Below, piece after piece: positions 1 to 64,000 of a stretch of 64,000 bases of DNA. The position numbers and the translations under genes are program-made. Position 1 is the first letter of the stretch, and each line of letters starts with the position of its first letter. The notes beneath the pieces were generated by a model, which worked only from the letters and a program-made list of their open reading frames with translations, made no database searches and was not told where the DNA came from. Source of the DNA: Alphaproteobacteria bacterium (GTDB lineage Bacteria > Pseudomonadota > Alphaproteobacteria > Bin95); NCBI GenBank assembly GCA_964291285.2, contig OZ219788.1, forward strand, positions 32,001-96,000, in the 5' to 3' direction.

Positions 1-329
1 CCATCGGACAAGCAGTCTTCCAGGGCCATGGAAATACTGAGGAAGCTGCAGGCTGAGGGATATCCTGCCGAGCTGCCTCCACACTCGTACCCGACCACGC
101 CGAACTCCGTCTCGCCAGCTTGCGGCGGCTCTTGATCTTGTGGGCGTAGAGGGTTTCGTCTGCGCGCAGGAGCGTGGTCCGGATTCTCCGCCGGAGGACC
201 GTCGCGCTCTGGCGCGGGCATCGGTCCTGGCGCTGTTCGCGCATGAAGGAGCGGGTCGGATCGGGGCAGACACGTCGCTGGCGCTTGCCCGGTTTTCCCG
301 CCATGGGCTGCGCCATCATTTCCTCGACC

Positions 330-772
330 CTTTCTGCCGCCGCCTCGATGCCGCGATCGTGGTGTGCTCCCGGTTCGTCGAGATGCTGAAACCGGTCGAG
401 TGCAACATTGCCGCCCTCGATTGGGGCCAAGCGATGCTGCACGGGTCGACGAATGACTGCGCCGTCCGGTTCGAGGCCTTCCAGTCCGGCGACCTGCCGC
501 TCTTCCTTGTCGGTCTCGGGGCCGGCGGCACGAGCGTCAGCCTGACCGCTGCCGACACGGTGACCGTCTGCGATCCGTGGTGGAACCGGGCGGTGGAGCG
601 CCAGGCCATGGACCGGGCGCACCGGATCGGCCAGGACAAGCCGGTGTTCGTGCACCGGCTGATCGCGAAGGCCAACGTCGAGGCCGTCATCCATCGGATG
701 CAGGCGCGCAAGCAGGCGCTCGCTGACGCGCTGTTCGGACCGGCGCAACCGGGTTCCCGTGTCGGTCCATGA
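330..772 (+). pseudogene. SNF2-family helicase C-terminal remnant
   Basis: Motifs ...LTAADTVTVCDPWWNRAVERQAMDRAHRIGQDKPVFVHRLI; the N-terminal ATPase domain is absent; start approximate. Confidence 0.75.
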
Positions 773-3035
773 CGCGGCGCGGGTCATGAAGCCCGGCGCC
801 GGCCGGGAACGGGGATCGCCGGACCGGGAGGTTCTGGCCGGGCCGATCGAGCGCGTCACCTTCCACAATCCCGAGAACGGCTTCTGCGTGCTCAGGGTCC
901 GTGCGCGGGGCCATCGCGATCTGGTCACGGTAGTCGGTCATGCCGCAACAGTGGCGCCCGGGGAATGGATCACCGCCTCGGGCGAATGGGTGAACGACCG
1001 CACCCACGGCCAGCAGTTCAAGGCGCACTTCATCCGCACCGCCGCGCCCTCGTCGGTGGAGGGCATCGGGAAGTATCTGGGCTCCGGCATGATCCGGGGC
1101 ATCGGCCCGGTCTACGCCGGCAAGCTGGTGCGGGCGTTCGGCGAACGGGTCTTCGACGTCATCGAGGCCGAGCCGGAGCGGCTGCGCGAGGTGGAGGGCA
1201 TCGGCAAGGTGCGGGCCAAACGGATCACCGACGCCTGGGCCGAGCAGAAGGCGGTGCGCGAAATCATGGTGTTCCTGCACGGTCACGGCGTGGGCACGGC
1301 GCGGGCGGTGCGGATATTCCGGACCTACGGCGCGGACGCCGTGGAGGTGATGACGGAGAACCCCTACCGCCTTGCCCGGGACATCCGCGGCATCGGGTTC
1401 AGGACGGCCGACGTGATTGCGATGAAGCTCGGGGTCGGGAAGACGGCCATGGTCCGGGTGCGCGCCGGCATCGGCCATGCGCTGGCCGAAGCGATGGACG
1501 AGGGCCACTGCGGCCTGCCGGAAGCGGAGCTGGAACCGCTCGCGGCTAAGCTCCTCGAAGTTCCGGCCGGTCTGATCCGCACCGCGCTGGACCTGGAGCT
1601 GGCCGACGGCGCCGTCGTCGCCGACACGGTGGCGGACACGTCCTGCATGTTCCTGACCGGCCTGCACCGGGCCGAGCGCGCGATCGCGGCCCGGCTGGCG
1701 GAGATTGCGGGCGGAAGGCTTCCGTGGTCCCCGATCGACCCGGACAAGGCGCTGCCCTGGGTGGAGCGCAGGACCGGGCTTGCCCTGGCGCCGGGTCAGG
1801 CCGATGCGGTGCGGACGGCGCTTTCCTCGAAGGTGTCCGTGATCACCGGCGGGCCGGGGGTCGGCAAGACGACGGTCGTCAACGCGATCCTGCGCATCCT
1901 GACGGCCAGGGGCGTCGATATCCTGCTCTGCGCGCCGACCGGGCGGGCCGCGAAGCGAATGAGCGAGGCGACCGGGTTCGAGGCGAAGACGATCCACCGC
2001 CTGCTCGAGGTCGACCCCCGCACCGGCGGGTTCAGGCGCGACCGCGAGAGCCCGCTCGACTGCGGCCTGCTTGTGGTCGACGAAACCTCGATGGTCGACG
2101 TGCTTCTGATGCGCTCGCTGCTGGCGGCGGTTCCTGACGGGGCGGCGCTGCTGATCGTGGGCGATGCCGACCAGTTGCCCTCGGTGGGACCCGGCCAGGT
2201 GCTGGCCGACATCATCGCCTCGGGCGCGGCGCCGGTGGCGCGGCTGAGCGAGGTGTTCCGCCAGGCGGCGCGCAGCCGGATCGTCACGACCGCCCACCGC
2301 ATCAACCGGGGCGCCATCCCCGACCTCTCCCGGCCCGAGGGCGAGAGCGATTTCTATTTCGTGTCGGCCGAAGACCCGGAGACGGCGGTCTCGCGGATTG
2401 TCGACCTAGTGAAGACGCGCATCCCGAAACGCTTCGGGTTCGATCCGGTGCGCGACATCCAGGTGCTGTGCCCGATGAACCGGGGCGGCGTCGGCGCGCG
2501 CTCGCTCAATGTCGAACTCCAGGCCGCCCTCAACCCGGCGGGCGAGCACAAGATGGAGCGTTTCGGCTGGACCTTCGCGCCGGGCGACAAGGTGATGCAG
2601 ATCGAGAACGACTACGACAAGGAAGTCTACAACGGCGATATCGGGCTCGTGTCCGGCGTGGATCCGGAGGCGGGCGAACTTGCCGCGCGCTTCGAGGGGC
2701 GCGACCTTGTCTACGGCTTCGGCGAGCTCGACGCGCTGGTGCCGGCCTATGCGGCGACGGTGCACAAGAGCCAGGGCTCGGAATATCCGGCGGTGGTGAT
2801 GCCGGTGCTGACGCAGCACTACGCGATGCTGAAGCGGAACCTGCTCTATACCGGGGTCACGCGCGGCAAGCGGCTGGTGGTGCTGGTGGGCCAGAAGAAG
2901 GCCGTCGCGACCGCGGTGCGCAACGCCTCGGGACGTCAGCGCTGGTCAAAGCTCGACGAGTGGCTGGCCGGGGGAAGCGCCCGTCGGGAACTCGCGGCTG
3001 AACGGGCCATCGTTGCTCCCCGGTCGGCGAGATGA
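759..3035 (+). CDS. recD2: ATP-dependent RecD2-like DNA helicase
   Basis: N-terminal ERVTFHNPENGFCVL, HhH region, Walker A GGPGVGKTT, VVDETSM, TVHKSQGSEY, NLLYTGVTR. Confidence 0.93.
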   Translation: MSVHDAARVMKPGAGRERGSPDREVLAGPIERVTFHNPENGFCVLRVRARGHRDLVTVVGHAATVAPGEWITASGEWVNDRTHGQQFKAHFIRTAAPSSVEGIGKYLGSGMIRGIGPVYAGKLVRAFGERVFDVIEAEPERLREVEGIGKVRAKRITDAWAEQKAVREIMVFLHGHGVGTARAVRIFRTYGADAVEVMTENPYRLARDIRGIGFRTADVIAMKLGVGKTAMVRVRAGIGHALAEAMDEGHCGLPEAELEPLAAKLLEVPAGLIRTALDLELADGAVVADTVADTSCMFLTGLHRAERAIAARLAEIAGGRLPWSPIDPDKALPWVERRTGLALAPGQADAVRTALSSKVSVITGGPGVGKTTVVNAILRILTARGVDILLCAPTGRAAKRMSEATGFEAKTIHRLLEVDPRTGGFRRDRESPLDCGLLVVDETSMVDVLLMRSLLAAVPDGAALLIVGDADQLPSVGPGQVLADIIASGAAPVARLSEVFRQAARSRIVTTAHRINRGAIPDLSRPEGESDFYFVSAEDPETAVSRIVDLVKTRIPKRFGFDPVRDIQVLCPMNRGGVGARSLNVELQAALNPAGEHKMERFGWTFAPGDKVMQIENDYDKEVYNGDIGLVSGVDPEAGELAARFEGRDLVYGFGELDALVPAYAATVHKSQGSEYPAVVMPVLTQHYAMLKRNLLYTGVTRGKRLVVLVGQKKAVATAVRNASGRQRWSKLDEWLAGGSARRELAAERAIVAPRSAR

Positions 3036-3089
3036 TTTTCTCGCGGCCCCGTCCTGGTTTTCGTGGAGCCGTCAGTCAGTGCTGGCCCG

Positions 3090-3262
3090 GCGCTCACGCG
3101 GAGTTCGTCGCCGGGGCGGTCGGGCGGTGGATCGCCGCGGCTGGGGCCCGGACTGCCTTCATCGAGCCGGGCTCACCCCGGGAGGACGGCTGTATCGAGA
3201 GCTTCAACGCCCGGCTCCGCGACGAGCTCCTCGACGGGGATATCTTCTACAGTCTGAACTGA
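3090..3262 (+). pseudogene. IS3-family transposase (integrase core) remnant
   Basis: EFVAGAVGRW..TAFIEPGSPREDGCIESFNARLRDELLDGDIFYSL matches the IS3 rve C-terminal motif. Confidence 0.8.
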
Positions 3263-3329
3263 GGCTCGAGGGTCTGGTGCGGTGCGGTGCGGTGCGCCCG
3301 CCCCTTCGAGCGGGTCGCGGACGACCCCG

Positions 3330-3486
3330 ACGGGAGCCTGTTCGCGCCTGCGCCTGCACCTACCGGCGGCACCTGGTGTTCTTCGCCCGGATTGCCGCCA
3401 CCGACGATGCGCCGGTAATTCTTCGCATCGTCCATCAGCGCCGCAACTTGCCCGCGCTGGCATATTTCGAGGACATCGGCGGCTGA
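3330..3486 (+). pseudogene. ParE/RelE-like toxin C-terminal remnant
   Basis: RRHLVFF...PVILRIVHQRRNL resembles the ParE C-terminus; no N-terminus seen. Confidence 0.5.
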
Positions 3487-3503
3487 GTTCGCCGCCCGAA
3501 TCG

Positions 3504-3890
3504 TCACGCCGGGTCTTCGCCGAGGGCCTCCGCCATCGCCAGGCGTCCGTCCTTGACGATGCTGTCGAGCTGCTTCCTGCGCTTGTCGCGGAGCAATTCC
3601 TCGCCGCGGAGCGTGGTCAGCAGGTAAACGCCGCAGTAGATGTCCTCGATCAGCGCGAGGTGACCGGGCCCGACCGCGGCCCCGGCGAGCCGGTCGAACC
3701 GCTCCCCGGCGGCGGCGAGAGTCACGGAACGGACGAGTTGGCTGGCCGGAATCCCTTGGCGGAGCGCCGCATCCTCGACCAGTTGCCACTCCGTATCGGA
3801 GAAACGGATGGTGCGCGAGCGGCGGGGATCGCCCGCCCGCTCGCCGGCTTCCGCCGACTTCCTGCGCGCTTTCCTGTCGTCTCGGGCCAT
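3504..3890 (-). CDS. Ribbon-helix-helix (MobC/CopG-like) protein
   Basis: RTIRFSDTEWQLVEDAALRQGIPASQLVR; AGGAG precedes ATG at 3890. Confidence 0.6.
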   Translation of the reverse strand: MARDDRKARRKSAEAGERAGDPRRSRTIRFSDTEWQLVEDAALRQGIPASQLVRSVTLAAAGERFDRLAGAAVGPGHLALIEDIYCGVYLLTTLRGEELLRDKRRKQLDSIVKDGRLAMAEALGEDPA

Positions 3891-4783
3891 GTTGCTGCTC
3901 CTTTTCGACCGCGCCGGGGACCGGCGCGGGTCGAGGCCGTGCCCGGATCCCGATCCGCCCGGCCCGTTTTCGGCCAGGAACCCGCGCAATCGTCGAGGCT
4001 GTCGCGGCCCTCCACCGCCTCCCGGCCGACGGTATCGACGAGCCCCCGGAGAGGGTGGAGAGCGCGCCGCGACCGCGGTCGCGGCGGGCGATCCGGCCGA
4101 TTCCGGCGGCTACCATTCGGCTACCGAGCGTATTGCATCGCCATGCGCCAGGCAATCGGGCGATACACGGGCGGGCAGCGACCGTCGTCAGGGGCTGTCA
4201 GGGGCGGCCAAGCGTACCGGTACTGATGTAGTACCGGGCGGCATGCGCTCGGTCCGCAATGCTCCGGTCATCTCCAATCGTCGTCAGGAGTGCCGGAGCG
4301 CCCCCAGGGCATTCCATGGCAGGTTCTGGCGGGCCTTGCAGCCTGCTGCGTTCCGGTGTGACGAAATAGCGGCTCCGCCGTCGAGACAGAGCCGGAAGGG
4401 ATAGCATACACGATGGGGAAATCGACGCCGGGGAACCCGGCGGAGGGGAGCCGCCGCGGCGTGTGAGCGGACGGCCTCGCCGGCGCGAGCGCGGGCACTG
4501 GTGCGAAGCACCGTGCCGAGCGGACGGGCGGCAGCGCCGGCAGTGCCGTCGACAGTCACGCTGGCGGAAGTGCGCCGGGATCGGCGCGGACGGCGATGCA
4601 CCCGGGCGAAGCATGGTGCAGCGGCGCGTGACGCGGACGCGGAACGCAAGCGCGATCGGCGAAGCCGGAGCACGAGTGCGGCGCGAAGCGCGCGAGGTTG
4701 GCGTTGCCGCGTCATCGATGTGCGAAAGAGGAAACGGACCGTGCCGCAGCCGGAGCGACGACACGGCCCGCGATGCGTTGCGG

Positions 4784-5710
4784 TCAGGCTGCTACCTTCA
4801 TCACCGGGATGCCGAGCTGCTTCGCCTTGTCGACGAGGTTCTCGGTGATGCCGGAGCCGGGGAAGGCGATGACGCCCTTCGGCAGGAGGTTGAGCAGTTC
4901 GTCGTTGCGGCGGAAGGGTGCGGCGCGACCGTGGCGGTCCCAGTCGGGCTTGCAGACGACCTGGTGGACGCCGTTGCGCTCGGCCCGGCTTGCGGCGATC
5001 TTCTCGACGCCGGGGCCGCCGCCATGCACGAGCACGAGGTCGGCATACTTGGCGCGGGCCTTGTCGAGCCTGGCGATCACCGCGGCCGGGTCGGCGACGT
5101 CCTTTCCGCCTGCGATGGCGACGAGGGTGCCCTGCGGCAGGTGCGCCATGGTCGCGCGGTCCTTTCGGGCACGGACGAAGTCGCGGGCGTCGATGGCGGC
5201 GCTGGTGAGCGTGCCGGTCTGGCTGGCGTGGCTGCCGTGCCGGGGCCGCCACATGTCGCCGGTCTCTTCGCGGTAGGCGTGCGCGGCGGTGTTGCGCATC
5301 TTCTCGAAGGCGTCGCGCCGGTCTCCGAGGTTCTGCGCGCGGTCGGTGACGAGCTCCAGGTCGCGGGACTTGATCTCGGAGCCGTCCTGCTCGCGCTGGA
5401 GGTCGCGCAGGTCCGGGCTGAGCCGGTCGACGCTGCGGTCGAGGCGGCGGCTCTGGGCGTGGAGCATGTTGACGAAGCCCCAGAGCAGGCTCTCGCGTTC
5501 GTCGGCGAGCTGGGTGCCGTCGGGGCAGGCGCCTTCGGCGAGGATGCGGAAGGCCTCGCCGATTGCGGTCAGCGCATCGTCCTCGTCCCAGACCTCGCGT
5601 GGGTCGAGTTCGTCGCGCTCGGGGGTTGCGCCGAAGAGGGCGGCGTTGTCGCAGACGATCGCGGTTGCGGACTGTGCTGCGGTTTCGGTGGTATCGGTAT
5701 GGAAGGTCAT
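4784..5710 (-). CDS. DUF2493 / YspA-SLOG domain protein of mobile elements
   Basis: C-terminal LVHGGGPGVEKIA..PDWDRHGRAAPFRRNDELL..GVIAFPGSGITENLVDKA; AAGGA before ATG at 5710. Confidence 0.8.
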   Translation of the reverse strand: MTFHTDTTETAAQSATAIVCDNAALFGATPERDELDPREVWDEDDALTAIGEAFRILAEGACPDGTQLADERESLLWGFVNMLHAQSRRLDRSVDRLSPDLRDLQREQDGSEIKSRDLELVTDRAQNLGDRRDAFEKMRNTAAHAYREETGDMWRPRHGSHASQTGTLTSAAIDARDFVRARKDRATMAHLPQGTLVAIAGGKDVADPAAVIARLDKARAKYADLVLVHGGGPGVEKIAASRAERNGVHQVVCKPDWDRHGRAAPFRRNDELLNLLPKGVIAFPGSGITENLVDKAKQLGIPVMKVAA

Positions 5711-6083
5711 GTCGTTTTCCTTTCGGTTTTCACGTTCGGGGCCGATCCCCGTTGTGATGTCCTGTCGGGGCACGCGCGCGCAGCAGAAGCACCCGGGCGT
5801 AGAAGCTCTTGGGGCGGAGTGGTGCGGAAAGTCGGCGATGGTGCGGAAGATCGCCCTGCGATCTTCACGGTCGTCGACTTTCACGGTCCGCCCTTGGAGC
5901 TTCTTGCCCGGGCCGCAGGGAGCGGAGCGACCGGAGGACCCCGCAGGGGTTGCTGTCGCGAGCACGTGTGACACGATTGGAGATCACAGCGGGGTGGCGT
6001 ATTTCTCTCGCCCTGCACGGACCCCATCGTCGTTTCGGCCCGGCACGGCGCCGGAGCGGGAGGCGCCGTTGCCCGCCCTTGCG

Positions 6084-6311
6084 TCAGTTCCACAGGGGAT
6101 GGGAGTCGACCCGCTGCCGGGCGGTCTCGCGGATGCGGGTGCGGTCGTGGAGATAGACGGGGCCGCGCGGGTCCTCGTCGAGATGTATGGCGAACACCCT
6201 GCGCCCCGGCCGGGTGCTGTCGTCGAAGGCGTGGACGTCGCCGACATGGTCGCCGTCCCGGTAGATGCGGGATTCGTCGGGGGCGATGCGGCGGAAGGAG
6301 ATGGTGCTCAT
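6084..6311 (-). CDS. Small hypothetical protein (75 aa)
   Basis: GGAG RBS then MSTISFRRIAPDESRIY...; co-oriented with neighbouring element genes. Confidence 0.6.
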   Translation of the reverse strand: MSTISFRRIAPDESRIYRDGDHVGDVHAFDDSTRPGRRVFAIHLDEDPRGPVYLHDRTRIRETARQRVDSHPLWN

Positions 6312-6492
6312 CGGGTTCTCCGGGTAGCGTGACGGGTGCGCGAGCGGGCTCCCTCTCCTCCTCGCGCGGTTCACCCGCTTTCCAGCCTCGCTCCCACTCC
6401 CGTATGCGCCGCGGCGAGACTCGAACCTGCCCGCATGAGAAAAGGGCCGACGCGCGAGGCGCCGACCCTGTGGGGGGGAAGAACGGGAAGCT

Positions 6493-6918
6493 CTAGAACA
6501 GGATCTGATCCCCATCCATCGGGTCGCCGCCCGCCGCGTCCGGGCCGGGCTGCGCGGCGTTGCCGTTCGCCTTGTCGAGGAACTGCACGCGCCCACCCGG
6601 GACCAGCAGGATCTCGGTCGAGAAGCGGTCGGAGTCCTCGCCCGGCTTCGACCAGCGCCGGGTCTGGAGCTTGCCGTCGATGTAGACGAGCCGGCCCTTG
6701 GTGGCGTGCTTCCCGAGCATGTCGATCAGCCCGTCCTGGAAGGTCACGACCCGGTGCCACTCGGTCCTGTCGACCTTCTCGCCGGTCTGCTTGTTGATGA
6801 ACGACTCGTCGGTCGCGATGCTCAGGTTGGCGACGCGCCCGCCCGAGGCGAGGTGGTTGACGGTGACGTCCGCGCCGAGGCGGCCGATGATCTGCACCTT
6901 GTTCAGTCCGAAGCTCAT
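6493..6918 (-). CDS. ssb: Single-stranded DNA-binding protein (element-encoded)
   Basis: LNKVQIIGRLGAD, TEWHRVV, YIDGKLQTRRW, acidic C-terminal tail ending ILF. Confidence 0.95.
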   Translation of the reverse strand: MSFGLNKVQIIGRLGADVTVNHLASGGRVANLSIATDESFINKQTGEKVDRTEWHRVVTFQDGLIDMLGKHATKGRLVYIDGKLQTRRWSKPGEDSDRFSTEILLVPGGRVQFLDKANGNAAQPGPDAAGGDPMDGDQILF

Positions 6919-7022
6919 TGCGATACTCCTTCAGGTTCGCGTTGATGACGATGGGTTGCGAACGACCGGGGCCGGGGTCACTCCCCCGAACCCCCGCCCG
7001 TTCAATCTCTTCAGGCCCTCCT

Positions 7023-7229
7023 CTACCCCTGACCGCCCGGAGAGAACGACGACGCCGGTTCCGGGAAGAGGCTCGCGAAGCCGTGCACCGGACAGGCTGC
7101 GCCCCGGTCGGGACAGCGGATGGCGCGCTCGTCCCCGGCGATCTCGCGGACGGTGCGACGGTCGACGCCGAGTTCGGCGAGCAGGTCGCAGCCGGTCGGG
7201 AGGTCGAGGGATGTATCGGGATGAAACAT
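7023..7229 (-). CDS. Small hypothetical protein
   Basis: AGGAG RBS then MFHPDTSLDLPTGCDLLAELG... Confidence 0.45.
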   Translation of the reverse strand: MFHPDTSLDLPTGCDLLAELGVDRRTVREIAGDERAIRCPDRGAACPVHGFASLFPEPASSFSPGGQG

Positions 7230-7419
7230 GGCGGGAACTCCTCTGCCGTTGTCCTGCCCGGCGACCTGTGCCGGACATCGATCCGGCATCGGCGGGGAGT
7301 CCTCTCCTCCGCCCTGCCGGACACTCGCCCGGCAGGCGCTTTACTCCTCTCCACGACACAGGGACGGCGCGGCGGATCGCGGCCAGGCGAGCGCCGCCAT
7401 CGCCGCCCGGGACAGCATG

Positions 7420-8442
7420 TCAGGTCCAGGCGGTGAAGGAGGCGGTGACGGGGGCGTCGGCGACGATCTCGACGCGGTTGCGGTCGAGCTTCCCGAAGGC
7501 GAGGCAGAGGGCGACATCGGCCGGATCGTCGAACGGACCGTGCTCGCGGCCGGTCCCCAGTTCGATCACGGTCCAGACCGGCTCGTGGACCGGGATGCCC
7601 CTGAAATGCGCCGAGCCGTGATACGACCTCTCGGCACAGGGCGCACAGCGCGCCGCCCCCTGTGACGGCGCCCCGCAGGCCGTGCACAGGCCGGCGGCCC
7701 GGCGTCGGGCGTACAACTGCCGCGAGCGCGCGTTCTTGCGCTCCGGGTCGTGGCTGGCCTCCTCGATGGCGGCACACGCAGCGCAGCGCGACAGACCGTC
7801 ATGGACGGCGGCGCCGCACCGGGTGCAGAGCCCGGCCCGGCGCCGGTCCCGGTATTGCCGCCGTTCCGCCGCCTGCCTCCTGTCCCGGCAGGGCTGGCAG
7901 GTGGTTCCGCCCCCGGCAGGGGGCTGCCTGCCGCAGCGGATACAGAGTCCCGTCTTGATCCGGGCTTTCTGGCGGCGCTTGCTCTTCGCCCGGGCGGCGC
8001 GCCTTTTGGCTTCGGCATCGGCCCCGCCATACTTGAGGCCGGCGGCTTTCCCGGCGGCGTATTTCGCGCGGTCGGCTGCCCGGCGCTTCTCCAGGCACGG
8101 CTCGCAGGACGCACGGCCATCGGCGGCCGGCTGCTTGCCGCACCGGATGCAGAGCCCGGCGTCGCGGCGCATTTCAGCCTCGCGGCGGGACCGGTCGCGC
8201 TCCTGGGCGCGGGCCTTGTCGGGGTCTCTCCGGGGGAGGCCGGCGGTGCGCAGCCTTGCGTCCCTGGCCCGGCTCGCCCGGTTCCGCTTCTCGCCGCAGG
8301 ACGCGCACAGGGTCCGCGCGGGCTCGGGTTTGCGCTTGCCGCACCCGATGCACTTGCCGCGCGCGCGCCGGTCGGCAACCCGACGACGCCAGCGCTCCAG
8401 GTTCCGCGCGCGCCGCGCCCCGATGTCCTGCTGCTCGCACAT
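7420..8442 (-). CDS. Arg-rich protein with five CxxCG-x(8-10)-CxxC zinc-ribbon modules
   Basis: CIGC/CASC, CIRC/CEPC, CIRC/CQPC, CTRC/CAAC, CTAC/CAPC; AAGGAG RBS. Confidence 0.75.
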   Translation of the reverse strand: MCEQQDIGARRARNLERWRRRVADRRARGKCIGCGKRKPEPARTLCASCGEKRNRASRARDARLRTAGLPRRDPDKARAQERDRSRREAEMRRDAGLCIRCGKQPAADGRASCEPCLEKRRAADRAKYAAGKAAGLKYGGADAEAKRRAARAKSKRRQKARIKTGLCIRCGRQPPAGGGTTCQPCRDRRQAAERRQYRDRRRAGLCTRCGAAVHDGLSRCAACAAIEEASHDPERKNARSRQLYARRRAAGLCTACGAPSQGAARCAPCAERSYHGSAHFRGIPVHEPVWTVIELGTGREHGPFDDPADVALCLAFGKLDRNRVEIVADAPVTASFTAWT

Positions 8443-8529
8443 GGGAGCGTTCTCCTTGCCGTGGGGAAAACGGAAGAGGGACGCCCGGCCGACCCGGGTG
8501 GGCCGGCCGGACATCCCTCGGGAAAGCGC

Positions 8530-8862
8530 TCAGCCGCGCTGCTTGCGGTCGCACAGGAGGCCCGCCGCAACCGAACCCCAGGCCTGTTTCCCGCCGCGGG
8601 TGCGAAGGCCGGTGCAGATGATGATCTCGGTGCGCTCCGGGCGCATCGCCTCGGCTTCCTTGCGCGAGACCACGGTGCGCCTGACCTTGCGCCGCCCCTT
8701 CGCGTTCTCCTCGCCGTCCCGGACCGGACGAATGTCGCCGCAGGCCAGGGCGCGGAACCGCTCGACCACGAAGCGGTCGTCGCCGTCGAGGCCGCCGCCG
8801 AAATAGTGGACCAGGAACGTGCTCGCCGTATTGCCGGGCATCGCCATCGTTGCTGCCGTCAT
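8530..8862 (-). CDS. Hypothetical protein
   Basis: GGAG before ATG; protein-like composition; co-oriented with the cluster. Confidence 0.5.
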   Translation of the reverse strand: MTAATMAMPGNTASTFLVHYFGGGLDGDDRFVVERFRALACGDIRPVRDGEENAKGRRKVRRTVVSRKEAEAMRPERTEIIICTGLRTRGGKQAWGSVAAGLLCDRKQRG

Positions 8863-9113
8863 GCTGCCGTCTCCATCGTGCCGTGGTGGAACCCGGCGGC
8901 AGCGCCCCGCTCTCCGAAGCGCCGACCGCCGCCCCGCTCACGGCCAGACCTTCCCTCCTGCCGGCGCGGAGCGGGGGAGGCGGCGTTCCCGACGGCGGGC
9001 GGCGGGCCGGCGGCACGGGTGACCGGTAGCTGGAGAGCACCCTGGCCATGGCCACACCGGCACGTTCGGGCTGCAATCGACCAGCGCACACGCGATGCGC
9101 TCACCGGTTGTAG

Positions 9114-9526
9114 GTGACAGGAAGGACCACGAAAACGGGGCAACGCGCAGGAAGGACGGCGCGCCCGGGTGGCGGGACGGGAAAGCGCGGCGGGAGCCTC
9201 GACCGTTTGCTCCGCCATCTCGACGACGCGGACCTCGACCGGCCGGTCGAAGCGGCGACAGCCGAGGCCCGCAGGCGCGGGCGGCAGGCCGGCAAGACAT
9301 CCGGAGGAAGGGCGCGCGCCAGGCCGGTGACGCAGGGGCAGGAAAAGCCGATCCTCGCCGCCTTCGAGGCCGGCCTCAGGCCGGCGGCGATCGCGCGGGA
9401 GTTCCGCGTCTCGCGCGCCCGGGTCGACGCGACGCGCTGTCTACGGGGACAGCTTCGGGCCGGTTCCGCCTCTCGCGCGCCCGGGTCGACGGCGTGCTGG
9501 CCGGCACCGGACAAGGCCGCCGGTGA
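9114..9526 (+). pseudogene. Small HTH protein frameshifted by a 62-bp duplication-insertion
   Basis: ILAAFEAGLRPAAIAREFRVSRARV HTH; continuation ..DGVLAGTGQGRR* lies in another frame after a 29-bp direct repeat. Confidence 0.5.
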
Positions 9527-9658
9527 GCGGGAGGCTCACGGCCACGACGCCATCCGCCGCCCGGTCTCCCGCACCCGCGACCCGATGGACCTCTACATCG
9601 TCGCCTTGCGAGGCTCGCACCGGTATATCCCCAGATAGGCCGGCGCACCAACGCCGGC

Positions 9659-9965
9659 ATGACGCCGCTCAACGCCGTGCTCCGCTACCGGGAGCTGCTC
9701 ACGGTGGAAGACCTGTTCCGCCGGGCGAAGGCCCAGTTGCGCACCCGACCGATCTACCACTCCTGCGACGCCGCGATCCGCGGCCACGTCTTCTGCTCCT
9801 TCCTCGCGCTGGTCCTCCAGAAGGAACTGGCCGACCGATGCGCCGCCGCCGGCGTCAGCATCGAATGGCACGACCTGATCCGCGACCTCGACCTCCTGCA
9901 AGAGGCCACCATCGAGAAGCACGGCAAGCGCATCACCACCCGCACCCATGTCGAGGGCCCGGGAA
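9659..9965 (+). pseudogene. IS1634-family transposase C-terminal remnant
   Basis: YRELLTVEDLFRRAK..LRTRPIYH..DAAIRGHVFCSFLALVL. Confidence 0.8.
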
Positions 9966-9976
9966 AGGTCCACGCG

Positions 9977-11245
9977 TCATGCTGTCGGCGGCAAGGCCGG
10001 TGGCGCGGGAATGCCTTCGCGGATCAATGCGTCGATCCTGTCAGAGATGCGCTGGGCGGCGTCGCGGAGTTGCTCCATGGTCCAGTCGGCGGCATAGCCC
10101 TCGGTCACGTCCCGGGGCCGGGCGTGGTTGACCAGCCGCTTGGTCAGGCTGGCCGGCAACATCAGGTCGCGGTCGGCGACGGTGATGAAGCAGTTGCGCA
10201 GGGCATGGAACCAGAATTTCGCGCCGCCCGCCTCGCCGATGCGCGCATTCATGTGCTGCATGCCGGTGAGACGCCCGGACCTGCTGGTTTCGGACGGGAA
10301 CACCCAGCCCCGGTTCGCCTCGGGGACACGGTCGCGTTCGGCCAGGCGGCGTTCGAGAATGGCCGCGAGCTGCCGGGTGACGGGAAGCGCCAACGGCGCG
10401 CCGGTCTTGGTGTCCTCGACCCGGAACACCATCGCCGCCCTGTCCACCCGCGCCCATGCGAGGCCGAATACTTCGGCCCGGCGCATGCCGGTATAGAGGC
10501 CGAAGTGCAAGGCGTCGCGGGCGACCGGGTTACGCACCGCCGCCTCGATGCCGCGGTGCCAGCGCGGCAGCACCTCGGCCGGCGGCTGGATGATGCGCCG
10601 TTTCGGGCGATGGGGCCGCCCGCCCGCGACGCGCCACTGGTCCACCGGATTGTGCAGCCCCTCATGGTCGAGGCACTGGCGGCGGTAGAGGGCGCGCAGC
10701 ATCTTCATCGCATTGTTGGCCTGCACCCACCCGGCATTCTCGCTCAGGCGCCGGAAGCGCTGCTCGACATCGCGGCGCCCGATGGTGTCGAGAGGGCGGT
10801 CGAGCCAGTCACCGAGGTCCTTGTGGACGGTGCTGCGGTATACCGCAACGGTACTGTCCTTGCGCGCCGGCCCGGCGGCGAGATAGTCCTCGAAGGCGTC
10901 CCGCACCGTCGGCATGGCGCGGGCGCGGGTGCGCCCGGCGGCGGGGTCCTCGCCGGCGGCGACGCGGCCCAGCGTCTCCCGGGCGAGGCGCCTGGCCTGT
11001 TCGGGGGTGATGCGGCCGTGGCGGCCGAGGACGAGGCGCCGGTTGGCGGCCTTGCGCCCGCCGTCGCCGGCGCGGTAGTTGACGATGTAGGAGCGCATGC
11101 CCGAGGGCTGGACGCGGATACCGAATCCGGTGAGGCGGTCGTCCCATGCGATGAAGGGTTTGTGCCGGGGCTTGAGGGCTTCGACGTTTCGCTTGTTGAG
11201 GGTGAGCTTGAGGTTTGCAGTGCGCTTGCCGGTCTGTGTTGACAT
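9977..11245 (-). CDS. int: Tyrosine recombinase/integrase with N-terminal arm-binding domain
   Basis: WDDRLTGFGIRV arm domain; catalytic TGMRRAE, HALR, NH..TEGY. Confidence 0.92.
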   Translation of the reverse strand: MSTQTGKRTANLKLTLNKRNVEALKPRHKPFIAWDDRLTGFGIRVQPSGMRSYIVNYRAGDGGRKAANRRLVLGRHGRITPEQARRLARETLGRVAAGEDPAAGRTRARAMPTVRDAFEDYLAAGPARKDSTVAVYRSTVHKDLGDWLDRPLDTIGRRDVEQRFRRLSENAGWVQANNAMKMLRALYRRQCLDHEGLHNPVDQWRVAGGRPHRPKRRIIQPPAEVLPRWHRGIEAAVRNPVARDALHFGLYTGMRRAEVFGLAWARVDRAAMVFRVEDTKTGAPLALPVTRQLAAILERRLAERDRVPEANRGWVFPSETSRSGRLTGMQHMNARIGEAGGAKFWFHALRNCFITVADRDLMLPASLTKRLVNHARPRDVTEGYAADWTMEQLRDAAQRISDRIDALIREGIPAPPALPPTA

Positions 11246-11417
11246 AGTGATATTCCTTCGAAACAGCCCTGAATATCACCATACAGGTCAACACATGAAA
11301 GTCAACCGGGGCGTAGTCCTGGCGCGCCTTGTCCACCGGGAAAACCAATACTTCATTGATACACAACGATTTCCTTTGACATCAGTTGCCACGAACAGAC
11401 AGGCGTACGGTGGAATA

Positions 11418-12195
11418 CTGAAACGTTTGAGCTTGCCGACGGCCTGTTCGATGCGCGCCCGTCCTCTGTAGAGCGCGCTTGCGAAGCGCTTTGGCCTGTT
11501 TTTGATGTTCTTCCGGTAGGGAATGACGGTCAGGGCGCCTCTTTTCCGGGCGAGTTGGCGGTTTCCGGCGCTGTCATAGCCCTTGTCGGCGACGATGGCG
11601 CGGGGCCGGACATCGGGGCCGATGTCCATCAGGGTCTCGAAATGCGGACTGTCGGCAGCCTCGCCGCCGGTCAGGTCGAAGGCGATCGGCAGGCCGTCGA
11701 AATCGGTCTTCAGGTGGATCTTGGTGCTGAAACCGCCCCGCGAGCGTCCAAGCGCCTGACCCTGCTGCCCCCTTTTGCGCCGGCCGCCGATACATGCGCG
11801 CGGGTCACGGTCGAATCGAACATCTGAACCAGGTGCGCCGTGCTGCTCAAATCCGCCAGCGTGGCGAAAAAGTCCTCGAACACCCCTGAACGGCTCAGAC
11901 GGTGAAAACGCCGCCATACCGTATTCCAGTGCCCGAACCGCTCCGGCAGCGCCCGCCAGGTGATGTTGTGAACCGCAAAGAAGTGCAGCGCCTCCAGAAA
12001 CAGACGGTCGTCCTTCGCCTTCGCACCCCGCCTCGGAAGGCAAAGCCGGAAAACCTCCAGCGCAACCTCCCAGTCTCCATTCGTCATCTTCGTCGACATC
12101 AAAGAAACCCCCGAATCGCCGACGCCTCATGATTCAGACAAATCCTCGCACGGGAATCCCTGAACACGCTCCTGAGTCAATACGTCCACAGGGCC
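11418..12195 (-). mobile_element. Truncated IS5-family element with a two-ORF frameshifted transposase
   Basis: orfA 11710-12102 (WRALPERFGHWNTV), AAAAGGGG slippery site near 11770, orfB (LGRSRGGFSTKIH, ADKGYD) cut at KLKRF; end adjacent to CTAG at 12195-12198. Confidence 0.8.
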
Positions 12196-12229
12196 TAGGA
12201 CTTCGATCAAATGTCGGTCTCGGTGGTTG

Positions 12230-12245
12230 CCTGCCCCCGCTACCA
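12230..12245 (+). other. Putative att site: tRNA 3'-end fragment (tRNA-Met-like)
   Basis: CCTGCCCCCGCTACCA resembles the T-stem/acceptor/CCA end of initiator tRNA; lies at the island-backbone boundary about 1 kb from the integrase. Confidence 0.5.
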
Positions 12246-12448
12246 ATGAAATCGGGGACCCGGTCAAAATCGAAGCGGCAGCCGCCGCTCTCTCAAAGGC
12301 CTTCCAGCCTCTTGATGAACCCCCACTTGCGGGAGTGCCGCCGCCGGGTACATCCGCCCGGCGCGAGCCTCACAATTGAGTACATCCGCGCCTGCCTGCC
12401 CGTGATATTGTGAACGCAGGCGCCCCAATGCGGCAAAGGCAGGGACAG

Positions 12449-12706
12449 ATGGACAAGCCGGAAACGCGCGTTTCCAACGCGGCGTCGGATGCCGGCCCGT
12501 TCGGACGCCTTTCCGAACGGGCGAAAAGAAACAAGTCCCTGACGGCCGTACTGGCGATAATTGTGGCCGTCGCAGCGTTATCGTCCGTTATGGCGTTGAC
12601 CGATTTGGAAAGTTCCCCAAGTCTCCTTGTAGTCCTGTTTGTGCTGGTGACGATCGGCCTCTTTTGCACTCTCGGCGTAATCTTCGACGCATTGGATGAC
12701 AAATAG
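12449..12706 (+). CDS. Small two-TM membrane protein
   Basis: Two hydrophobic stretches; start uncertain (12410, 12428 or 12449). Confidence 0.55.
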   Translation: MDKPETRVSNAASDAGPFGRLSERAKRNKSLTAVLAIIVAVAALSSVMALTDLESSPSLLVVLFVLVTIGLFCTLGVIFDALDDK

Positions 12707-12760
12707 GCACGCTCTTCCGCGCTTTCATCGACAAGGATTCCACAGGCTAGCTGGAGCGGA

Positions 12761-12799
12761 CCCTGGCGGCGGCGGAACGCTCCGCCGCCGCCGGGGTTT
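12761..12799. terminator. GC-rich hairpin between convergent genes
   Basis: CCCTGGCGGCGGCGGA-acgc-TCCGCCGCCGCCGGGG followed by TTT. Confidence 0.7.
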
Positions 12800-12802
12800 G
12801 CG

Positions 12803-14461
12803 TCAGGTCGTCAGCCAGCCGAACTGCTGCGGCTTGCGGCCGGCCTGCGGATGCAGGCGAACATTGACGAGCGCCGGGCCGTCATGGGCCGTCGCCGCGT
12901 CGAGCGTTGCCGGCAGGTCCGCCGGGTCTTCGACAAAGGCTCCGAAGCCGCCGAACGCCTCCATCATCTTGTCGTAGCGCGCGCCGTAGATCAGCACGCC
13001 CGCCGGGTTGTCGAACGGGTCCTCGGGATATTCCGGGATGCCCTGCCCGATGCCGCCATTGTTCAGCACGACGATCTTGATCGGCAGCTTGTAGCGGCAG
13101 GCCGTCTCGATCTCCATGCCGGAGAAGCCGATGGCGGAATCGCCGGAAACCGAGATGATCGGGCGGTCCGGATGCACCACCGCCGCGGCGACGGCGAAGC
13201 CCATGCCGATGCCCATGGTGCCGTAGCTGCCGGCGTCGAGGCGCAGGCGCGGCGAGGCGTTCGGAAGCTGGGTGCGACCGATATCCATGGTGTTCGCGCC
13301 CTCGCCGACGATGACCGCATCCTTGCCGGCCCAGGCGGCGATGTCCTTCAGCGCGCGGTAATAGTTGGTCGGCGCGGAATCGTCCTCCAGCATCGGGCGG
13401 ATCTGCTCGGCATTGCCCGCCGCCTTCTCCGCAATCGCGCTGCGCCATTCCGTATCGGCCGGGTAGAACCACTGCCGGCCCCCGAGAGCCGCGTTCAGCT
13501 GGCCGACAACCGCCTTGCCGTCACCGACAAGCGCCACCTCCGTTGGCACATTGTTGCCGATGGCTTCCGGCGAGATGTCGAGCTGGACGACACGCACCTT
13601 CTTGTTGAAGCGCGGCGGCTTGCCGAAATGCATGATCCAGTTGAGCCGCGCGCCCATCAGGAAGATCACGTCGGCCTCGCGGAGCGCATGGCTGCGCGCC
13701 GCGCCCACGGACAGCGGATGGTTGTCGTCGATCACGCCCTTGCCGAGCGGCGAGGCGAGGAACGGCACCTGGGTGCGTTCGATGAACGCGCGGACCTCGT
13801 CCTCGGCGCGCGACCACGCCATGCCCTTGCCGACGATGACCAGCGGACGCTCGGCGGATTCGAGCGCGTCCAGCGCCGCCTCTATGTCCTCGCCCATCGC
13901 CTGCATCCGGGGCGGATCGGCCACCGGGGCGGCCTCGTGGATGTCGTCGTCCTCGACGGCCTCCTGGATGATGTCGTCCGGCATGTCGAGATAGACCGGG
14001 CCCGGCCGGCCGTAGATCGAGGTGCGGACCGCCTTCTCGACATAGAACGGGATGCGCCGGGCATGCTCGACCGCATGCGCGAACTTGCAGTAGGGCGCGG
14101 CGAGTTGGACCTGGTTCTCCTCCTGGAACGCGCCCATGCCGTTCTGATAGACGGGCGAGGCGCCACCGATCAGGATCATCGGCCAGCAGTTCTGCTCGGC
14201 ATTGGCGAGGCCGGCGAGCGCGTGGATGACGCCCGGTCCGGAGACCGTGAGGCACGCGCCCGGCCGCCCGGTCAGGTAGCCGGCAGCCTGCGCGGCATAG
14301 GACGCCGCCTGCTCGTTGCGCATGCCGACATATTTTATGCCGACCTCCTGCGCCGCCTTCGCGATCGGCTGCACCGGAAAGCCGACGATGCCGAACATGT
14401 ATTCGACGCCGTGCTTCTTGAGTTCGCGCGCCATGATCTCCGCGCCGGTCGAAGTGCCCAT
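12803..14461 (-). CDS. ThDP-dependent 2-hydroxyacyl-CoA lyase / oxalyl-CoA decarboxylase family
   Basis: MRNEQAASYAA, GEGANTMDIGR, RLDAGSYGTMGIG, GDSAIGFSGME..NNGG, C-terminal RKPQQFGWLT. Confidence 0.9.
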   Translation of the reverse strand: MGTSTGAEIMARELKKHGVEYMFGIVGFPVQPIAKAAQEVGIKYVGMRNEQAASYAAQAAGYLTGRPGACLTVSGPGVIHALAGLANAEQNCWPMILIGGASPVYQNGMGAFQEENQVQLAAPYCKFAHAVEHARRIPFYVEKAVRTSIYGRPGPVYLDMPDDIIQEAVEDDDIHEAAPVADPPRMQAMGEDIEAALDALESAERPLVIVGKGMAWSRAEDEVRAFIERTQVPFLASPLGKGVIDDNHPLSVGAARSHALREADVIFLMGARLNWIMHFGKPPRFNKKVRVVQLDISPEAIGNNVPTEVALVGDGKAVVGQLNAALGGRQWFYPADTEWRSAIAEKAAGNAEQIRPMLEDDSAPTNYYRALKDIAAWAGKDAVIVGEGANTMDIGRTQLPNASPRLRLDAGSYGTMGIGMGFAVAAAVVHPDRPIISVSGDSAIGFSGMEIETACRYKLPIKIVVLNNGGIGQGIPEYPEDPFDNPAGVLIYGARYDKMMEAFGGFGAFVEDPADLPATLDAATAHDGPALVNVRLHPQAGRKPQQFGWLTT

Positions 14462-14529
14462 CTTTCTCCATGTCCTTCTGAGGGGGTGAGGGCGAACCTA
14501 GCAGCGCGCGTCCGGCCGTGTCATCCCGC

Positions 14530-15672
14530 TCACGGATCGGTGCGGCCCGCCGCGAACGCCCTGAGCCGCGCCGATACGGCTTTCGGCTGCTCCTGCTGGA
14601 CCCAGTGTCCGGCGCCCTCGATCAGCCAGGTGCCGGCCCAGCGGGCCGCGCGTTCCTCCATCGCCTCGAGCGCGCCGGGGTTCTGGTAAACGCCCCAGTC
14701 GGCCGCGCCGGAAACGAAACAGGCGGGAACCTCGAAACGGCGCCCGGAGAAGAGCTCGTGTTCCCGGTCGAACAGCCCGCTCGTCCGGCAGCGATACCAG
14801 TTCAGCCCGCCCTGGAAGCCGGTACGCTCATATTCCCGCGCATAGACCGCGAGCTCGGCGTCCGGCAGCCATTGGCAGGCGGCGATTTCCTCCGCGCCCG
14901 GCATTTCCACGGCCACCGTCTCCGCCATCGTCCGGTCGCGGTCCATGATGTAGTAGGTCGGCATCCGCGCCAGTTCCACGGCTGTCCATCCCGCCAGCCG
15001 GAAGGGGCGGTTGCCGGCCCAGTCGGCGCTCTTGTGGTGGAAATAGGCGCGCAGGAAATCGTGAACCCCCTGGGGGCAGTCCCGCATGTCGGCATTCGCA
15101 GGCCGGGTCGAATAGTACCAGTGGTAGTGCTTGCGCGGCCGGTCCAGCGCCGCAAGGTCGTCATGGATCGACCGCGCCGGCGGCGGTTGCGGCGAAATGT
15201 CCGGCGGCCCCGGAAACGGCGCGCTCATCAGCGCCAGCCTGCGGAAGATGTCGGGCCGGATCAGCGCCGCCCACGCTGCCACCGACGCGCCGTAATCGTG
15301 CCCGGCCAGCAGCGCAACCTCCCGGTGGCCGATGGCGTCCAGCAGGCCCATGACGTCGCGCACGAGGTTGAAGAGCCGGAAAGGCGCGAGGTCGGCACCG
15401 TAGTCCGCATCCCAGCCCGTCGTGCGCCCGTAGCCGCGCTGGTCCGGCGCGACGACATGGTAGCCCGCTTCCGCTAGCGCGGGCATGACGCGCCGCCAGC
15501 TGTAGGCCAGCTCCGGGAAGCCGTGCAGCAGCAGGGCGCAGGGCCGTCCGGGCTCCTCGAAGCCGGCTTCGAGATAGTGCATGTCGAGCCCGTTGCCGTT
15601 CGCCGCCATGCGCGAGCGAATGCCGGCCGGCAGGGGAACCGGGCCGTAGGCGGTGTCGCGATCTTCTAGCAT
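14530..15672 (-). CDS. Alpha/beta hydrolase (epoxide hydrolase-like)
   Basis: LLHGFPE, PDQRGYG, GHDYG, GAGHWVQQE. Confidence 0.9.
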   Translation of the reverse strand: MLEDRDTAYGPVPLPAGIRSRMAANGNGLDMHYLEAGFEEPGRPCALLLHGFPELAYSWRRVMPALAEAGYHVVAPDQRGYGRTTGWDADYGADLAPFRLFNLVRDVMGLLDAIGHREVALLAGHDYGASVAAWAALIRPDIFRRLALMSAPFPGPPDISPQPPPARSIHDDLAALDRPRKHYHWYYSTRPANADMRDCPQGVHDFLRAYFHHKSADWAGNRPFRLAGWTAVELARMPTYYIMDRDRTMAETVAVEMPGAEEIAACQWLPDAELAVYAREYERTGFQGGLNWYRCRTSGLFDREHELFSGRRFEVPACFVSGAADWGVYQNPGALEAMEERAARWAGTWLIEGAGHWVQQEQPKAVSARLRAFAAGRTDP

Positions 15673-15783
15673 CCGGGCATCCTAGCCCGGTTGGCGCCTC
15701 TCGCGCTGCCCTGTTCCCGGCCTTGCCAGCACGCAGGCCGTGGCGCAGACTTTCCGCCGACTTCCATCCGACGGGAAATGCCG

Positions 15784-16086
15784 ATGACCGCCTATCTGAT
15801 CGTGCGCGCCGAGGTGCCCGAGAGCGACCGGGACGCCTTCGACCGCTGGTATGCCGAGGAACACCTGCCGGATGCGAAGGCCGCGTTCAGCGTGAAGAAG
15901 GCGTTTCGCGGCTGGGGCGATGACGGCGCGCATGTCGCCTTCTACCAATTCACTGATCTCGCGGCCGCCAGGAAGGCCACGGGCTCGAAAGCAATCGCGG
16001 AGCTCATTGCGGAATTCGACCGGGTCTGGCAGGACCGCGTCACCCGCACGCGCCGGGTCGTCGATGTCGCGCAGGTGCTGGACTGA
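15784..16086 (+). CDS. Small dimeric alpha+beta barrel (EthD-like) protein
   Basis: AFDRWYAEEHLPDA motif. Confidence 0.65.
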   Translation: MTAYLIVRAEVPESDRDAFDRWYAEEHLPDAKAAFSVKKAFRGWGDDGAHVAFYQFTDLAAARKATGSKAIAELIAEFDRVWQDRVTRTRRVVDVAQVLD

Positions 16087-16111
16087 GCGGCCGAACGGGG
16101 AGGAATTCGAT

Positions 16112-16978
16112 ATGGCCTATCGACATATAGACGTAAGGACGCTCACACCCGCGGTCGGGGCCGAGATTCGCGGCGTGGACCTTCGCGAGCCGCTGCCGGA
16201 CGAGGCGTTCGGGGAAGTGCGCTCGGCGTTCCTCCGCCACCAGGTGGTGTTCTTCAAGGAGCAGGAGGCGCTCACGCCCGACCAGCAGGTCGCCTTCGCC
16301 CGCCGTTTCGGGGGCCTCCACCTGCACCCGGCCGCGCCGCATCTGGAAGGCCGTCCGGAGATCTTCGTGATCCATACCCACAAGGATTCGAAGATCGCGA
16401 ACGGCAATGGCTGGCACACCGACGTCTCATGCGACGAGGAGCCGCCGCTCGGAACCATGCTGCAACTGCACAAGCTGCCGAGCCAGGGCGGCGACACGCT
16501 GTTCGCCAGCATGTATGCGGCCTGGGACGCATTGTCGGCGCCCATGCAGGCCTTCCTGGAGACCCTGACCGCCCGGCATGAGTCCGAGCACATCTACCGG
16601 GGCCGCTATTCCGACCGGAACGTGGACGACACCGGCAAGGTCTATCCGGAAACCAGCCACCCGGTCTGCCGCACCCATCCGGACACCGGGCGGCGCGCGC
16701 TCTATGTGAACCGCGCCTTCACGACCCGCATCGAGGGCCTGGGCGCAGGGGAGAGCAAGGCGCTGCTGAACTTCCTGTTCGAGCATGTCGAGCAGGAGCG
16801 CTTCCAGGTCCGCTTCAAGTGGGAGGTCAACGACATAGCCTTCTGGGACAATCGCTGCCTCCAGCACCACGCTATGTGGGACTACTGGCCGGAGGAGCGC
16901 AAGGGCCACCGCGTGACGATACAGGGCGACCGCCCCTATCTCGCCCCGCTTGAGCTCCCGGCGGAGGCCGCCGAGTAA
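16112..16978 (+). CDS. tauD: TauD/TfdA family 2-oxoglutarate dioxygenase
   Basis: WHTD, GGDTLFAS, WDNRCLQH. Confidence 0.88.
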   Translation: MAYRHIDVRTLTPAVGAEIRGVDLREPLPDEAFGEVRSAFLRHQVVFFKEQEALTPDQQVAFARRFGGLHLHPAAPHLEGRPEIFVIHTHKDSKIANGNGWHTDVSCDEEPPLGTMLQLHKLPSQGGDTLFASMYAAWDALSAPMQAFLETLTARHESEHIYRGRYSDRNVDDTGKVYPETSHPVCRTHPDTGRRALYVNRAFTTRIEGLGAGESKALLNFLFEHVEQERFQVRFKWEVNDIAFWDNRCLQHHAMWDYWPEERKGHRVTIQGDRPYLAPLELPAEAAE

Positions 16979-17087
16979 GGCTGCTTCCGCTGCCGGCGAT
17001 TTTCCGGATTTGTGGGTAATTCGCTCGCTCCGGGCAGGCGAATCCGGTTAGGACCCGAATGACCTACGGTGAGGGAGTTCGGGCCCG

Positions 17088-20000
17088 ATGCCTCATGCCG
17101 ATTTCGTGCATCTGCGGGTGCATTCCGCCTACTCGCTGTCGGAAGGGGCGGTACGGATCGAGGACCTGGTTTCTCTTTGCAGGCAGTCCTGCATGCCGGC
17201 GGTTGCGGTCACCGACAGCGGCAATCTCTTCGGCGCGATGGAGTTCGCCGTCTATGCCTCGCAAGCCGGCATCCAGCCGATCGTCGGCACGCTGCTGACG
17301 GTCGGCGACGAGCCCCGGCGGCGCACGCGCCACGACGACGAGCCGGCGCCGGTCCTGCTGCTGGCGCAAAACGAAACCGGCTACCGCAATCTGCTCGAGC
17401 TCGTCACCGCTTCCTTCCTGGAAACGCCCGGAACGGACGCGCCGCATGTCGAGTGGAGCCGCCTCGAAGGCCGCACGGACGGCGTGATTGCGCTGAGCGG
17501 CGGACCGCGCGGCCCGGTCGGCCGCGCCCTCGCGGAAGGCCGAACGGAGTTCGCGCGCCAATTGTTGGAGCGCCTTTCCGCGCTGTTTCCGGGCCGCCTC
17601 TATGTCGAGTTGATGCGCCATGGCGATGGCGGGCGCCAGGAGGAAGAGGAAGCGTCGATAGAGCTCGCCTACGCGCTCGACCTGCCGCTGGTCGCCACCA
17701 ACGATGTGCATTTCGGCTCCGAGGACGATTACGAGGCGCATGATGCGCTGCTCTGCATCGCCTCCGCCCGGCGGGTCGAGGAGGAAGACCGGCCGCGCCT
17801 GACGCCGGACCATCGCTTCAAGACGGCCGAAGAAATGCGCGCGCTCTTCGCCGATCTGCCCGAAGCCGCCGACAACACGCTGGTCATAGCACGGCGCTGC
17901 GCCTTCATGCCGACCGAGTCGGAGCCGATCCTGCCCGCCTTCGACCCCGGTGTGGACGAAGCGGAGGAATTGCGCCGCCTGGCGCGCGAGGGTCTGGAGG
18001 CGCGGCTGGCCGAGCATGTCTTCCCGCAGGGCGCCGGCGAGGAAGACGCAAAGCCTTATCGGGAACGGCTCGAATACGAGCTCGGCGTCATCGTCGATAT
18101 GAAGTTTCCCGGCTATTTCCTGATCGTTTCCGAGTTCATCCGCTGGGCGAAGAACCAGGGCATTCCGGTCGGACCGGGCCGCGGGTCCGGGGCGGGGTCG
18201 GTCGTCGCCTGGGCCCTGCAGATCACCGATCTGGACCCGCTGCGCTGGGGGCTCCTGTTCGAGCGCTTCCTCAATCCCGAACGCGTGTCGATGCCGGATT
18301 TCGATATCGACTTCTGCCAGGACCGGCGCGATGAGGTCATCGCCCATGTCCAGGACCGCTACGGCCACGACCGGGTGGCGCAGATCATCACCTTCGGCAA
18401 GCTGCAGGCGCGCGCCGCGCTCCGGGACGTCGGCCGCGTGCTCGGCATGCCGTTCGGGCAGGTGGACCGGATCAGCAAGCTGGTGCCGCACAACCCCGCG
18501 AACCCGCCGAAGCTGGAAGATGCCGTCGCGAATGAGCCGGCCCTGCAGTCCATGAGGGACGAGGACGAGACCGTCGGGCAGCTCATCCATCTGGCCCTCA
18601 AGCTGGAAGGGCTGTACCGGCACGCCTCGACCCACGCGGCGGGCGTGGTGATCGCAGACCGGCCGCTGCAGCATATCGCCCCGCTCTATTGCGACCGCGG
18701 TTCCTCCGACATTCCGGCGGTGCAATTCAGCATGAAATGGGCGGAGGCTTCCGGCCTCGTCAAATTCGACTTCCTCGGCCTCAAGACACTGACGGTTCTC
18801 GAGGACGCTCGCAAATTGCTGGCGGAAAAGGGCATTGAAATTGACCTGTTAAAGTTGCCTCTTGACGACAAAAAGACCTTTGAAATGCTCTCGCGCGGGG
18901 ACACTGTCGGCGTGTTCCAGATGGAAGGCGCGGGCATGCGGGACACGCTGAAAAAGCTGAAACCGACCCGGTTCGAGGACCTGATCGCCGTCGTTGCGCT
19001 ATACCGTCCCGGACCGATGGAGAATATCCCGACTTACATCAAGAGAAAACATGGAAGTGAAAACATAGATTACATGTATGAGACGCTCCAGCCGATATTG
19101 GAGGAAACATACGGGATTATAATTTACCAGGAACAGGTAATGCAGATTGCCCAGGTCCTGTCCGGTTACACGCTCGGAGGCGCGGATTTGTTGCGCCGCG
19201 CCATGGGCAAGAAAATCCAATCGGAAATGGATGCCCAGAGAGAGACCTTCATCAACGGTGCGGTTTCACGCGGCGTCGAGCCGAAACTGGCGGAAAAGAT
19301 ATTCAATCTGGTGGACAAGTTTGCGGGCTACGGCTTCAACAAGTCCCATGCCGCCGCCTATGCGCTGATCGCCTACCAGACGGCCTGGCTCAAGGCCAAC
19401 CATCCGGTCGAGTTCATGGCCGCGTCCATGACCCATGAACTCGGCAATACGGACAAGCTGGCACCCCTGCTTCGCGAGTTGGACAGGATGGACGTCGCGC
19501 TGCTGCCCCCGGACGTGCAGCGCTCCGGCGCCCTCTTCCAGGTCGAGGCGGCGCCGGACGGCGCGCCCGCCATCCGCTACGCCCTTGCCGCGGTCAAGTC
19601 CGTCGGCAGGGCCGCCATGGAGGCGGTGGAGAGGGAGCGCACGTCCGGCGGTCCCTTCAAGACCCCGTTCGACTTTGCCGGACGGCTCGGCCCGAGAGCC
19701 CTGAACTCGCGGCTGCTGGAGAAACTGGCGGAGGCCGGAGCCTTCGACACGCTGGAGCCGGACCGGGCCCGCGTTTTCGCCGGCGCGGAAATGCTGATGC
19801 GCCATGCGGCCGTCGAGGAAGAGGAGCGGACGACCAACCAGACCAACCTCTTCGGCGCCGTCGAGGACTTCGTGCCGGACCCCAAACTGCCCAACGCCCC
19901 ACATTGGGAGCCGATGGAGCGCCTCCAGCACGAGTTCGACGCCACGGGCTTCTACCTGTCGGCCCACCCGCTGGACGAATATGAACGCTATTTCCCGCGC

Positions 20001-20534
20001 CTGCGCGTCGAACCGATCCGCACGCTGCCGGGCCTGGTGCGGCGGGGGCGCAATGCGGTGAACATCGCAGGCACCGTGCTCTCGAAACAGGAACGCACAT
20101 CGAGACGCGGCAACCGTTTCGCTTTCGTCGCCGTTTCCGACAGTTCCGGCCAGTCGGAGATCACGCTGTTCTCGGAAGTGCTGGCTTCGGCGCGGACGCT
20201 GCTCGATACCGGGAAACCGCTGCTGTTCGCCTGCGAAGCCGCCATGGACGGCGAGGATGTCCGCCTCACCGCGAAAAGCGTCGAGCCGCTGGACGCGGCA
20301 GTCGGCAAGACCGGCAACGGCGTCAGCATCTTCATCGACAATTTCGAGGCCCTGCCCCGCATCCAGAGCGTGCTGCAGCGGGAACCGGCCGGCCGCGGCG
20401 AGGTCCGGATCCTGTTCGACATGGACAGGACGCATGAAGTCCAGATGTCGCTCGGCAGCCGCTTCACCGTCACACCCGGCATGCTCGCCGAGTTGAAGGC
20501 GATGAGGAATATCGAGGAAATTCAGGAGATTTAG
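17088..20534 (+). CDS. dnaE: DNA polymerase III alpha subunit
   Basis: FVHLRVHSAYSL, GPGRGSGAGS, SMPDFDIDF, KFDFLGL, YQEQ, YGFNKSH. Confidence 0.98.
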   Translation: MPHADFVHLRVHSAYSLSEGAVRIEDLVSLCRQSCMPAVAVTDSGNLFGAMEFAVYASQAGIQPIVGTLLTVGDEPRRRTRHDDEPAPVLLLAQNETGYRNLLELVTASFLETPGTDAPHVEWSRLEGRTDGVIALSGGPRGPVGRALAEGRTEFARQLLERLSALFPGRLYVELMRHGDGGRQEEEEASIELAYALDLPLVATNDVHFGSEDDYEAHDALLCIASARRVEEEDRPRLTPDHRFKTAEEMRALFADLPEAADNTLVIARRCAFMPTESEPILPAFDPGVDEAEELRRLAREGLEARLAEHVFPQGAGEEDAKPYRERLEYELGVIVDMKFPGYFLIVSEFIRWAKNQGIPVGPGRGSGAGSVVAWALQITDLDPLRWGLLFERFLNPERVSMPDFDIDFCQDRRDEVIAHVQDRYGHDRVAQIITFGKLQARAALRDVGRVLGMPFGQVDRISKLVPHNPANPPKLEDAVANEPALQSMRDEDETVGQLIHLALKLEGLYRHASTHAAGVVIADRPLQHIAPLYCDRGSSDIPAVQFSMKWAEASGLVKFDFLGLKTLTVLEDARKLLAEKGIEIDLLKLPLDDKKTFEMLSRGDTVGVFQMEGAGMRDTLKKLKPTRFEDLIAVVALYRPGPMENIPTYIKRKHGSENIDYMYETLQPILEETYGIIIYQEQVMQIAQVLSGYTLGGADLLRRAMGKKIQSEMDAQRETFINGAVSRGVEPKLAEKIFNLVDKFAGYGFNKSHAAAYALIAYQTAWLKANHPVEFMAASMTHELGNTDKLAPLLRELDRMDVALLPPDVQRSGALFQVEAAPDGAPAIRYALAAVKSVGRAAMEAVERERTSGGPFKTPFDFAGRLGPRALNSRLLEKLAEAGAFDTLEPDRARVFAGAEMLMRHAAVEEEERTTNQTNLFGAVEDFVPDPKLPNAPHWEPMERLQHEFDATGFYLSAHPLDEYERYFPRLRVEPIRTLPGLVRRGRNAVNIAGTVLSKQERTSRRGNRFAFVAVSDSSGQSEITLFSEVLASARTLLDTGKPLLFACEAAMDGEDVRLTAKSVEPLDAAVGKTGNGVSIFIDNFEALPRIQSVLQREPAGRGEVRILFDMDRTHEVQMSLGSRFTVTPGMLAELKAMRNIEEIQEI

Positions 20535-20550
20535 GCTCTCCGGCGGTCTC

Positions 20551-21621
20551 CTACTCTCCCCGGCGCGCCGCCGGCCAGAGCATGCGGGCGAGCAGCGCCG
20601 CGCCGATCACCACGACGAAGAGGCGCCCGGTGTGGTGCGTCGCCACGAAGGCGACATCGATGTCGAGCGACAGCGCAATCAGGTTCATTTCGGCGAAGCC
20701 GCCGGGCGTGTAGGCGAGGTGGACGGCCCTGAAGTCGAAACCGCCCGCTGCCGCCACCAGCGCGGCGACGAGGAAAGCCACAGCCAGGAAGAACGCGTAA
20801 TACATGACCGAGACGGCCACCGTGCGCCCCAGCTCCCGCGGGCGCACGCCGACGAAGCGCGCCCCTGCCCCGCAGCCGATGAATATCTGGGCCACGGCGA
20901 GAAGTTCGGTCGGCGGGCGCGACGCCGTCAGGCCGCCGATATGCGCGGCCGCGCTCACCAGCATCGGCCCGACCATCTGCCAGGCCGGAATGCGCAGCAG
21001 CCTGGCCGCGCCGCCGCCGATGACGGCGGATGCCGCGAGCACGGCCCAGTCATGGAGGCTCAGGTCCGTCAGCCGGGACCCGCCGAGATCGGGCGGCGGC
21101 ACATAGTCGGTGAGCAGCCGGTAGGCCGGCGGCACGATGAACATCACCATCAGGATGCGGGTCGAGTGGGACAGCAGGATGGCGCGCTCGTCCGCGCCCA
21201 TCGACGGGCCGAGCAGCGCCATCTCGCCCAGGCCGCCCGGCGCGGCGCAGAAGAAGGCCGTCCGCCGGTCCATGCGCCCGACCCGGCGGAAGAACCAGGC
21301 GCCGGCCGCCGCGCCGGCGATGGTGAAGGCAAGCATGCCCGCAAACACGCCGCCCCACGTCGCCAGCCGGTCCAGCACGTCGGGCGCGAAGGCGGCGCCG
21401 AGCATCACGCCCAGCACGACCATCCACACGCGCCGCACATCGTTCGGCATGTAGAGGCGCACGCCCGCAAGCGCCGCGACGGTGCAGGCGAACAGGCTGC
21501 CCATCATCCAGGGCAGGGGGCTCTGGATCAGGGTGAACAGCCAGCCGCCGCACGCGCCGATCGCGAGCGTCTTGAGAAGCAGGGGCCAGTTCCGCGCGAG
21601 CTCGCGCACTGCGCGCCTCAC
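20551..21621 (-). CDS. AbrB-family duplicated membrane protein
   Basis: [17 protein letters not shown] and TPGGFAEM repeats; GTG start overlaps the nadK stop. Confidence 0.85.
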
Positions 21622-22385
21622 GGTTGGAACTGCTCCTTCAGGATACGCTCCTCCAGGCTCCGGTCGGGATCGAACAGCAGCTGCAGCTCCGTCCCCTCGT
21701 CCCGGTGGACCAGCACCTCGGCGGCGTCGCGCACTTCGGTGAAGTCGGCGACCGCGCTCACCGGCCGCTTGCGGGCCTCGAGAACGGTCAGCCGCACGGC
21801 CACCGTGTCGGGCAGGATCGCGCCCGGCCACCGCCGCGGCCGGAAGGCGCTGATCGGCGTGATGCAGAGCGACTGTCCCCGGAGCGGCAGGATGGGCCCG
21901 TGCGCGGAGAGGTTGTAGGCCGTGCTGCCGGCGGGCGTCGCAACGATGACGCCGTCGCACATCAGTTCCTCCATCCGCACCACGCCGTCCACCTCGATGC
22001 AGACCTTCGCCGTCTGCCGCGTCTCGCGCAGCAGCGAGACTTCGTTGATGGCGCGGGCCCGGCGCATCTGCCCGGCAAGCGTGCGCGCTTCCATCAGCAG
22101 CGGGTGGAGGCTGACCGTCTCGGCGGCCCCGATCCGTTCGGGCAGGTCCTCGACCCGGAACCCGTTCATCAGGAAGCCGACGCTGCCGCGGTTCATGCCG
22201 TAGATGGGCGGCGGGCGGTCGCCGAAGCTGTGCAGGGTCTCCAGCATGAAACCGTCGCCGCCGATCGCCACGACGATGTCCGCCTCCGCCGGCGGCCTGT
22301 CGCCATAGGCGGCCGCAAGCGCCCGGCGCGCCTCCTGCGCCGCGGGCGTCTCGGCGGCAACGAACGCCAGGCTGGGACCGGTCAT
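21618..22385 (-). CDS. nadK: NAD kinase
   Basis: [41 protein letters not shown]. Confidence 0.95.
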
Positions 22386-22403
22386 CGAAAAAAGGCGGCC
22401 GCG

Positions 22404-23426
22404 TCAGCCGCCGGTCACGCTCATATGGCGCGGCACCGAGACCGCGCCCCGCCGCCGGTCGATGACGAAATCGTGGCCCTTGGGCTTGCGCGAGATCGCC
22501 TCGCGCACGGCCTCTTCCAGCGGGGCGTCGTCCGCATCGGCCCTGAGCGGCGCGCGGAGGTCGGCGGCATCCTCCTGGCCGAGGCACATATAGAGCGTGC
22601 CGGTGCAGGTCAGCCGCACCCGGTTGCAGCTTTCGCAGAAATTGTGCGTGAGCGGCGTGATGAAGCCGATCCGCCGCCCGGTTTCCTCGACGGTGGCATA
22701 GCGCGCCGGGCCGCCCGTATTGTAGTCGGTCTCGGTCAGCGTCCAGTTGCGCTCGATCTTCGCGCGCACCATCGAGAGCGGCATGTACTGGTCGAGGCGG
22801 TCCTCGCCGATGTCGCCCATCGGCATGACCTCGATGATGACGAGGTCGAAGCCGCGCTCGCCGCACCAGGCGATCATGGCGTCGAATTCATCGTCATTGA
22901 CGCCGCGCAGCGCGACCATGTTGATCTTGACCGCAAGCCCCGCGGCCTGCGCCGCGTCCAGCCCGGCCATGACCTGCTCGAAGCGGCCCCAGCGGGTGAT
23001 CTCCTTGAATTTCGCCGGATCGAGCGTGTCGAGCGACACGTTCACCCGGCGCATGCCGGCTTCGTAGAGGCCTTCCGAGAAGCGGCCGAGCTGGCTGCCG
23101 TTGGTGGTGATCGTGAGTTCCTCGAGCCCGCCCCCGTCGAGATGGCGGCCGAGCGAGCGGATGAGCTGCATGACGTTGCGCCGCATCAGCGGCTCGCCGC
23201 CGGTCAGCCGCAGTTTGGCCACGCCCATGCGCACGAAGGCGCTGCACAGCCGGTCGAGCTCCTCCAGCGTCAGCAGGTCGCGCTTCGGCAGGAACGTCAT
23301 GTGCTCCGACATGCAGTAGACGCAGCGGAAGTCGCAGCGGTCGGTCACCGAGACGCGCAGATAGGTGATCGCGCGCCCGAACGGGTCGATGACAGGCGCC
23401 GCGCCGCCCCAGGGGCCGCCGTCCAT
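22404..23426 (-). CDS. moaA: GTP 3',8-cyclase
   Basis: CDFRCVYC radical-SAM motif, [10 protein letters not shown]-terminal MSVTGG. Confidence 0.97.
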
Positions 23427-23499
23427 CGTTTAATGCCCTCCTCCACCCTGTGCAGGGCAATATAGACAGCGGGCGCCCGCCCCGCCAGCCCCCGCGCCC

Positions 23500-24217
23500 C
23501 CCAACCGTCACCCCCGCTACACCACCGCCTGCCCCCGCGCCCCCCAACCGTCACCCCCGCGAAGGCGGGGGGCCATCCCTGACCGTTCGCGTCCGCCGCG
23601 GCCGGTGGAGGGCAGGCTCAACCGCCGAGGCCGCCGGGAGAGTCCGGGATGGGTCCCGGCTCGGGGGCCGGGATGACGACATGGGCCCCGGCTCGGGGGC
23701 CGGGGCGACCCCCGCCTTCGCGGGCCGCTATCCCCGCCCCTCATCCTGAGTAGCGACCGCGCCAGCAGCCTGTCCTGAGCCTGTCGAAGGGGACGGCCGC
23801 TGCGGTTCGGGACGGTCCTTCGATACGCGCCGCTCCCGGCTGGCGCCGGAAGCGGCGCTACTCAGGATGAGGGGTGGGCAGAGCGACGATGCGGCCCCCA
23901 ACCGTCACCCCCGCGAAGGCGGGGGGCCATCCCTGACCGTTCGCGTCCGCCGCGGCCGGTGGAGGGCGGCTCAACCGCCGAGGCCGCCGGGAGGGTCCGG
24001 GTCCCGGCTCGGGGGCCGGGATGACGACATGGGCCCCGGCTCGGGGGCCGGGGCGACCCCCGCCTTCGCGGGCCGCTATCCCCGCCCCTCATCCTGAGTA
24101 GCGACCGCGCCAGCGGGCGCGTATCGAAGGACGGCGGCTGCGGTTCGGGACGGTCCTTCGATACGCGCCGCTCCCGGCTGGCGCCGGAAGCGGCGCTACT
24201 CAGGATGAGGGGCGGGC
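23500..24217. repeat. Mosaic array of palindromic repeats; two ~340-bp tandem units
   Basis: CGTCACCCCCGCGAAGGCGGGGGGCCA at 23549 and 23903; reverse CGTCATCCCGGCCCCCGAGCCGGGACCC; CCTCATCCTGAGTAGCG..TCGAAGG inverted doublets at 23737-23874 and 24085-24212. Confidence 0.9.
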
Positions 24218-24264
24218 ATGGTCCCTATGCGTCGCCCCCGTCGACAGGCGGGGGTCGGCAGGGC

Positions 24265-24561
24265 CTACGCGGCGACCGGCTGGAGCAGGGCGACGATGAG
24301 CGCGCCCTGCGCCGCCAGCAGGGCCGCCATGACGCCCACCATGCGCCAGGTCATGCGGGTCTCGAGCGCCGCGAGTTCCACCTTGAGGTCGGCGATATCC
24401 GCCTTGACGGCTGCAAGGTCCGCCTTCGTCGCCAGTTCCCCGCGGTCCGCCCCGGCGGCGGCGCGGGCGGTGGCGATGATGGCCTTCGCCTTCTCCGCGT
24501 CGAGGCCGGCGTCCTGAAGCGCCTCGGCGGCGGCGAGGGTGTCGAATGCGGCGCCCGTCAT
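24265..24561 (-). CDS. CCDC90/DUF1640-like coiled-coil protein with C-terminal TM helix
   Basis: FDTLAAAEALQDAG...ELATKADL...TWRMVGVMAALL. Confidence 0.8.
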   Translation of the reverse strand: MTGAAFDTLAAAEALQDAGLDAEKAKAIIATARAAAGADRGELATKADLAAVKADIADLKVELAALETRMTWRMVGVMAALLAAQGALIVALLQPVAA

Positions 24562-24705
24562 GGCGCGCAGGTTAGGCCGCCCGCCGCCCCGCCGTCAAGC
24601 GCGCCGGGGCCTGCCCCCAACCTGAGCAGCGCCGCTTCCGCTGCCTTCCGACCCCCCTCCTGCCGGGCGGGACGGGGATTTGCGGGCGCTTCCCACCCCT
24701 TGTAT

Positions 24706-25380
24706 CTCTGAGTAGCGCCAGCCGGGAGCGGCGCTGCTCAGGATGAGGGGTGGGCAGAGCGGCGGTGCCCCCCCAACCGTCACCCCCGCGAAGGCGGGGG
24801 GCCATCCCTGACTGTTTGCGTCCGCCGCAGCCGGTCGAGGCAGGGCCGGACCGCCGAAGCCGCCGGGAGGGTCCGGGGTCCCGGCTCGGGGGCCGGGATG
24901 ACGACATGGGCCCCGGCTCGGGGGCCGGGGCGACCCCCGCCTTCGCGGGGGCAGGCGGGCGGGGGCCGCACCGTCCGCCTTCGCGGGCCGCCATCCCCGC
25001 TACACCACCGCCTGCCCCCGCGCGCCCCAACCGTCACCCCCGCGAAGGCGGGGGGCCATCCCTGACTGTTTGCGCCGCCGCAGCCGGTCGAGGCAGGGCC
25101 GGGCCGCCGAGGCTGCCGGGAGAGTCCGGGATGGGCCCCGGCTCGGGGGCCGGGGCGACGAGCGGGGGCCGCACCGTCCGCCTGCACGGGCCGTCACCCC
25201 CGCGAAGGCGGGGGGCCATCCCTGACTGTTTGCGCCGCCGCAGCCGGTCGAGGCAGGGCCGGGCCACCGAGGCTGCCGGGAGAGTCCGGGTCCCGGCTCG
25301 GGGGCCGGGATGACGACATGGGCCCCGGCTCGGGGGCCGGGGCGACCCCCGCCTTCGCGGGGGCAGGCGGGCGGGGGCCG
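24706..25380. repeat. Second mosaic array of the same palindromic repeats
   Basis: CGTCACCCCCGCGAAGGCGGGGGGCCA at 24778, 25032 and 25192; GGGCCCCGGCTCGGGGGCCGGGGCGAC copies; partial CTCAGGATGAGGGG copy. Confidence 0.9.
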
Positions 25381-25514
25381 CGGGGGGATCGGCCGGGCGG
25401 GCCTTGCCGGGGCGGGGTTGCGAAAGCGTTTGTCTGCGCTTGAATCTGAAATATGGTAATTGTCCATGTTGAGAAAATGGATTTTCCGATGATTTGGCGT
25501 CAGGGGAGGGTTCC

Positions 25515-28412
25515 ATGGTTGGAGGCAGGCCGGGCATCGGGCCGCGGACCGGGATCGTTGCGGGCGCGACCCCGCGCGTCGAACGCGGTATAATTAGCGC
25601 CGAGCGCCGAGCGCCGAGCGCCGAGCGCCGAGCGCCGAGCGCCGAGCGCCGAGCGCCGAGCGCCGAGCGCCGAGCGCCGAGCGCCGAGCGCCGAGCGCCG
25701 AGCGCCGAGCGCCGAGCGCCGAGCGCCGAGCGCCGAGCGCCGAGCGCCGAGCGCCGAGCCACATCTCCGTCCCCCGCCGGTGCGCGGGGGCAGGCCAGCG
25801 GTAGCCGCAGCCTTCGGGAGTGTTTCCGCCGCCTAGCCGTCCCCTTCCTGCTCGCCCTGTCCGCGCTTGCCTTCGCGCCGGCGGCCGAGGCGCAGGATCG
25901 GCCGGCCACGCCCACCGGCTTCACGGCGACGCAGTCTGCCTCGGGCGTCGGCATCGAGCTCAGGTGGGACGCGGACACGGACCCGGTGGAACCCGGCGAA
26001 TCGATCACCGGCTTCAGGATCGACTGGCGGCCGTCTGTTGCGGGCAGCGACTGGGTCGCCAACCCCCCGACCGGGATGAAGACGATCAACAACGGGACCA
26101 TCGTCAATATCGCGATTACCGACACCCAGGACAGCCTGCAGCCCGATACCGAATACGATTTCCGCATCCGCTCCATGCGCTCCGGGAGCGCGCCAACAAA
26201 CAGTTGGTTCTCGGGCAAAGTCACGGAAAGGACGGCGAGCCGGGCGAGCGTGTCCATCGCGACCGACCCGTCGCCGCTGACCGAGGCGGACCTGGACGGA
26301 GCGCGGCTGACACTGGACCTTGTGGGAGTCGAGTACATCTCCTCCCTGTCGCCGGGCAGTTTCACCATGCCGGGGGTCCTCAGCGGCCTGTCCATCGCGT
26401 CGGTGAACCGCGTAAGCAACACCCGGGCCGTGCTGACGCTGGCCTTCAACGGCGACTTCGCCGGGGTCCAGCAGTTCCTGACGATACACGTCCCGCCCGG
26501 GTCCCACACAGGGACCTTCACTCTGTTGGCGGCCCCGGTCACGGTGACGCCGAGGCCGCCGCCGCCCGGCCCGGCCCCGGCGGCGCCGGCGGCGCGGGTC
26601 GTCACCGATCCGCCGCGGCTGACCGAGGACAATGCCGACGACGCGACCGTGACCCTGCGGCTGGCGGGCGCGACGTGGGAGGACCCGATTCCCACAAACG
26701 GCGTCACGGTCACCGGCCTGCCGGACGGCATGGAGGCAAGCGAGCCGGCGCGCGTGTCCGACAGCGAGGCGCGGATCACGCTCTCCTACACGCCCGAGGG
26801 CGCGGACGGGCTGGAGGGCGACGCCGTGCTGACGGTGACGGCCGCGGCCGCCTCGCACAGCGGCCCGGCGGCGCTGACCGGGACCGTGACGGTCCACGCC
26901 CGGAGCGCCCCGGCGGCGCTGGCGGCGACGCGCTGGCTGTCGCGGTTCGGGCGCACGGTGGCGGACCATGTGATGGCGGCGGTCGGCGCGCGGCTTTCGG
27001 AGCCGGCGGGACAGGACGACCGGCTCAGGCTGGCGGGGCGCTCCCTCTACTCCCCTGCCGCCTTGCTTAACCCCCCTCCCGCTCGGCGGGAGGGGTCGGG
27101 GGAGGGCCTCGCGGCGTGCGCGGCCGCTTGCGGGGCTTCGCCCGCCGCCGCGCTGGACGCGGCGAACGTTGCGAATGGCGGCGTTGGCGCCGCCGGCCTG
27201 GCGGCCGGCCCCCTCACCCGTCCTCTCCCCGCAGGCGGGGAGAGGGGAATTGCGGCGGCGCAGGCGCTCACGCCCCGCGACCTGCTGGCGGGGACCTCCT
27301 TCCGCGTCTCGGCGGCCGGGGGCGGCGGCGTGGCGAACGCCGGCTGGACCGCTTGGGGGCGGGTGGACCTGTCGCGCTTCGACGAGGACGAAGGCGGCCT
27401 CTCGCTCGACGGCGACACCATGACCGCCACGGTCGGCGCCGACATGCGGCGCGGGCGGCTGCTGGCCGGGGTCGCGGCCGCGCACAGCGCCGGCAGCGGC
27501 GAGTACCGGGACGTTGGCGGGGCGGCGGGCGACCTCGACGCCTCGCTCGCCTCGGTGCATCCCTATGTGCGCGTCGAGGCGGCGGGCGGGCTGTCCCTCT
27601 GGGGCGTGCTCGGCTGGGGCGGGGGCGACATGACGCTCGACCGCCGCGACGGCGACGATGAGAAGGCCGACCTCGAAATGACGATGGCGGGCGCGGGCGC
27701 GCGGGGTCCGCTGCCGGCGCCGTCTGCGGGCATGGCGCTGGCGTTGCGCGCGGAGGCGTTCGGCTCGCGGATCGAGGCCGACGGCGGCGGCGATGCGCTG
27801 AAGGGCGCGGAGGCCGAGGCGTGGCGGATGCGCCTTGCGCTGGAAGCCTCCTGGGACGAGACGGAGGCAGGCCTGCGCCCGTCTGCGGAACTCGGCCTGC
27901 GGCATGACGGCGGCGACGGGGAGACCGGGACCGGGGCGGAACTGGGCGGCGGCGTCGCCTGGGCCGGCCCGGACGGTCTGTCGGCCTCGCTCCGGGCGCG
28001 GGCGCTGCTGGACGGCGACGGGGTCTCCGAGTGGGGCGGCGGGGCGATGCTGGCCTATGCGCCCGGCGCGGACGGGCGGGGGCTGCGGCTCTCGCTCGCG
28101 CCGTCGGTGGGCGCGGCCGAGGGCGGCGTCGAGCGGCTCTGGCGCGCGGACGCGGCGGCGCTCGCAGGCGAACGGGACGCCCGGCCGCGCCTCGACGCCA
28201 AGGCGGGCTACGGCATCGCGGTGATGGGCGGGCGCGGCCTGCTGACCCCCCATGCGGGCCTCTCCCTCTCGGACGCCGACGACCGCCGCACCCGCCTGGG
28301 CGCGCGCCTCACGCTCGCCCCCGGCGCGGACCTCGCCCTCGCCGCCGAACGCACCGACCGCACCGCCGGCCCCGAACACGCGCTCACCCTGGGCGCCCGC
28401 CTGCGCTGGTAG
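25515..28412 (+). CDS. Autotransporter-like surface protein (FN3/Ig-like passenger, C-terminal beta-barrel)
   Basis: GGGGAGG RBS; signal peptide LAVPFLLALSALAFAPAAEA; FN3-like LRWD..FRIDWR..LQPDTEYDFRIR; WLSRFGRTVA helix; ends LGARLRW. Confidence 0.85.
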   Translation: MVGGRPGIGPRTGIVAGATPRVERGIISAERRAPSAERRAPSAERRAPSAERRAPSAERRAPSAERRAPSAERRAPSAERRATSPSPAGARGQASGSRSLRECFRRLAVPFLLALSALAFAPAAEAQDRPATPTGFTATQSASGVGIELRWDADTDPVEPGESITGFRIDWRPSVAGSDWVANPPTGMKTINNGTIVNIAITDTQDSLQPDTEYDFRIRSMRSGSAPTNSWFSGKVTERTASRASVSIATDPSPLTEADLDGARLTLDLVGVEYISSLSPGSFTMPGVLSGLSIASVNRVSNTRAVLTLAFNGDFAGVQQFLTIHVPPGSHTGTFTLLAAPVTVTPRPPPPGPAPAAPAARVVTDPPRLTEDNADDATVTLRLAGATWEDPIPTNGVTVTGLPDGMEASEPARVSDSEARITLSYTPEGADGLEGDAVLTVTAAAASHSGPAALTGTVTVHARSAPAALAATRWLSRFGRTVADHVMAAVGARLSEPAGQDDRLRLAGRSLYSPAALLNPPPARREGSGEGLAACAAACGASPAAALDAANVANGGVGAAGLAAGPLTRPLPAGGERGIAAAQALTPRDLLAGTSFRVSAAGGGGVANAGWTAWGRVDLSRFDEDEGGLSLDGDTMTATVGADMRRGRLLAGVAAAHSAGSGEYRDVGGAAGDLDASLASVHPYVRVEAAGGLSLWGVLGWGGGDMTLDRRDGDDEKADLEMTMAGAGARGPLPAPSAGMALALRAEAFGSRIEADGGGDALKGAEAEAWRMRLALEASWDETEAGLRPSAELGLRHDGGDGETGTGAELGGGVAWAGPDGLSASLRARALLDGDGVSEWGGGAMLAYAPGADGRGLRLSLAPSVGAAEGGVERLWRADAAALAGERDARPRLDAKAGYGIAVMGGRGLLTPHAGLSLSDADDRRTRLGARLTLAPGADLALAAERTDRTAGPEHALTLGARLRW
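25596..25756 (+). repeat. Perfect heptamer tandem repeat (AGCGCCG)x23 in the 5' coding region
   Basis: 161 bp counted directly; translates as SAERRAP repeats. Confidence 0.95.
27071..27247. repeat. In-frame palindromic doublet inside the autotransporter CDS
   Basis: CCCCCTCCCGCTCGGCGGGAGGGGTCGGGGGAGGG ... CCCTCACCCGTCCTCTCCCCGCAGGCGGGGAGAGGGG. Confidence 0.65.
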
Positions 28413-28413
28413 G

Positions 28414-28654
28414 GTCCTTCGATACGCACCGCTTCCGGCTGACGCCGGAAGCGGCGCTACTCAGGATGAGGGGTGGGGCAGGCCCCTCTTCGCCGCCCCG
28501 GACACTCGCGGGATGACAGTTGGGGAGGCCGCACCGCCGCTCTCCTCTTCCCTCATCCTGAGTAGCGCCGGCCTTCGCCCCGCGAAGGCCGGCGCGTATC
28601 GAAGGACGGTCCCGAGCCCGTCGAAGGGGCCTGCCCTGAGCCCGTCGAAGGGGG
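28414..28654. repeat. Palindromic repeats left of the GIY-YIG gene
   Basis: Reverse copy 28414-28473, forward copy 28550-28607, then two CC(C/T)GAGCCCGTCGAAGGG units. Confidence 0.9.
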
Positions 28655-28690
28655 CGGCGGCTTCCCGTGTTCCCGTGCTATACCGCCGCC

Positions 28691-29026
28691 ATGCCGCACG
28701 AACCGCCGACCCGTGTTTACATGCTGCGCTGCGCGGACGGCAGCTTCTACACGGGGGTGACGCGGCGGCCCCTGGAGGAGCGCGTGCGCGAGCATGAGAG
28801 CGGGGCGGTCGCGGGCTATACGCAGAGCCGCCGTCCGGTGGAGCTGGTGTGGTCCGAGGAGTTCCAGTGGGCGGCCGATGCGATTGCGATGGAGCGGCGG
28901 GTCAAGGGCTGGTCGCGGCGCAAGAAGCGCGCCCTGGCGGCGGGGGACTGGGAGGCGCTGAAACGGGCCGCGAAGAAGGACTTCGGGGCGCGACCGTCCC
29001 CCGGCAGCCGCCCCGGCCCCGAATAA
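28691..29026 (+). CDS. Stand-alone GIY-YIG nuclease (UPF0213-like)
   Basis: VYMLRCADGSFYTGVT..LEERVREH..GYT..RRPVELVWSE..AIAMERRVKGWSRRKK. Confidence 0.92.
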   Translation: MPHEPPTRVYMLRCADGSFYTGVTRRPLEERVREHESGAVAGYTQSRRPVELVWSEEFQWAADAIAMERRVKGWSRRKKRALAAGDWEALKRAAKKDFGARPSPGSRPGPE

Positions 29027-29039
29027 CGCCGCCGCGCCA

Positions 29040-29216
29040 GTCCTTCGATACGCGCCGCTTCCGGCTGGCGCCGGAAGCGGCGCTACTCAGGATGAGGGGT
29101 TGGGGGACGCCGGCGCGGCCTATCCCCGTTCGGGACAGCCGTTCCCTCTTCCCCTCACCCTGAGTAGCGGCGTCAGTCGCGTATCGAAGGGGCCTGCCCC
29201 GAGCCCGTCGAAGGGG
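29040..29216. repeat. Palindromic repeats right of the GIY-YIG gene
   Basis: Reverse copy 29040-29099, forward copy 29151-29191, then CCCGAGCCCGTCGAAGGG. Confidence 0.9.
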
Positions 29217-29622
29217 ACGGCGGCCTCCCTCCCCTGCCCCTACCGCTCCGTCCACCGCCTGCGCCGGCGGCCGGCGAGGCCGGCGAGGCGGCGAGCGCGT
29301 CGCGCAGGCCGTACATGGAAATCGCGGGCTGCGCCGCCAGGATGCGGAGGATGCGCTCGCGCTGCGGCTCGATCCGCGAGGCGCGGCCACCCATCGGGTC
29401 GCGCCGCACATGGCCGCGCTCGCGAAAGCGCTTCACCCAGCTGTCGACGCTGTCCCTCGACACGCCGAACCGCCGGGCCGCGGCGGAGACGGCCATGCCC
29501 TCCTCCACCACCGCCAGGACCGCCCTGCTCCGCACCTCCTCGCTGACCGGGCGGCCCCGCACCCCCGGCCGCGGCAGCCCGCCCGCCGGGCCGCCCTTGC
29601 AACTTCGGCTCGATTCCGTCAT
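29173..29622 (-). pseudogene. IS630-like transposase N-terminal HTH ORF, lacking the DDE domain
   Basis: SEEVRSRAVLAVVEEGMAVSAAARRFGVSRDSVDSWVKRFRERG..PMGG; strong GGAGGAGG RBS. Confidence 0.65.
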
Positions 29623-29859
29623 CGCCTTTCCTCCTCCGGCCGCATCCGCGCAGCCTCCGTGAACCTCCCAACCCGAACCCGATTCCCCGGGCCTCCTGCC
29701 GCCCAGGCAGACCGCGACAGCCGGCCGCCGGGCAGGCCTCCCCCCTCGCCGCCGCGGGGCGGCGGGTTCGCGGCAGAGGTCCGGAAAAGGCGGCTTGCGC
29801 GGCTGCGCCGGCCTGTCAGCTCCAGGTCACGGCCCTTTCGCTCCGTCAGGGATGTTATG

Positions 29860-29892
29860 GAACATATATAGAACTTATGGGAAGAATGTCAA
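29860..29892 (-). promoter_or_regulatory. Sigma70-type promoter overlapped by an alphaproteobacterial LexA box
   Basis: Minus strand TTGACA-16nt-TATATA; GTTC-TATATAT-GTTC (GTTC-N7-GTTC) at 29860-29874. Confidence 0.75.
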
Positions 29893-29920
29893 GAGCCGGA
29901 TTCCACGCCTCCTCCGCCGG

Positions 29921-31099
29921 CTACAGGGCGCTTTCCAGGATTTCCAGGATGTCCCCGACGCCGCGCACCGGGCGGGGATTGGCGAGGACGAAGGGCTCGC
30001 GCATCGCCTGCCCGGCGATCTCCGGGAAGCGGTCCCGTCCGACGCCGACATCGCCGAGCCGCGACGGCAGGCCGAGGCGCGCGACCAGTTCGGCCACGAG
30101 GTCGGCCGCCGGGCGGTCCGGCCGGCCCATCGCCTCCGACACGACCCGCTGGCGCTCTGCGCCCCCCTCGGCCTGCCGGTTCCAGCGCAGCACCGGCGCC
30201 AGCATCACGCAGGAGGTGTAGCCGTGCGGCACGTCGCAGGCGCCGCCGAGGACATGGCCGATGCCGTGGCTGGCCCCGACCCGCACCCCGGCCGTGACGC
30301 CGGCCATCGACATCCACGCGCCGAGCTGGCTTTCGAGCCGCGCATCGACATCCTCCGGCGCCGCCTTCGATGCCGCGAGCGAGCGGGCCAGGAGCTTGAG
30401 GGCGTGCAGGTTCATGGCGTCGGTATACGGGTTGGCGCCGGGCGCGCAGAGCCCCTCGACCGCATGGTCCACCGCCCGGATGCCGGTCGAGAACCAGAGC
30501 CAGTCCGGCGTGTGGAGCGCGGCCCGGGGATCCAGCACCACCGAGGTCGGGATCATGTCCGGGTGTTCGTAGCCCTGCTTCTCCGGGATGCGCGTGTCGG
30601 TGCTGCCCTGGTAGTGGTAGTACTCGCCGCCCGAGAGCGTCGTCGGCACGGCGACCTGGCCGATGTCCGGGCCCCGGAACTCCGGCCTCGTCCTGGTGCC
30701 GTCGGGCCGGACGACCGTGCGGAAGGGCTCCATGTCGTCCACGGTTTCGAGCCCGTGCGCCAGCGCGAGGCGCGCCATCTTGCCGACGCCGGAGGCCGAA
30801 CTGCCGCCGACGGTCACGACCAGGTCCGCCTTCGCCGCGCGGGCGTCGCGGGCCGCGGCGATCACCGTTTCGCGGTGGACATGGGCCGGGATTCCCTCGA
30901 ACAGCCCCGCGGCGCGGTTGCCGAGCCCCCTGCCGATCTCCGAGACGACATCGCTCCCGCGGTTCAGGGTGCGGCTCGCGATCAGGAAGACGCGCTCCGC
31001 CCCGAGCCGGCCGGCCTCTTCCGCGACGACCTCCGCCGCGGGCCGTCCCCACACGACCCTCTGCATCCGCGAGAATTCGACCTGCCCCGCCTTCGCCAT
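29921..31099 (-). CDS. Iron-containing alcohol dehydrogenase / maleylacetate reductase-like
   Basis: VGGSS, VPTTLSGGE, RAVDHAVE, SHGIGH, PHG. Confidence 0.88.
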   Translation of the reverse strand: MAKAGQVEFSRMQRVVWGRPAAEVVAEEAGRLGAERVFLIASRTLNRGSDVVSEIGRGLGNRAAGLFEGIPAHVHRETVIAAARDARAAKADLVVTVGGSSASGVGKMARLALAHGLETVDDMEPFRTVVRPDGTRTRPEFRGPDIGQVAVPTTLSGGEYYHYQGSTDTRIPEKQGYEHPDMIPTSVVLDPRAALHTPDWLWFSTGIRAVDHAVEGLCAPGANPYTDAMNLHALKLLARSLAASKAAPEDVDARLESQLGAWMSMAGVTAGVRVGASHGIGHVLGGACDVPHGYTSCVMLAPVLRWNRQAEGGAERQRVVSEAMGRPDRPAADLVAELVARLGLPSRLGDVGVGRDRFPEIAGQAMREPFVLANPRPVRGVGDILEILESAL

Positions 31100-31102
31100 G
31101 CT

Positions 31103-31813
31103 TCAGCCCCTTCCAAATGCGATGCGCCAGCCCCGGAGCCGCAACGGCCCGGCGGCGCGCGAATCGGAGAGATCGTAGTCCAGCCGGTCGAGTTTTCGGA
31201 TATAGCCGCGCGTGAGCGCCGCGAGCGCGCGCCCATAGCCGTCCCGGGCGGGCGACAGCAGCGCCCGGGCCTGCTCCGCGACGGCGCGCGGCCCGGCGCC
31301 TTCCGGCAATGTCCAGCCGAAGAAGGCGGCGGCGCGCAGCCAGCCGACAAGCGCCCAGGCCGTGCCGATGTCCTCGCTGCCCGCCCGCCCGCTGACGATC
31401 TGCCCCGCAAGCGCCGCCAGGGTGCCGCCCGTCTCCCGCGCATAGGCCGGCAGGTCGGCGGGCGGCCCGGCTTCGAGGTCCGCTTGGCGCGCATCGAGAA
31501 GGCGGCCGAAGCCCTCTTCCGGCAGGTCGTGCCTGCGGATGGCGGCCGCCAGCGGCTGCAGCACGGCGTGGCGGCGCTCCCGGCCCGCGGCGGCTTCCCC
31601 GAGCGCGTCGCGCCACCATTGGAGCCGCATGGCGCCGAGCGCCGGCTCGCCCACGGTCTCGCGCAGCTGCGCCACCTCGAGATTGAAGGCGTGCAGCGCA
31701 TACAGACCGGGCCTGCTTTCCGCCGGCTGGAAGGCGATGACGGCCGCGCGGTCCGGGTCGAAACGGCAGACCCGGTCCTTGCAATAGGCGGCGTCGTCAT
31801 TCGATTCGGCCAT
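31103..31813 (-). CDS. Phytoene/squalene synthase-family protein (NDUFAF6-like)
   Basis: LYALHAFNLEVA..EPALGAMRLQWWRD..HAVL. Confidence 0.85.
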   Translation of the reverse strand: MAESNDDAAYCKDRVCRFDPDRAAVIAFQPAESRPGLYALHAFNLEVAQLRETVGEPALGAMRLQWWRDALGEAAAGRERRHAVLQPLAAAIRRHDLPEEGFGRLLDARQADLEAGPPADLPAYARETGGTLAALAGQIVSGRAGSEDIGTAWALVGWLRAAAFFGWTLPEGAGPRAVAEQARALLSPARDGYGRALAALTRGYIRKLDRLDYDLSDSRAAGPLRLRGWRIAFGRG

Positions 31814-32046
31814 GGTCCATTGTATTCGGGACGGGAAGTGTCGAAAGCCCGGACGGCTCTTCGAATTCGAGGCGGCATTGCAATGGCGGTTCGAGACAGA
31901 TCGCGGGAGCCGGCGGCCTGCCCGCAAACGGCACTCCGCCGGGCTTTGCGGCCGGAAAATCCCCAGCGGCAACGCAAACGCCGCTTGCTTTTCAGGGCCG
32001 CCCGGCTGATATAATCGCGCGAAAACCCGGCGGGGAGGAGACGTCG

Positions 32047-32142
32047 ATGAAGAACCCCTTGGAATCGCTCCACATGACGGTCGGACTGGGGGTCGTGTTG
32101 ACCGTCGTCCTGATTATCGTCGCCCAGGCAATCGGCAGCTAG
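32047..32142 (+). CDS. 31-aa single-TM peptide (below the ORF-track size cutoff)
   Basis: GGAGGAG RBS; MKNPLESLHMTVGLGVVLTVVLIIVAQAIGS*. Confidence 0.7.
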   Translation: MKNPLESLHMTVGLGVVLTVVLIIVAQAIGS

Positions 32143-32166
32143 GCGCGGAAGGGAGGACGACACGTC

Positions 32167-32670
32167 ATGGAAAATGAATTCCTTCTCCATCTCGTTCGAT
32201 GGTTCCATGTCCTGAGCGGCGTCATGTGGATCGGCCTGCTTTGGTACCTGAACTTCGTGCAGGTTCCGACCATGCCGAAGATCCCCGATGAGATGAAACC
32301 CGCCATCGGCAAGCATATCGCTCCGGCGGTGTTGTTCTGGTTCCGCTGGTCGGCGGCCTCGACCGTGCTCTGGGGCCTGTTGCTGGCTCTCATGCAGGGC
32401 ACGTTCGGTGACTGGCTCGCCATCGGCCTTGCCGACAACAGCAGTGTCAGCGCCTTCATCGGCATCGGCATGTGGCTCGGCCTCATCATGGCCTTCAATG
32501 TCTGGTTCGTGATCTGGCCCAGCCAGAAGATCGCGCTGGGCATCGTGGACGCGCCGGATGACCAGAAGCCTCCGGCCGCGCGCCGGGCACTGTTGTTCTC
32601 GCGCACCAACACGATGCTGTCGATTCCGATGCTTTACGGCATGCTGGCGGCGCAGAACCCGCCATTCTGA
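32167..32670 (+). CDS. PuuD/urate-oxidase N-terminal-like membrane protein
   Basis: [44 protein letters not shown]. Confidence 0.8.
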
Positions 32671-33833
32671 TGGCGGCTGCCGGGCCGGCGTCGCCAGCGC
32701 CGGCCGGCCCGGCAATCAGGGAGTATGCGCTGGCGCTCGGCTTCGACGCCGTCGGCTTTGCGCCGGCGGCGTCGCGCCTTGAGGTCCGCCGGAACTTGCG
32801 CGAGTTTCTGGCGGAAGGACGCTACGGCGACATGGGCTGGCTCGCTGCGCGTGAAGGCCGGCGTTCGAGTCCCGACGCGCTCTGGTCCGAAGCGCGGACG
32901 GTCATTGCGCTCGCGATGAGTTACGGTCCGGCGGCCGATCCGCTTGAATTGCTGCCGAAGAAAGAGCGGGGCACGGTCTCGGTTTATGCCCGCACGGCGC
33001 GCGACTACCACGACGTCATCAAGCGGAAGCTGAAACGGCTGGCCCGTTGGCTGGTCGAAAACCATGGCGGGGCGGTCAAGGTCTTCGTCGACACCGCGCC
33101 GGTCATGGAAAAGCCCGCGGCCGAGGCTGCCGGTCTTGGCTGGCAGGGCAAGCACACCAATCTGGTGTCGCGCCGCTACGGCTCCTGGCTCTTCCTCGGC
33201 GAGGTCTTCACGACGCTGGCGCTCAAGCCGGACGAGCCGCATGACGACCGCTGCGGAAGTTGCCGCGCCTGCCTCGATGTCTGCCCGACCGACGCCTTCA
33301 CTGCCCCCTATCGGCTGGATCCCCGGCGCTGCATTTCCTACCTCACCATCGAACACAAGGCGCCCATTCCGCATGAGTTCCGCCGCGCGATGGGAAACCG
33401 GATTTACGGTTGCGACGACTGTCTCGCCGTCTGCCCCTGGAACAAATTCGCCGCCCGCGCCGGCGAACCGGAGTTATTGCCGCGCATCGAGCTGACGGCC
33501 CCCAAGCTCGCCGATCTCGCGGGTCTCGACGACGCGGGCTTCCGGGAAGTGTTCGCCGGCTCGCCGATCAAGCGCACGGGCCGCAACCGCTTCCTGCGCA
33601 ATGTGCTGATCGCTGTCGGAAACAGCGGCGATGAAGGGCTCGTCCCGACCGCAAGGCAGGCGCTGGACGATCCGGCGCCCCTTGTGCGCGGCGCAGCCGT
33701 CTGGGCGCTCGGCGAACTGCTTCCGGAAGCGGAATTCGACGAACTCAGGCGAAAGCGGCTGCCTGCGGAAACCGATGCTTCGGTTCGTCGCGAGTGGACT
33801 TATGACGAGCCGTCGGCCTCGAGCCGGCGATAA
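32670..33833 (+). CDS. queG: Epoxyqueuosine reductase
   Basis: [50 protein letters not shown]. Confidence 0.95.
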
Positions 33834-34297
33834 CCGCCCGCAAAAAAGATCAGCGGCCGACCCGCTCCATCGGTCGCCAGAGTCTTGGCGCGGCCGATGA
33901 GAATGTCGTGGTCCCCGCCGTCATGGATCGCCTCCGTCGTGCATTCGATCTGGGCGACGGCGCCCGCCATCAGCGGCGCGCCGCTTGCCTCGCCGATGGA
34001 ATAGTCGAGCTCCTGCCACGGGCGGGGGGCGTTCTTGGTCGCGAAAATCGAGGACAGGGAAGACTGGTCCTCCGCCAGCACATTGACCGCGAAATGCGTG
34101 CTGTCGAGGAACGCCTGGCGGCAGTTGGCGTCCTTGTCGAGGCAGAACAGCACCAGCGGCGGCTCCAGCGAGAGCGAACTGAAGGAGCCAATCGTCACGC
34201 CGTGCATTTCCCCGTCATGCGCCGTGGTGGTTATCACGGTCACGCCGGTCGGCATGCGTCCGAGCGTATCCCGGAAGGCGCGTGGCTCGACGGTCAT
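33800..34297 (-). CDS. Flavin reductase-like protein
   Basis: [34 protein letters not shown]. Confidence 0.9.
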
Positions 34298-34475
34298 CCC
34301 CGGTTCCCCTCCCAACTCCGGTATGAGGCCTGCCCCTTGCACCCGAACCGGTAGCCGGAGCGTCTTGCTAGTCATCCTATTGGCCACCGTGTCGACGCGC
34401 AAACCGGGCACGGTGCAGGCGACAGCCGATACTTGCGGCACCGACAGCGGTTCGGCCATATAGGGGCGCGCAAGC

Positions 34476-35525
34476 ATGGGGGAAAACCCAGTGGAATACC
34501 GGAATCTCGGGCGGAGCGGCCTCAAGGTCTCGAAGCTGTGCCTGGGCGCGATGATGTTCGGCGGGCCGACGGCGCCCGAAGACGCCGAGGCCATGGTCGA
34601 GGGCGCCCGGACCGCCGGCGTCAACTTCATCGACACGGCGGACGGCTACAACCGGGGGCGTTCCGAAGAGGTCGTCGGCCAGGCCGTGGCGCGCGACCGC
34701 GACGGCTGGGTCGTCGCAACCAAACTCTTCAACCCGATGGGCGAAAGACCCAATGGCGGCGGCCTGTCGCGCAAATGGATGCTGCGCGCCTGCGAGGCCA
34801 GCCTGAAACGCCTCGGTACCGACCGCATCGACCTCTACTACCTGCACAAGGAAGACCCGGATACGCCGCTCGAAGAGACCGTGCGGGCGATGGACGACCT
34901 GATCCGCGCGGGCAAGGTGCTCTATTACGGCGTCTCGAACTACCGGTCCTGGCGCATTGCTGAAATCTGCCGCATAGCCGATGACCTTGGTGCGCCGCGC
35001 CCCATCGCCAGCCAGCCCTATTACAACGCCGTCAACCGCATGCCGGAGATGGAGCACATGCCGGCCTGCAACTGGTTCGGGCTTGGCGTCGTGCCCTACA
35101 GCCCGGTCGCGCGCGGTGTGCTGACGGGAAAGTACCGCCCCGGCGCGGAACCTGAGACCGGCAGCCGCGCGGCACGCGGCGACAGGCGCATCCGCGAGAC
35201 CGAATTGCGCGACGAATCGCTGGCGATCGCCTCGAAGGTCGTCGCCCACGCCGAGCGGCGCGGCATGTCGGCGGCGCAGTTCGCAACACTCTGGGTGTTG
35301 AACAACCGTTTCGTCACCTCTGTGATCGCCGGTCCGCGCACCAGGGAGCAATGGCAGGACTATCTGGGCGCGATGGACCACGCATTCACCGGCGAAGACG
35401 AAGCGCTGATCGACGCCCTGGTAGCGCCCGGCCATCCATCCACGCCCGGCTACAATGATCCGCAATATCCGGTCGAGGGCCGGCCGGTCTGGACCGACGC
35501 GCCGGAGCAGGAGGTTTCGCAATGA
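34476..35525 (+). CDS. Aldo/keto reductase
   Basis: LGRSGLKVSKLCLG, DTADGY, SLKRLGTDRIDLY. Confidence 0.92.
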   Translation: MGENPVEYRNLGRSGLKVSKLCLGAMMFGGPTAPEDAEAMVEGARTAGVNFIDTADGYNRGRSEEVVGQAVARDRDGWVVATKLFNPMGERPNGGGLSRKWMLRACEASLKRLGTDRIDLYYLHKEDPDTPLEETVRAMDDLIRAGKVLYYGVSNYRSWRIAEICRIADDLGAPRPIASQPYYNAVNRMPEMEHMPACNWFGLGVVPYSPVARGVLTGKYRPGAEPETGSRAARGDRRIRETELRDESLAIASKVVAHAERRGMSAAQFATLWVLNNRFVTSVIAGPRTREQWQDYLGAMDHAFTGEDEALIDALVAPGHPSTPGYNDPQYPVEGRPVWTDAPEQEVSQ

Positions 35526-36751
35526 CGACCGACCGACCCGCCTATGCCGGTCTCCGCGTCTGCGACCTGACGCAGGGCGTTGCAGGTCCCCATTGCGCCT
35601 TCCTGCTGGCCCAGCACGGAGCTGACGTCATCAAAATCGAGCCGCCGGGTGGAGACTGGGGACGGGGCATCGGCAAGCGCCACGGGCCCTATTCCGCCTT
35701 TTTCCTCCAGGTCAATCGGGGCAAGCGTTCCCTCGCGCTTGACCTCAAGCAGGCGGAAGCCAGGGATGCGGCGGCCAGGATCGCGGCACAGGCGGATATC
35801 GTGCTGGAGGCATTCCGGCCGGGCGTGACGGCAAGGTTCGGCCTCGATTACGAGAGCGTCCGCGCCGTCAATCCCGATGTCATTTATCTCTCCGTCACGG
35901 GCTACGGCCAGCACGGTCCCTGGAGCGACCGGCCGCTGACGGACTCGATAGCCCAGGCGGTGACCGGCATGATGTCCATGAACCGCGACAAAAACGGCCT
36001 GCCGCAGCGGGTCGGCATGATCGCCATCGACGTGATGACGGGCCTTTATGCCTTCCAGGCGGTCTCGGCGGCGCTCTATGCCCGCACGGTCCAAGGCGCG
36101 CCCGGCCGCCATATCGACATGAGCCTCCAGCAGTCCGCCGGCGCGTTCATGGCCGCAAAGATGATCGAGTACCATCTAGAAGGCCCGGTGCCGCAGGTCG
36201 TCGGCGTTCCCGTCGGCACCTTCCGGAGCGCCGATGGCTTCGTGAACATCAATGCGCGGCGCGAGAAGCATTTCGAAGCGCTTTGCGGCCTTGTGGACCG
36301 GCCTGGGCTTGCGCACGATCCGCGCTTCGCCAGCTACGAAGCGCGGATCGAGAACGAGGCCGCATTGATGGCCCTGCTCCGCCCGCTGGTCAGGGAACGC
36401 TCCACGGCGGAATGGGTCCGGCTGCTTGGCGAGGCGGACATCATCGCCGGGCCGGTCAATGACTTCGGCGACTATTTCCGGGAACCGCAGGTGCTCCATA
36501 ACGACTCGGTCGCTTGGCAGGAGCACGATGCAGTCGGGTGCGTGCCCATGCATGTCGTGCCGGGCATCGGGACGGCACCGGAAGGCAGTTTCCTTGCGAC
36601 CGCGCCGGACCTTGGCGCGCACAGCCGTGCCGTGCTCCGCGAGTACGGCTACAGCGATTCGCAGATCGACCGGATGACGGCCTCGAGCGCGGTGATCGAC
36701 GGCGCGCGCATGGACACGAACCGCGCGGCAGCGCAAGCTGCCGAGGACTAG
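35522..36751 (+). CDS. CaiB/BaiF class III CoA-transferase
   Basis: GADVIKIEPPGGD, NRGKRS, FRPG. Confidence 0.9.
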   Translation: MTTDRPAYAGLRVCDLTQGVAGPHCAFLLAQHGADVIKIEPPGGDWGRGIGKRHGPYSAFFLQVNRGKRSLALDLKQAEARDAAARIAAQADIVLEAFRPGVTARFGLDYESVRAVNPDVIYLSVTGYGQHGPWSDRPLTDSIAQAVTGMMSMNRDKNGLPQRVGMIAIDVMTGLYAFQAVSAALYARTVQGAPGRHIDMSLQQSAGAFMAAKMIEYHLEGPVPQVVGVPVGTFRSADGFVNINARREKHFEALCGLVDRPGLAHDPRFASYEARIENEAALMALLRPLVRERSTAEWVRLLGEADIIAGPVNDFGDYFREPQVLHNDSVAWQEHDAVGCVPMHVVPGIGTAPEGSFLATAPDLGAHSRAVLREYGYSDSQIDRMTASSAVIDGARMDTNRAAAQAAED

Positions 36752-36772
36752 AAGACGGGGAGGCAGGGCGGG

Positions 36773-38365
36773 ATGAACCGCTTCGACTACATCATTATCG
36801 GTGCCGGGTCCGCCGGCTGTGTCATGGCCAATCGCCTGAGCGAGAATCCAGCGGCCAGCGTGCTTCTGCTGGAGGCGGGCGGGCGCGATCTCAATCCGTT
36901 CATCCATATCCCCGCCGGATTCTTCAAGACGCTCTACGACACCTCCGTCAACTGGTGCTACGCCACGGAGAAAGAGGAGAGCAGCGGCAACCGGGCCATC
37001 CACTGGCCGCGCGGCAAGGTGCTCGGCGGCTCGTCCGCCATCAATGGCCATCTCATCGTGCGCGGCCAGCCGGAGGATTATGACGGCTGGGCGCAGCTCG
37101 GCAATCGCGGTTGGTCCTATGACGAGGTTCTGCCCTATTTCAGGAAGTTCGAGAACCGGGCAAGCGGCGACCCGGAGATCCGCGGCCGGGGCGGCCCGAT
37201 CAACGTCATCGATCCCATAGAGCAGCATCCGCTGACGCGGCTCTTCATGGAGGCGTGCGTCGAGGCCGGCATCCCGCGCAACGACGACTACAACGATGGC
37301 GAGCAGGAAGGTGTGGGTTACTTCCAGCACGCCATCCGCAACGGCCGCCGGGAGAGCACGGCGCGGACCTATCTGCGCCAGACAGACGGCCGGACGAACC
37401 TGCGGGTGGAAACCCACGCGCTTACGCAGCGGCTTGTCGTCGAGGAGGGGCGCGCGGTCGGGGTCGTGTTCCGCCAGGGCGATACCGTCCGCGAGGTCCG
37501 GGCCAACGCCGAGATCGTCCTGTCGTCCGGGTCCATTGCCTCGCCGCAGCTGCTGGAACTGTCGGGCATCGGTGACGCGGAACGCCTCAAACCGCTCGGG
37601 ATCGAACCGGTCCACCACCTGCCCGGCGTCGGTGAGAACCTCCAGGACCACTATGTCGCCCGCATCTGCATGAAGGCGAAAGGCATCCGCACCTTCAACG
37701 AGCGTTCGAAGGGGCTGCCGCTGCTCTGGGAAACCGTGCGTTACGTGACGACACGCACCGGGCTGCTGACTGCCGCGCCCGGTAATGTCAGCGCTTCAGT
37801 GAAGATCATGCCGGGTGTGGCGACGCCGGACGTGCAGTACAGCTTCGCGCCGGCGAGCTACAAGGACGGCGTCATCAGCGTGCTCGACGACTATCCCGGC
37901 ATGACGCTCGGCTTCTGGCAGCACCGGCCGGAGAGCATCGGTTCGATCCATATCGCCGCCAACGATCCGGACCGCCACCCGGTCATCCGCCCGAACTACC
38001 TCGCCACGCAGACCGACTGCGACACCATGACGGGCGCGCTGAAGCTCGCGCGAAAGATATTCGAGCAACCGGCCATCGCACCTTACATCGAGTGCGAAAC
38101 CATACCGGGCGCTGAACGGACGAGCGACGACGAGCTGCTTCACTACTGCCGCAGCAACGGCGCGACGGTTTATCATCCCATCGGCACTTGCAAGATGGGC
38201 GACGACCCGATGGCCGTGGTCGATTCCTCGCTCCGCCTGCGCGGGCTGGAGGGGCTCCGGGTGGTGGACGCCTCGGTGATGCCGCGTATGGTCTCGGCCA
38301 ACACCAATGCGGCCGTGCTGATGATCGCGGAGAAGTCGGCGGACATGATAAAGGCAGAAGCCTGA
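36773..38365 (+). CDS. GMC oxidoreductase (choline dehydrogenase-like)
   Basis: GAGSAG, PRGKVLGGSSAING, GENLQDH, HPIGTCKMG, NTNA. Confidence 0.93.
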   Translation: MNRFDYIIIGAGSAGCVMANRLSENPAASVLLLEAGGRDLNPFIHIPAGFFKTLYDTSVNWCYATEKEESSGNRAIHWPRGKVLGGSSAINGHLIVRGQPEDYDGWAQLGNRGWSYDEVLPYFRKFENRASGDPEIRGRGGPINVIDPIEQHPLTRLFMEACVEAGIPRNDDYNDGEQEGVGYFQHAIRNGRRESTARTYLRQTDGRTNLRVETHALTQRLVVEEGRAVGVVFRQGDTVREVRANAEIVLSSGSIASPQLLELSGIGDAERLKPLGIEPVHHLPGVGENLQDHYVARICMKAKGIRTFNERSKGLPLLWETVRYVTTRTGLLTAAPGNVSASVKIMPGVATPDVQYSFAPASYKDGVISVLDDYPGMTLGFWQHRPESIGSIHIAANDPDRHPVIRPNYLATQTDCDTMTGALKLARKIFEQPAIAPYIECETIPGAERTSDDELLHYCRSNGATVYHPIGTCKMGDDPMAVVDSSLRLRGLEGLRVVDASVMPRMVSANTNAAVLMIAEKSADMIKAEA

Positions 38366-38397
38366 AGCGGCTCCGGCCGTCAACCGGGAGAAGAAGC

Positions 38398-39102
38398 ATG
38401 GTCGAATACGCCCCCTATCCCGAAAACACGCAACCGGGGGTCAACTCCGAGCGCTATTTCCGCACAAGCCAGCTCGCCCCGTCGCAACCCTTCATCGAGG
38501 CTCCGGTGACGCTTTCGGAGATTACCGGCCCGCTTTTCACGCGCGAGGGCGTGTCGCCGGAGGAAGCGGACCTTACAACGGGCGGCAAGGCACTCGGCCA
38601 GTTGATGGTCCTTGCCGGCCAGGTCCGGGACGAGGATGCACGCCCGCTCCCGGGCGTCCTGGTGGAAGCCTGGCAGGCGAACGCCTCCGGCAAATACCGC
38701 CACCCGGTGGACGGGCGCGATGCGCCGCTCGACCCCCATTTCGTCGGTGGAGGCCGCGCCGTGACCGATGCGGAAGGCAGCTACCGCTTCGTCACCATCA
38801 AGCCCGGTGCCTATCCGGTTCCCAATTCCGGCAATTGGTGGCGCCCGCCGCATATCCACCTGTCGATCTACGGCTATGCGTTCATGAGCCGGATGATCAC
38901 CCAGGTCTATTTCCCGGGAGACCCGCTGAACGAGATCGATTCGATCTTCATGTCCGTGCCGGATGCCGCTGCGCGGGACCGGCTCGTCGCCCGGCCCCAG
39001 GCGTCTTACGGCCTGCACGAACACGCGCTCGGCTACGGCTTCGACATCGTCATGCGGGGCCGGGACCAGACGCCGATGGATGAGGAAGGGTCCGCGACAT
39101 GA
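38398..39102 (+). CDS. pcaH: Protocatechuate 3,4-dioxygenase beta subunit (type II-like)
   Basis: EITGP, WQANASGKYRH, KPGAYPV, WRPPHIH. Confidence 0.88.
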   Translation: MVEYAPYPENTQPGVNSERYFRTSQLAPSQPFIEAPVTLSEITGPLFTREGVSPEEADLTTGGKALGQLMVLAGQVRDEDARPLPGVLVEAWQANASGKYRHPVDGRDAPLDPHFVGGGRAVTDAEGSYRFVTIKPGAYPVPNSGNWWRPPHIHLSIYGYAFMSRMITQVYFPGDPLNEIDSIFMSVPDAAARDRLVARPQASYGLHEHALGYGFDIVMRGRDQTPMDEEGSAT

Positions 39103-39659
39103 GTCTTGCGCCGACAGCCTCACAGACGCTTGGGCCATTCTTCAACTACGCCCTGCCGTTCAATGCCGACCTTACCGGCGGCGGCAAGGCCGAAGGGCGC
39201 AGCATCGTCCTGCAAGGCCGGGTTACAGATGTCAACGCGGCACCCGTCCGCGATGCGCTTGTCGAAATCTGGCAGGCGAATGCTGCGGGCGGCTATGCGC
39301 ATCCGCTCGACACGGATAAGGCGCGCCCGCGCGACCCGCATTTCAACGGATTCGGCAGGGTTCTGACGAATGCCGAGGGCGTCTTCGCCTTCACGACGGT
39401 GATGCCGGGCCCGGTTCCCTTCGAGGGTAATCGCTGGCAGGCGCCGCATGTCTCGGTCGCGGTGTTCTCCGCCGGACTGCTGCGGCGGGTGCGGACCCGC
39501 GCCTACTTCCCCGGCGAGGAGTTGAACGCCGACGATCCCGTGCTGGCGGCCGTGCCCGCCGGCCGCCGGCCGCTACTGGTGGCGCAGGCCGAAGATGGCG
39601 GTTTTCGCTTCGACATCCGCCTCAGGGGCGAGAACGAAACGCCGTTCTTCGGCGACTGA
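39099..39659 (+). CDS. pcaG: Protocatechuate 3,4-dioxygenase alpha subunit
   Basis: TASQTLGPF, EIWQANAAG, QAPH, ETPFF. Confidence 0.9.
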   Translation: MSLAPTASQTLGPFFNYALPFNADLTGGGKAEGRSIVLQGRVTDVNAAPVRDALVEIWQANAAGGYAHPLDTDKARPRDPHFNGFGRVLTNAEGVFAFTTVMPGPVPFEGNRWQAPHVSVAVFSAGLLRRVRTRAYFPGEELNADDPVLAAVPAGRRPLLVAQAEDGGFRFDIRLRGENETPFFGD

Positions 39660-39672
39660 CCGGACCGGCGTC

Positions 39673-40518
39673 TCAGAGGCGCGGCCCGAGGCTCTCCACC
39701 AGGGTGTCGAGCTCCTTCAGGCTCTCGGCTTCATCAACGGACGGCAGCATGAAGACCGCCCGCGCCACGCTCGCGGCCTCAGCCCTGTCGAGCAGCGATT
39801 CGTCGGGCGCCACGCCGAACAGCGTCACTGCGATATCATCCGGGTCGCGGCCCGCTTCGGCGGCCATCTGCCGGAAGCGGGGCAGGAGTTCCAACACGTC
39901 CTGGTTGCGGCCGCCTATCGGCATCCAGCCGTCGCCATAGGCGATCGCCCGGCGCGCACCCCAAGGAAAGGCTCCGCCAACGATCACCGGCGGATGCGGG
40001 CGCTGCACCGGCTTCGGCCATTGCGCCATGGAGTCGAAATCGACGAACTTGCCGTGGAACTCCGCCTTGGCCTCGGTCCAGATCGTCTTCATGGCCGCGA
40101 CGCGCTCTTCCATGAGTGTGAAGCGCGTCGCGAAATCGGTGCCGTGATCGGCCATCTCCTCCGCATTCCAGCCGCCGCCGATCCCGAACAGGAAACGACC
40201 GTCGGACAGGCGGTCGACCGTGGAGACTTCCTTGGCCGTATAGATCGGGTCCCGCTGAACGACGAGGCATATGCCGGTCCCGAGCCTGATGCGGGAGGTG
40301 ACGGCAGCCGCGCTGGCGAGCGCCAGGAAGGGGTCCATCACGTCGTAATACTGTTTCGGCAAGTCGGCGCCGCCCGGCCAGGGAGACTGGCGCGACCACG
40401 GAATATGCGAGTGCTCCGGAAGCCAGAAGGACTCGAAACCGCGCTCTTCGGCCGCGAGGGCAAGGGCAGCCGGCGCAATGGAATAGTCGGTCGGGAAATG
40501 GGCGATGCCGTAGTCCAT
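39673..40518 (-). CDS. Luciferase-like (LLM) flavin/F420-type oxidoreductase
   Basis: AEERGFESFWLPEHSHIP, DPFLALA, GGWNAEEM, PKPVQRPHPP. Confidence 0.88.
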   Translation of the reverse strand: MDYGIAHFPTDYSIAPAALALAAEERGFESFWLPEHSHIPWSRQSPWPGGADLPKQYYDVMDPFLALASAAAVTSRIRLGTGICLVVQRDPIYTAKEVSTVDRLSDGRFLFGIGGGWNAEEMADHGTDFATRFTLMEERVAAMKTIWTEAKAEFHGKFVDFDSMAQWPKPVQRPHPPVIVGGAFPWGARRAIAYGDGWMPIGGRNQDVLELLPRFRQMAAEAGRDPDDIAVTLFGVAPDESLLDRAEAASVARAVFMLPSVDEAESLKELDTLVESLGPRL

Positions 40519-40832
40519 GGGGTCCTCGTCCTTCTGCATTGGCGGAGAGCCAGGAAAGGCACCCTACCCCATTTCCGGCAGTTGCGAAGCGGCCGCTGCG
40601 AGCGCTTCCGGGTCGCCCTCCACCCGTACCGTCTTCTCGCGGCCCCGCTCCCCGCGAACAATGGCGACACGGCCTTTCGGGACGCCGAACGCCTTTGCGA
40701 GCAGGGCCTCGACTGCCTTGTTGGCCTCGCCCTCCGCCGGGCGCGCGGACACCCGAACCGCCAGTCGGACCCCGGAATCTACAAGGCTCCTGAAACCGGA
40801 ACGGCACGAGCCGGGCGACATACGCAGCCTGA

Positions 40833-41763
40833 GAGCCTGACTCGAAACTCGCTGAAGTTTTTCAAGGCCTTGCGAGTCGGCGTGTTGTGAGCCGGATATG
40901 GGCGATGTTGATCCATGCTTCGCTTGAGGCGATGGATTTTTCCCAGTCTTTTGCCAGCCTGCGGCAGCGCCCGAGCCATGCGAAGGTGCGTTCGACGACC
41001 CATCGTCCGGGGAGGACTTCGAAGCCGTTGGCGGTGTCGGAGCGTTTGACGATTTCGAGCGTCCACTTGCCGATCCTGTCGAGGGCGCCGCGCAGTTTCG
41101 GCCCGGCATATCCGCCATCGGCGAACAGATGACGCAGCCAGGGGCAGGCGTGGCGGATGGATTTCAGCACGGCCGGGGCGCCGTCGCGGTCCTGAACGTC
41201 GGCGGCATGTACGACGAGGCCGAAGAGCATGCCGATGGTGTCGACGACAGCGTGGCGCTTGCGCCCTTTGACCTTCTTGCCGGCGTCATAGCCGCTAACC
41301 CCGCCTGCCTCCGTGGTTTTCACCGTCTGGCTGTCGATCACGCCCGCGCTCGGCTGGGCCTCGCGCCCCTCGCGTTCGCGCGCCTGCACGGCCAGGTGGA
41401 ACCGGATCGTCTGCCACAGCCTGTTGTCGCGCCACTCGTAGAAATAGCGCTGCACCGTCGAGACCGGCGGAAAGTCCTTCGGCAGCTGGCGCCACTGACA
41501 ACCGGTCGTGGCCATATACAGCACCGCATTTACGACCTCGCGCAGATCGGTCTGGCGCGGGCGACCGATACGGCAGGGCAACGGCATGAAGGGCTCGATC
41601 AGAGACCACTCAGCGTCGGTCAGATCGCTTGCATATCGTGGGCAGTCCCGCCGATACTCCCGGCGAGCGGTTTCGGTCCAGGGCATTCGTGGCTCCGTTC
41701 AGATGCATAACCGAACTGAATCACAATCCCTTGAAACCGCTCAACTCTTTTTGGGTCAGGCTC
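40833..41763 (-). mobile_element. IS5-family (IS1031-like) element; transposase 40862-41686
   Basis: Ends GAGCCTGAC/GTCAGGCTC; TGA duplication; YASDLTDAEW, IDSQ, GRKRH, ADGGY, RWVVERTF. Confidence 0.95.
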
Positions 41764-41766
41764 TGA

Positions 41767-43584
41767 GCTCGACTTTGTGCATTATGCTGCGAAGCAGAGG
41801 GCGTACTGCATCCGCCTTATCTTGTCGGGCGGAATTATGTTTGGTTCCCGGTGTGGCGGGGAGCGCGATAAATTGTTTCCAAGCCAGAGTTGGCATCGTA
41901 TGGCCGCGATTGCATCGGAGAATGTGACGCTGGTTTTCTGGTACCAGGCGGCGGCGTAGGACAGGTGGTTTGTCGAGAGCACGTCTGTGGCCCAGAGGCA
42001 GACGAGGCTGTAGAGCCCGCAGAGGACGGGGGTGGTTCGTGCGATCGCCGCGTGTGACCACTGGCGTTGTGTTTCGAGCCCGAGATGGGCGCGCAGTTCC
42101 TGGAAGGTGACCTCGACCTGCCAGCGCCGCACGAAGGTGGCGATGATCTTGGCCGGCTCCATGTTGGTGTCGGTGCAGAAGAACGCCTGCGGGTCCCGCT
42201 CGCCTTCCGGGTCTCGCACCAGCACCCATCGGATGGCCTTGGGAGGTGTGCCGGGACGATACCAGAGCGCGGTATCGGAGATGATCTGGAGTGTCTTTTC
42301 CTTCGAACTTCCGTACCAGCGCGGAAGCGTGATGCTTGTCCAGCGGGCATCGGGGTCGTCAAGGCGGGTCTGGAGCTTGGGCAGGGGCGGCCCCTTTTGC
42401 CGGGGTCGACCGCGTTTGTTCGGGTCGCGCGGCGGCGGGGGCGCGAAGAGGTTGGCATCGAGCCTCAGCCTGCTGATGAGGGTTGCGCGCTGTCCGATGC
42501 GCCAGGCGAGTTCGTGGGTTCCGAAACTGCTGTCGGCGACGAAGACGATCGCGCGTTGCGGGACCCAGCGAAGGATTTGAAGCATGCCCTGTCGCGCCCA
42601 GTCGGTGAGTTGCTTGTGACGCCGGCCTTGCCTGGCGGCGAAGCGTTCGGACGGGGCCAGGATGGTCAGGAAGGGCAGGGCCCTGATGCCCGGCGACCAG
42701 GGCAGCGGGACAAGCAGCATGAAGCTGAGCCAGCGCAGCCCGCTGGTCTTGACGAAATGGCCATGGCTGGAACGCACCGGGTCGCGATAGATGCCGCGCG
42801 CCTTGATACGCGCGCCCCAGCGGCGCTCGATGGTGTCATCGAGCCCGATGATGATCGGTCCCTGCCCGGCAAGCCGCGCCACCAGCACGAGCACGAGCCG
42901 GCGTGAAAGGTCACGCGGGTCCCAGCGGGCGCGATTGAGAACCTGATGGTAGGACGAGAATGTCTCGCACATCGCCCGCCCGGTCACCCGCAGGCAGGCC
43001 GACACGGTTCTCTTGCCCGGCGCCAGCAACGCTCCCATGACCAGAACCGCCACCAGCCGCCAGGTCGGGGATGAGAAGGCGCCTCGAAAGGGCTCCAGCC
43101 AGTCGATCAGGAACGGCGGAACCGGATCGCCGATGGCGCTCGAAGGGTCGTCGAAATGTGTCATGACGACCTTCGAATCCAGAAGCATCCGGCATGCAAG
43201 GGCGCCCGCATGCGACCGGGTGAATCAGCATCGCTGCAGCGACAGAAGCCATCCAATCCGATATCACTGCTTCATGGCCGCATCCGACCCCTGTCTGGCG
43301 CGCATCGAAGCGTTCAACAAATCCAGGGGCGGGGGCGTGACGGTCACCAGGGTGCGCGGCGGCTACAATCTGTATCTCACGGCCACGCAGGCACCGATCG
43401 CAAGGCTCCAGCCGAAAGGCTCAGGTGACAAGATGAGGGTGCGCTACTGGTCCTGGCGCCAGTCCTGGCAGGACGTCGGAGACATGGGGGGCATCGTGCT
43501 CCCGCTCGAACAGGCCCTCGACGAAATCGCCAAAAACGAGATCTTCTGGACATGGACGTGAGGTAATTTTGTACAAAGTCGAGC
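41767..43584 (-). mobile_element. IS701-family element (1818 bp); transposase 41782-43188 plus passenger gene
   Basis: Terminal IR GCTCGACTTTGT/ACAAAGTCGAGC; TGA flanks; LDDT, VADSSF, RRWQVEVTFQE. Confidence 0.9.
43274..43561 (+). CDS. IS701 passenger protein (95 aa, DUF3024-like)
   Basis: PIARL..YWSWR..W..LEQALDEI..IFW; lies inside the IRs; present in both copies. Confidence 0.65.
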   Translation: MAASDPCLARIEAFNKSRGGGVTVTRVRGGYNLYLTATQAPIARLQPKGSGDKMRVRYWSWRQSWQDVGDMGGIVLPLEQALDEIAKNEIFWTWT

Positions 43585-44331
43585 TGAGGCGAATGCCGCC
43601 CTTCAGTACATCGATCCACATTGCCGCATCATCTACAAGGAATTGCCCTTGAACTGCCACGGAATCGGACCGACTCTTCCTTCATGCGGGCAATCGACGA
43701 GCCCGCGCGGGTGACCGCGCTACTCGGGCCGACCAATACCGGCAAAACGTATGCCGCCGTGCAACGCATGCTCGCGCACGAGTCCGGCATGATCGGTTTC
43801 CCGCTGCGTCTGCTCGCGCGGGAGAATTACGACCGCGTCGTTGCCGTCAAGGGCCCCGGCGCGGTGGCGCTGGTGACAGGCGAGGAAAAGCTGATCCCGC
43901 CCAGGGCGCGCTATTTCGTCTGCACCACCGAGTCCATGCCGCTCGACCGGCCCGTGGCCTTCCTCGCCGTGGACGAAGTGCAGATGGCGGCGGACCCCGA
44001 GCGCGGCCATATCGTCACCAATCGCCTGCTCCATGCGCGCGGCGGGCACGAGACGATGTTCCTCGGCGCGGAGACGATCCGGCCCCTGTTGCGCCAGCTG
44101 GCGCCCGAGGCGGTTGTCGAAGACCGGCCCCGCTTCTCGCGGCTCGACTATTCGGGCTACCGAAAGGTCACGCGCCTGCCGCCGCGCTCCGCCGTGGTCG
44201 CCTTCTCCGCTGGCGAGGTTTATCGCCTGGCGGAGCTCGTCCGCCGGCAGCGGGGCGGCACCGCCGTGGTGCTGGGCGCGCTCAGCCCGCGCGCGCGAAA
44301 CGCCCAGGTCGGAATGTACCAGGCGGGAGAG

Positions 44332-45471
<1,140 letters not shown>

Positions 45472-45473
45472 CT

Positions 45474-45505
<32 letters not shown>

Positions 45506-47272
45506 TGTGCGCCATGTCGCCTTCTCCGCGCTCAGCAAATTCGACGGACGGCGGATGCGCAGGCTGGCGGCGGCCGAGGTCGGCCAGATCGCCGGGCGTG
45601 CCGGACGTCATGTCGCCGATGGCACATTCGGCGTCACCGCTGAGCAGCATCCGATGGACGAGCGTATCGTCGCGCGGGTCGAGGACCATCGTTTCGAGCC
45701 CCTGCAAACCGTCTTCTGGCGCAATGACGATCTCGACTTTTCGAGCGTTGATGCGCTGCTGGCGAGCCTTGGCCGCCCGCCGCCCCTGCCCTTCCTGGTG
45801 CCGGGGCGGGACGGCGAGGACCAGCAGGCGCTCGCCGTACTGGCGCGCGACGCCGAAGTCAGGGCGGCGGCAGTCGGCCTCGAAAGGGTCGCCATGTTGT
45901 GGGAGGTCTGCCAGGTGCCGGACTTCCGCAAGACGCTGACCGACGCCCATGCTCATCTGCTCGCGCGCGTTTACCGTTATCTGGTCGACTGCAGCGGCCG
46001 GCTGCCGGACGACTGGGTGGCCCGGCAGGTCGGCCGGCTGGAGCGCACGGACGGCGACATCGACACGCTTATGGCGCGCATCGCAGGCGTGCGCACCTGG
46101 ACCTACATCGCCTATCGGGCTGCATGGCTCGACGATGCGACCGGCTGGCAGGAGCGCACCCGGCGGCTGGAAGACCTGCTGTCGGACGCATTGCACGAGC
46201 GGCTGACCCAGAGATTCGTGGACAGGCGCACTACCGTGCTGGCCAAACGCCTCAGGGAAGGCGGCGACCTTATGGGGGCCGTGGCGCGCGACGGGTCCGT
46301 ATTCCTCGAAGGCGAGACAGTCGGGCAGCTCGACGGCTTCCGCTACACCGCGGCCCAGGCCGAACGCGGCGGCCGGCCGCTCGCGCTGGCCACCCAGCGT
46401 GTGCTGAGACAGGAAGCGGCGCGGAGGGTGGATGCGCTGGCCGCGGCGTCCGACGACAGCTTCGCGCTGGACGCCGGAGGCCAGGTCCTCTGGAACGACG
46501 AACCGGTCGCCCGCCTGACGGCCGGCGCGACGGCCCTTTCGCCCGAAATGCGCATCCTGCCTTCGGACCTGCTGGAAACGGCGCCCCGGCGGCGCGTCGA
46601 AGTGCGCCTGCGGGAGTGGGGCTCCGGCCTGATTGCCCGCGACCTCGCTGCGCTCGTGACGCTTGCCGAAGCGAACGGCCTGTCCGGCCGCGCCCGCGGA
46701 ATTGCGTATCGGCTCGCCGAAGCGCTCGGAACGCTCAGGCGCAGCGCCGTCGCGGACCTTGCCGGCTCATTGTCGCGCGCGGACCGGCAGGCGCTGGGGC
46801 GGCTGGGTGTACGCATCGGCCGTGTCTCGCTTTTTGTCCCGGCTATGCAGAAAGCTCGTGCTGCCGGACTGCTGGACCTGCTCTGGCGTGTCCACCGGGG
46901 CAGCGGCGGCGAGCCTTTGGCCGCTGGTCGGCAGACGCTGGCGCTGGACCCGGCCATATCCGCTGATCGCTATGCCGCTTCCGGCTATCTTGTTGCAGGC
47001 CAGCTGGCGCTCCGGGCGCCTGCGCTGGAGCGGCTGGCGGATGCCGCCGCCGGCCTTGCAGAGCAGGGGCCGTTCGTGCCCACGCTGCATCTCGCCCGGC
47101 TGGCCGGCTGCCATCTCGACGATGTGTCGGCCGTGCTCACGGACATCGGCTATGAGGCAACCGACACCGCAACCGGCATGCAAATGACGCGCAGCCGCCC
47201 GAAGCCGCTCCGCCGGGCCCGCGCCAGGCCCGGTTCGCCCTTCGCTAAGCTCGCCGCGTTCAAGGCCGGATT

Positions 47273-47545
47273 GTGAACGATTCGCCGGCAGGCCAGAGGC
47301 TCGACCGGTGGCTATGGTGCGCGCGCTTCTTCAAGACGCGCGGGCTGGCCACGAAGCTCTGCCAGGCCGGGAGGGTGCGTGTGAACCGCCGACCGGTACA
47401 GAAGGCCCATCACATTCTCCGGGTGGGCGACATACTGACTTTTCCCCAGGCGGGCAGCATCCGGGTCGTGCGGGTCGAGGCGCTGGCAGAGCGGCGCGGG
47501 CCGGCACCCGAGGCGGCCCGTCTTTACGCCAACCTCGACGGTTGA
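47273..47545 (+). CDS. hslR: S4-domain ribosome-associated heat shock protein Hsp15
   Basis: [28 protein letters not shown]. Confidence 0.9.
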
Positions 47546-47615
47546 CAGGCCCGGCCCGGCTGCTAAATGGCGCCTTCCACTGTGCCGCTCCGCGCGCAGC
47601 CCGGAGATATTGCCT

Positions 47616-47948
47616 ATGACCTATATCGTCAACGACGCCTGCATCCGGTGCAAATACACGGACTGCGTCGAAGTATGCCCGGTCGATTGCTTCTATGAAG
47701 GCGAGAACATGCTGGTCATACATCCCGACGAGTGCATCGATTGCGGCGTCTGCGAGCCTGAATGCCCGGTCGAGGCGATCAAGCCGGACACCGACCCCGG
47801 TATGGAGGAATGGGTCGAATTCAACCGGCGCTACTCCGAGAGCTGGCCGAACATCACCTACCGCAAGGACGCACCGCCTGACGCCGAGTCCTGGGAAGGC
47901 GTGGAGGGCAAGCTGGAAGCGCATTTCAGCCCCAATCCCGGCGGTTGA
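47616..47948 (+). CDS. fdxA: Ferredoxin
   Basis: [30 protein letters not shown]. Confidence 0.96.
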
Positions 47949-48247
47949 GGCCGTCGCGCACCAGCTCGTGCGCGAGGGATCCGGCGGCATCGCACGACAT
48001 GTCGGGTTCCTCCCGTTCATCTTCCCGCCTTTCGGGGCAAAGGCCGCCGCCAGCCGCTCCAATAACGGGGGAAGGCGCCGCAAGGGTCGCCATCCGGTTG
48101 AATTTATGCTAAAGTCGGGCGTGGGTTTTGGAGGAGACCCAGCCAGCCGCAGCAGATCGTCGGCGCATTCGCTCGCCGGAAACGGCACAGCGTGTTGCGC
48201 TCCCGGTTGGTGCATCATTACGGAGTTTTGGGGGCCAACAGGACAGG

Positions 48248-48745
48248 ATGACAAAACGCGCGAATTTCAAGGCAGGCAATCACGTGGTCTATCCGGCGCA
48301 TGGCGTCGGCAAGGTTCTGGCCGTGGAGGAACAGGCAATTTCCGGCTACGAACTGGAGATGCTGGTGATCGAGTTCGAAAAGGAAAAGATGCTCCTGCGC
48401 ATCCCGACGGCAAAGGTGCAGACAGCGGGCTTGAGGACACTATCCACAAAGAAGGAAATGCAGAACGCATTAAAAACCCTGAAGGGAAAGGTGCGTATCA
48501 AGCGAACGATGTGGAGCCGGCGGGCCCAGGAGTACGAAGCGAAGATCAACTCCGGCGATCCCAACCTTATCGCCGAGGTGGTGCGGGACCTGCATCGCAA
48601 TGCGGACCAGCCGGACCAGTCTTACAGCGAGCGCCAGATCTACCAGGCCGCGCTCGAACGACTCAGCCGGGAACTTGCGGTGGTGGAGAAAATCGACGAG
48701 GACAAAGCCGTCAAGAGAGTGGAAATGGTCTTGCAGGCCGCTTGA
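48248..48745 (+). CDS. carD: CarD-family transcription regulator
   Basis: VVYPAHGVG, WSRRAQEYEAKINSGD. Confidence 0.95.
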   Translation: MTKRANFKAGNHVVYPAHGVGKVLAVEEQAISGYELEMLVIEFEKEKMLLRIPTAKVQTAGLRTLSTKKEMQNALKTLKGKVRIKRTMWSRRAQEYEAKINSGDPNLIAEVVRDLHRNADQPDQSYSERQIYQAALERLSRELAVVEKIDEDKAVKRVEMVLQAA

Positions 48746-48920
48746 CCCGATAGCGACAACATATCGCATCGAAAGGCGGTCTGCTCGGGGATGGGCAGAC
48801 CGCCTTCGGCTTTTCGGGGAACGACCCGAACGACCGGTTGAATAACTCCGCGACGCTGCCCACCTCTTGAAGAGCGGTGCGCCCGTCCGGGAACCGGAAC
48901 ACGGCGCGGGAAGGAACGAG

Positions 48921-49805
48921 ATGAGCTACCTGGACCGGTCGGCCAACAGCAGGGGGGCGCTGAATTTCGTCCGCCATGCGATGAGTACGCCGTTGCTCAC
49001 TCGCGAGCGCGAACAGGAACTGGCGCTGCGCTGGCGCGACCTGAAGGACGAGACAGCCCTGCATGAACTGGTCAACGCCTATGCGCGCTTGGTTGCGGCC
49101 ACGGCCGCGAAATACCGCAATTACGGCTTGCCCATGGCGGACCTGATGCAGGAGGGCTCCGTCGGCCTTATGCAGGCGGCGGCCCGTTTCGAGCCGGAGC
49201 GGGAGGTTCGTTTCTCGACCTACGCCTCCTGGTGGATCCGCTCGGCAATGCAGGATTACGTCCTGCGCAACTGGTCCATCGTCCGTACAGGCTCCACCTC
49301 GTCCCAGAAGTCGCTGTTTTTCAACCTGCGCCGGCTGCGCGCCCGCATCGAGGGGCGCACGGGCAAGCCCCTCGACGACCGGGGACGGGAACGCATTGCC
49401 GCCGAACTCAAGGTCGCGACCAGTGATGTGGAGTCCATGGAGAGCCGGCTTACCGGAGCCGACCGCTCGCTCGATGCTCCCATCGGCGAGGACGGTGACG
49501 AGACCTGGGTGCACTTTCTGGCGGACCAGCGCCCGTCTCCCGAAGACAACGCCATGGAGCATCTCGACGGCGACGAGCGCGCGCGCTGGGTCAGGGAGGC
49601 ACTGGCTGAACTGCCGGCGCGCGAGGCAAAGATCATCCGCGAACGGCTGCTGGAAGACGATGCCCGCACGCTGGAATCGCTCGGACAGGAACTGGGCGTC
49701 AGCAAGGAGCGCGTCCGCCAACTGGAGGCCCGCGCGTTGGCGAAGCTGCGCCGCAGCCTGGAATCTCTCTGGCGCGCCGACGGCAACGCTCTGTCCGACG
49801 CATAG
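48921..49805 (+). CDS. rpoH: Sigma-32 family sigma factor (RpoH2-like)
   Basis: DLMQEG, RFSTYASWWIR, QKSLFFNLR RpoH box, SKERVRQLE. Confidence 0.9.
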   Translation: MSYLDRSANSRGALNFVRHAMSTPLLTREREQELALRWRDLKDETALHELVNAYARLVAATAAKYRNYGLPMADLMQEGSVGLMQAAARFEPEREVRFSTYASWWIRSAMQDYVLRNWSIVRTGSTSSQKSLFFNLRRLRARIEGRTGKPLDDRGRERIAAELKVATSDVESMESRLTGADRSLDAPIGEDGDETWVHFLADQRPSPEDNAMEHLDGDERARWVREALAELPAREAKIIRERLLEDDARTLESLGQELGVSKERVRQLEARALAKLRRSLESLWRADGNALSDA

Positions 49806-49910
49806 CCGCAATAGCTGCGCCGCGCCTGCACGCTACAATGGGACTCTGCGACGAGCCGGCAAAATGCCGGCCCGGGGGAGGCCCGCGCGCGGGAAGACGG
49901 CGACACCCAG

Positions 49911-50894
49911 ATGAAGCATTACACCGACCGCGTGCTCGTTACCGGAGGGGCGGGATTCATCGGCTCGCATCTCTGCGAACGCCTGATGGCCGACGGCGCC
50001 GATGTCATCTGCCTCGACAACCTGTTCACGGGGGCCAAGGCAAACGTCGCCCATCTTTTGGGTGAGCCGAATTTCGAATTCATTCGTCACGATGTAACGG
50101 AACCGCTGCGCCTGGAGGTGGACCGCATCTTCAACCTCGCCTGCCCGGCAAGCCCGGTGCATTACAAGCACGACCCCGTGCAGACCGTGAAGACCTCCGT
50201 ACATGGGGCGATCTATATGCTCGATCTCGCCAGGCGCTGCGGCGCGCGCATCCTCCAGGCCTCGACCAGCGAGGTGTACGGCGATCCGCTCTCCCACCCG
50301 CAGAAGGAAGACGACTGGGGCAATGTGAACCCCGTCGGCCCCCGCGCCTGCTACGACGAAGGCAAGCGCTGCGCCGAAACGCTGTTCTTCGATTACCACC
50401 GCCAACACGGCGTCGATATCCGGGTCGTTCGCATCTTCAATACCTACGGCCCCCGGATGCACCCCTCCGATGGGCGCGTTGCATCTAATTTCGTTGTCTA
50501 GGCCCTGCTCGGCCAACCCCTCACACTGGCCGGCAACGGCAGCCAGACCCGGTCCTTCTGCTACGTGGACGACCTTGTGGATGGCCTGCTGGCCTACATG
50601 GCGCTCGACGATGCGCCGCCTGGTCCCGTCAATCTCGGCAACCCTGACGAGACGACCATCGCAGCGCTCGCCGAGACGGTCGTGAAGCTCTGCGGAAGTG
50701 GGTCGCAGACCGTATTCGTGCCGCTGGAAAAGGACGACCCGTCCAGGCGCCGTCCCGACATATCGCGCGCGACCGACCTGCTCGGCTGGACGCCGGCCAC
50801 CGGGCTCGCAGACGGCCTCGGCGCGACGATCGACTGGTTCCGCGAACTCCTCCGCACCGTCCCGGAACACCGGATCGATGTCGCAGGACCGTGA
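49911..50894 (+). pseudogene. UDP-glucuronate decarboxylase (Uxs) with an in-frame TAG
   Basis: [22 protein letters not shown]; NFVV*ALLGQP..QTRSFCYVDD continues in frame past TAG at 50499-50501. Confidence 0.85.
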
Positions 50895-51846
50895 ACCGGT
50901 CTGGCCCGTCGTTACCCCGGTCTACGATGACGGCGATTCCTTTGCCTCGCTTTGCCGGGACCTCGCGCGCCTCGACGCCGGCGTGTCGCTAGAGGTCCTT
51001 GCGGTGGACGATGGAACGATCGGGGCGCCGCCGGCGGTCGATGCCATCCGGGATGCCGGGCTGGCCGGCCGGATCGTCCGCCTGAAGCGCAACAGCGGGC
51101 ACCAGACGGCGATCTGGGTCGGCCTCGCCGTGGCCGCGTCGGAGCCGCGCTATGCCGGCGCAATCGTCATGGACAGCGACGGCGAAGACCGGCCCGAGAA
51201 CGTGCCGCAACTGGTCGCCGCTATCGGGGCGGACTGCAACGCGGTCGTCGCGCAGCGGGGGCGGCGGACGGAGTCCCTGCCCTTCCGGGTCTTCTACCGG
51301 CTCTACCGGCGCTTCTTCCGCCTGTTGACGGGCCGGGAGATCCGGTTCGGCAATTTCTGCGCCCTCGACCGTCGCGCCCTGCTGCGCCTTACCGCCATGC
51401 AGGAGACGCGCATCCACCTCGCAGCGGCGCTCATCAAGTCCAGGCTGCGGCGCGTCGAAATCTCGTGCGACCGGGGCGCTCGATACGATGGCCGGTCGCG
51501 CATGAATTTCTACGACCTTGCGCTGCACGGCATCCGGGCGGTCGCGGTGTTCGACGACGCCGTGCTGACCAGAATGGGCGCGGTATGCGCCGGGGCGGCT
51601 ATATCCGGCGTTCTGGTCTTTCTGGTGGGTGTCGTCCTGAAGCTTTCCGGCCAGACGCCGCCCGGATGGCTCACCTTCGTGACGGGCTTCCTCGTCCTGG
51701 TCTTCCTCCAGACCGCGACCCTCAGCCTCGTCGCGCTCATCATGAACGCGCTCGGCTACCGCTCGCCGGCGGACCTCGACGCGGCCGCGGCATCGCTCAT
51801 CCTGGAGACCGAAACGACCGGGCTCGACAGTTCACGCGATGCGTGA
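50878..51846 (+). CDS. GT2 polyprenyl-phosphate glycosyltransferase
   Basis: VDDG, RNSGHQTAI, MDSDGED, two C-terminal TM helices. Confidence 0.88.
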   Translation: MSQDREPVWPVVTPVYDDGDSFASLCRDLARLDAGVSLEVLAVDDGTIGAPPAVDAIRDAGLAGRIVRLKRNSGHQTAIWVGLAVAASEPRYAGAIVMDSDGEDRPENVPQLVAAIGADCNAVVAQRGRRTESLPFRVFYRLYRRFFRLLTGREIRFGNFCALDRRALLRLTAMQETRIHLAAALIKSRLRRVEISCDRGARYDGRSRMNFYDLALHGIRAVAVFDDAVLTRMGAVCAGAAISGVLVFLVGVVLKLSGQTPPGWLTFVTGFLVLVFLQTATLSLVALIMNALGYRSPADLDAAAASLILETETTGLDSSRDA

Positions 51847-52246
51847 GGAAGCCGGCCGAATCGTTCGTTTCATTCTGAACGGGCTGTTCGCCACCGCCGT
51901 CCATTACGGCGTGCTTGCGGGCCTGATCGAGGGCGCTGGACTGGGCTCGGCAGCCGTCGCGAATGCGCTCGCAGCCGTCTGCGGCATCGCGGTTTCCTAT
52001 GCCGGCAACCGCGCATTCGTGCTGAGGAGCCGCGTGCCCCATCGCCGGGCGGGCACGCGCTTCCTCGCCTGCTACGCCGCCGTCGTCTCCCTGCATGGCG
52101 GCGCGATGGCGCTCTGGGCGGACATCGGCGGGCTCGACTACAGGATCGGCTTCCTGCTGTTCACGGGCCTTGCGGCCGTGCTCACCTATCTGCTGAACCG
52201 CTTCTTCGTCTTCAGCGAGCCCGAGGCGGGACTGCCGCCCACGTGA
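51839..52246 (+). CDS. GtrA-family flippase
   Basis: RFILNGLFAT..SYAGNRAFV..YLLNRFFVF. Confidence 0.88.
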   Translation: MREEAGRIVRFILNGLFATAVHYGVLAGLIEGAGLGSAAVANALAAVCGIAVSYAGNRAFVLRSRVPHRRAGTRFLACYAAVVSLHGGAMALWADIGGLDYRIGFLLFTGLAAVLTYLLNRFFVFSEPEAGLPPT

Positions 52247-53678
52247 TCCGGATCGGCCGGGCCGTGGCGGAGCCGCTCCACCGGAAGGTCTCCTCTGTTG
52301 TCGTCCGCCCGGCAGCCAGCGCAACCAGGCCCGGCGCGGGCTCCGAACCCGTCCGCCACACGACCAATGCGCCCTTGCGCCCGATGTCTTCCGCGGAGAC
52401 CCAGGGCGCCTTTCGTTCGTCGGCATCGATGGACACCGAAGGCCCGCCCGGCGCCGCCAGCGCGACCAGACCGGCCTCCCAGACCGGCCCGGCGACGATC
52501 CGCGGCATGGCGCCGGTCTCGTTCTCATATGCACGCAGCAGCCGGGACGCGATCTCGTCCTGCGGCCAAACGACCCGCGAAGGCTTGTCCGACCGCTCGG
52601 CGCGGAGGACCACCGAAGCCGCATAGGCCGCCGGCACCAGAATGAGCAGGCACGCAGCCATGGCCGCAATCCGGGGGAGCCTTCGCCCTTCGAAACGGCC
52701 CGGCAGCAGCGCCAGCAGCAGCAGGCCGGAAAGGTTGAACATGGGCATGCCCCACATGTCCTTCAGGCCCATCCCGGCTACGGCGGCCATAAGCGCGGCC
52801 AGCAGTGCGGGCAGCAGGCCCATGACGATGAGGAACCGGCGCGCGCGCGCCTCTTCCGGGCTCGACCGGAACGCCCCTTTCCCGAACAGCCCCGCCGTCA
52901 GCGCCATCAGCAGGAAGACGGCATGGTCTGCGATCTGGGTGAGGAGGAAAGAGAGCGGCGCCCCTGCCCTGCCCGAGCCGGCCCGCGCCAGCGCATAGTC
53001 GAGCGGCAGGAAATCCGTCCCGACCAGGAACGCCGCCTGCGGCGCGGCAACGAGAGCGAAGACCGCAAGCGCCGCCCACGGTCCGATGCGGACAAGCTGC
53101 GCGCGCGCCTGCGCATCCGCCAGCATCCACAGGCCCGCCGCCGCCAGGACGAGGCCCGAGGAGTATTTCGCCCAGAGCGACAGCCCTGCAAAAACGCCCA
53201 GCAGGAGCCACCAGGTGATGCGGCCGCCCTGCACCGAGCGCCACAAGGCCAGGCATGCCCACGCCCAGAGCGGCATTTGCACGAGGTTGTGGTTCATCTC
53301 CGGGGTTGGCCAGGAGTAGTAGAAAATGCCTGTCAGGAGCAGCGTGCCGGCCACCGCCCGGCCCTGCCCCAGCAGGTCGCGCCCAAGCAGATAGACGGCA
53401 ACGAAACTTGCGACCACACAGGCTTGGGCGAGAGCGTAAGCGGGCCAGAGTGCACCGAAGGAGAGTCTTCGCACGCCTTCCAGCAGCAGTCCCGGCAGGT
53501 TGGGGTGCTTGAAGGTCGCGACGACCCCTTCCCGGCCCCAGACAAGCATCTCGACGACATCGAGCGGCGGCGCGCTGTGGGTCAAAGCAGGCGCCAACGT
53601 CCAGACGAGCGCCTGCGCCACGCACAGCACGGCGATCGCGTGGGCGGGACGCGCGAGTATCTTCTCCGGCAGCGTCAT
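52212..53678 (-). CDS. GT-C fold (ArnT/PMT-like) glycosyltransferase
   Basis: PLDVVE..WG..KHP, AKYS, many TM helices. Confidence 0.85.
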   Translation of the reverse strand: MTLPEKILARPAHAIAVLCVAQALVWTLAPALTHSAPPLDVVEMLVWGREGVVATFKHPNLPGLLLEGVRRLSFGALWPAYALAQACVVASFVAVYLLGRDLLGQGRAVAGTLLLTGIFYYSWPTPEMNHNLVQMPLWAWACLALWRSVQGGRITWWLLLGVFAGLSLWAKYSSGLVLAAAGLWMLADAQARAQLVRIGPWAALAVFALVAAPQAAFLVGTDFLPLDYALARAGSGRAGAPLSFLLTQIADHAVFLLMALTAGLFGKGAFRSSPEEARARRFLIVMGLLPALLAALMAAVAGMGLKDMWGMPMFNLSGLLLLALLPGRFEGRRLPRIAAMAACLLILVPAAYAASVVLRAERSDKPSRVVWPQDEIASRLLRAYENETGAMPRIVAGPVWEAGLVALAAPGGPSVSIDADERKAPWVSAEDIGRKGALVVWRTGSEPAPGLVALAAGRTTTEETFRWSGSATARPIRITWAAVPPRAR

Positions 53679-53715
53679 CGGTAGCGAGGCTCGCCCGCAG
53701 CCTGACCGGGCGTTT

Positions 53716-54180
53716 CTATCCCGCGCCCGGCCTGCGCTGAATCACCGGCATGAGCACGCCCGTCAGCGCCGTTTCCTTGTACTGGTTCCAGGCGCGGAAC
53801 GACATGCGCATATTGCCCCGGTCGGGATGAGACGACGGCAGCAGTTCCAGTACTTTGCAGGTAACGCGGAGCGTATCGCCCGGCCGGACCGCACGTTGCC
53901 AGCGCAACCCGTCCATGCCCTTCCCGCCCAGATTGCCGGACCCGAACACCCGTGCCTGGACAAGCAGGCGGAAGACCACCGCAAGCGTGTGGAAACCGCT
54001 CGCCACCAGTCCGCCATAGATGCTCTCGACGGCGCGCTCCCGGTCGAGATGGAAATATTGCGGGTCGTATTGCAGCGCGAAGTCGATGATGCTGCTTTCG
54101 GTGAAGGTGTAGCCGTCCGTTTCGAAGCGCTGGCCGACCTTGAAGTCGTCGAACCAGCGCCCGGCATCACTCGCTTCCAT
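53716..54180 (-). CDS. MaoC-family dehydratase
   Basis: YDPQYFHLD, GLVASGFHT, VRPGDTL. Confidence 0.9.
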   Translation of the reverse strand: MEASDAGRWFDDFKVGQRFETDGYTFTESSIIDFALQYDPQYFHLDRERAVESIYGGLVASGFHTLAVVFRLLVQARVFGSGNLGGKGMDGLRWQRAVRPGDTLRVTCKVLELLPSSHPDRGNMRMSFRAWNQYKETALTGVLMPVIQRRPGAG

Positions 54181-54620
54181 TACCAGGAGCCGGTGTTCTC
54201 CATCGACGCCCAGGGCTCGGCCGGATCGCGCGGGCCGCCCGCCTGCAGCAGCTCGATGGAAATGCCGTCCGGGGAGCGGATGAATGCCATGTAGCCGTCT
54301 CGCGGCGGGCGGTTAACGGTCACCCCGGCATCGGAGAGGGACTGGCAGAGGCCGTAAATGTCATCGACCTCGAAGGCGAGATGGCCGAAATTCCGCCCGC
54401 CCTTATAGTCTTCGGGGTCCCAGTTGTAGGTGAGTTCCAGCACCGGCGCCTTCGCGTCCCGGGCCACCGCCTCGTCCGCCGACGCGGCAAGGAAGATATT
54501 GGTGTAGCGGCCCTTCTCGCTCTCGGTGCGCCGGGTTTCGACCATACCCAGCAGGCCGCAATAGAAGGCGAGCGACTTGTCGAGGTCCGAAACGCGGACC
54601 ATGGTGTGCAGGTAGCGCAT
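54180..54620 (-). CDS. gloA: Lactoylglutathione lyase
   Basis: YLHTMVRV, ELTYNWD, FGHLAF, SPDGISIEL. Confidence 0.93.
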   Translation of the reverse strand: MRYLHTMVRVSDLDKSLAFYCGLLGMVETRRTESEKGRYTNIFLAASADEAVARDAKAPVLELTYNWDPEDYKGGRNFGHLAFEVDDIYGLCQSLSDAGVTVNRPPRDGYMAFIRSPDGISIELLQAGGPRDPAEPWASMENTGSW

Positions 54621-54670
54621 GGCTGGAATTCTCCTGGATTGGATCGGGCCGGCGGCAGAATAGGCGCGGC

Positions 54671-55447
54671 CTAGCGCCCTTGGAAGACCGGCGCCCGCTT
54701 CTCCATGAAGGCCGTGCGGCCCTCGCGGTAGTCCTCGCTCTCCGACGCCTGCATCTGGAGGTCGCGGTAGCTGTCTTCGGTCTCGGCCATGCGGCCGGCC
54801 GCGACAGCGTTGAGCCCGATCTTGTGGCCCATGATGGAGAGCGGCGCGTTGCCTGCCATGGATTCCGCGAACTCGATCGCGGCCTCGACCGGGTCGCCGT
54901 CCACCAGCATGTCCACGAGGCCCATACGCTCCGCTTCCTCGGCGGTGAAGCGCTTTGCGGTGTACATGATCTTCTTGGCGTTGGTGACGCCGACGATATT
55001 GGCGAGCTTCTGCAGCCCGTCCATGCCATAGACGATCGAGAGGCGCGCCGCCGGGACGCCGAAACGCCCGCTGCGGTCCGAAACGCGGAAGTCAGCGCAG
55101 ACGATCAACCCGCAGCCGCCGCCAACCGCATAGCCGCGGACCGCGGCGATGACGGGCTTGGATATTTCTGCGATGCCGTGCTCCGCCGCGAGCACGGCGC
55201 GGGCATAGTCCGCCGCCTGGTCGGCGTCGCCCCGCACCTCGGCGAATTCCGAGATATCGGCCCCGGTGCAGAAGTTCTCCCCCGCGCCCGTGAGCACGAT
55301 GGCCCGCACGTCGCTGTCCTTGTCCAGCTCGCCGAACAACCGGCCGAGTTCGAACCACATCGCCTTGGTGCAGCAGTTCTTCTTCTCCGGCCGGTTGATA
55401 GTGACGACCGCAACCTGCCCTTGCCGGCGAAGCCTGATCTCGTCCAT
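54671..55447 (-). CDS. Enoyl-CoA hydratase/isomerase
   Basis: FCTGADISE, KPVIAAVRGYAVGGG, EGRTAFMEKRAP. Confidence 0.9.
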   Translation of the reverse strand: MDEIRLRRQGQVAVVTINRPEKKNCCTKAMWFELGRLFGELDKDSDVRAIVLTGAGENFCTGADISEFAEVRGDADQAADYARAVLAAEHGIAEISKPVIAAVRGYAVGGGCGLIVCADFRVSDRSGRFGVPAARLSIVYGMDGLQKLANIVGVTNAKKIMYTAKRFTAEEAERMGLVDMLVDGDPVEAAIEFAESMAGNAPLSIMGHKIGLNAVAAGRMAETEDSYRDLQMQASESEDYREGRTAFMEKRAPVFQGR

Positions 55448-55561
55448 GGAACCTGTTTCTCCCTGTCGGCTGCGCCCGTTATGCCGCGCCGGCGCCGCCC
55501 TTGCCAAGAGAAACCGGTTGGCGAGAATGGCCGCAGGTTTCTGATGGGAGGCAAGAGCGCC

Positions 55562-56734
55562 ATGGCCGGGGCACTGGAAGGGCTTAGAGTCATCGACTTC
55601 ACGACCAATCTTTCGGGACCCTATTGCGCGATGCTGCTGGGCGACCAGGGCGCCGACGTCATCAAGGTGGAGCGCCCCGAAGGCGAGGCGATGCGCCAGA
55701 CGCCGCCCTTCGTGGAGGGCGAGAGCGCGCCCTTCATGCTCTGGAACCGCAACAAGCGCTCCGTGACGCTCGACCTGAAGAGCGAGGACGGTTTCCAGGC
55801 CGCCTGGGACCTTTGCATTTCGGCCGATATCGTGGTCGAGAACTTCCGGCCCGGCGTCATGGCGCGGCTCGGCCTCGGCTACGAGGCGCTGTCGGCGGAG
55901 AACCCCGGCCTCGTGATGACCTCGATCTCCGGCTTCGGGCAAACCGGGCCCTACGGCACCCGCGGCGGCTTCGACCTGATTACCCAGGCCATGTCCGGCC
56001 TCGCCGCCATCAACGGCCCGGAGGACGGCCCGCCCTTCCGCCTGCCCATCGCCATCTCCGATGTCGGCGCCGGCATGTTCGGGGCCTACGCCACCATGGT
56101 CGCCATCCACGGCCGCACCGGGACCGGCAAGGGCCAGCATGTCGATGTCTCGCTTTACGAGAGCGCCATGTCCTTTTGCGTTTATGAGGCGGCGGGCTAT
56201 TTCGCGACCGGCAAGACGCCGGAGCGCATCGGCCAGCGTCATCGCGGCAGTTCGCCTTACCAGATCCTCAAGGCGAAGGACGGCTATCTCGCGGTCGGCG
56301 GCGCGCAGCAGAACCTCTGGTTCCGCATCTGCAACGTGCTCGGCCGCCCGGACCTGCCGGAGGACCCGCGCTTCAGGACGCGCGCCGACCGGGTGGCGAA
56401 CAATGACGAGCTGATCGAGATCTTCGAGGCCGTGATGCAGACCCGCACGCGGGACGAATGGCTGGCCGAGCTCGAGGAAGTTGGCGTGCCGGCGGGCCCG
56501 GTGATGGACCACGGCGAGGTGTTCACCGACCCGCACACGCTTGCCCGCGACATGGTCGTCGAGCTGGACCACCCGGCCGTCGGGAAAATGAACACCATCG
56601 GCACGCCGGTGAAGCTTGCCTCGACACCGGGCGCTATCGACCGGCCCGCGCCGTTGCTCGGCGAGCACACACAGGAGATCCTGGCCGAACTCGCCGCCCG
56701 CAAACGCGCCCCGCTCGCTGCTGCGGAGGAATAG
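55562..56734 (+). CDS. CaiB/BaiF class III CoA-transferase
   Basis: GADVIKVE, NRNKRS, ENFRPG, SGFGQTGP, GFD. Confidence 0.92.
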   Translation: MAGALEGLRVIDFTTNLSGPYCAMLLGDQGADVIKVERPEGEAMRQTPPFVEGESAPFMLWNRNKRSVTLDLKSEDGFQAAWDLCISADIVVENFRPGVMARLGLGYEALSAENPGLVMTSISGFGQTGPYGTRGGFDLITQAMSGLAAINGPEDGPPFRLPIAISDVGAGMFGAYATMVAIHGRTGTGKGQHVDVSLYESAMSFCVYEAAGYFATGKTPERIGQRHRGSSPYQILKAKDGYLAVGGAQQNLWFRICNVLGRPDLPEDPRFRTRADRVANNDELIEIFEAVMQTRTRDEWLAELEEVGVPAGPVMDHGEVFTDPHTLARDMVVELDHPAVGKMNTIGTPVKLASTPGAIDRPAPLLGEHTQEILAELAARKRAPLAAAEE

Positions 56735-56788
56735 CCGCCGCGTTCTCGACAGGCGGCGCGTAAAGGGATAAATCTCACTTCCCCGGTG

Positions 56789-56864
<76 letters not shown>

Positions 56865-56900
56865 CCCATCGAAAACGGGCCGGTTCGGCGGGAGGCAGGC

Positions 56901-58067
56901 ATGGCGCTCAAAGACAGTGCAGACGGAATCCTGGAGGCTGCGGTTTCGAGGGGCGATGTGCCCGGGGTCGTGGCGGGCGCGACCACGGCAGAGGGGACCG
57001 TCTATGAAGGCGGGTTCGGCGAACGCGCGGCCGGCAGCGGCACCGCCATGACGCCCGACACGGTCGGCTGGATCGCCTCCATGACCAAGGCCGTCACCGG
57101 CGCGGCGGCCATGCAGATGGTCGAGCAAGGCAAGCTGGAACTCGACGGACCGGCAAGCGCGGTCATCCCCTATCTCGGCGAAGTCGGGGTACTGGAGGGC
57201 TTCGACGGTGACGGTCAGCCGAAGATGCGTCCGCCAAAACGCCCGGTGACCTTGCGCCACCTGCTGACCCACACCTCGGGCTATGTGTACGAGATCTGGA
57301 ACACGGACATCCTTGCCTTCCAGGAGGCAAAGGGCGCGCCCCAGATCACCAGCTGCGAGAACGCCGCACTGACGACACCGCTGCTGTTCGATCCGGGCGA
57401 GCGCTGGGACTACGGCATCGGCATCGACTGGGCCGGCAAGATGGTCGAGGCGGTGATCGGACAGCGGCTCGGGCAATACATGAAGGAGAACATCTTCGAC
57501 CCGCTCGGCATGGGCGACACCGCCTTCAAGGTCTCGCCTGCGATGCAGGAGCGGCTGGCGACAGTCCATGTGCGCGGCGAGGGCGGCGCCTGGGCGCCGA
57601 TGGAGTTCATGGTCGAGCAGGACCCCGAGTTCGAGATGGGCGGCGGCGGCCTCTATTCCACCGTCGGCGACTATCTCAAGTTCATCCGCATGATCCTGAA
57701 CAAGGGCGCGGCGAACGGCCACCGGGTGCTCAGGCCCGAGACTGTGGAGGCCATGTCGGTCAACAGCATCGGCGACAACCGGGTCGTCAACCTCGCGACG
57801 GCGATGCCGCCCTACTCCAACGATGCGGAGTTCTTCCCCGGCATGGAGAAGACCTGGGGGCTGACCTTCATGATCAACAATGACGAAGCGCCCACCGGCC
57901 GGACGGCCGGCAGCCTCGCCTGGGCCGGCCTCGCCAATTCCTATTTCTGGATCGATCCGGCAAAGGGCATCGGCGGCGTCTACCTCACCCAGGTCCTGCC
58001 CTTCGCCGACGAGAAGTCCCTGCCGCTCTACCTGGACTTCGAAACGGCGGTTTACCGGAACCGGTAG
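56901..58067 (+). CDS. Serine hydrolase (beta-lactamase/esterase family)
   Basis: ASMTK, LLTHTSG, PGERWDYG, WAG. Confidence 0.9.
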   Translation: MALKDSADGILEAAVSRGDVPGVVAGATTAEGTVYEGGFGERAAGSGTAMTPDTVGWIASMTKAVTGAAAMQMVEQGKLELDGPASAVIPYLGEVGVLEGFDGDGQPKMRPPKRPVTLRHLLTHTSGYVYEIWNTDILAFQEAKGAPQITSCENAALTTPLLFDPGERWDYGIGIDWAGKMVEAVIGQRLGQYMKENIFDPLGMGDTAFKVSPAMQERLATVHVRGEGGAWAPMEFMVEQDPEFEMGGGGLYSTVGDYLKFIRMILNKGAANGHRVLRPETVEAMSVNSIGDNRVVNLATAMPPYSNDAEFFPGMEKTWGLTFMINNDEAPTGRTAGSLAWAGLANSYFWIDPAKGIGGVYLTQVLPFADEKSLPLYLDFETAVYRNR

Positions 58068-58075
58068 CCGCGCCG

Positions 58076-59683
58076 CTACGCGGTCTCCGCCGCATAGTCC
58101 TCCACCAGCTGGAATTTCCGGATCTTGCCGGAGCCGGTCAGCGGGAAGGCGGGGACCTCGCGCCAGACGACGGGAGTCTTCTGCGGCGAGAGCCGGGCGC
58201 GGCAGTGGCGGCGGAGTTCCTGCGGGTCCATCGCCCGGCCGGGCTCCATGCGCACGAAGCAGGCGACGATCTCGCCCCACCTGTCGTCCGGCAGCCCGAC
58301 CACGGCGACCTCCGCCACATCGGGGTGCTCCAGCAGCGTGTTCTCGATCTCGGCCGGGAACAGGTTTTCGCCGCCCCGGATGATCATCTCCTTCACCCGC
58401 CCGGTAATGCGCAGATAGCCCTGCTGGTCGAGCGTGCCGAGATCGCCGGTGTGCAGCCAGCCGTCCGCATCGATGGCGTCCGCAGTCGCCGAGGGGTTGT
58501 CGTGGTAGCCGATCATCACGCAGTAGCCGCGCGTGCAGATCTCGCCGACCTCGCCGACGGGCAGGACCCGGTTCCCGCCGTCCACGCTGCGGATTGAGAC
58601 CTCCGTCTGCGGCATCGGCAGGCCCGCCGTGTTGCAGACGATGTCGAGGCTTTCGCCCAGATGGTGCATGGTGACGAGGGGCGAAGCCTCGGTCTGACCG
58701 TAAACGGTCTCGAATTCGCAGCCGAAGCGTTCCCTGGCGTTGCGCACCAGTTCGGGCGCAACCATGGAACCGCCGGAAACCGCGATCTCCACCGAGGAGA
58801 GGTCGAACGGCTCCTGGTCGAGGCATTCCATCATCGCGACAAGCATTGTCGGCACGCCAAGAAGCGCGGTCACCTTCTCGCGCTCGATCAACCGCAGGAT
58901 CGCCGCCGGGTCGAACAACTTGACGAGATACATCGCGCAGCCCGCCTGCAGCGCGCCCAGGGTAATCAGCCCGCAGCCGCTGGTGTGGAACATCGGCATG
59001 AAATTCGCCCAGACCGAGTCCGGCCGCGTGCCCGCACGCACGGCGCAGTAGCGCGCATTGTTGGTGAGCGAGCGATGCGACAGCACGGCCCCCTTGGGAA
59101 AACCCGTGGTGCCGGAGGTGTACTGGATCTGCGCCGCATCGTCCGGCGTCACCTCGGGCAGTTCCGCCGGGCGGTCTCCGATCCTGTAAAGCGCCCCGTG
59201 ATCGTCCAGATCGACGATTTCGCGCACCGCCGCCAGGCCGTCGCAGGCGGCGACAGCGATCTCGGCCATCGGATTGCCCCGGTAGCTTTCCACCGAAAAC
59301 AGCGCGGATGCGCCCGACTGCTCCAGCACGTAGCGCAGTTCGGCCGTCTGGTAGGAGGGGTTGGCCGTCACCAGGATGAGGCCCGCAAGCCCGCAGGCAT
59401 ATTCCATCAGCACCCATTCCGGCACGTTGGGCGCCCACACCACCAGCCGCTCGCCGGGTGCGAAGCGCGACGCCAGCGCCTTGGCCAGACGTTCGCTGTC
59501 AGCCAGCAGCTCCGCATAGGTCCAGCGCCGTCCGTTTTCGCCGTCGAGCTCCACCTCGACCAGCGCCGTGCAACCGCCGCGCCGCGCCGCCATGTCCCTC
59601 AGCTGGCCGCCGACCGTCGTCTCCAGCACGACATCGTCGGTCTGGGCGGGAATGTATGATTCGGTGAGATCGAAACGGTACAT
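58076..59683 (-). CDS. AMP-binding acyl-CoA synthetase
   Basis: YTSGTTGFPKG, YGQTE, TGDLG, IIRGGEN, SGKI. Confidence 0.93.
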   Translation of the reverse strand: MYRFDLTESYIPAQTDDVVLETTVGGQLRDMAARRGGCTALVEVELDGENGRRWTYAELLADSERLAKALASRFAPGERLVVWAPNVPEWVLMEYACGLAGLILVTANPSYQTAELRYVLEQSGASALFSVESYRGNPMAEIAVAACDGLAAVREIVDLDDHGALYRIGDRPAELPEVTPDDAAQIQYTSGTTGFPKGAVLSHRSLTNNARYCAVRAGTRPDSVWANFMPMFHTSGCGLITLGALQAGCAMYLVKLFDPAAILRLIEREKVTALLGVPTMLVAMMECLDQEPFDLSSVEIAVSGGSMVAPELVRNARERFGCEFETVYGQTEASPLVTMHHLGESLDIVCNTAGLPMPQTEVSIRSVDGGNRVLPVGEVGEICTRGYCVMIGYHDNPSATADAIDADGWLHTGDLGTLDQQGYLRITGRVKEMIIRGGENLFPAEIENTLLEHPDVAEVAVVGLPDDRWGEIVACFVRMEPGRAMDPQELRRHCRARLSPQKTPVVWREVPAFPLTGSGKIRKFQLVEDYAAETA

Positions 59684-59734
59684 GGCAGCCTCCCCCGGCC
59701 GGGTGCGAAAGCCTTGTTTGCGATGCCGGCCCCG

Positions 59735-60166
59735 TCAAGCAGTGAAGTTGGCGGCTTTGCCCAGCACAGTCACCAGGCCCGCCGGGGGATCGACGATCAC
59801 ATGGTCGCCGGTGGCGATCAGGCGGGTGATGTCGCCGTCCTCGAAGCGGTCGCAGAGCGCCATGCCGGCGAAGGCGGCGCCCTGCGCCAGGATGGTGTTG
59901 GCGGCGTTGAACAGGATCGCCTTCGGCGCGAGGCCGCGTTCCGCCATCTCGCGCAGCATCCAGGCCGATGCGACGCCGCCCTTGGCGGTGTTCAGCACCA
60001 GCACCCTGTCCACGTAGGAGAGCCCGGCGAGCTTGTGGCCCGGGCGCGAGAAGGTGCCGGCGAGCCGGTCGAGGTCGTAGCGCGCGGAGAAGTCGTCGGC
60101 TGCGACCAGCGCCTCGCCCTCGACCCTCGGCCCGATGCCGTGATGGCAGCGCAGGCGGCGGGTCAC
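59735..60166 (-). CDS. Aconitase X small (swivel) subunit, DUF126
   Basis: VEGEALV..FS..D..HKL.G..KGG; adjacent to the large subunit. Confidence 0.85.
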   Translation of the reverse strand: MTRRLRCHHGIGPRVEGEALVAADDFSARYDLDRLAGTFSRPGHKLAGLSYVDRVLVLNTAKGGVASAWMLREMAERGLAPKAILFNAANTILAQGAAFAGMALCDRFEDGDITRLIATGDHVIVDPPAGLVTVLGKAANFTA

Positions 60167-61407
60167 GGGATACGTCCCGTAACAGCGGCCGTCACGCAGT
60201 CTTCCATGCTGGCGAGCGCCGGCCGGTAGCCGTAACCGCCCAGTATGTTGACGATCTTGACCGAGTTGCTGAGCAGGCGTGTCCAGCCGTTCGCCTCGCC
60301 GATCTCGCGCGCATACTGGTTGTAGAAGCAGGTGCCGCGCAGCACCACAGCGTCTGCTGCCTCGATCCGCCCGACGATGCCGAGCCGCTCGCAGTCCGCC
60401 GCCACGGTGGGCGAGGTGCAGACAACAAGCGCCGTCCGTTCGTGCACCCGGCGGCCTTCCAGAAGCTCCGCGACGCGCGCCATCTCCACATGGCTCAATT
60501 GCGGCGCGGCGAACACGACGACATCCACCTCGTCGCCGCTTGCCCCGAAATTGCCGCTGAGCCCGTCAAGGTCCTTGCGGCCGATCTCGACCGGCTCCGG
60601 CGGCGGGCCGTCGCAGACCGTTTCCAAATCCGGCGCCTCCGGCGTCACGCCGGCGATATGGAAGAGCGGCGTCGAGCCGAAGCTCGCCATGGCGGCGCCG
60701 AAATGCTTCATCTCGTCCGAGGTCGGCGCGCCCTCGATGCCCTCCAGCACCGGCACCTCCCAGTAGGAGCCGCAGAGCCGCCCGATCAGACCGCCGAGCA
60801 CGCCCCAATCCGTCAACCCTTCCGGGCGCTCGCTGACGATGAAGCGCCTGGTCGCGCGCCGGTTGCGATCCAGATGCAAGCCGTAGCGCGGCGTCCGCCC
60901 GGTGAGGCCCGCCGCCAGCGCTGAGGGGCCGCCCTCGAAGTTCGAACGCGCGCCCAGCACACTGTTGCAATAGATCACCACGCCCGTGTCGCCATAGGCG
61001 ACATGCTCGCCCCGCACCGGCGGCATGATCGTCTGGTAGGTGACGCAGCTGTCGGTCATCAGGATGCCGAGGTCCGTGCAGGCGGCGATGGTGCGCCGTT
61101 CGAGGTTCGCCATTTCCTCGGTCTGGCCGAGCGGGTGGTAATGCGAGAGATCGACGCCGCGCGGGTCGGTCAGCATCGGCACGCGCACCCGCCGCTCCGC
61201 CGGCGGATGGGCGGCCAGCCCCTCCAGGAACGCCACGCCCGCCTCGCCGAGCGACTCCGTGTCGGCCATCATGTGCGCCTGGGCCACGGGCACGAAGTCC
61301 GCCGCATCGAACATGCGGCCGACCTCGACCATGTGCTCGACGGCCCAGCGCCGGGGCTCGCCCATCTCCCCGGCCAGCATGGCCTTCTCTTCGTCGTTCA
61401 GCTTCAC
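60163..61407 (-). CDS. Aconitase X large subunit, DUF521
   Basis: EEKAMLAGEMG, SCVTY, YCNSVLGARSN, GRTPRYGLH, GTC. Confidence 0.88.
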   Translation of the reverse strand: MKLNDEEKAMLAGEMGEPRRWAVEHMVEVGRMFDAADFVPVAQAHMMADTESLGEAGVAFLEGLAAHPPAERRVRVPMLTDPRGVDLSHYHPLGQTEEMANLERRTIAACTDLGILMTDSCVTYQTIMPPVRGEHVAYGDTGVVIYCNSVLGARSNFEGGPSALAAGLTGRTPRYGLHLDRNRRATRRFIVSERPEGLTDWGVLGGLIGRLCGSYWEVPVLEGIEGAPTSDEMKHFGAAMASFGSTPLFHIAGVTPEAPDLETVCDGPPPEPVEIGRKDLDGLSGNFGASGDEVDVVVFAAPQLSHVEMARVAELLEGRRVHERTALVVCTSPTVAADCERLGIVGRIEAADAVVLRGTCFYNQYAREIGEANGWTRLLSNSVKIVNILGGYGYRPALASMEDCVTAAVTGRIP

Positions 61408-61444
61408 CGGCCGGAAACCCTCCCCTCGACAGGGAGCGACCTTA

Positions 61445-63262
61445 GCTCGACTTTGTACAAAATTACCTCACGTCCATGTCCAGAAGATCTCGTTTTTGGC
61501 GATTTCGTCGAGGGCCTGTTCGAGCGGGAGCACGATGCCCCCCATGTCTCCGACGTCCTGCCAGGACTGGCGCCAGGACCAGTAGCGCACCCTCATCTTG
61601 TCACCTGAGCCTTTCGGCTGGAGCCTTGCGATCGGTGCCTGCGTGGCCGTGAGATACAGATTGTAGCCGCCGCGCACCCTGGTGACCGTCACGCCCCCGC
61701 CCCTGGATTTGTTGAACGCTTCGATGCGCGCCAGACAGGGGTCGGATGCGGCCATGAAGCAGTGATATCGGATTGGATGGCTTCTGTCGCTGCAGCGATG
61801 CTGATTCACCCGGTCGCATGCGGGCGCCCTTGCATGCCGGATGCTTCTGGATTCGAAGGTCGTCATGACACATTTCGACGACCCTTCGAGCGCCATCGGC
61901 GATCCGGTTCCGCCGTTCCTGATCGACTGGCTGGAGCCCTTTCGAGGCGCCTTCTCATCCCCGACCTGGCGGCTGGTGGCGGTTCTGGTCATGGGAGCGT
62001 TGCTGGCGCCGGGCAAGAGAACCGTGTCGGCCTGCCTGCGGGTGACCGGGCGGGCGATGTGCGAGACATTCTCGTCCTACCATCAGGTTCTCAATCGCGC
62101 CCGCTGGGACCCGCGTGACCTTTCACGCCGGCTCGTGCTCGTGCTGGTGGCGCGGCTTGCCGGGCAGGGACCGATCATCATCGGGCTCGATGACACCATC
62201 GAGCGCCGCTGGGGCGCGCGTATCAAGGCGCGCGGCATCTATCGCGACCCGGTGCGTTCCAGCCATGGCCATTTCGTCAAGACCAGCGGGCTGCGCTGGC
62301 TCAGCTTCATGCTGCTTGTCCCGCTGCCCTGGTCGCCGGGCATCAGGGCCCTGCCCTTCCTGACCATCCTGGCCCCGTCCGAACGCTTCGCCGCCAGGCA
62401 AGGCCGGCGTCACAAGCAACTCACCGACTGGGCGCGACAGGGCATGCTTCAAATCCTTCGCTGGGTCCCGCAACGCGCGATCGTCTTCGTCGCCGACAGC
62501 AGTTTCGGAACCCACGAACTCGCCTGGCGCATCGGACAGCGCGCAACCCTCATCAGCAGGCTGAGGCTCGATGCCAACCTCTTCGCGCCCCCGCCGCCGC
62601 GCGACCCGAACAAACGCGGTCGACCCCGGCAAAAGGGGCCGCCCCTGCCCAAGCTCCAGACCCGCCTTGACGACCCCGATGCCCGCTGGACAAGCATCAC
62701 GCTTCCGCGCTGGTACGGAAGTTCGAAGGAAAAGACACTCCAGATCATCTCCGATACCGCGCTCTGGTATCGTCCCGGCACACCTCCCAAGGCCATCCGA
62801 TGGGTGCTGGTGCGAGACCCGGAAGGCGAGCGGGACCCGCAGGCGTTCTTCTGCACCGACACCAACATGGAGCCGGCCAAGATCATCGCCACCTTCGTGC
62901 GGCGCTGGCAGGTCGAGGTCACCTTCCAGGAACTGCGCGCCCATCTCGGGCTCGAAACACAACGCCAGTGGTCACACGCGGCGATCGCACGAACCACCCC
63001 CGTCCTCTGCGGGCTCTACAGCCTCGTCTGCCTCTGGGCCACAGACGTGCTCTCGACAAACCACCTGTCCTACGCCGCCGCCTGGTACCAGAAAACCAGC
63101 GTCACATTCTCCGATGCAATCGCGGCCATACGATGCCAACTCTGGCTTGGAAACAATTTATCGCGCTCCCCGCCACACCGGGAACCAAACATAATTCCGC
63201 CCGACAAGATAAGGCGGATGCAGTACGCCCTCTGCTTCGCAGCATAATGCACAAAGTCGAGC
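61445..63262 (+). mobile_element. IS701-family element, second copy; transposase 61841-63247, passenger 61468-61755 (-)
   Basis: Same IRs and 1818-bp length; ORF translations identical to copy 1; TTA on both sides. Confidence 0.92.
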
Positions 63263-63265
63263 TTA

Positions 63266-64000
63266 GAGCCTGACTCGAAACTCGCTGAAGTTTTTCAAGG
63301 CCTTGCGAGTCGGCGTGTTGTGAGCCGGATATGGGCGATGTTGATCCATGCTTCGCTTGAGGCGATGGATTTTTCCCAGTCTTTTGCCAGCCTGCGGCAG
63401 CGCCCGAGCCATGCGAAGGTGCGTTCGACGACCCATCGTCCGGGGAGGACTTCGAAGCCGTTGGCGGTGTCGGAGCGTTTGACGATTTCGAGCGTCCACT
63501 TGCCGATCCTGTCGAGGGCGCCGCGCAGTTTCGGCCCGGCATATCCGCCATCGGCGAACAGATGACGCAGCCAGGGGCAGGCGTGGCGGATGGATTTCAG
63601 CACGGCCGGGGCGCCGTCGCGGTCCTGAACGTCGGCGGCATGTACGACGAGGCCGAAGAGCATGCCGATGGTGTCGACGACAGCGTGGCGCTTGCGCCCT
63701 TTGACCTTCTTGCCGGCGTCATAGCCGCTAACCCCGCCTGCCTCCGTGGTTTTCACCGTCTGGCTGTCGATCACGCCCGCGCTCGGCTGGGCCTCGCGCC
63801 CCTCGCGTTCGCGCGCCTGCACGGCCAGGTGGAACCGGATCGTCTGCCACAGCCTGTTGTCGCGCCACTCGTAGAAATAGCGCTGCACCGTCGAGACCGG
63901 CGGAAAGTCCTTCGGCAGCTGGCGCCACTGACAACCGGTCGTGGCCATATACAGCACCGCATTTACGACCTCGCGCAGATCGGTCTGGCGCGGGCGACCG
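63266..64000 (-). mobile_element. IS5-family element, second copy, cut by the window end
   Basis: GAGCCTGAC end; translation identical to the 40862-41686 transposase over the visible part. Confidence 0.93.

Follow-up and report, generated by a model that had tools for sequence, protein, structure and literature searches.

A small gene at 28691..29026 (+ strand) of the window—the whole 64-kb stretch of DNA analysed here—encodes a single-domain GIY-YIG nuclease of 111 aa and is the sole small GIY-YIG gene in the genome. The PF01541 match (E 1.2e-15) covers residues 9-79, with no other domain matched in the protein and no NCBIfam model for it; residues Y10, Y20, G22, R31, H35, and E68 occupy invariant columns, and the catalytic residues are intact. 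The length of 111 aa presumes translation from the ATG at 28691, the same ATG at which an 84%-identical orthologue starts (MPHEPPT); the mechanically called open reading frame begins at a GTG at 28667 and comprises 119 aa. A structure model (pLDDT 76.7) predicts one GIY-YIG domain plus C-terminal helices, with a fold nearest to UPF0213 and to the nuclease domain of the structure-specific Slx1. A scan of 28380-29260 for promoters and terminators found none, and no RNA sequencing runs are listed with the stretch.

The gene is bracketed by two convergent copies of a palindromic repeat unit. The left bracketing unit (28552..28607) lies on the gene's own + strand, carries an apical hairpin of class B with a 14-bp perfect stem, and folds as DNA at -23.8 kcal/mol (z -5.35), and the right one (29040..29096, - strand) carries a class C hairpin (-24.3 kcal/mol, z -5.7). 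Between the left bracketing unit and the gene, the sequence shows two short units in tandem, both lacking the hairpin (CCCGAGCCCGTCGAAGGGG and CCCTGAGCCCGTCGAAGGGGG; 28610..28654, +). Further out lie a - strand unit at 28414..28470 (class C, GCGCCGCTTCCGGC..GCCGGAAGCGGTGC; -21.0 kcal/mol, z -5.8) and, on the other side, a + strand unit followed by a short unit (29154..29216, the short unit at 29196-29216); this outer right unit, of class D, is degenerate (CTCACCC.., right arm ..GAAGGGG), and its fold is not above that of shuffled sequences (z -0.4). The initial annotation had described an intact GIY-YIG gene enclosed by a convergent pair with further copies outside, and both the domain match and the units confirm this layout.

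The repeat unit in the window and the genome

The unit has the consensus (C)CCTCAT-CCTGAG-TAGC-[variable GC hairpin]-GCGTA-TCGAAGG-AC and a length of 38-69 nt; its basal stem is bulged and topped by an apical hairpin that varies and spans 10-30 nt. Searching the 64-kb window for the left arm CTCATCCTGAGTAGCG (at most 2 mismatches) returned nine matches (23740+, 23856-, 24088+, 24194-, 24732-, 28455-, 28552+, 29081-, and 29154+), where 0.04 were expected and 0 of 100 shuffles reached nine; the right arm CGCGTATCGAAGGAC was found seven times (23815-, 24118+, 24153-, 28414-, 28593+, 29040-, and 29178+) against an expected 0.27. The earlier estimate of about nine occurrences in 23.7-29.2 kb therefore holds, at counts far above chance. 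Seven units are complete: 23815-23871 (-), 24088-24132 (+), 24153-24209 (-), 28414-28470 (-), 28552-28607 (+), 29040-29096 (-), and the degenerate 29154-29192 (+).

Two convergent pairs in the window had been reported as empty. One of them, at 24088..24209, is an intact doublet—a class A unit (+), a 20-bp spacer, and a class C unit (-)—predicted to fold into one long DNA hairpin (-66.4 kcal/mol, z -9.9); the other, at 23740..23871, is convergent but damaged, its left member containing a nested short unit and missing the right arm. A rearranged unit fragment at 24700..24752 (-; left-arm match at 24732) has one hairpin between two left-arm-like ends. The window also holds a second repeat of the classical SRM type, CGTCACCCCCGCGAAGGCGGGGGGCCAT, distinct from the one flanking the gene, in five identical + strand copies within 23549..25219 (at 23549, 23903, 24778, 25032, and 25192), and about 12 copies of it occur in the whole genome. 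At least three repeat families form a mosaic in the 6-kb stretch from moaA to an HTH gene, a stretch absent in two relatives (G011 and G010).

Counting genome-wide, as had been proposed, gave 64 complete units in seven hairpin classes in the 6.1-Mb source genome (G000), 30 of them paired in 15 convergent doublets; doublets without a gene measure 120-135 bp and consist of a unit, a spacer of about 21 bp, and an inverted unit. The short hairpin-less form recurs across the genome and is also nested within long units, including a 69-nt composite unit that occurs at three loci in G000 and also in G002, G006, and G010. Units accumulate between convergent genes, in a REP/BIME-like manner.

Apical stems are wholly different among copies and among genomes, with their pairing retained, and full single units fold as DNA with z-scores of -5.4 to -5.8 (-9.9 for the doublet). 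Thermodynamic folding did not predict the basal stem of the unit subtype found here. In an anchored count of 231 distinct units from 76 loci, the basal stem co-varies: Watson-Crick pairs fill 770 of 1155 cells, compared with a permuted mean of 620 (maximum 651) and with 18-29% when the stem is slid, and alternative pairs occur in the proportions TA 170/CG 16, CG 152/GC 15, and TA 111/CG 34/GC 8. A looser covariation scan, with 415 candidates of which about half were in the wrong register, was too noisy and was replaced by this count. Across 212 units, the tag ahead of CCTGAG is composed of C173, then G88/C75/T25, T182, C184, A180, and T148, and the positions 3' of TCGAAGG of A131, T100, and G152. 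At gathering thresholds, the sole Rfam match in the window was a tRNA at 56789, and E-value scans of 23600-29300 and of a second locus (L140:1500-2250) returned only sub-threshold miRNA, snoRNA, and CRISPR-DR noise. A hammerhead-like reading of CUGAGUA...GAA was rejected by eye because the core does not fit.

Pairing of nuclease and repeat across genomes

The initial annotation had proposed looking for cognate repeats around homologues of the nuclease, as opposed to syntenic loci bare of them, and the former is what we found. Among 80 homologue loci (50-79% identical; named Alpha-, Beta-, and Gammaproteobacteria), a CCTGAG...TCGAAGG unit adjoins the gene at 71—on both sides at 50 and on one side at 21—and on neither side at nine. 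Unit density is 3.79/kb near the gene versus 0.23/kb at 600 bp or more, a 16-fold local enrichment, and a unit was found at 0 of 17 more distant small GIY-YIG loci. Unit subtype also follows the nuclease tree (plain neighbour-joining, without support values), with 22 label changes versus a shuffled mean of 56.7 (minimum 48 of 1000), which bears out the suggestion that repeat sequence co-varies with nuclease phylogeny; shared descent of host, gene, and repeats could partly cause this agreement. Two paralogues occur in one genome (G021), and a different unit subtype adjoins each; both subtypes are dispersed there (17 and 11 copies), and the second was not found in G000, G016, or G019. The nuclease gene and the repeat are thus a specific pair and not chance neighbours. 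A reading without any functional link, in which the units gather in intergenic DNA as REP-like terminators or stabilisers of mRNA and the gene happens to lie in a repeat-rich gap, could appeal to the repeat mosaic of the moaA-HTH stretch, absent in G011 and G010, and to units present without the gene; it is contradicted by the adjoining units at 71 of 80 loci in many genera, the local enrichment, the bare distant loci, and the coexistence of paralogue-specific subtypes in one genome, and we hold it to be highly improbable.

Repeat abundance, which would be unrelated to the nuclease if the two were independent, tracks its presence: in a set of 301 genomes of Alphaproteobacteria, 12 of the 20 with at least 10 units have the nuclease, versus 16 of the 281 with fewer and 7 of the 251 with none. 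By exact pattern, 7 of the 28 nuclease-positive genomes have no unit. Conversely, 8 of the 20 unit-rich genomes have no nuclease of the clade, and the nuclease is therefore not needed for the units to persist. No clade nuclease was detectable in G011, whose genome is complete in one contig and contains 12 exact copies, in G002 (17 copies), or, with all PF01541 candidates scored, in G154, G171, and G252 (44, 20, and 52 copies), and other small GIY-YIG genes in G082, G286, and G252 (10 loci) have no flanking units. The repeats, in other words, outlive the enzyme.

The absence of a RAYT, originally noted for the window, extends to the whole genome: PF01797 (Y1/RAYT) has 0 matches in G000 (completeness 100%), which leaves no repeat-flanked RAYT elsewhere in it, and 0 in five unit-bearing relatives (G016, G010, G021, G002, and G011). 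A RAYT or other transposase located elsewhere might nevertheless mobilise the units as in classical REP/REPIN systems, with the GTAG 5' of the apical hairpin as RAYT tag. The subtype found here does read ..GA-GTAG-C[hairpin], like the GTAG-tagged REPs described in the text of PMC3733652, and Y1 genes are present in G171, G252, and G286. However, none of the 8 Y1 loci in these three genomes is flanked by units, and GTAG stands beside the palindrome in the present subtype only, being replaced by GGTG or GGAG in sister subtypes; with PF01797 absent as described, this explanation is largely refuted for G000 and hardly credible.

Possible functions and mobility

In our preferred reading, the folded repeat unit is probably the cognate site of the 111-aa stand-alone GIY-YIG endonuclease, and the two would form a system sister to the Ssn/NTS pairs already published. 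The unit would present a constant recognition base, made up of the C(G/C)TCAT tag and the basal stem ATCCT/AGGAT, the latter with two interruptions, a GAG/CTC step and a conserved 5'-GA-3' bulge, and the GC-rich apical hairpin topping this base would be free to vary. By analogy with those pairs, the enzyme most likely binds the unit in single-stranded DNA (intermediates of replication, repair, conjugation, or transformation) and most likely nicks the tag-bearing strand adjacent to the unit structure. Because the gene lies between two inverted units, it would have its own sites at both ends of a cassette of roughly 550 bp, and the 120-135-bp doublets would represent the architecture of this cassette minus the gene.

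If this pairing is functional, the Ssn principle of a tiny nuclease reading a folded ssDNA site would extend to a second branch of mini GIY-YIG proteins, with a modular site that combines a fixed basal recognition element and a freely variable apical hairpin. It would also provide a candidate for the partner enzyme of a repeat very common in proteobacteria and natural orthogonal nuclease-site pairs for ssDNA tools, and it would sharpen the question of whether such nucleases merely cut repeats or spread them too.

On that question, we rate it as rather unlikely that the nuclease drives the spread of the units or of its own cassette. Several observations hint at mobility. Between G000 and G016 the gene is 91.6% identical in nucleotides and its flanks are unrelated, gene positions being non-syntenic between species; the idiosyncratic composite units have been copied; and doublet-bearing stretches present in one species are absent at the orthologous sites of others (G006, G016, G010, and G002). 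The comparison of empty and filled sites in relatives that had been suggested thus does reveal missing doublet stretches, but as mosaic blocks of 200-400 bp and not as a lone doublet, and the alignments show no target-site duplication and no clean insertion boundary; nor does the gene recognisably divide a 21-bp spacer like that of the empty doublets. A joint of 28609-29040, considered as an excision, was rejected, as it contains 19 other letters and originates from a paralogous empty doublet; in three sequencing runs, the stretch is present solely as short Logan contigs. The gene has one copy in G000 and no pseudogene relic, and the cassette is therefore not multiplying there.

The strongest form of this idea, that the cassette of unit, nuclease, and inverted unit constitutes an autonomous mobile element of minimal size in which the only protein, a GIY-YIG nuclease of ~100 aa, moves itself and the doublets via single-stranded hairpin intermediates, we consider unlikely. 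We know of no transposition chemistry among GIY-YIG enzymes. The REPtron-like system initially envisaged is supported in part: there is a specific gene-repeat pair in a REP/RAYT-like geometry, the cutting, spreading, or guide use of the hairpins proposed with it being conjectural, and units persist in genomes without the nuclease. If the mobile-element reading were true, GIY-YIG proteins would constitute a new transposase-like class, the CCTGAG...TCGAAGG repeats in alpha- and betaproteobacterial genomes would have found their long-missing partner in this clade, and, as suggested by G021, a single cell could harbour several orthogonal nuclease-site pairs. Of equal use are the counter-examples, genomes rich in units but lacking the gene, in which the repeats have outlasted the enzyme.

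A further reading is a homing-type selfish gene, for which units or doublets would be landing sites and not products, empty doublets being cut and the gene with its flanks copied in by repair. In its favour, the gene occupies the position of the doublet spacer and sits at non-syntenic positions in different species, and an empty doublet elsewhere in the genome (G000:C3:2147581-2147714) has hairpin classes B and C, as in the gene's own brackets. Still, G000 has one filled site versus 15 empty doublets and no second copy or relic, and the dispersal of the units themselves would remain unexplained. Known GIY-YIG homing endonucleases, moreover, join the nuclease domain to a separate DNA-binding domain, whereas the protein here has no second domain; we regard homing as quite improbable.

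Alternatively, the nuclease could be a domesticated ssDNA 'restriction' or recombination modulator that cuts units in incoming or exposed ssDNA and so shapes recombination or gene transfer, with the units multiplying by another route (recombination, replication slippage, or another enzyme). According to the text of PMC11893778, no other function has been tied to the related family by experiment, and the reading agrees with the single-copy gene in G000, with units that persist without the gene in several genomes, and with their REP/BIME-like pile-up between convergent genes. It leaves unexplained the regular bracketing of the gene by inverted units across genera, the unrelated cassette loci in G000 and G016, and the copying of identical composite units to new loci, and we consider it rather unlikely.

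Relation to known nuclease and repeat families

The pairing of nuclease and cognate hairpin that we prefer is, in principle, already published, and the idea has less novelty than was assumed at the outset. The text of Chenal et al. (Nat Commun 2025, PMC11893778) describes GIY-YIG Ssn nucleases flanked by their own NTS/SRM hairpin repeats and shows that these nucleases cleave beside the flanking hairpin when it is ssDNA but not when it is dsDNA or RNA; it likens the repeat-gene-repeat layout to IS200/IS605, insertion sequences, and REP/BIME, proposes a role in transformation for SsnA/NTS in Neisseria, and raises without answering whether Ssn-type nucleases also spread repeats. Ssn proteins are there delimited as single-domain GIY-YIG proteins of about 94-150 aa with cd10448 as top CDD match or a BLASTP match to N. 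meningitidis SsnA at E < 1e-10 and 75% cover, and the SRM pattern is given as HGTCWYN(0-2)YYVSBRHN(0-5)WNVSBRGN(0-2)RNCYNB. Like SsnA of Neisseria meningitidis as described in that text, the present protein is a single-domain GIY-YIG of ~100 aa (here 111 aa), its oriented hairpin repeat lies on both sides of the gene and is dispersed through the genome, the repeat starts with a CGTC-like tag, and gene presence and repeat number are imperfectly correlated. Unlike Ssn, it belongs to a separate protein clade (35-56 bits to SRM-flanked relatives versus 106-166 within the clade), and its site has two parts, a conserved bulged basal stem and a variable apical hairpin. The SRM pattern has 0 matches within 500 bp of the gene and five in the window, at 23549-25219; it occurs on either side of the gene at 3 of 91 clade loci and on both sides at 0 of 91, versus 5 of 16 typical loci. 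The main text of PMC11893778 nowhere mentions TCGAAGG, CCTGAG, Bradyrhizobium, or Methylobacterium; in its Supplementary Data 4, Bradyrhizobium and Azospirillum are among the entries, with SRM counts alone. What sets the present case apart is the separate protein clade and the two-part repeat missed by the published SRM pattern.

UPF0213, including YhbQ, scores 33-50 bits against the clade, and, given the 35-56 bits to the SRM-flanked relatives, the three clades are about equidistant. A score of 45 bits to YhbQ compares with 106-166 within the clade. To our knowledge, UPF0213 has no repeat association. Among solved structures, the best matches in sequence and in fold are the UPF0213 proteins BH0048 of B. 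halodurans (PDB 1zg2, E 1.9e-12) and EF2693 of E. faecalis (PDB 1ywl, E 6.7e-11); the proteins of that family, E. coli YhbQ included, are equal in size and have the same catalytic residues. Literature searches for GIY-YIG proteins with REPIN, RAYT, repetitive extragenic palindromic, or miniature inverted hairpins found nothing relevant; those for YhbQ, UPF0213, and COG2827 led to nothing but a survey of repair in Caulobacter, in which three small COG2827 genes are noted, and those for the motifs GTCGAAGG and CCTGAGC matched unrelated primers only.

Among repeat systems, the arrangement resembles REP/REPIN-RAYT in that a single-copy gene lies between inverted copies of a short palindromic repeat, inverted doublets without the gene fold as long hairpins, and populations reach tens to hundreds; it differs in that the enzyme is a GIY-YIG nuclease and no HUH/Y1 transposase was found in the genome. 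It is also like the CGTC-tagged REP superfamily (Di Nocera, De Gregorio and Rocco 2013, PMC3733652), which, by its text description, combines a CGTC/TGTC/CCTC tag, a stem starting with AT, and a short unpaired tail, occurs mostly in Alphaproteobacteria, forms head-to-head dimers, and has no associated transposase reported there. The same description gives stems of 8-9 bp and loops of 4-5 nt for that superfamily, whereas the unit analysed here has a bulged stem and, in place of the loop, a second hairpin.

The repeat unit and the gene it encloses

The repeat unit consists of a left arm containing CCTGAG, a variable GC hairpin, and a right arm containing TCGAAGG. The left arm (CTCATCCTGAGTAGCG) was matched nine times in the window against 0.04 expected, and the right arm (CGCGTATCGAAGGAC) seven times against 0.27; every copy, including seven complete units, lies within 23.7-29.2 kb, the one at 23740 having a short unit nested inside and no right arm, and that at 24732 being a rearranged fragment. 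Four copies fall in 28414-29216, with a 336-base GIY-YIG gene (28691-29026, plus strand) between the inner two: the outer left unit (28414-28470, minus), the left bracketing unit (28552-28607, plus), two short hairpin-less units, the gene, the right bracketing unit (29040-29096, minus), and a degenerate outer right unit (29154-29192, plus). Arm counts and layout thus bear out the initial annotation, which described a repeat occurring about nine times, a convergent pair enclosing the gene, and further copies outside.

Other repeats were also observed nearby. Five identical classical SRM/CGTC-type hairpins (CGTCACCCCCGCGAAGGCGGGGGGCCAT) in 23549-25219 form a BIME-like mosaic with many CCCGGCTCGGGGGCCGGG repeats (34 genome-wide); since the source genome, G000, is without a typical Ssn-type gene, this SRM-type family is an orphan there. 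ORF 25494-28412 (972 aa, fn3-containing, autotransporter-like) carries ~24 tandem GCGCCGA heptamers at its 5' end (25594-25764), and two relatives, G011 and G010, lack it at the junction of moaA with the HTH gene.

The encoded protein matches PF01541 (GIY-YIG domain, E 1.2e-15) and keeps Y10, Y20, G22, R31, H35, and E68, the columns that do not vary in an alignment of 13 small GIY-YIG proteins, E. coli YhbQ among them. In G000, PF01541 has two matches, one in this gene and one in a UvrC-sized frame of 661 aa, and tblastn with the protein found no second copy or relic of the nuclease there. Its AlphaFold model (pLDDT 76.7) most closely resembles 1zg2, 1ywl, and the nuclease domain of the structure-specific endonuclease Slx1. 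The best solved-structure relatives are UPF0213 proteins (1zg2, E 1.9e-12; 1ywl, E 6.7e-11), while a typical SRM-flanked protein reaches only E 0.0068 against 1zg2. The possibility had been raised that a RAYT (REP-associated tyrosine transposase) elsewhere in the genome is flanked by these units; PF01797, the Y1 transposase family of RAYTs, has no match in G000 (completeness 100%), nor in G016, G010, G021, G002, or G011.

Association of units with the nuclease

Comparison of homologous loci gives good support to the reading that the GIY-YIG nuclease is the partner of the repeat. Close relatives occur in few of 61 related genomes—at 84% identity in G016, as a broken copy in G010, and as 46-57% copies in a sister genus—and all are flanked by units. 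Variant units flank the genes of G035, G040, and G025 and a second copy in G021, and the changes in their two arms compensate (ATCCT/AGGAT to ATCTC/GAGAT, ATGCT/AGCAT, or CACCTT/AAGGTG). Sampling one genome per species gave 80 loci with proteins 50-79% identical, from Bradyrhizobium, Methylorubrum, Rhodopseudomonas, Pelagibius, Sphingomonas, Kaistia, Rhizobacter, Nocardioides, and many uncultured Alpha-, Beta-, and Gammaproteobacteria. With a generalised unit (C[CT][CTG]GAG-N8-70-[TC]CGA[AG][AG]G) and a zone of 250 bp upstream to 300 bp downstream of the gene, units lay on both sides at 50 loci, on one side at 21, and on neither at 9, so that 71/80 loci carried a unit (70/80 when the match must fall wholly inside the zone); unit density was 3.79/kb in the zone versus 0.23/kb from 600 bp outwards. 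Among small GIY-YIG genes of the relatives that are more distant (30-43% identical), 0/17 loci had a unit. The published SRM pattern was found at 5/16 distant loci, three of them on both sides, and at 3/91 loci of the unit clade, on both sides at 0/91.

At eight betaproteobacterial loci (L065, L098, L099, L102, L103, L111, L120, L121), the nuclease frame is open through short-unit repeats, translating as ..LRQAQPER..VRPEPVEG.., into a MeaB/ArgK-like GTPase gene, and at two sphingomonad loci (L068, L091) it continues into a TrmJ-like methyltransferase gene; these run-on frames may reflect conserved synteny, or possibly read-through fusions.

Among 212 gene-flanking units, the six bases 5' of CCTGAG were C173; G88/C75/T25; T182; C184; A180; T148, and the three bases 3' of TCGAAGG were A131, T100, G152, giving a CGTC/CCTC tag and a stem starting with AT. 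Across 231 distinct units from 76 loci, anchored on TCA, the five-pair basal stem has 770/1155 Watson-Crick cells, compared with a permuted mean of 620 (maximum 651) and 18-29% in slid registers, and shows alternative pair types at three positions; the sequence and length of the apical hairpin are free to vary, with pairing kept. Unit subtypes include CCTGAG-TAGC[hairpin]GCGTA-TCGAAGG, CCTGAG-GTGC[hairpin]GC-CTCGAAGG, CCTGAG-GAGC[hairpin]GCGTC-TCGAAGG, a CGAAGC form, and a hairpin-less CCTGAGCTTGTCGAAGG form. A neighbour-joining tree built from 104 proteins, without support values, sets the unit clade apart from the typical clade and requires 22 changes of subtype label, where shuffling gives a mean of 56.7 (minimum 48 in 1000), consistent with the proposed covariation of repeat sequence and nuclease phylogeny; relatives also share labels by descent. 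G021 has two paralogues inside one genome and therefore offers a control free of this confound: one has TAG-subtype flanks, with 17 exact copies genome-wide, and the second has ATCTCGAGTG..GTATCGAGAG flanks, a subtype with 11 copies in G021, one in G035, and none in G000, G016, or G019.

Abundance, copying, and turnover of units

Across the 6.1 Mb, five-contig G000 genome, in which the window is C4:32001-96000, a script located 78 left arms, allowing up to 2 mismatches, and 64 complete units; sorted by eye, the complete units form seven hairpin classes, with 20, 11, 7, 13, 6, 4, and 3 copies. The last is a 69-nt composite, a class A unit whose apical hairpin contains a short CCTGAGCC.GTCGAAGGGG unit (G000:C2:43338, C3:1054891, C5:147960; also in G002, G006, and G010); its identity at several loci and in several species therefore indicates that composite units are copied whole. 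Thirty units form 15 convergent doublets (spacer up to 60 bp, usually ~21 bp), and because the spacer itself is conserved and found in both orientations, the doublet is one 120-135-bp element. As single-stranded DNA, doublet 24082-24215 folds at -66.4 kcal/mol (z -9.9) and single units at z -5.4 to -5.8; the degenerate unit (29148-29198) folds no better than shuffles. An empty doublet at G000:C3:2147581-2147714 combines hairpin classes B and C, as do the gene's brackets.

That the nuclease spreads the units is unproven, and the survey of abundance bears on this point. The pattern TCATCCTGAG-N8-38-TCGAAGG occurred in 50 of 301 alphaproteobacterial genomes (1-3 per family) at up to 225 copies, and its backwards control in none. 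The nuclease (E 1e-12 or better) was found in at least 28; genes may have been missed, as scoring covered up to 15 first-look candidates per genome. Taking the two surveys together, the nuclease was present in at least 12 of 20 genomes with 10 or more units, at least 16 of 281 with fewer than 10, and at least 7 of 251 with none; excluding the unpublished, pattern-positive but nuclease-negative G072 (22 units) and G246 (4) leaves at least 12/19 in the first group. Abundance is thus related to nuclease presence, yet the unit-rich exceptions are real: with all candidates scored, G154 (44 units), G171 (20), and G252 (52) gave only UvrC-sized PF01541 matches and one 133-aa frame, and G011, whose complete assembly is a single contig, lacks the gene but carries 12 exact units. 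Units flank neither the Y1 genes of the exception genomes nor their other small GIY-YIG genes. Of the REPtron-like reading, the nuclease-repeat partnership is well supported by comparative evidence; spreading by the nuclease is weakened by unit-rich genomes without the gene.

The nuclease genes of G000 and G016 are 91.6% identical over 320 bases, and their loci do not align beyond gene and units. The moaA gene directly adjoins the HTH-ADH genes in G011 and G010; in G000 they are separated by ~6 kb of repeats, the fn3/autotransporter-like gene, and the nuclease cassette. Doublet-bearing stretches of two other loci are missing from relatives: in place of L141:1753-2160, G006, G016, and G010 have 6-14 bases, and in place of L140:1946-2155, G002 has 6 bases. 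Being 200-400-bp mosaics without clear target duplication, the blocks show turnover, not a defined insertion event. Contigs of three public sequencing runs added nothing on movement.

Two further repeat families occur near units. A small HTH ORF (29173-29622, minus; core 29287-29560) resembles the N-terminal DNA-binding part of IS481/IS630 transposases, lacks a DDE domain, and has lost part of its 3' end; its intact 150-aa orthologue in G007 matches NF033577 and NF033545 at ~1e-16, below cut-off. The family numbers ~30 diverged copies in G000 (70-82% nucleotide identity) and dozens in each of the genomes of the genus; 11 of those in G000 are 136-351 bp away from a unit, most with the same, C-terminal end towards it. 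In L140 (G000:C3:2145600-2149700), positions 1647-1945 hold a non-coding-looking ~280-bp repeat with a TTGACA-N17-CAATAT promoter-like site 5' and a unit doublet directly 3'; each of five relatives has >40 copies of it (72-85% identity). This repeat has no Rfam match and could be a multi-copy small RNA family.

Relation to published nucleases and repeats

The principle of a nuclease paired with hairpin repeats is already in print, given the work on Ssn nucleases and their NTS/SRM repeats (PMC11893778, Chenal et al. 2025). In that study the N. meningitidis protein SsnA, 94 aa long with a single GIY-YIG domain (cd10448), binds the NTS hairpin and cuts beside it when the substrate is ssDNA, leaving dsDNA, RNA, and the reverse strand uncut; Ssn homologue loci carry an SRM element at 71% (both sides, 42%), a homologue is present in 81% of genomes with >200 SRMs, and the authors compare NTS-ssnA-NTS both with insertion sequences and with the pairing of IS200/IS605 and REP/BIME. 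CGTC-tagged REPs, said in PMC3733652 to be without a dedicated transposase, are described there in terms that fit the unit's CGTC/CCTC tag and AT-starting stem. We found no literature description of the nuclease clade or of the CCTGAG...TCGAAGG unit. Within the clade, proteins score 106-166 bits, compared with 35-56 bits to SRM-flanked relatives, and its units are missed by the published SRM pattern; two UPF0213 proteins, E. coli YhbQ and one of its relatives, score 33-50 bits to this clade and 32-47 to the typical group. Judged from these comparisons, the pairing is a variant of the kind published in 2025, here probably involving a separate clade, similarly far from SRM-flanked relatives and from UPF0213 proteins, and a different repeat.
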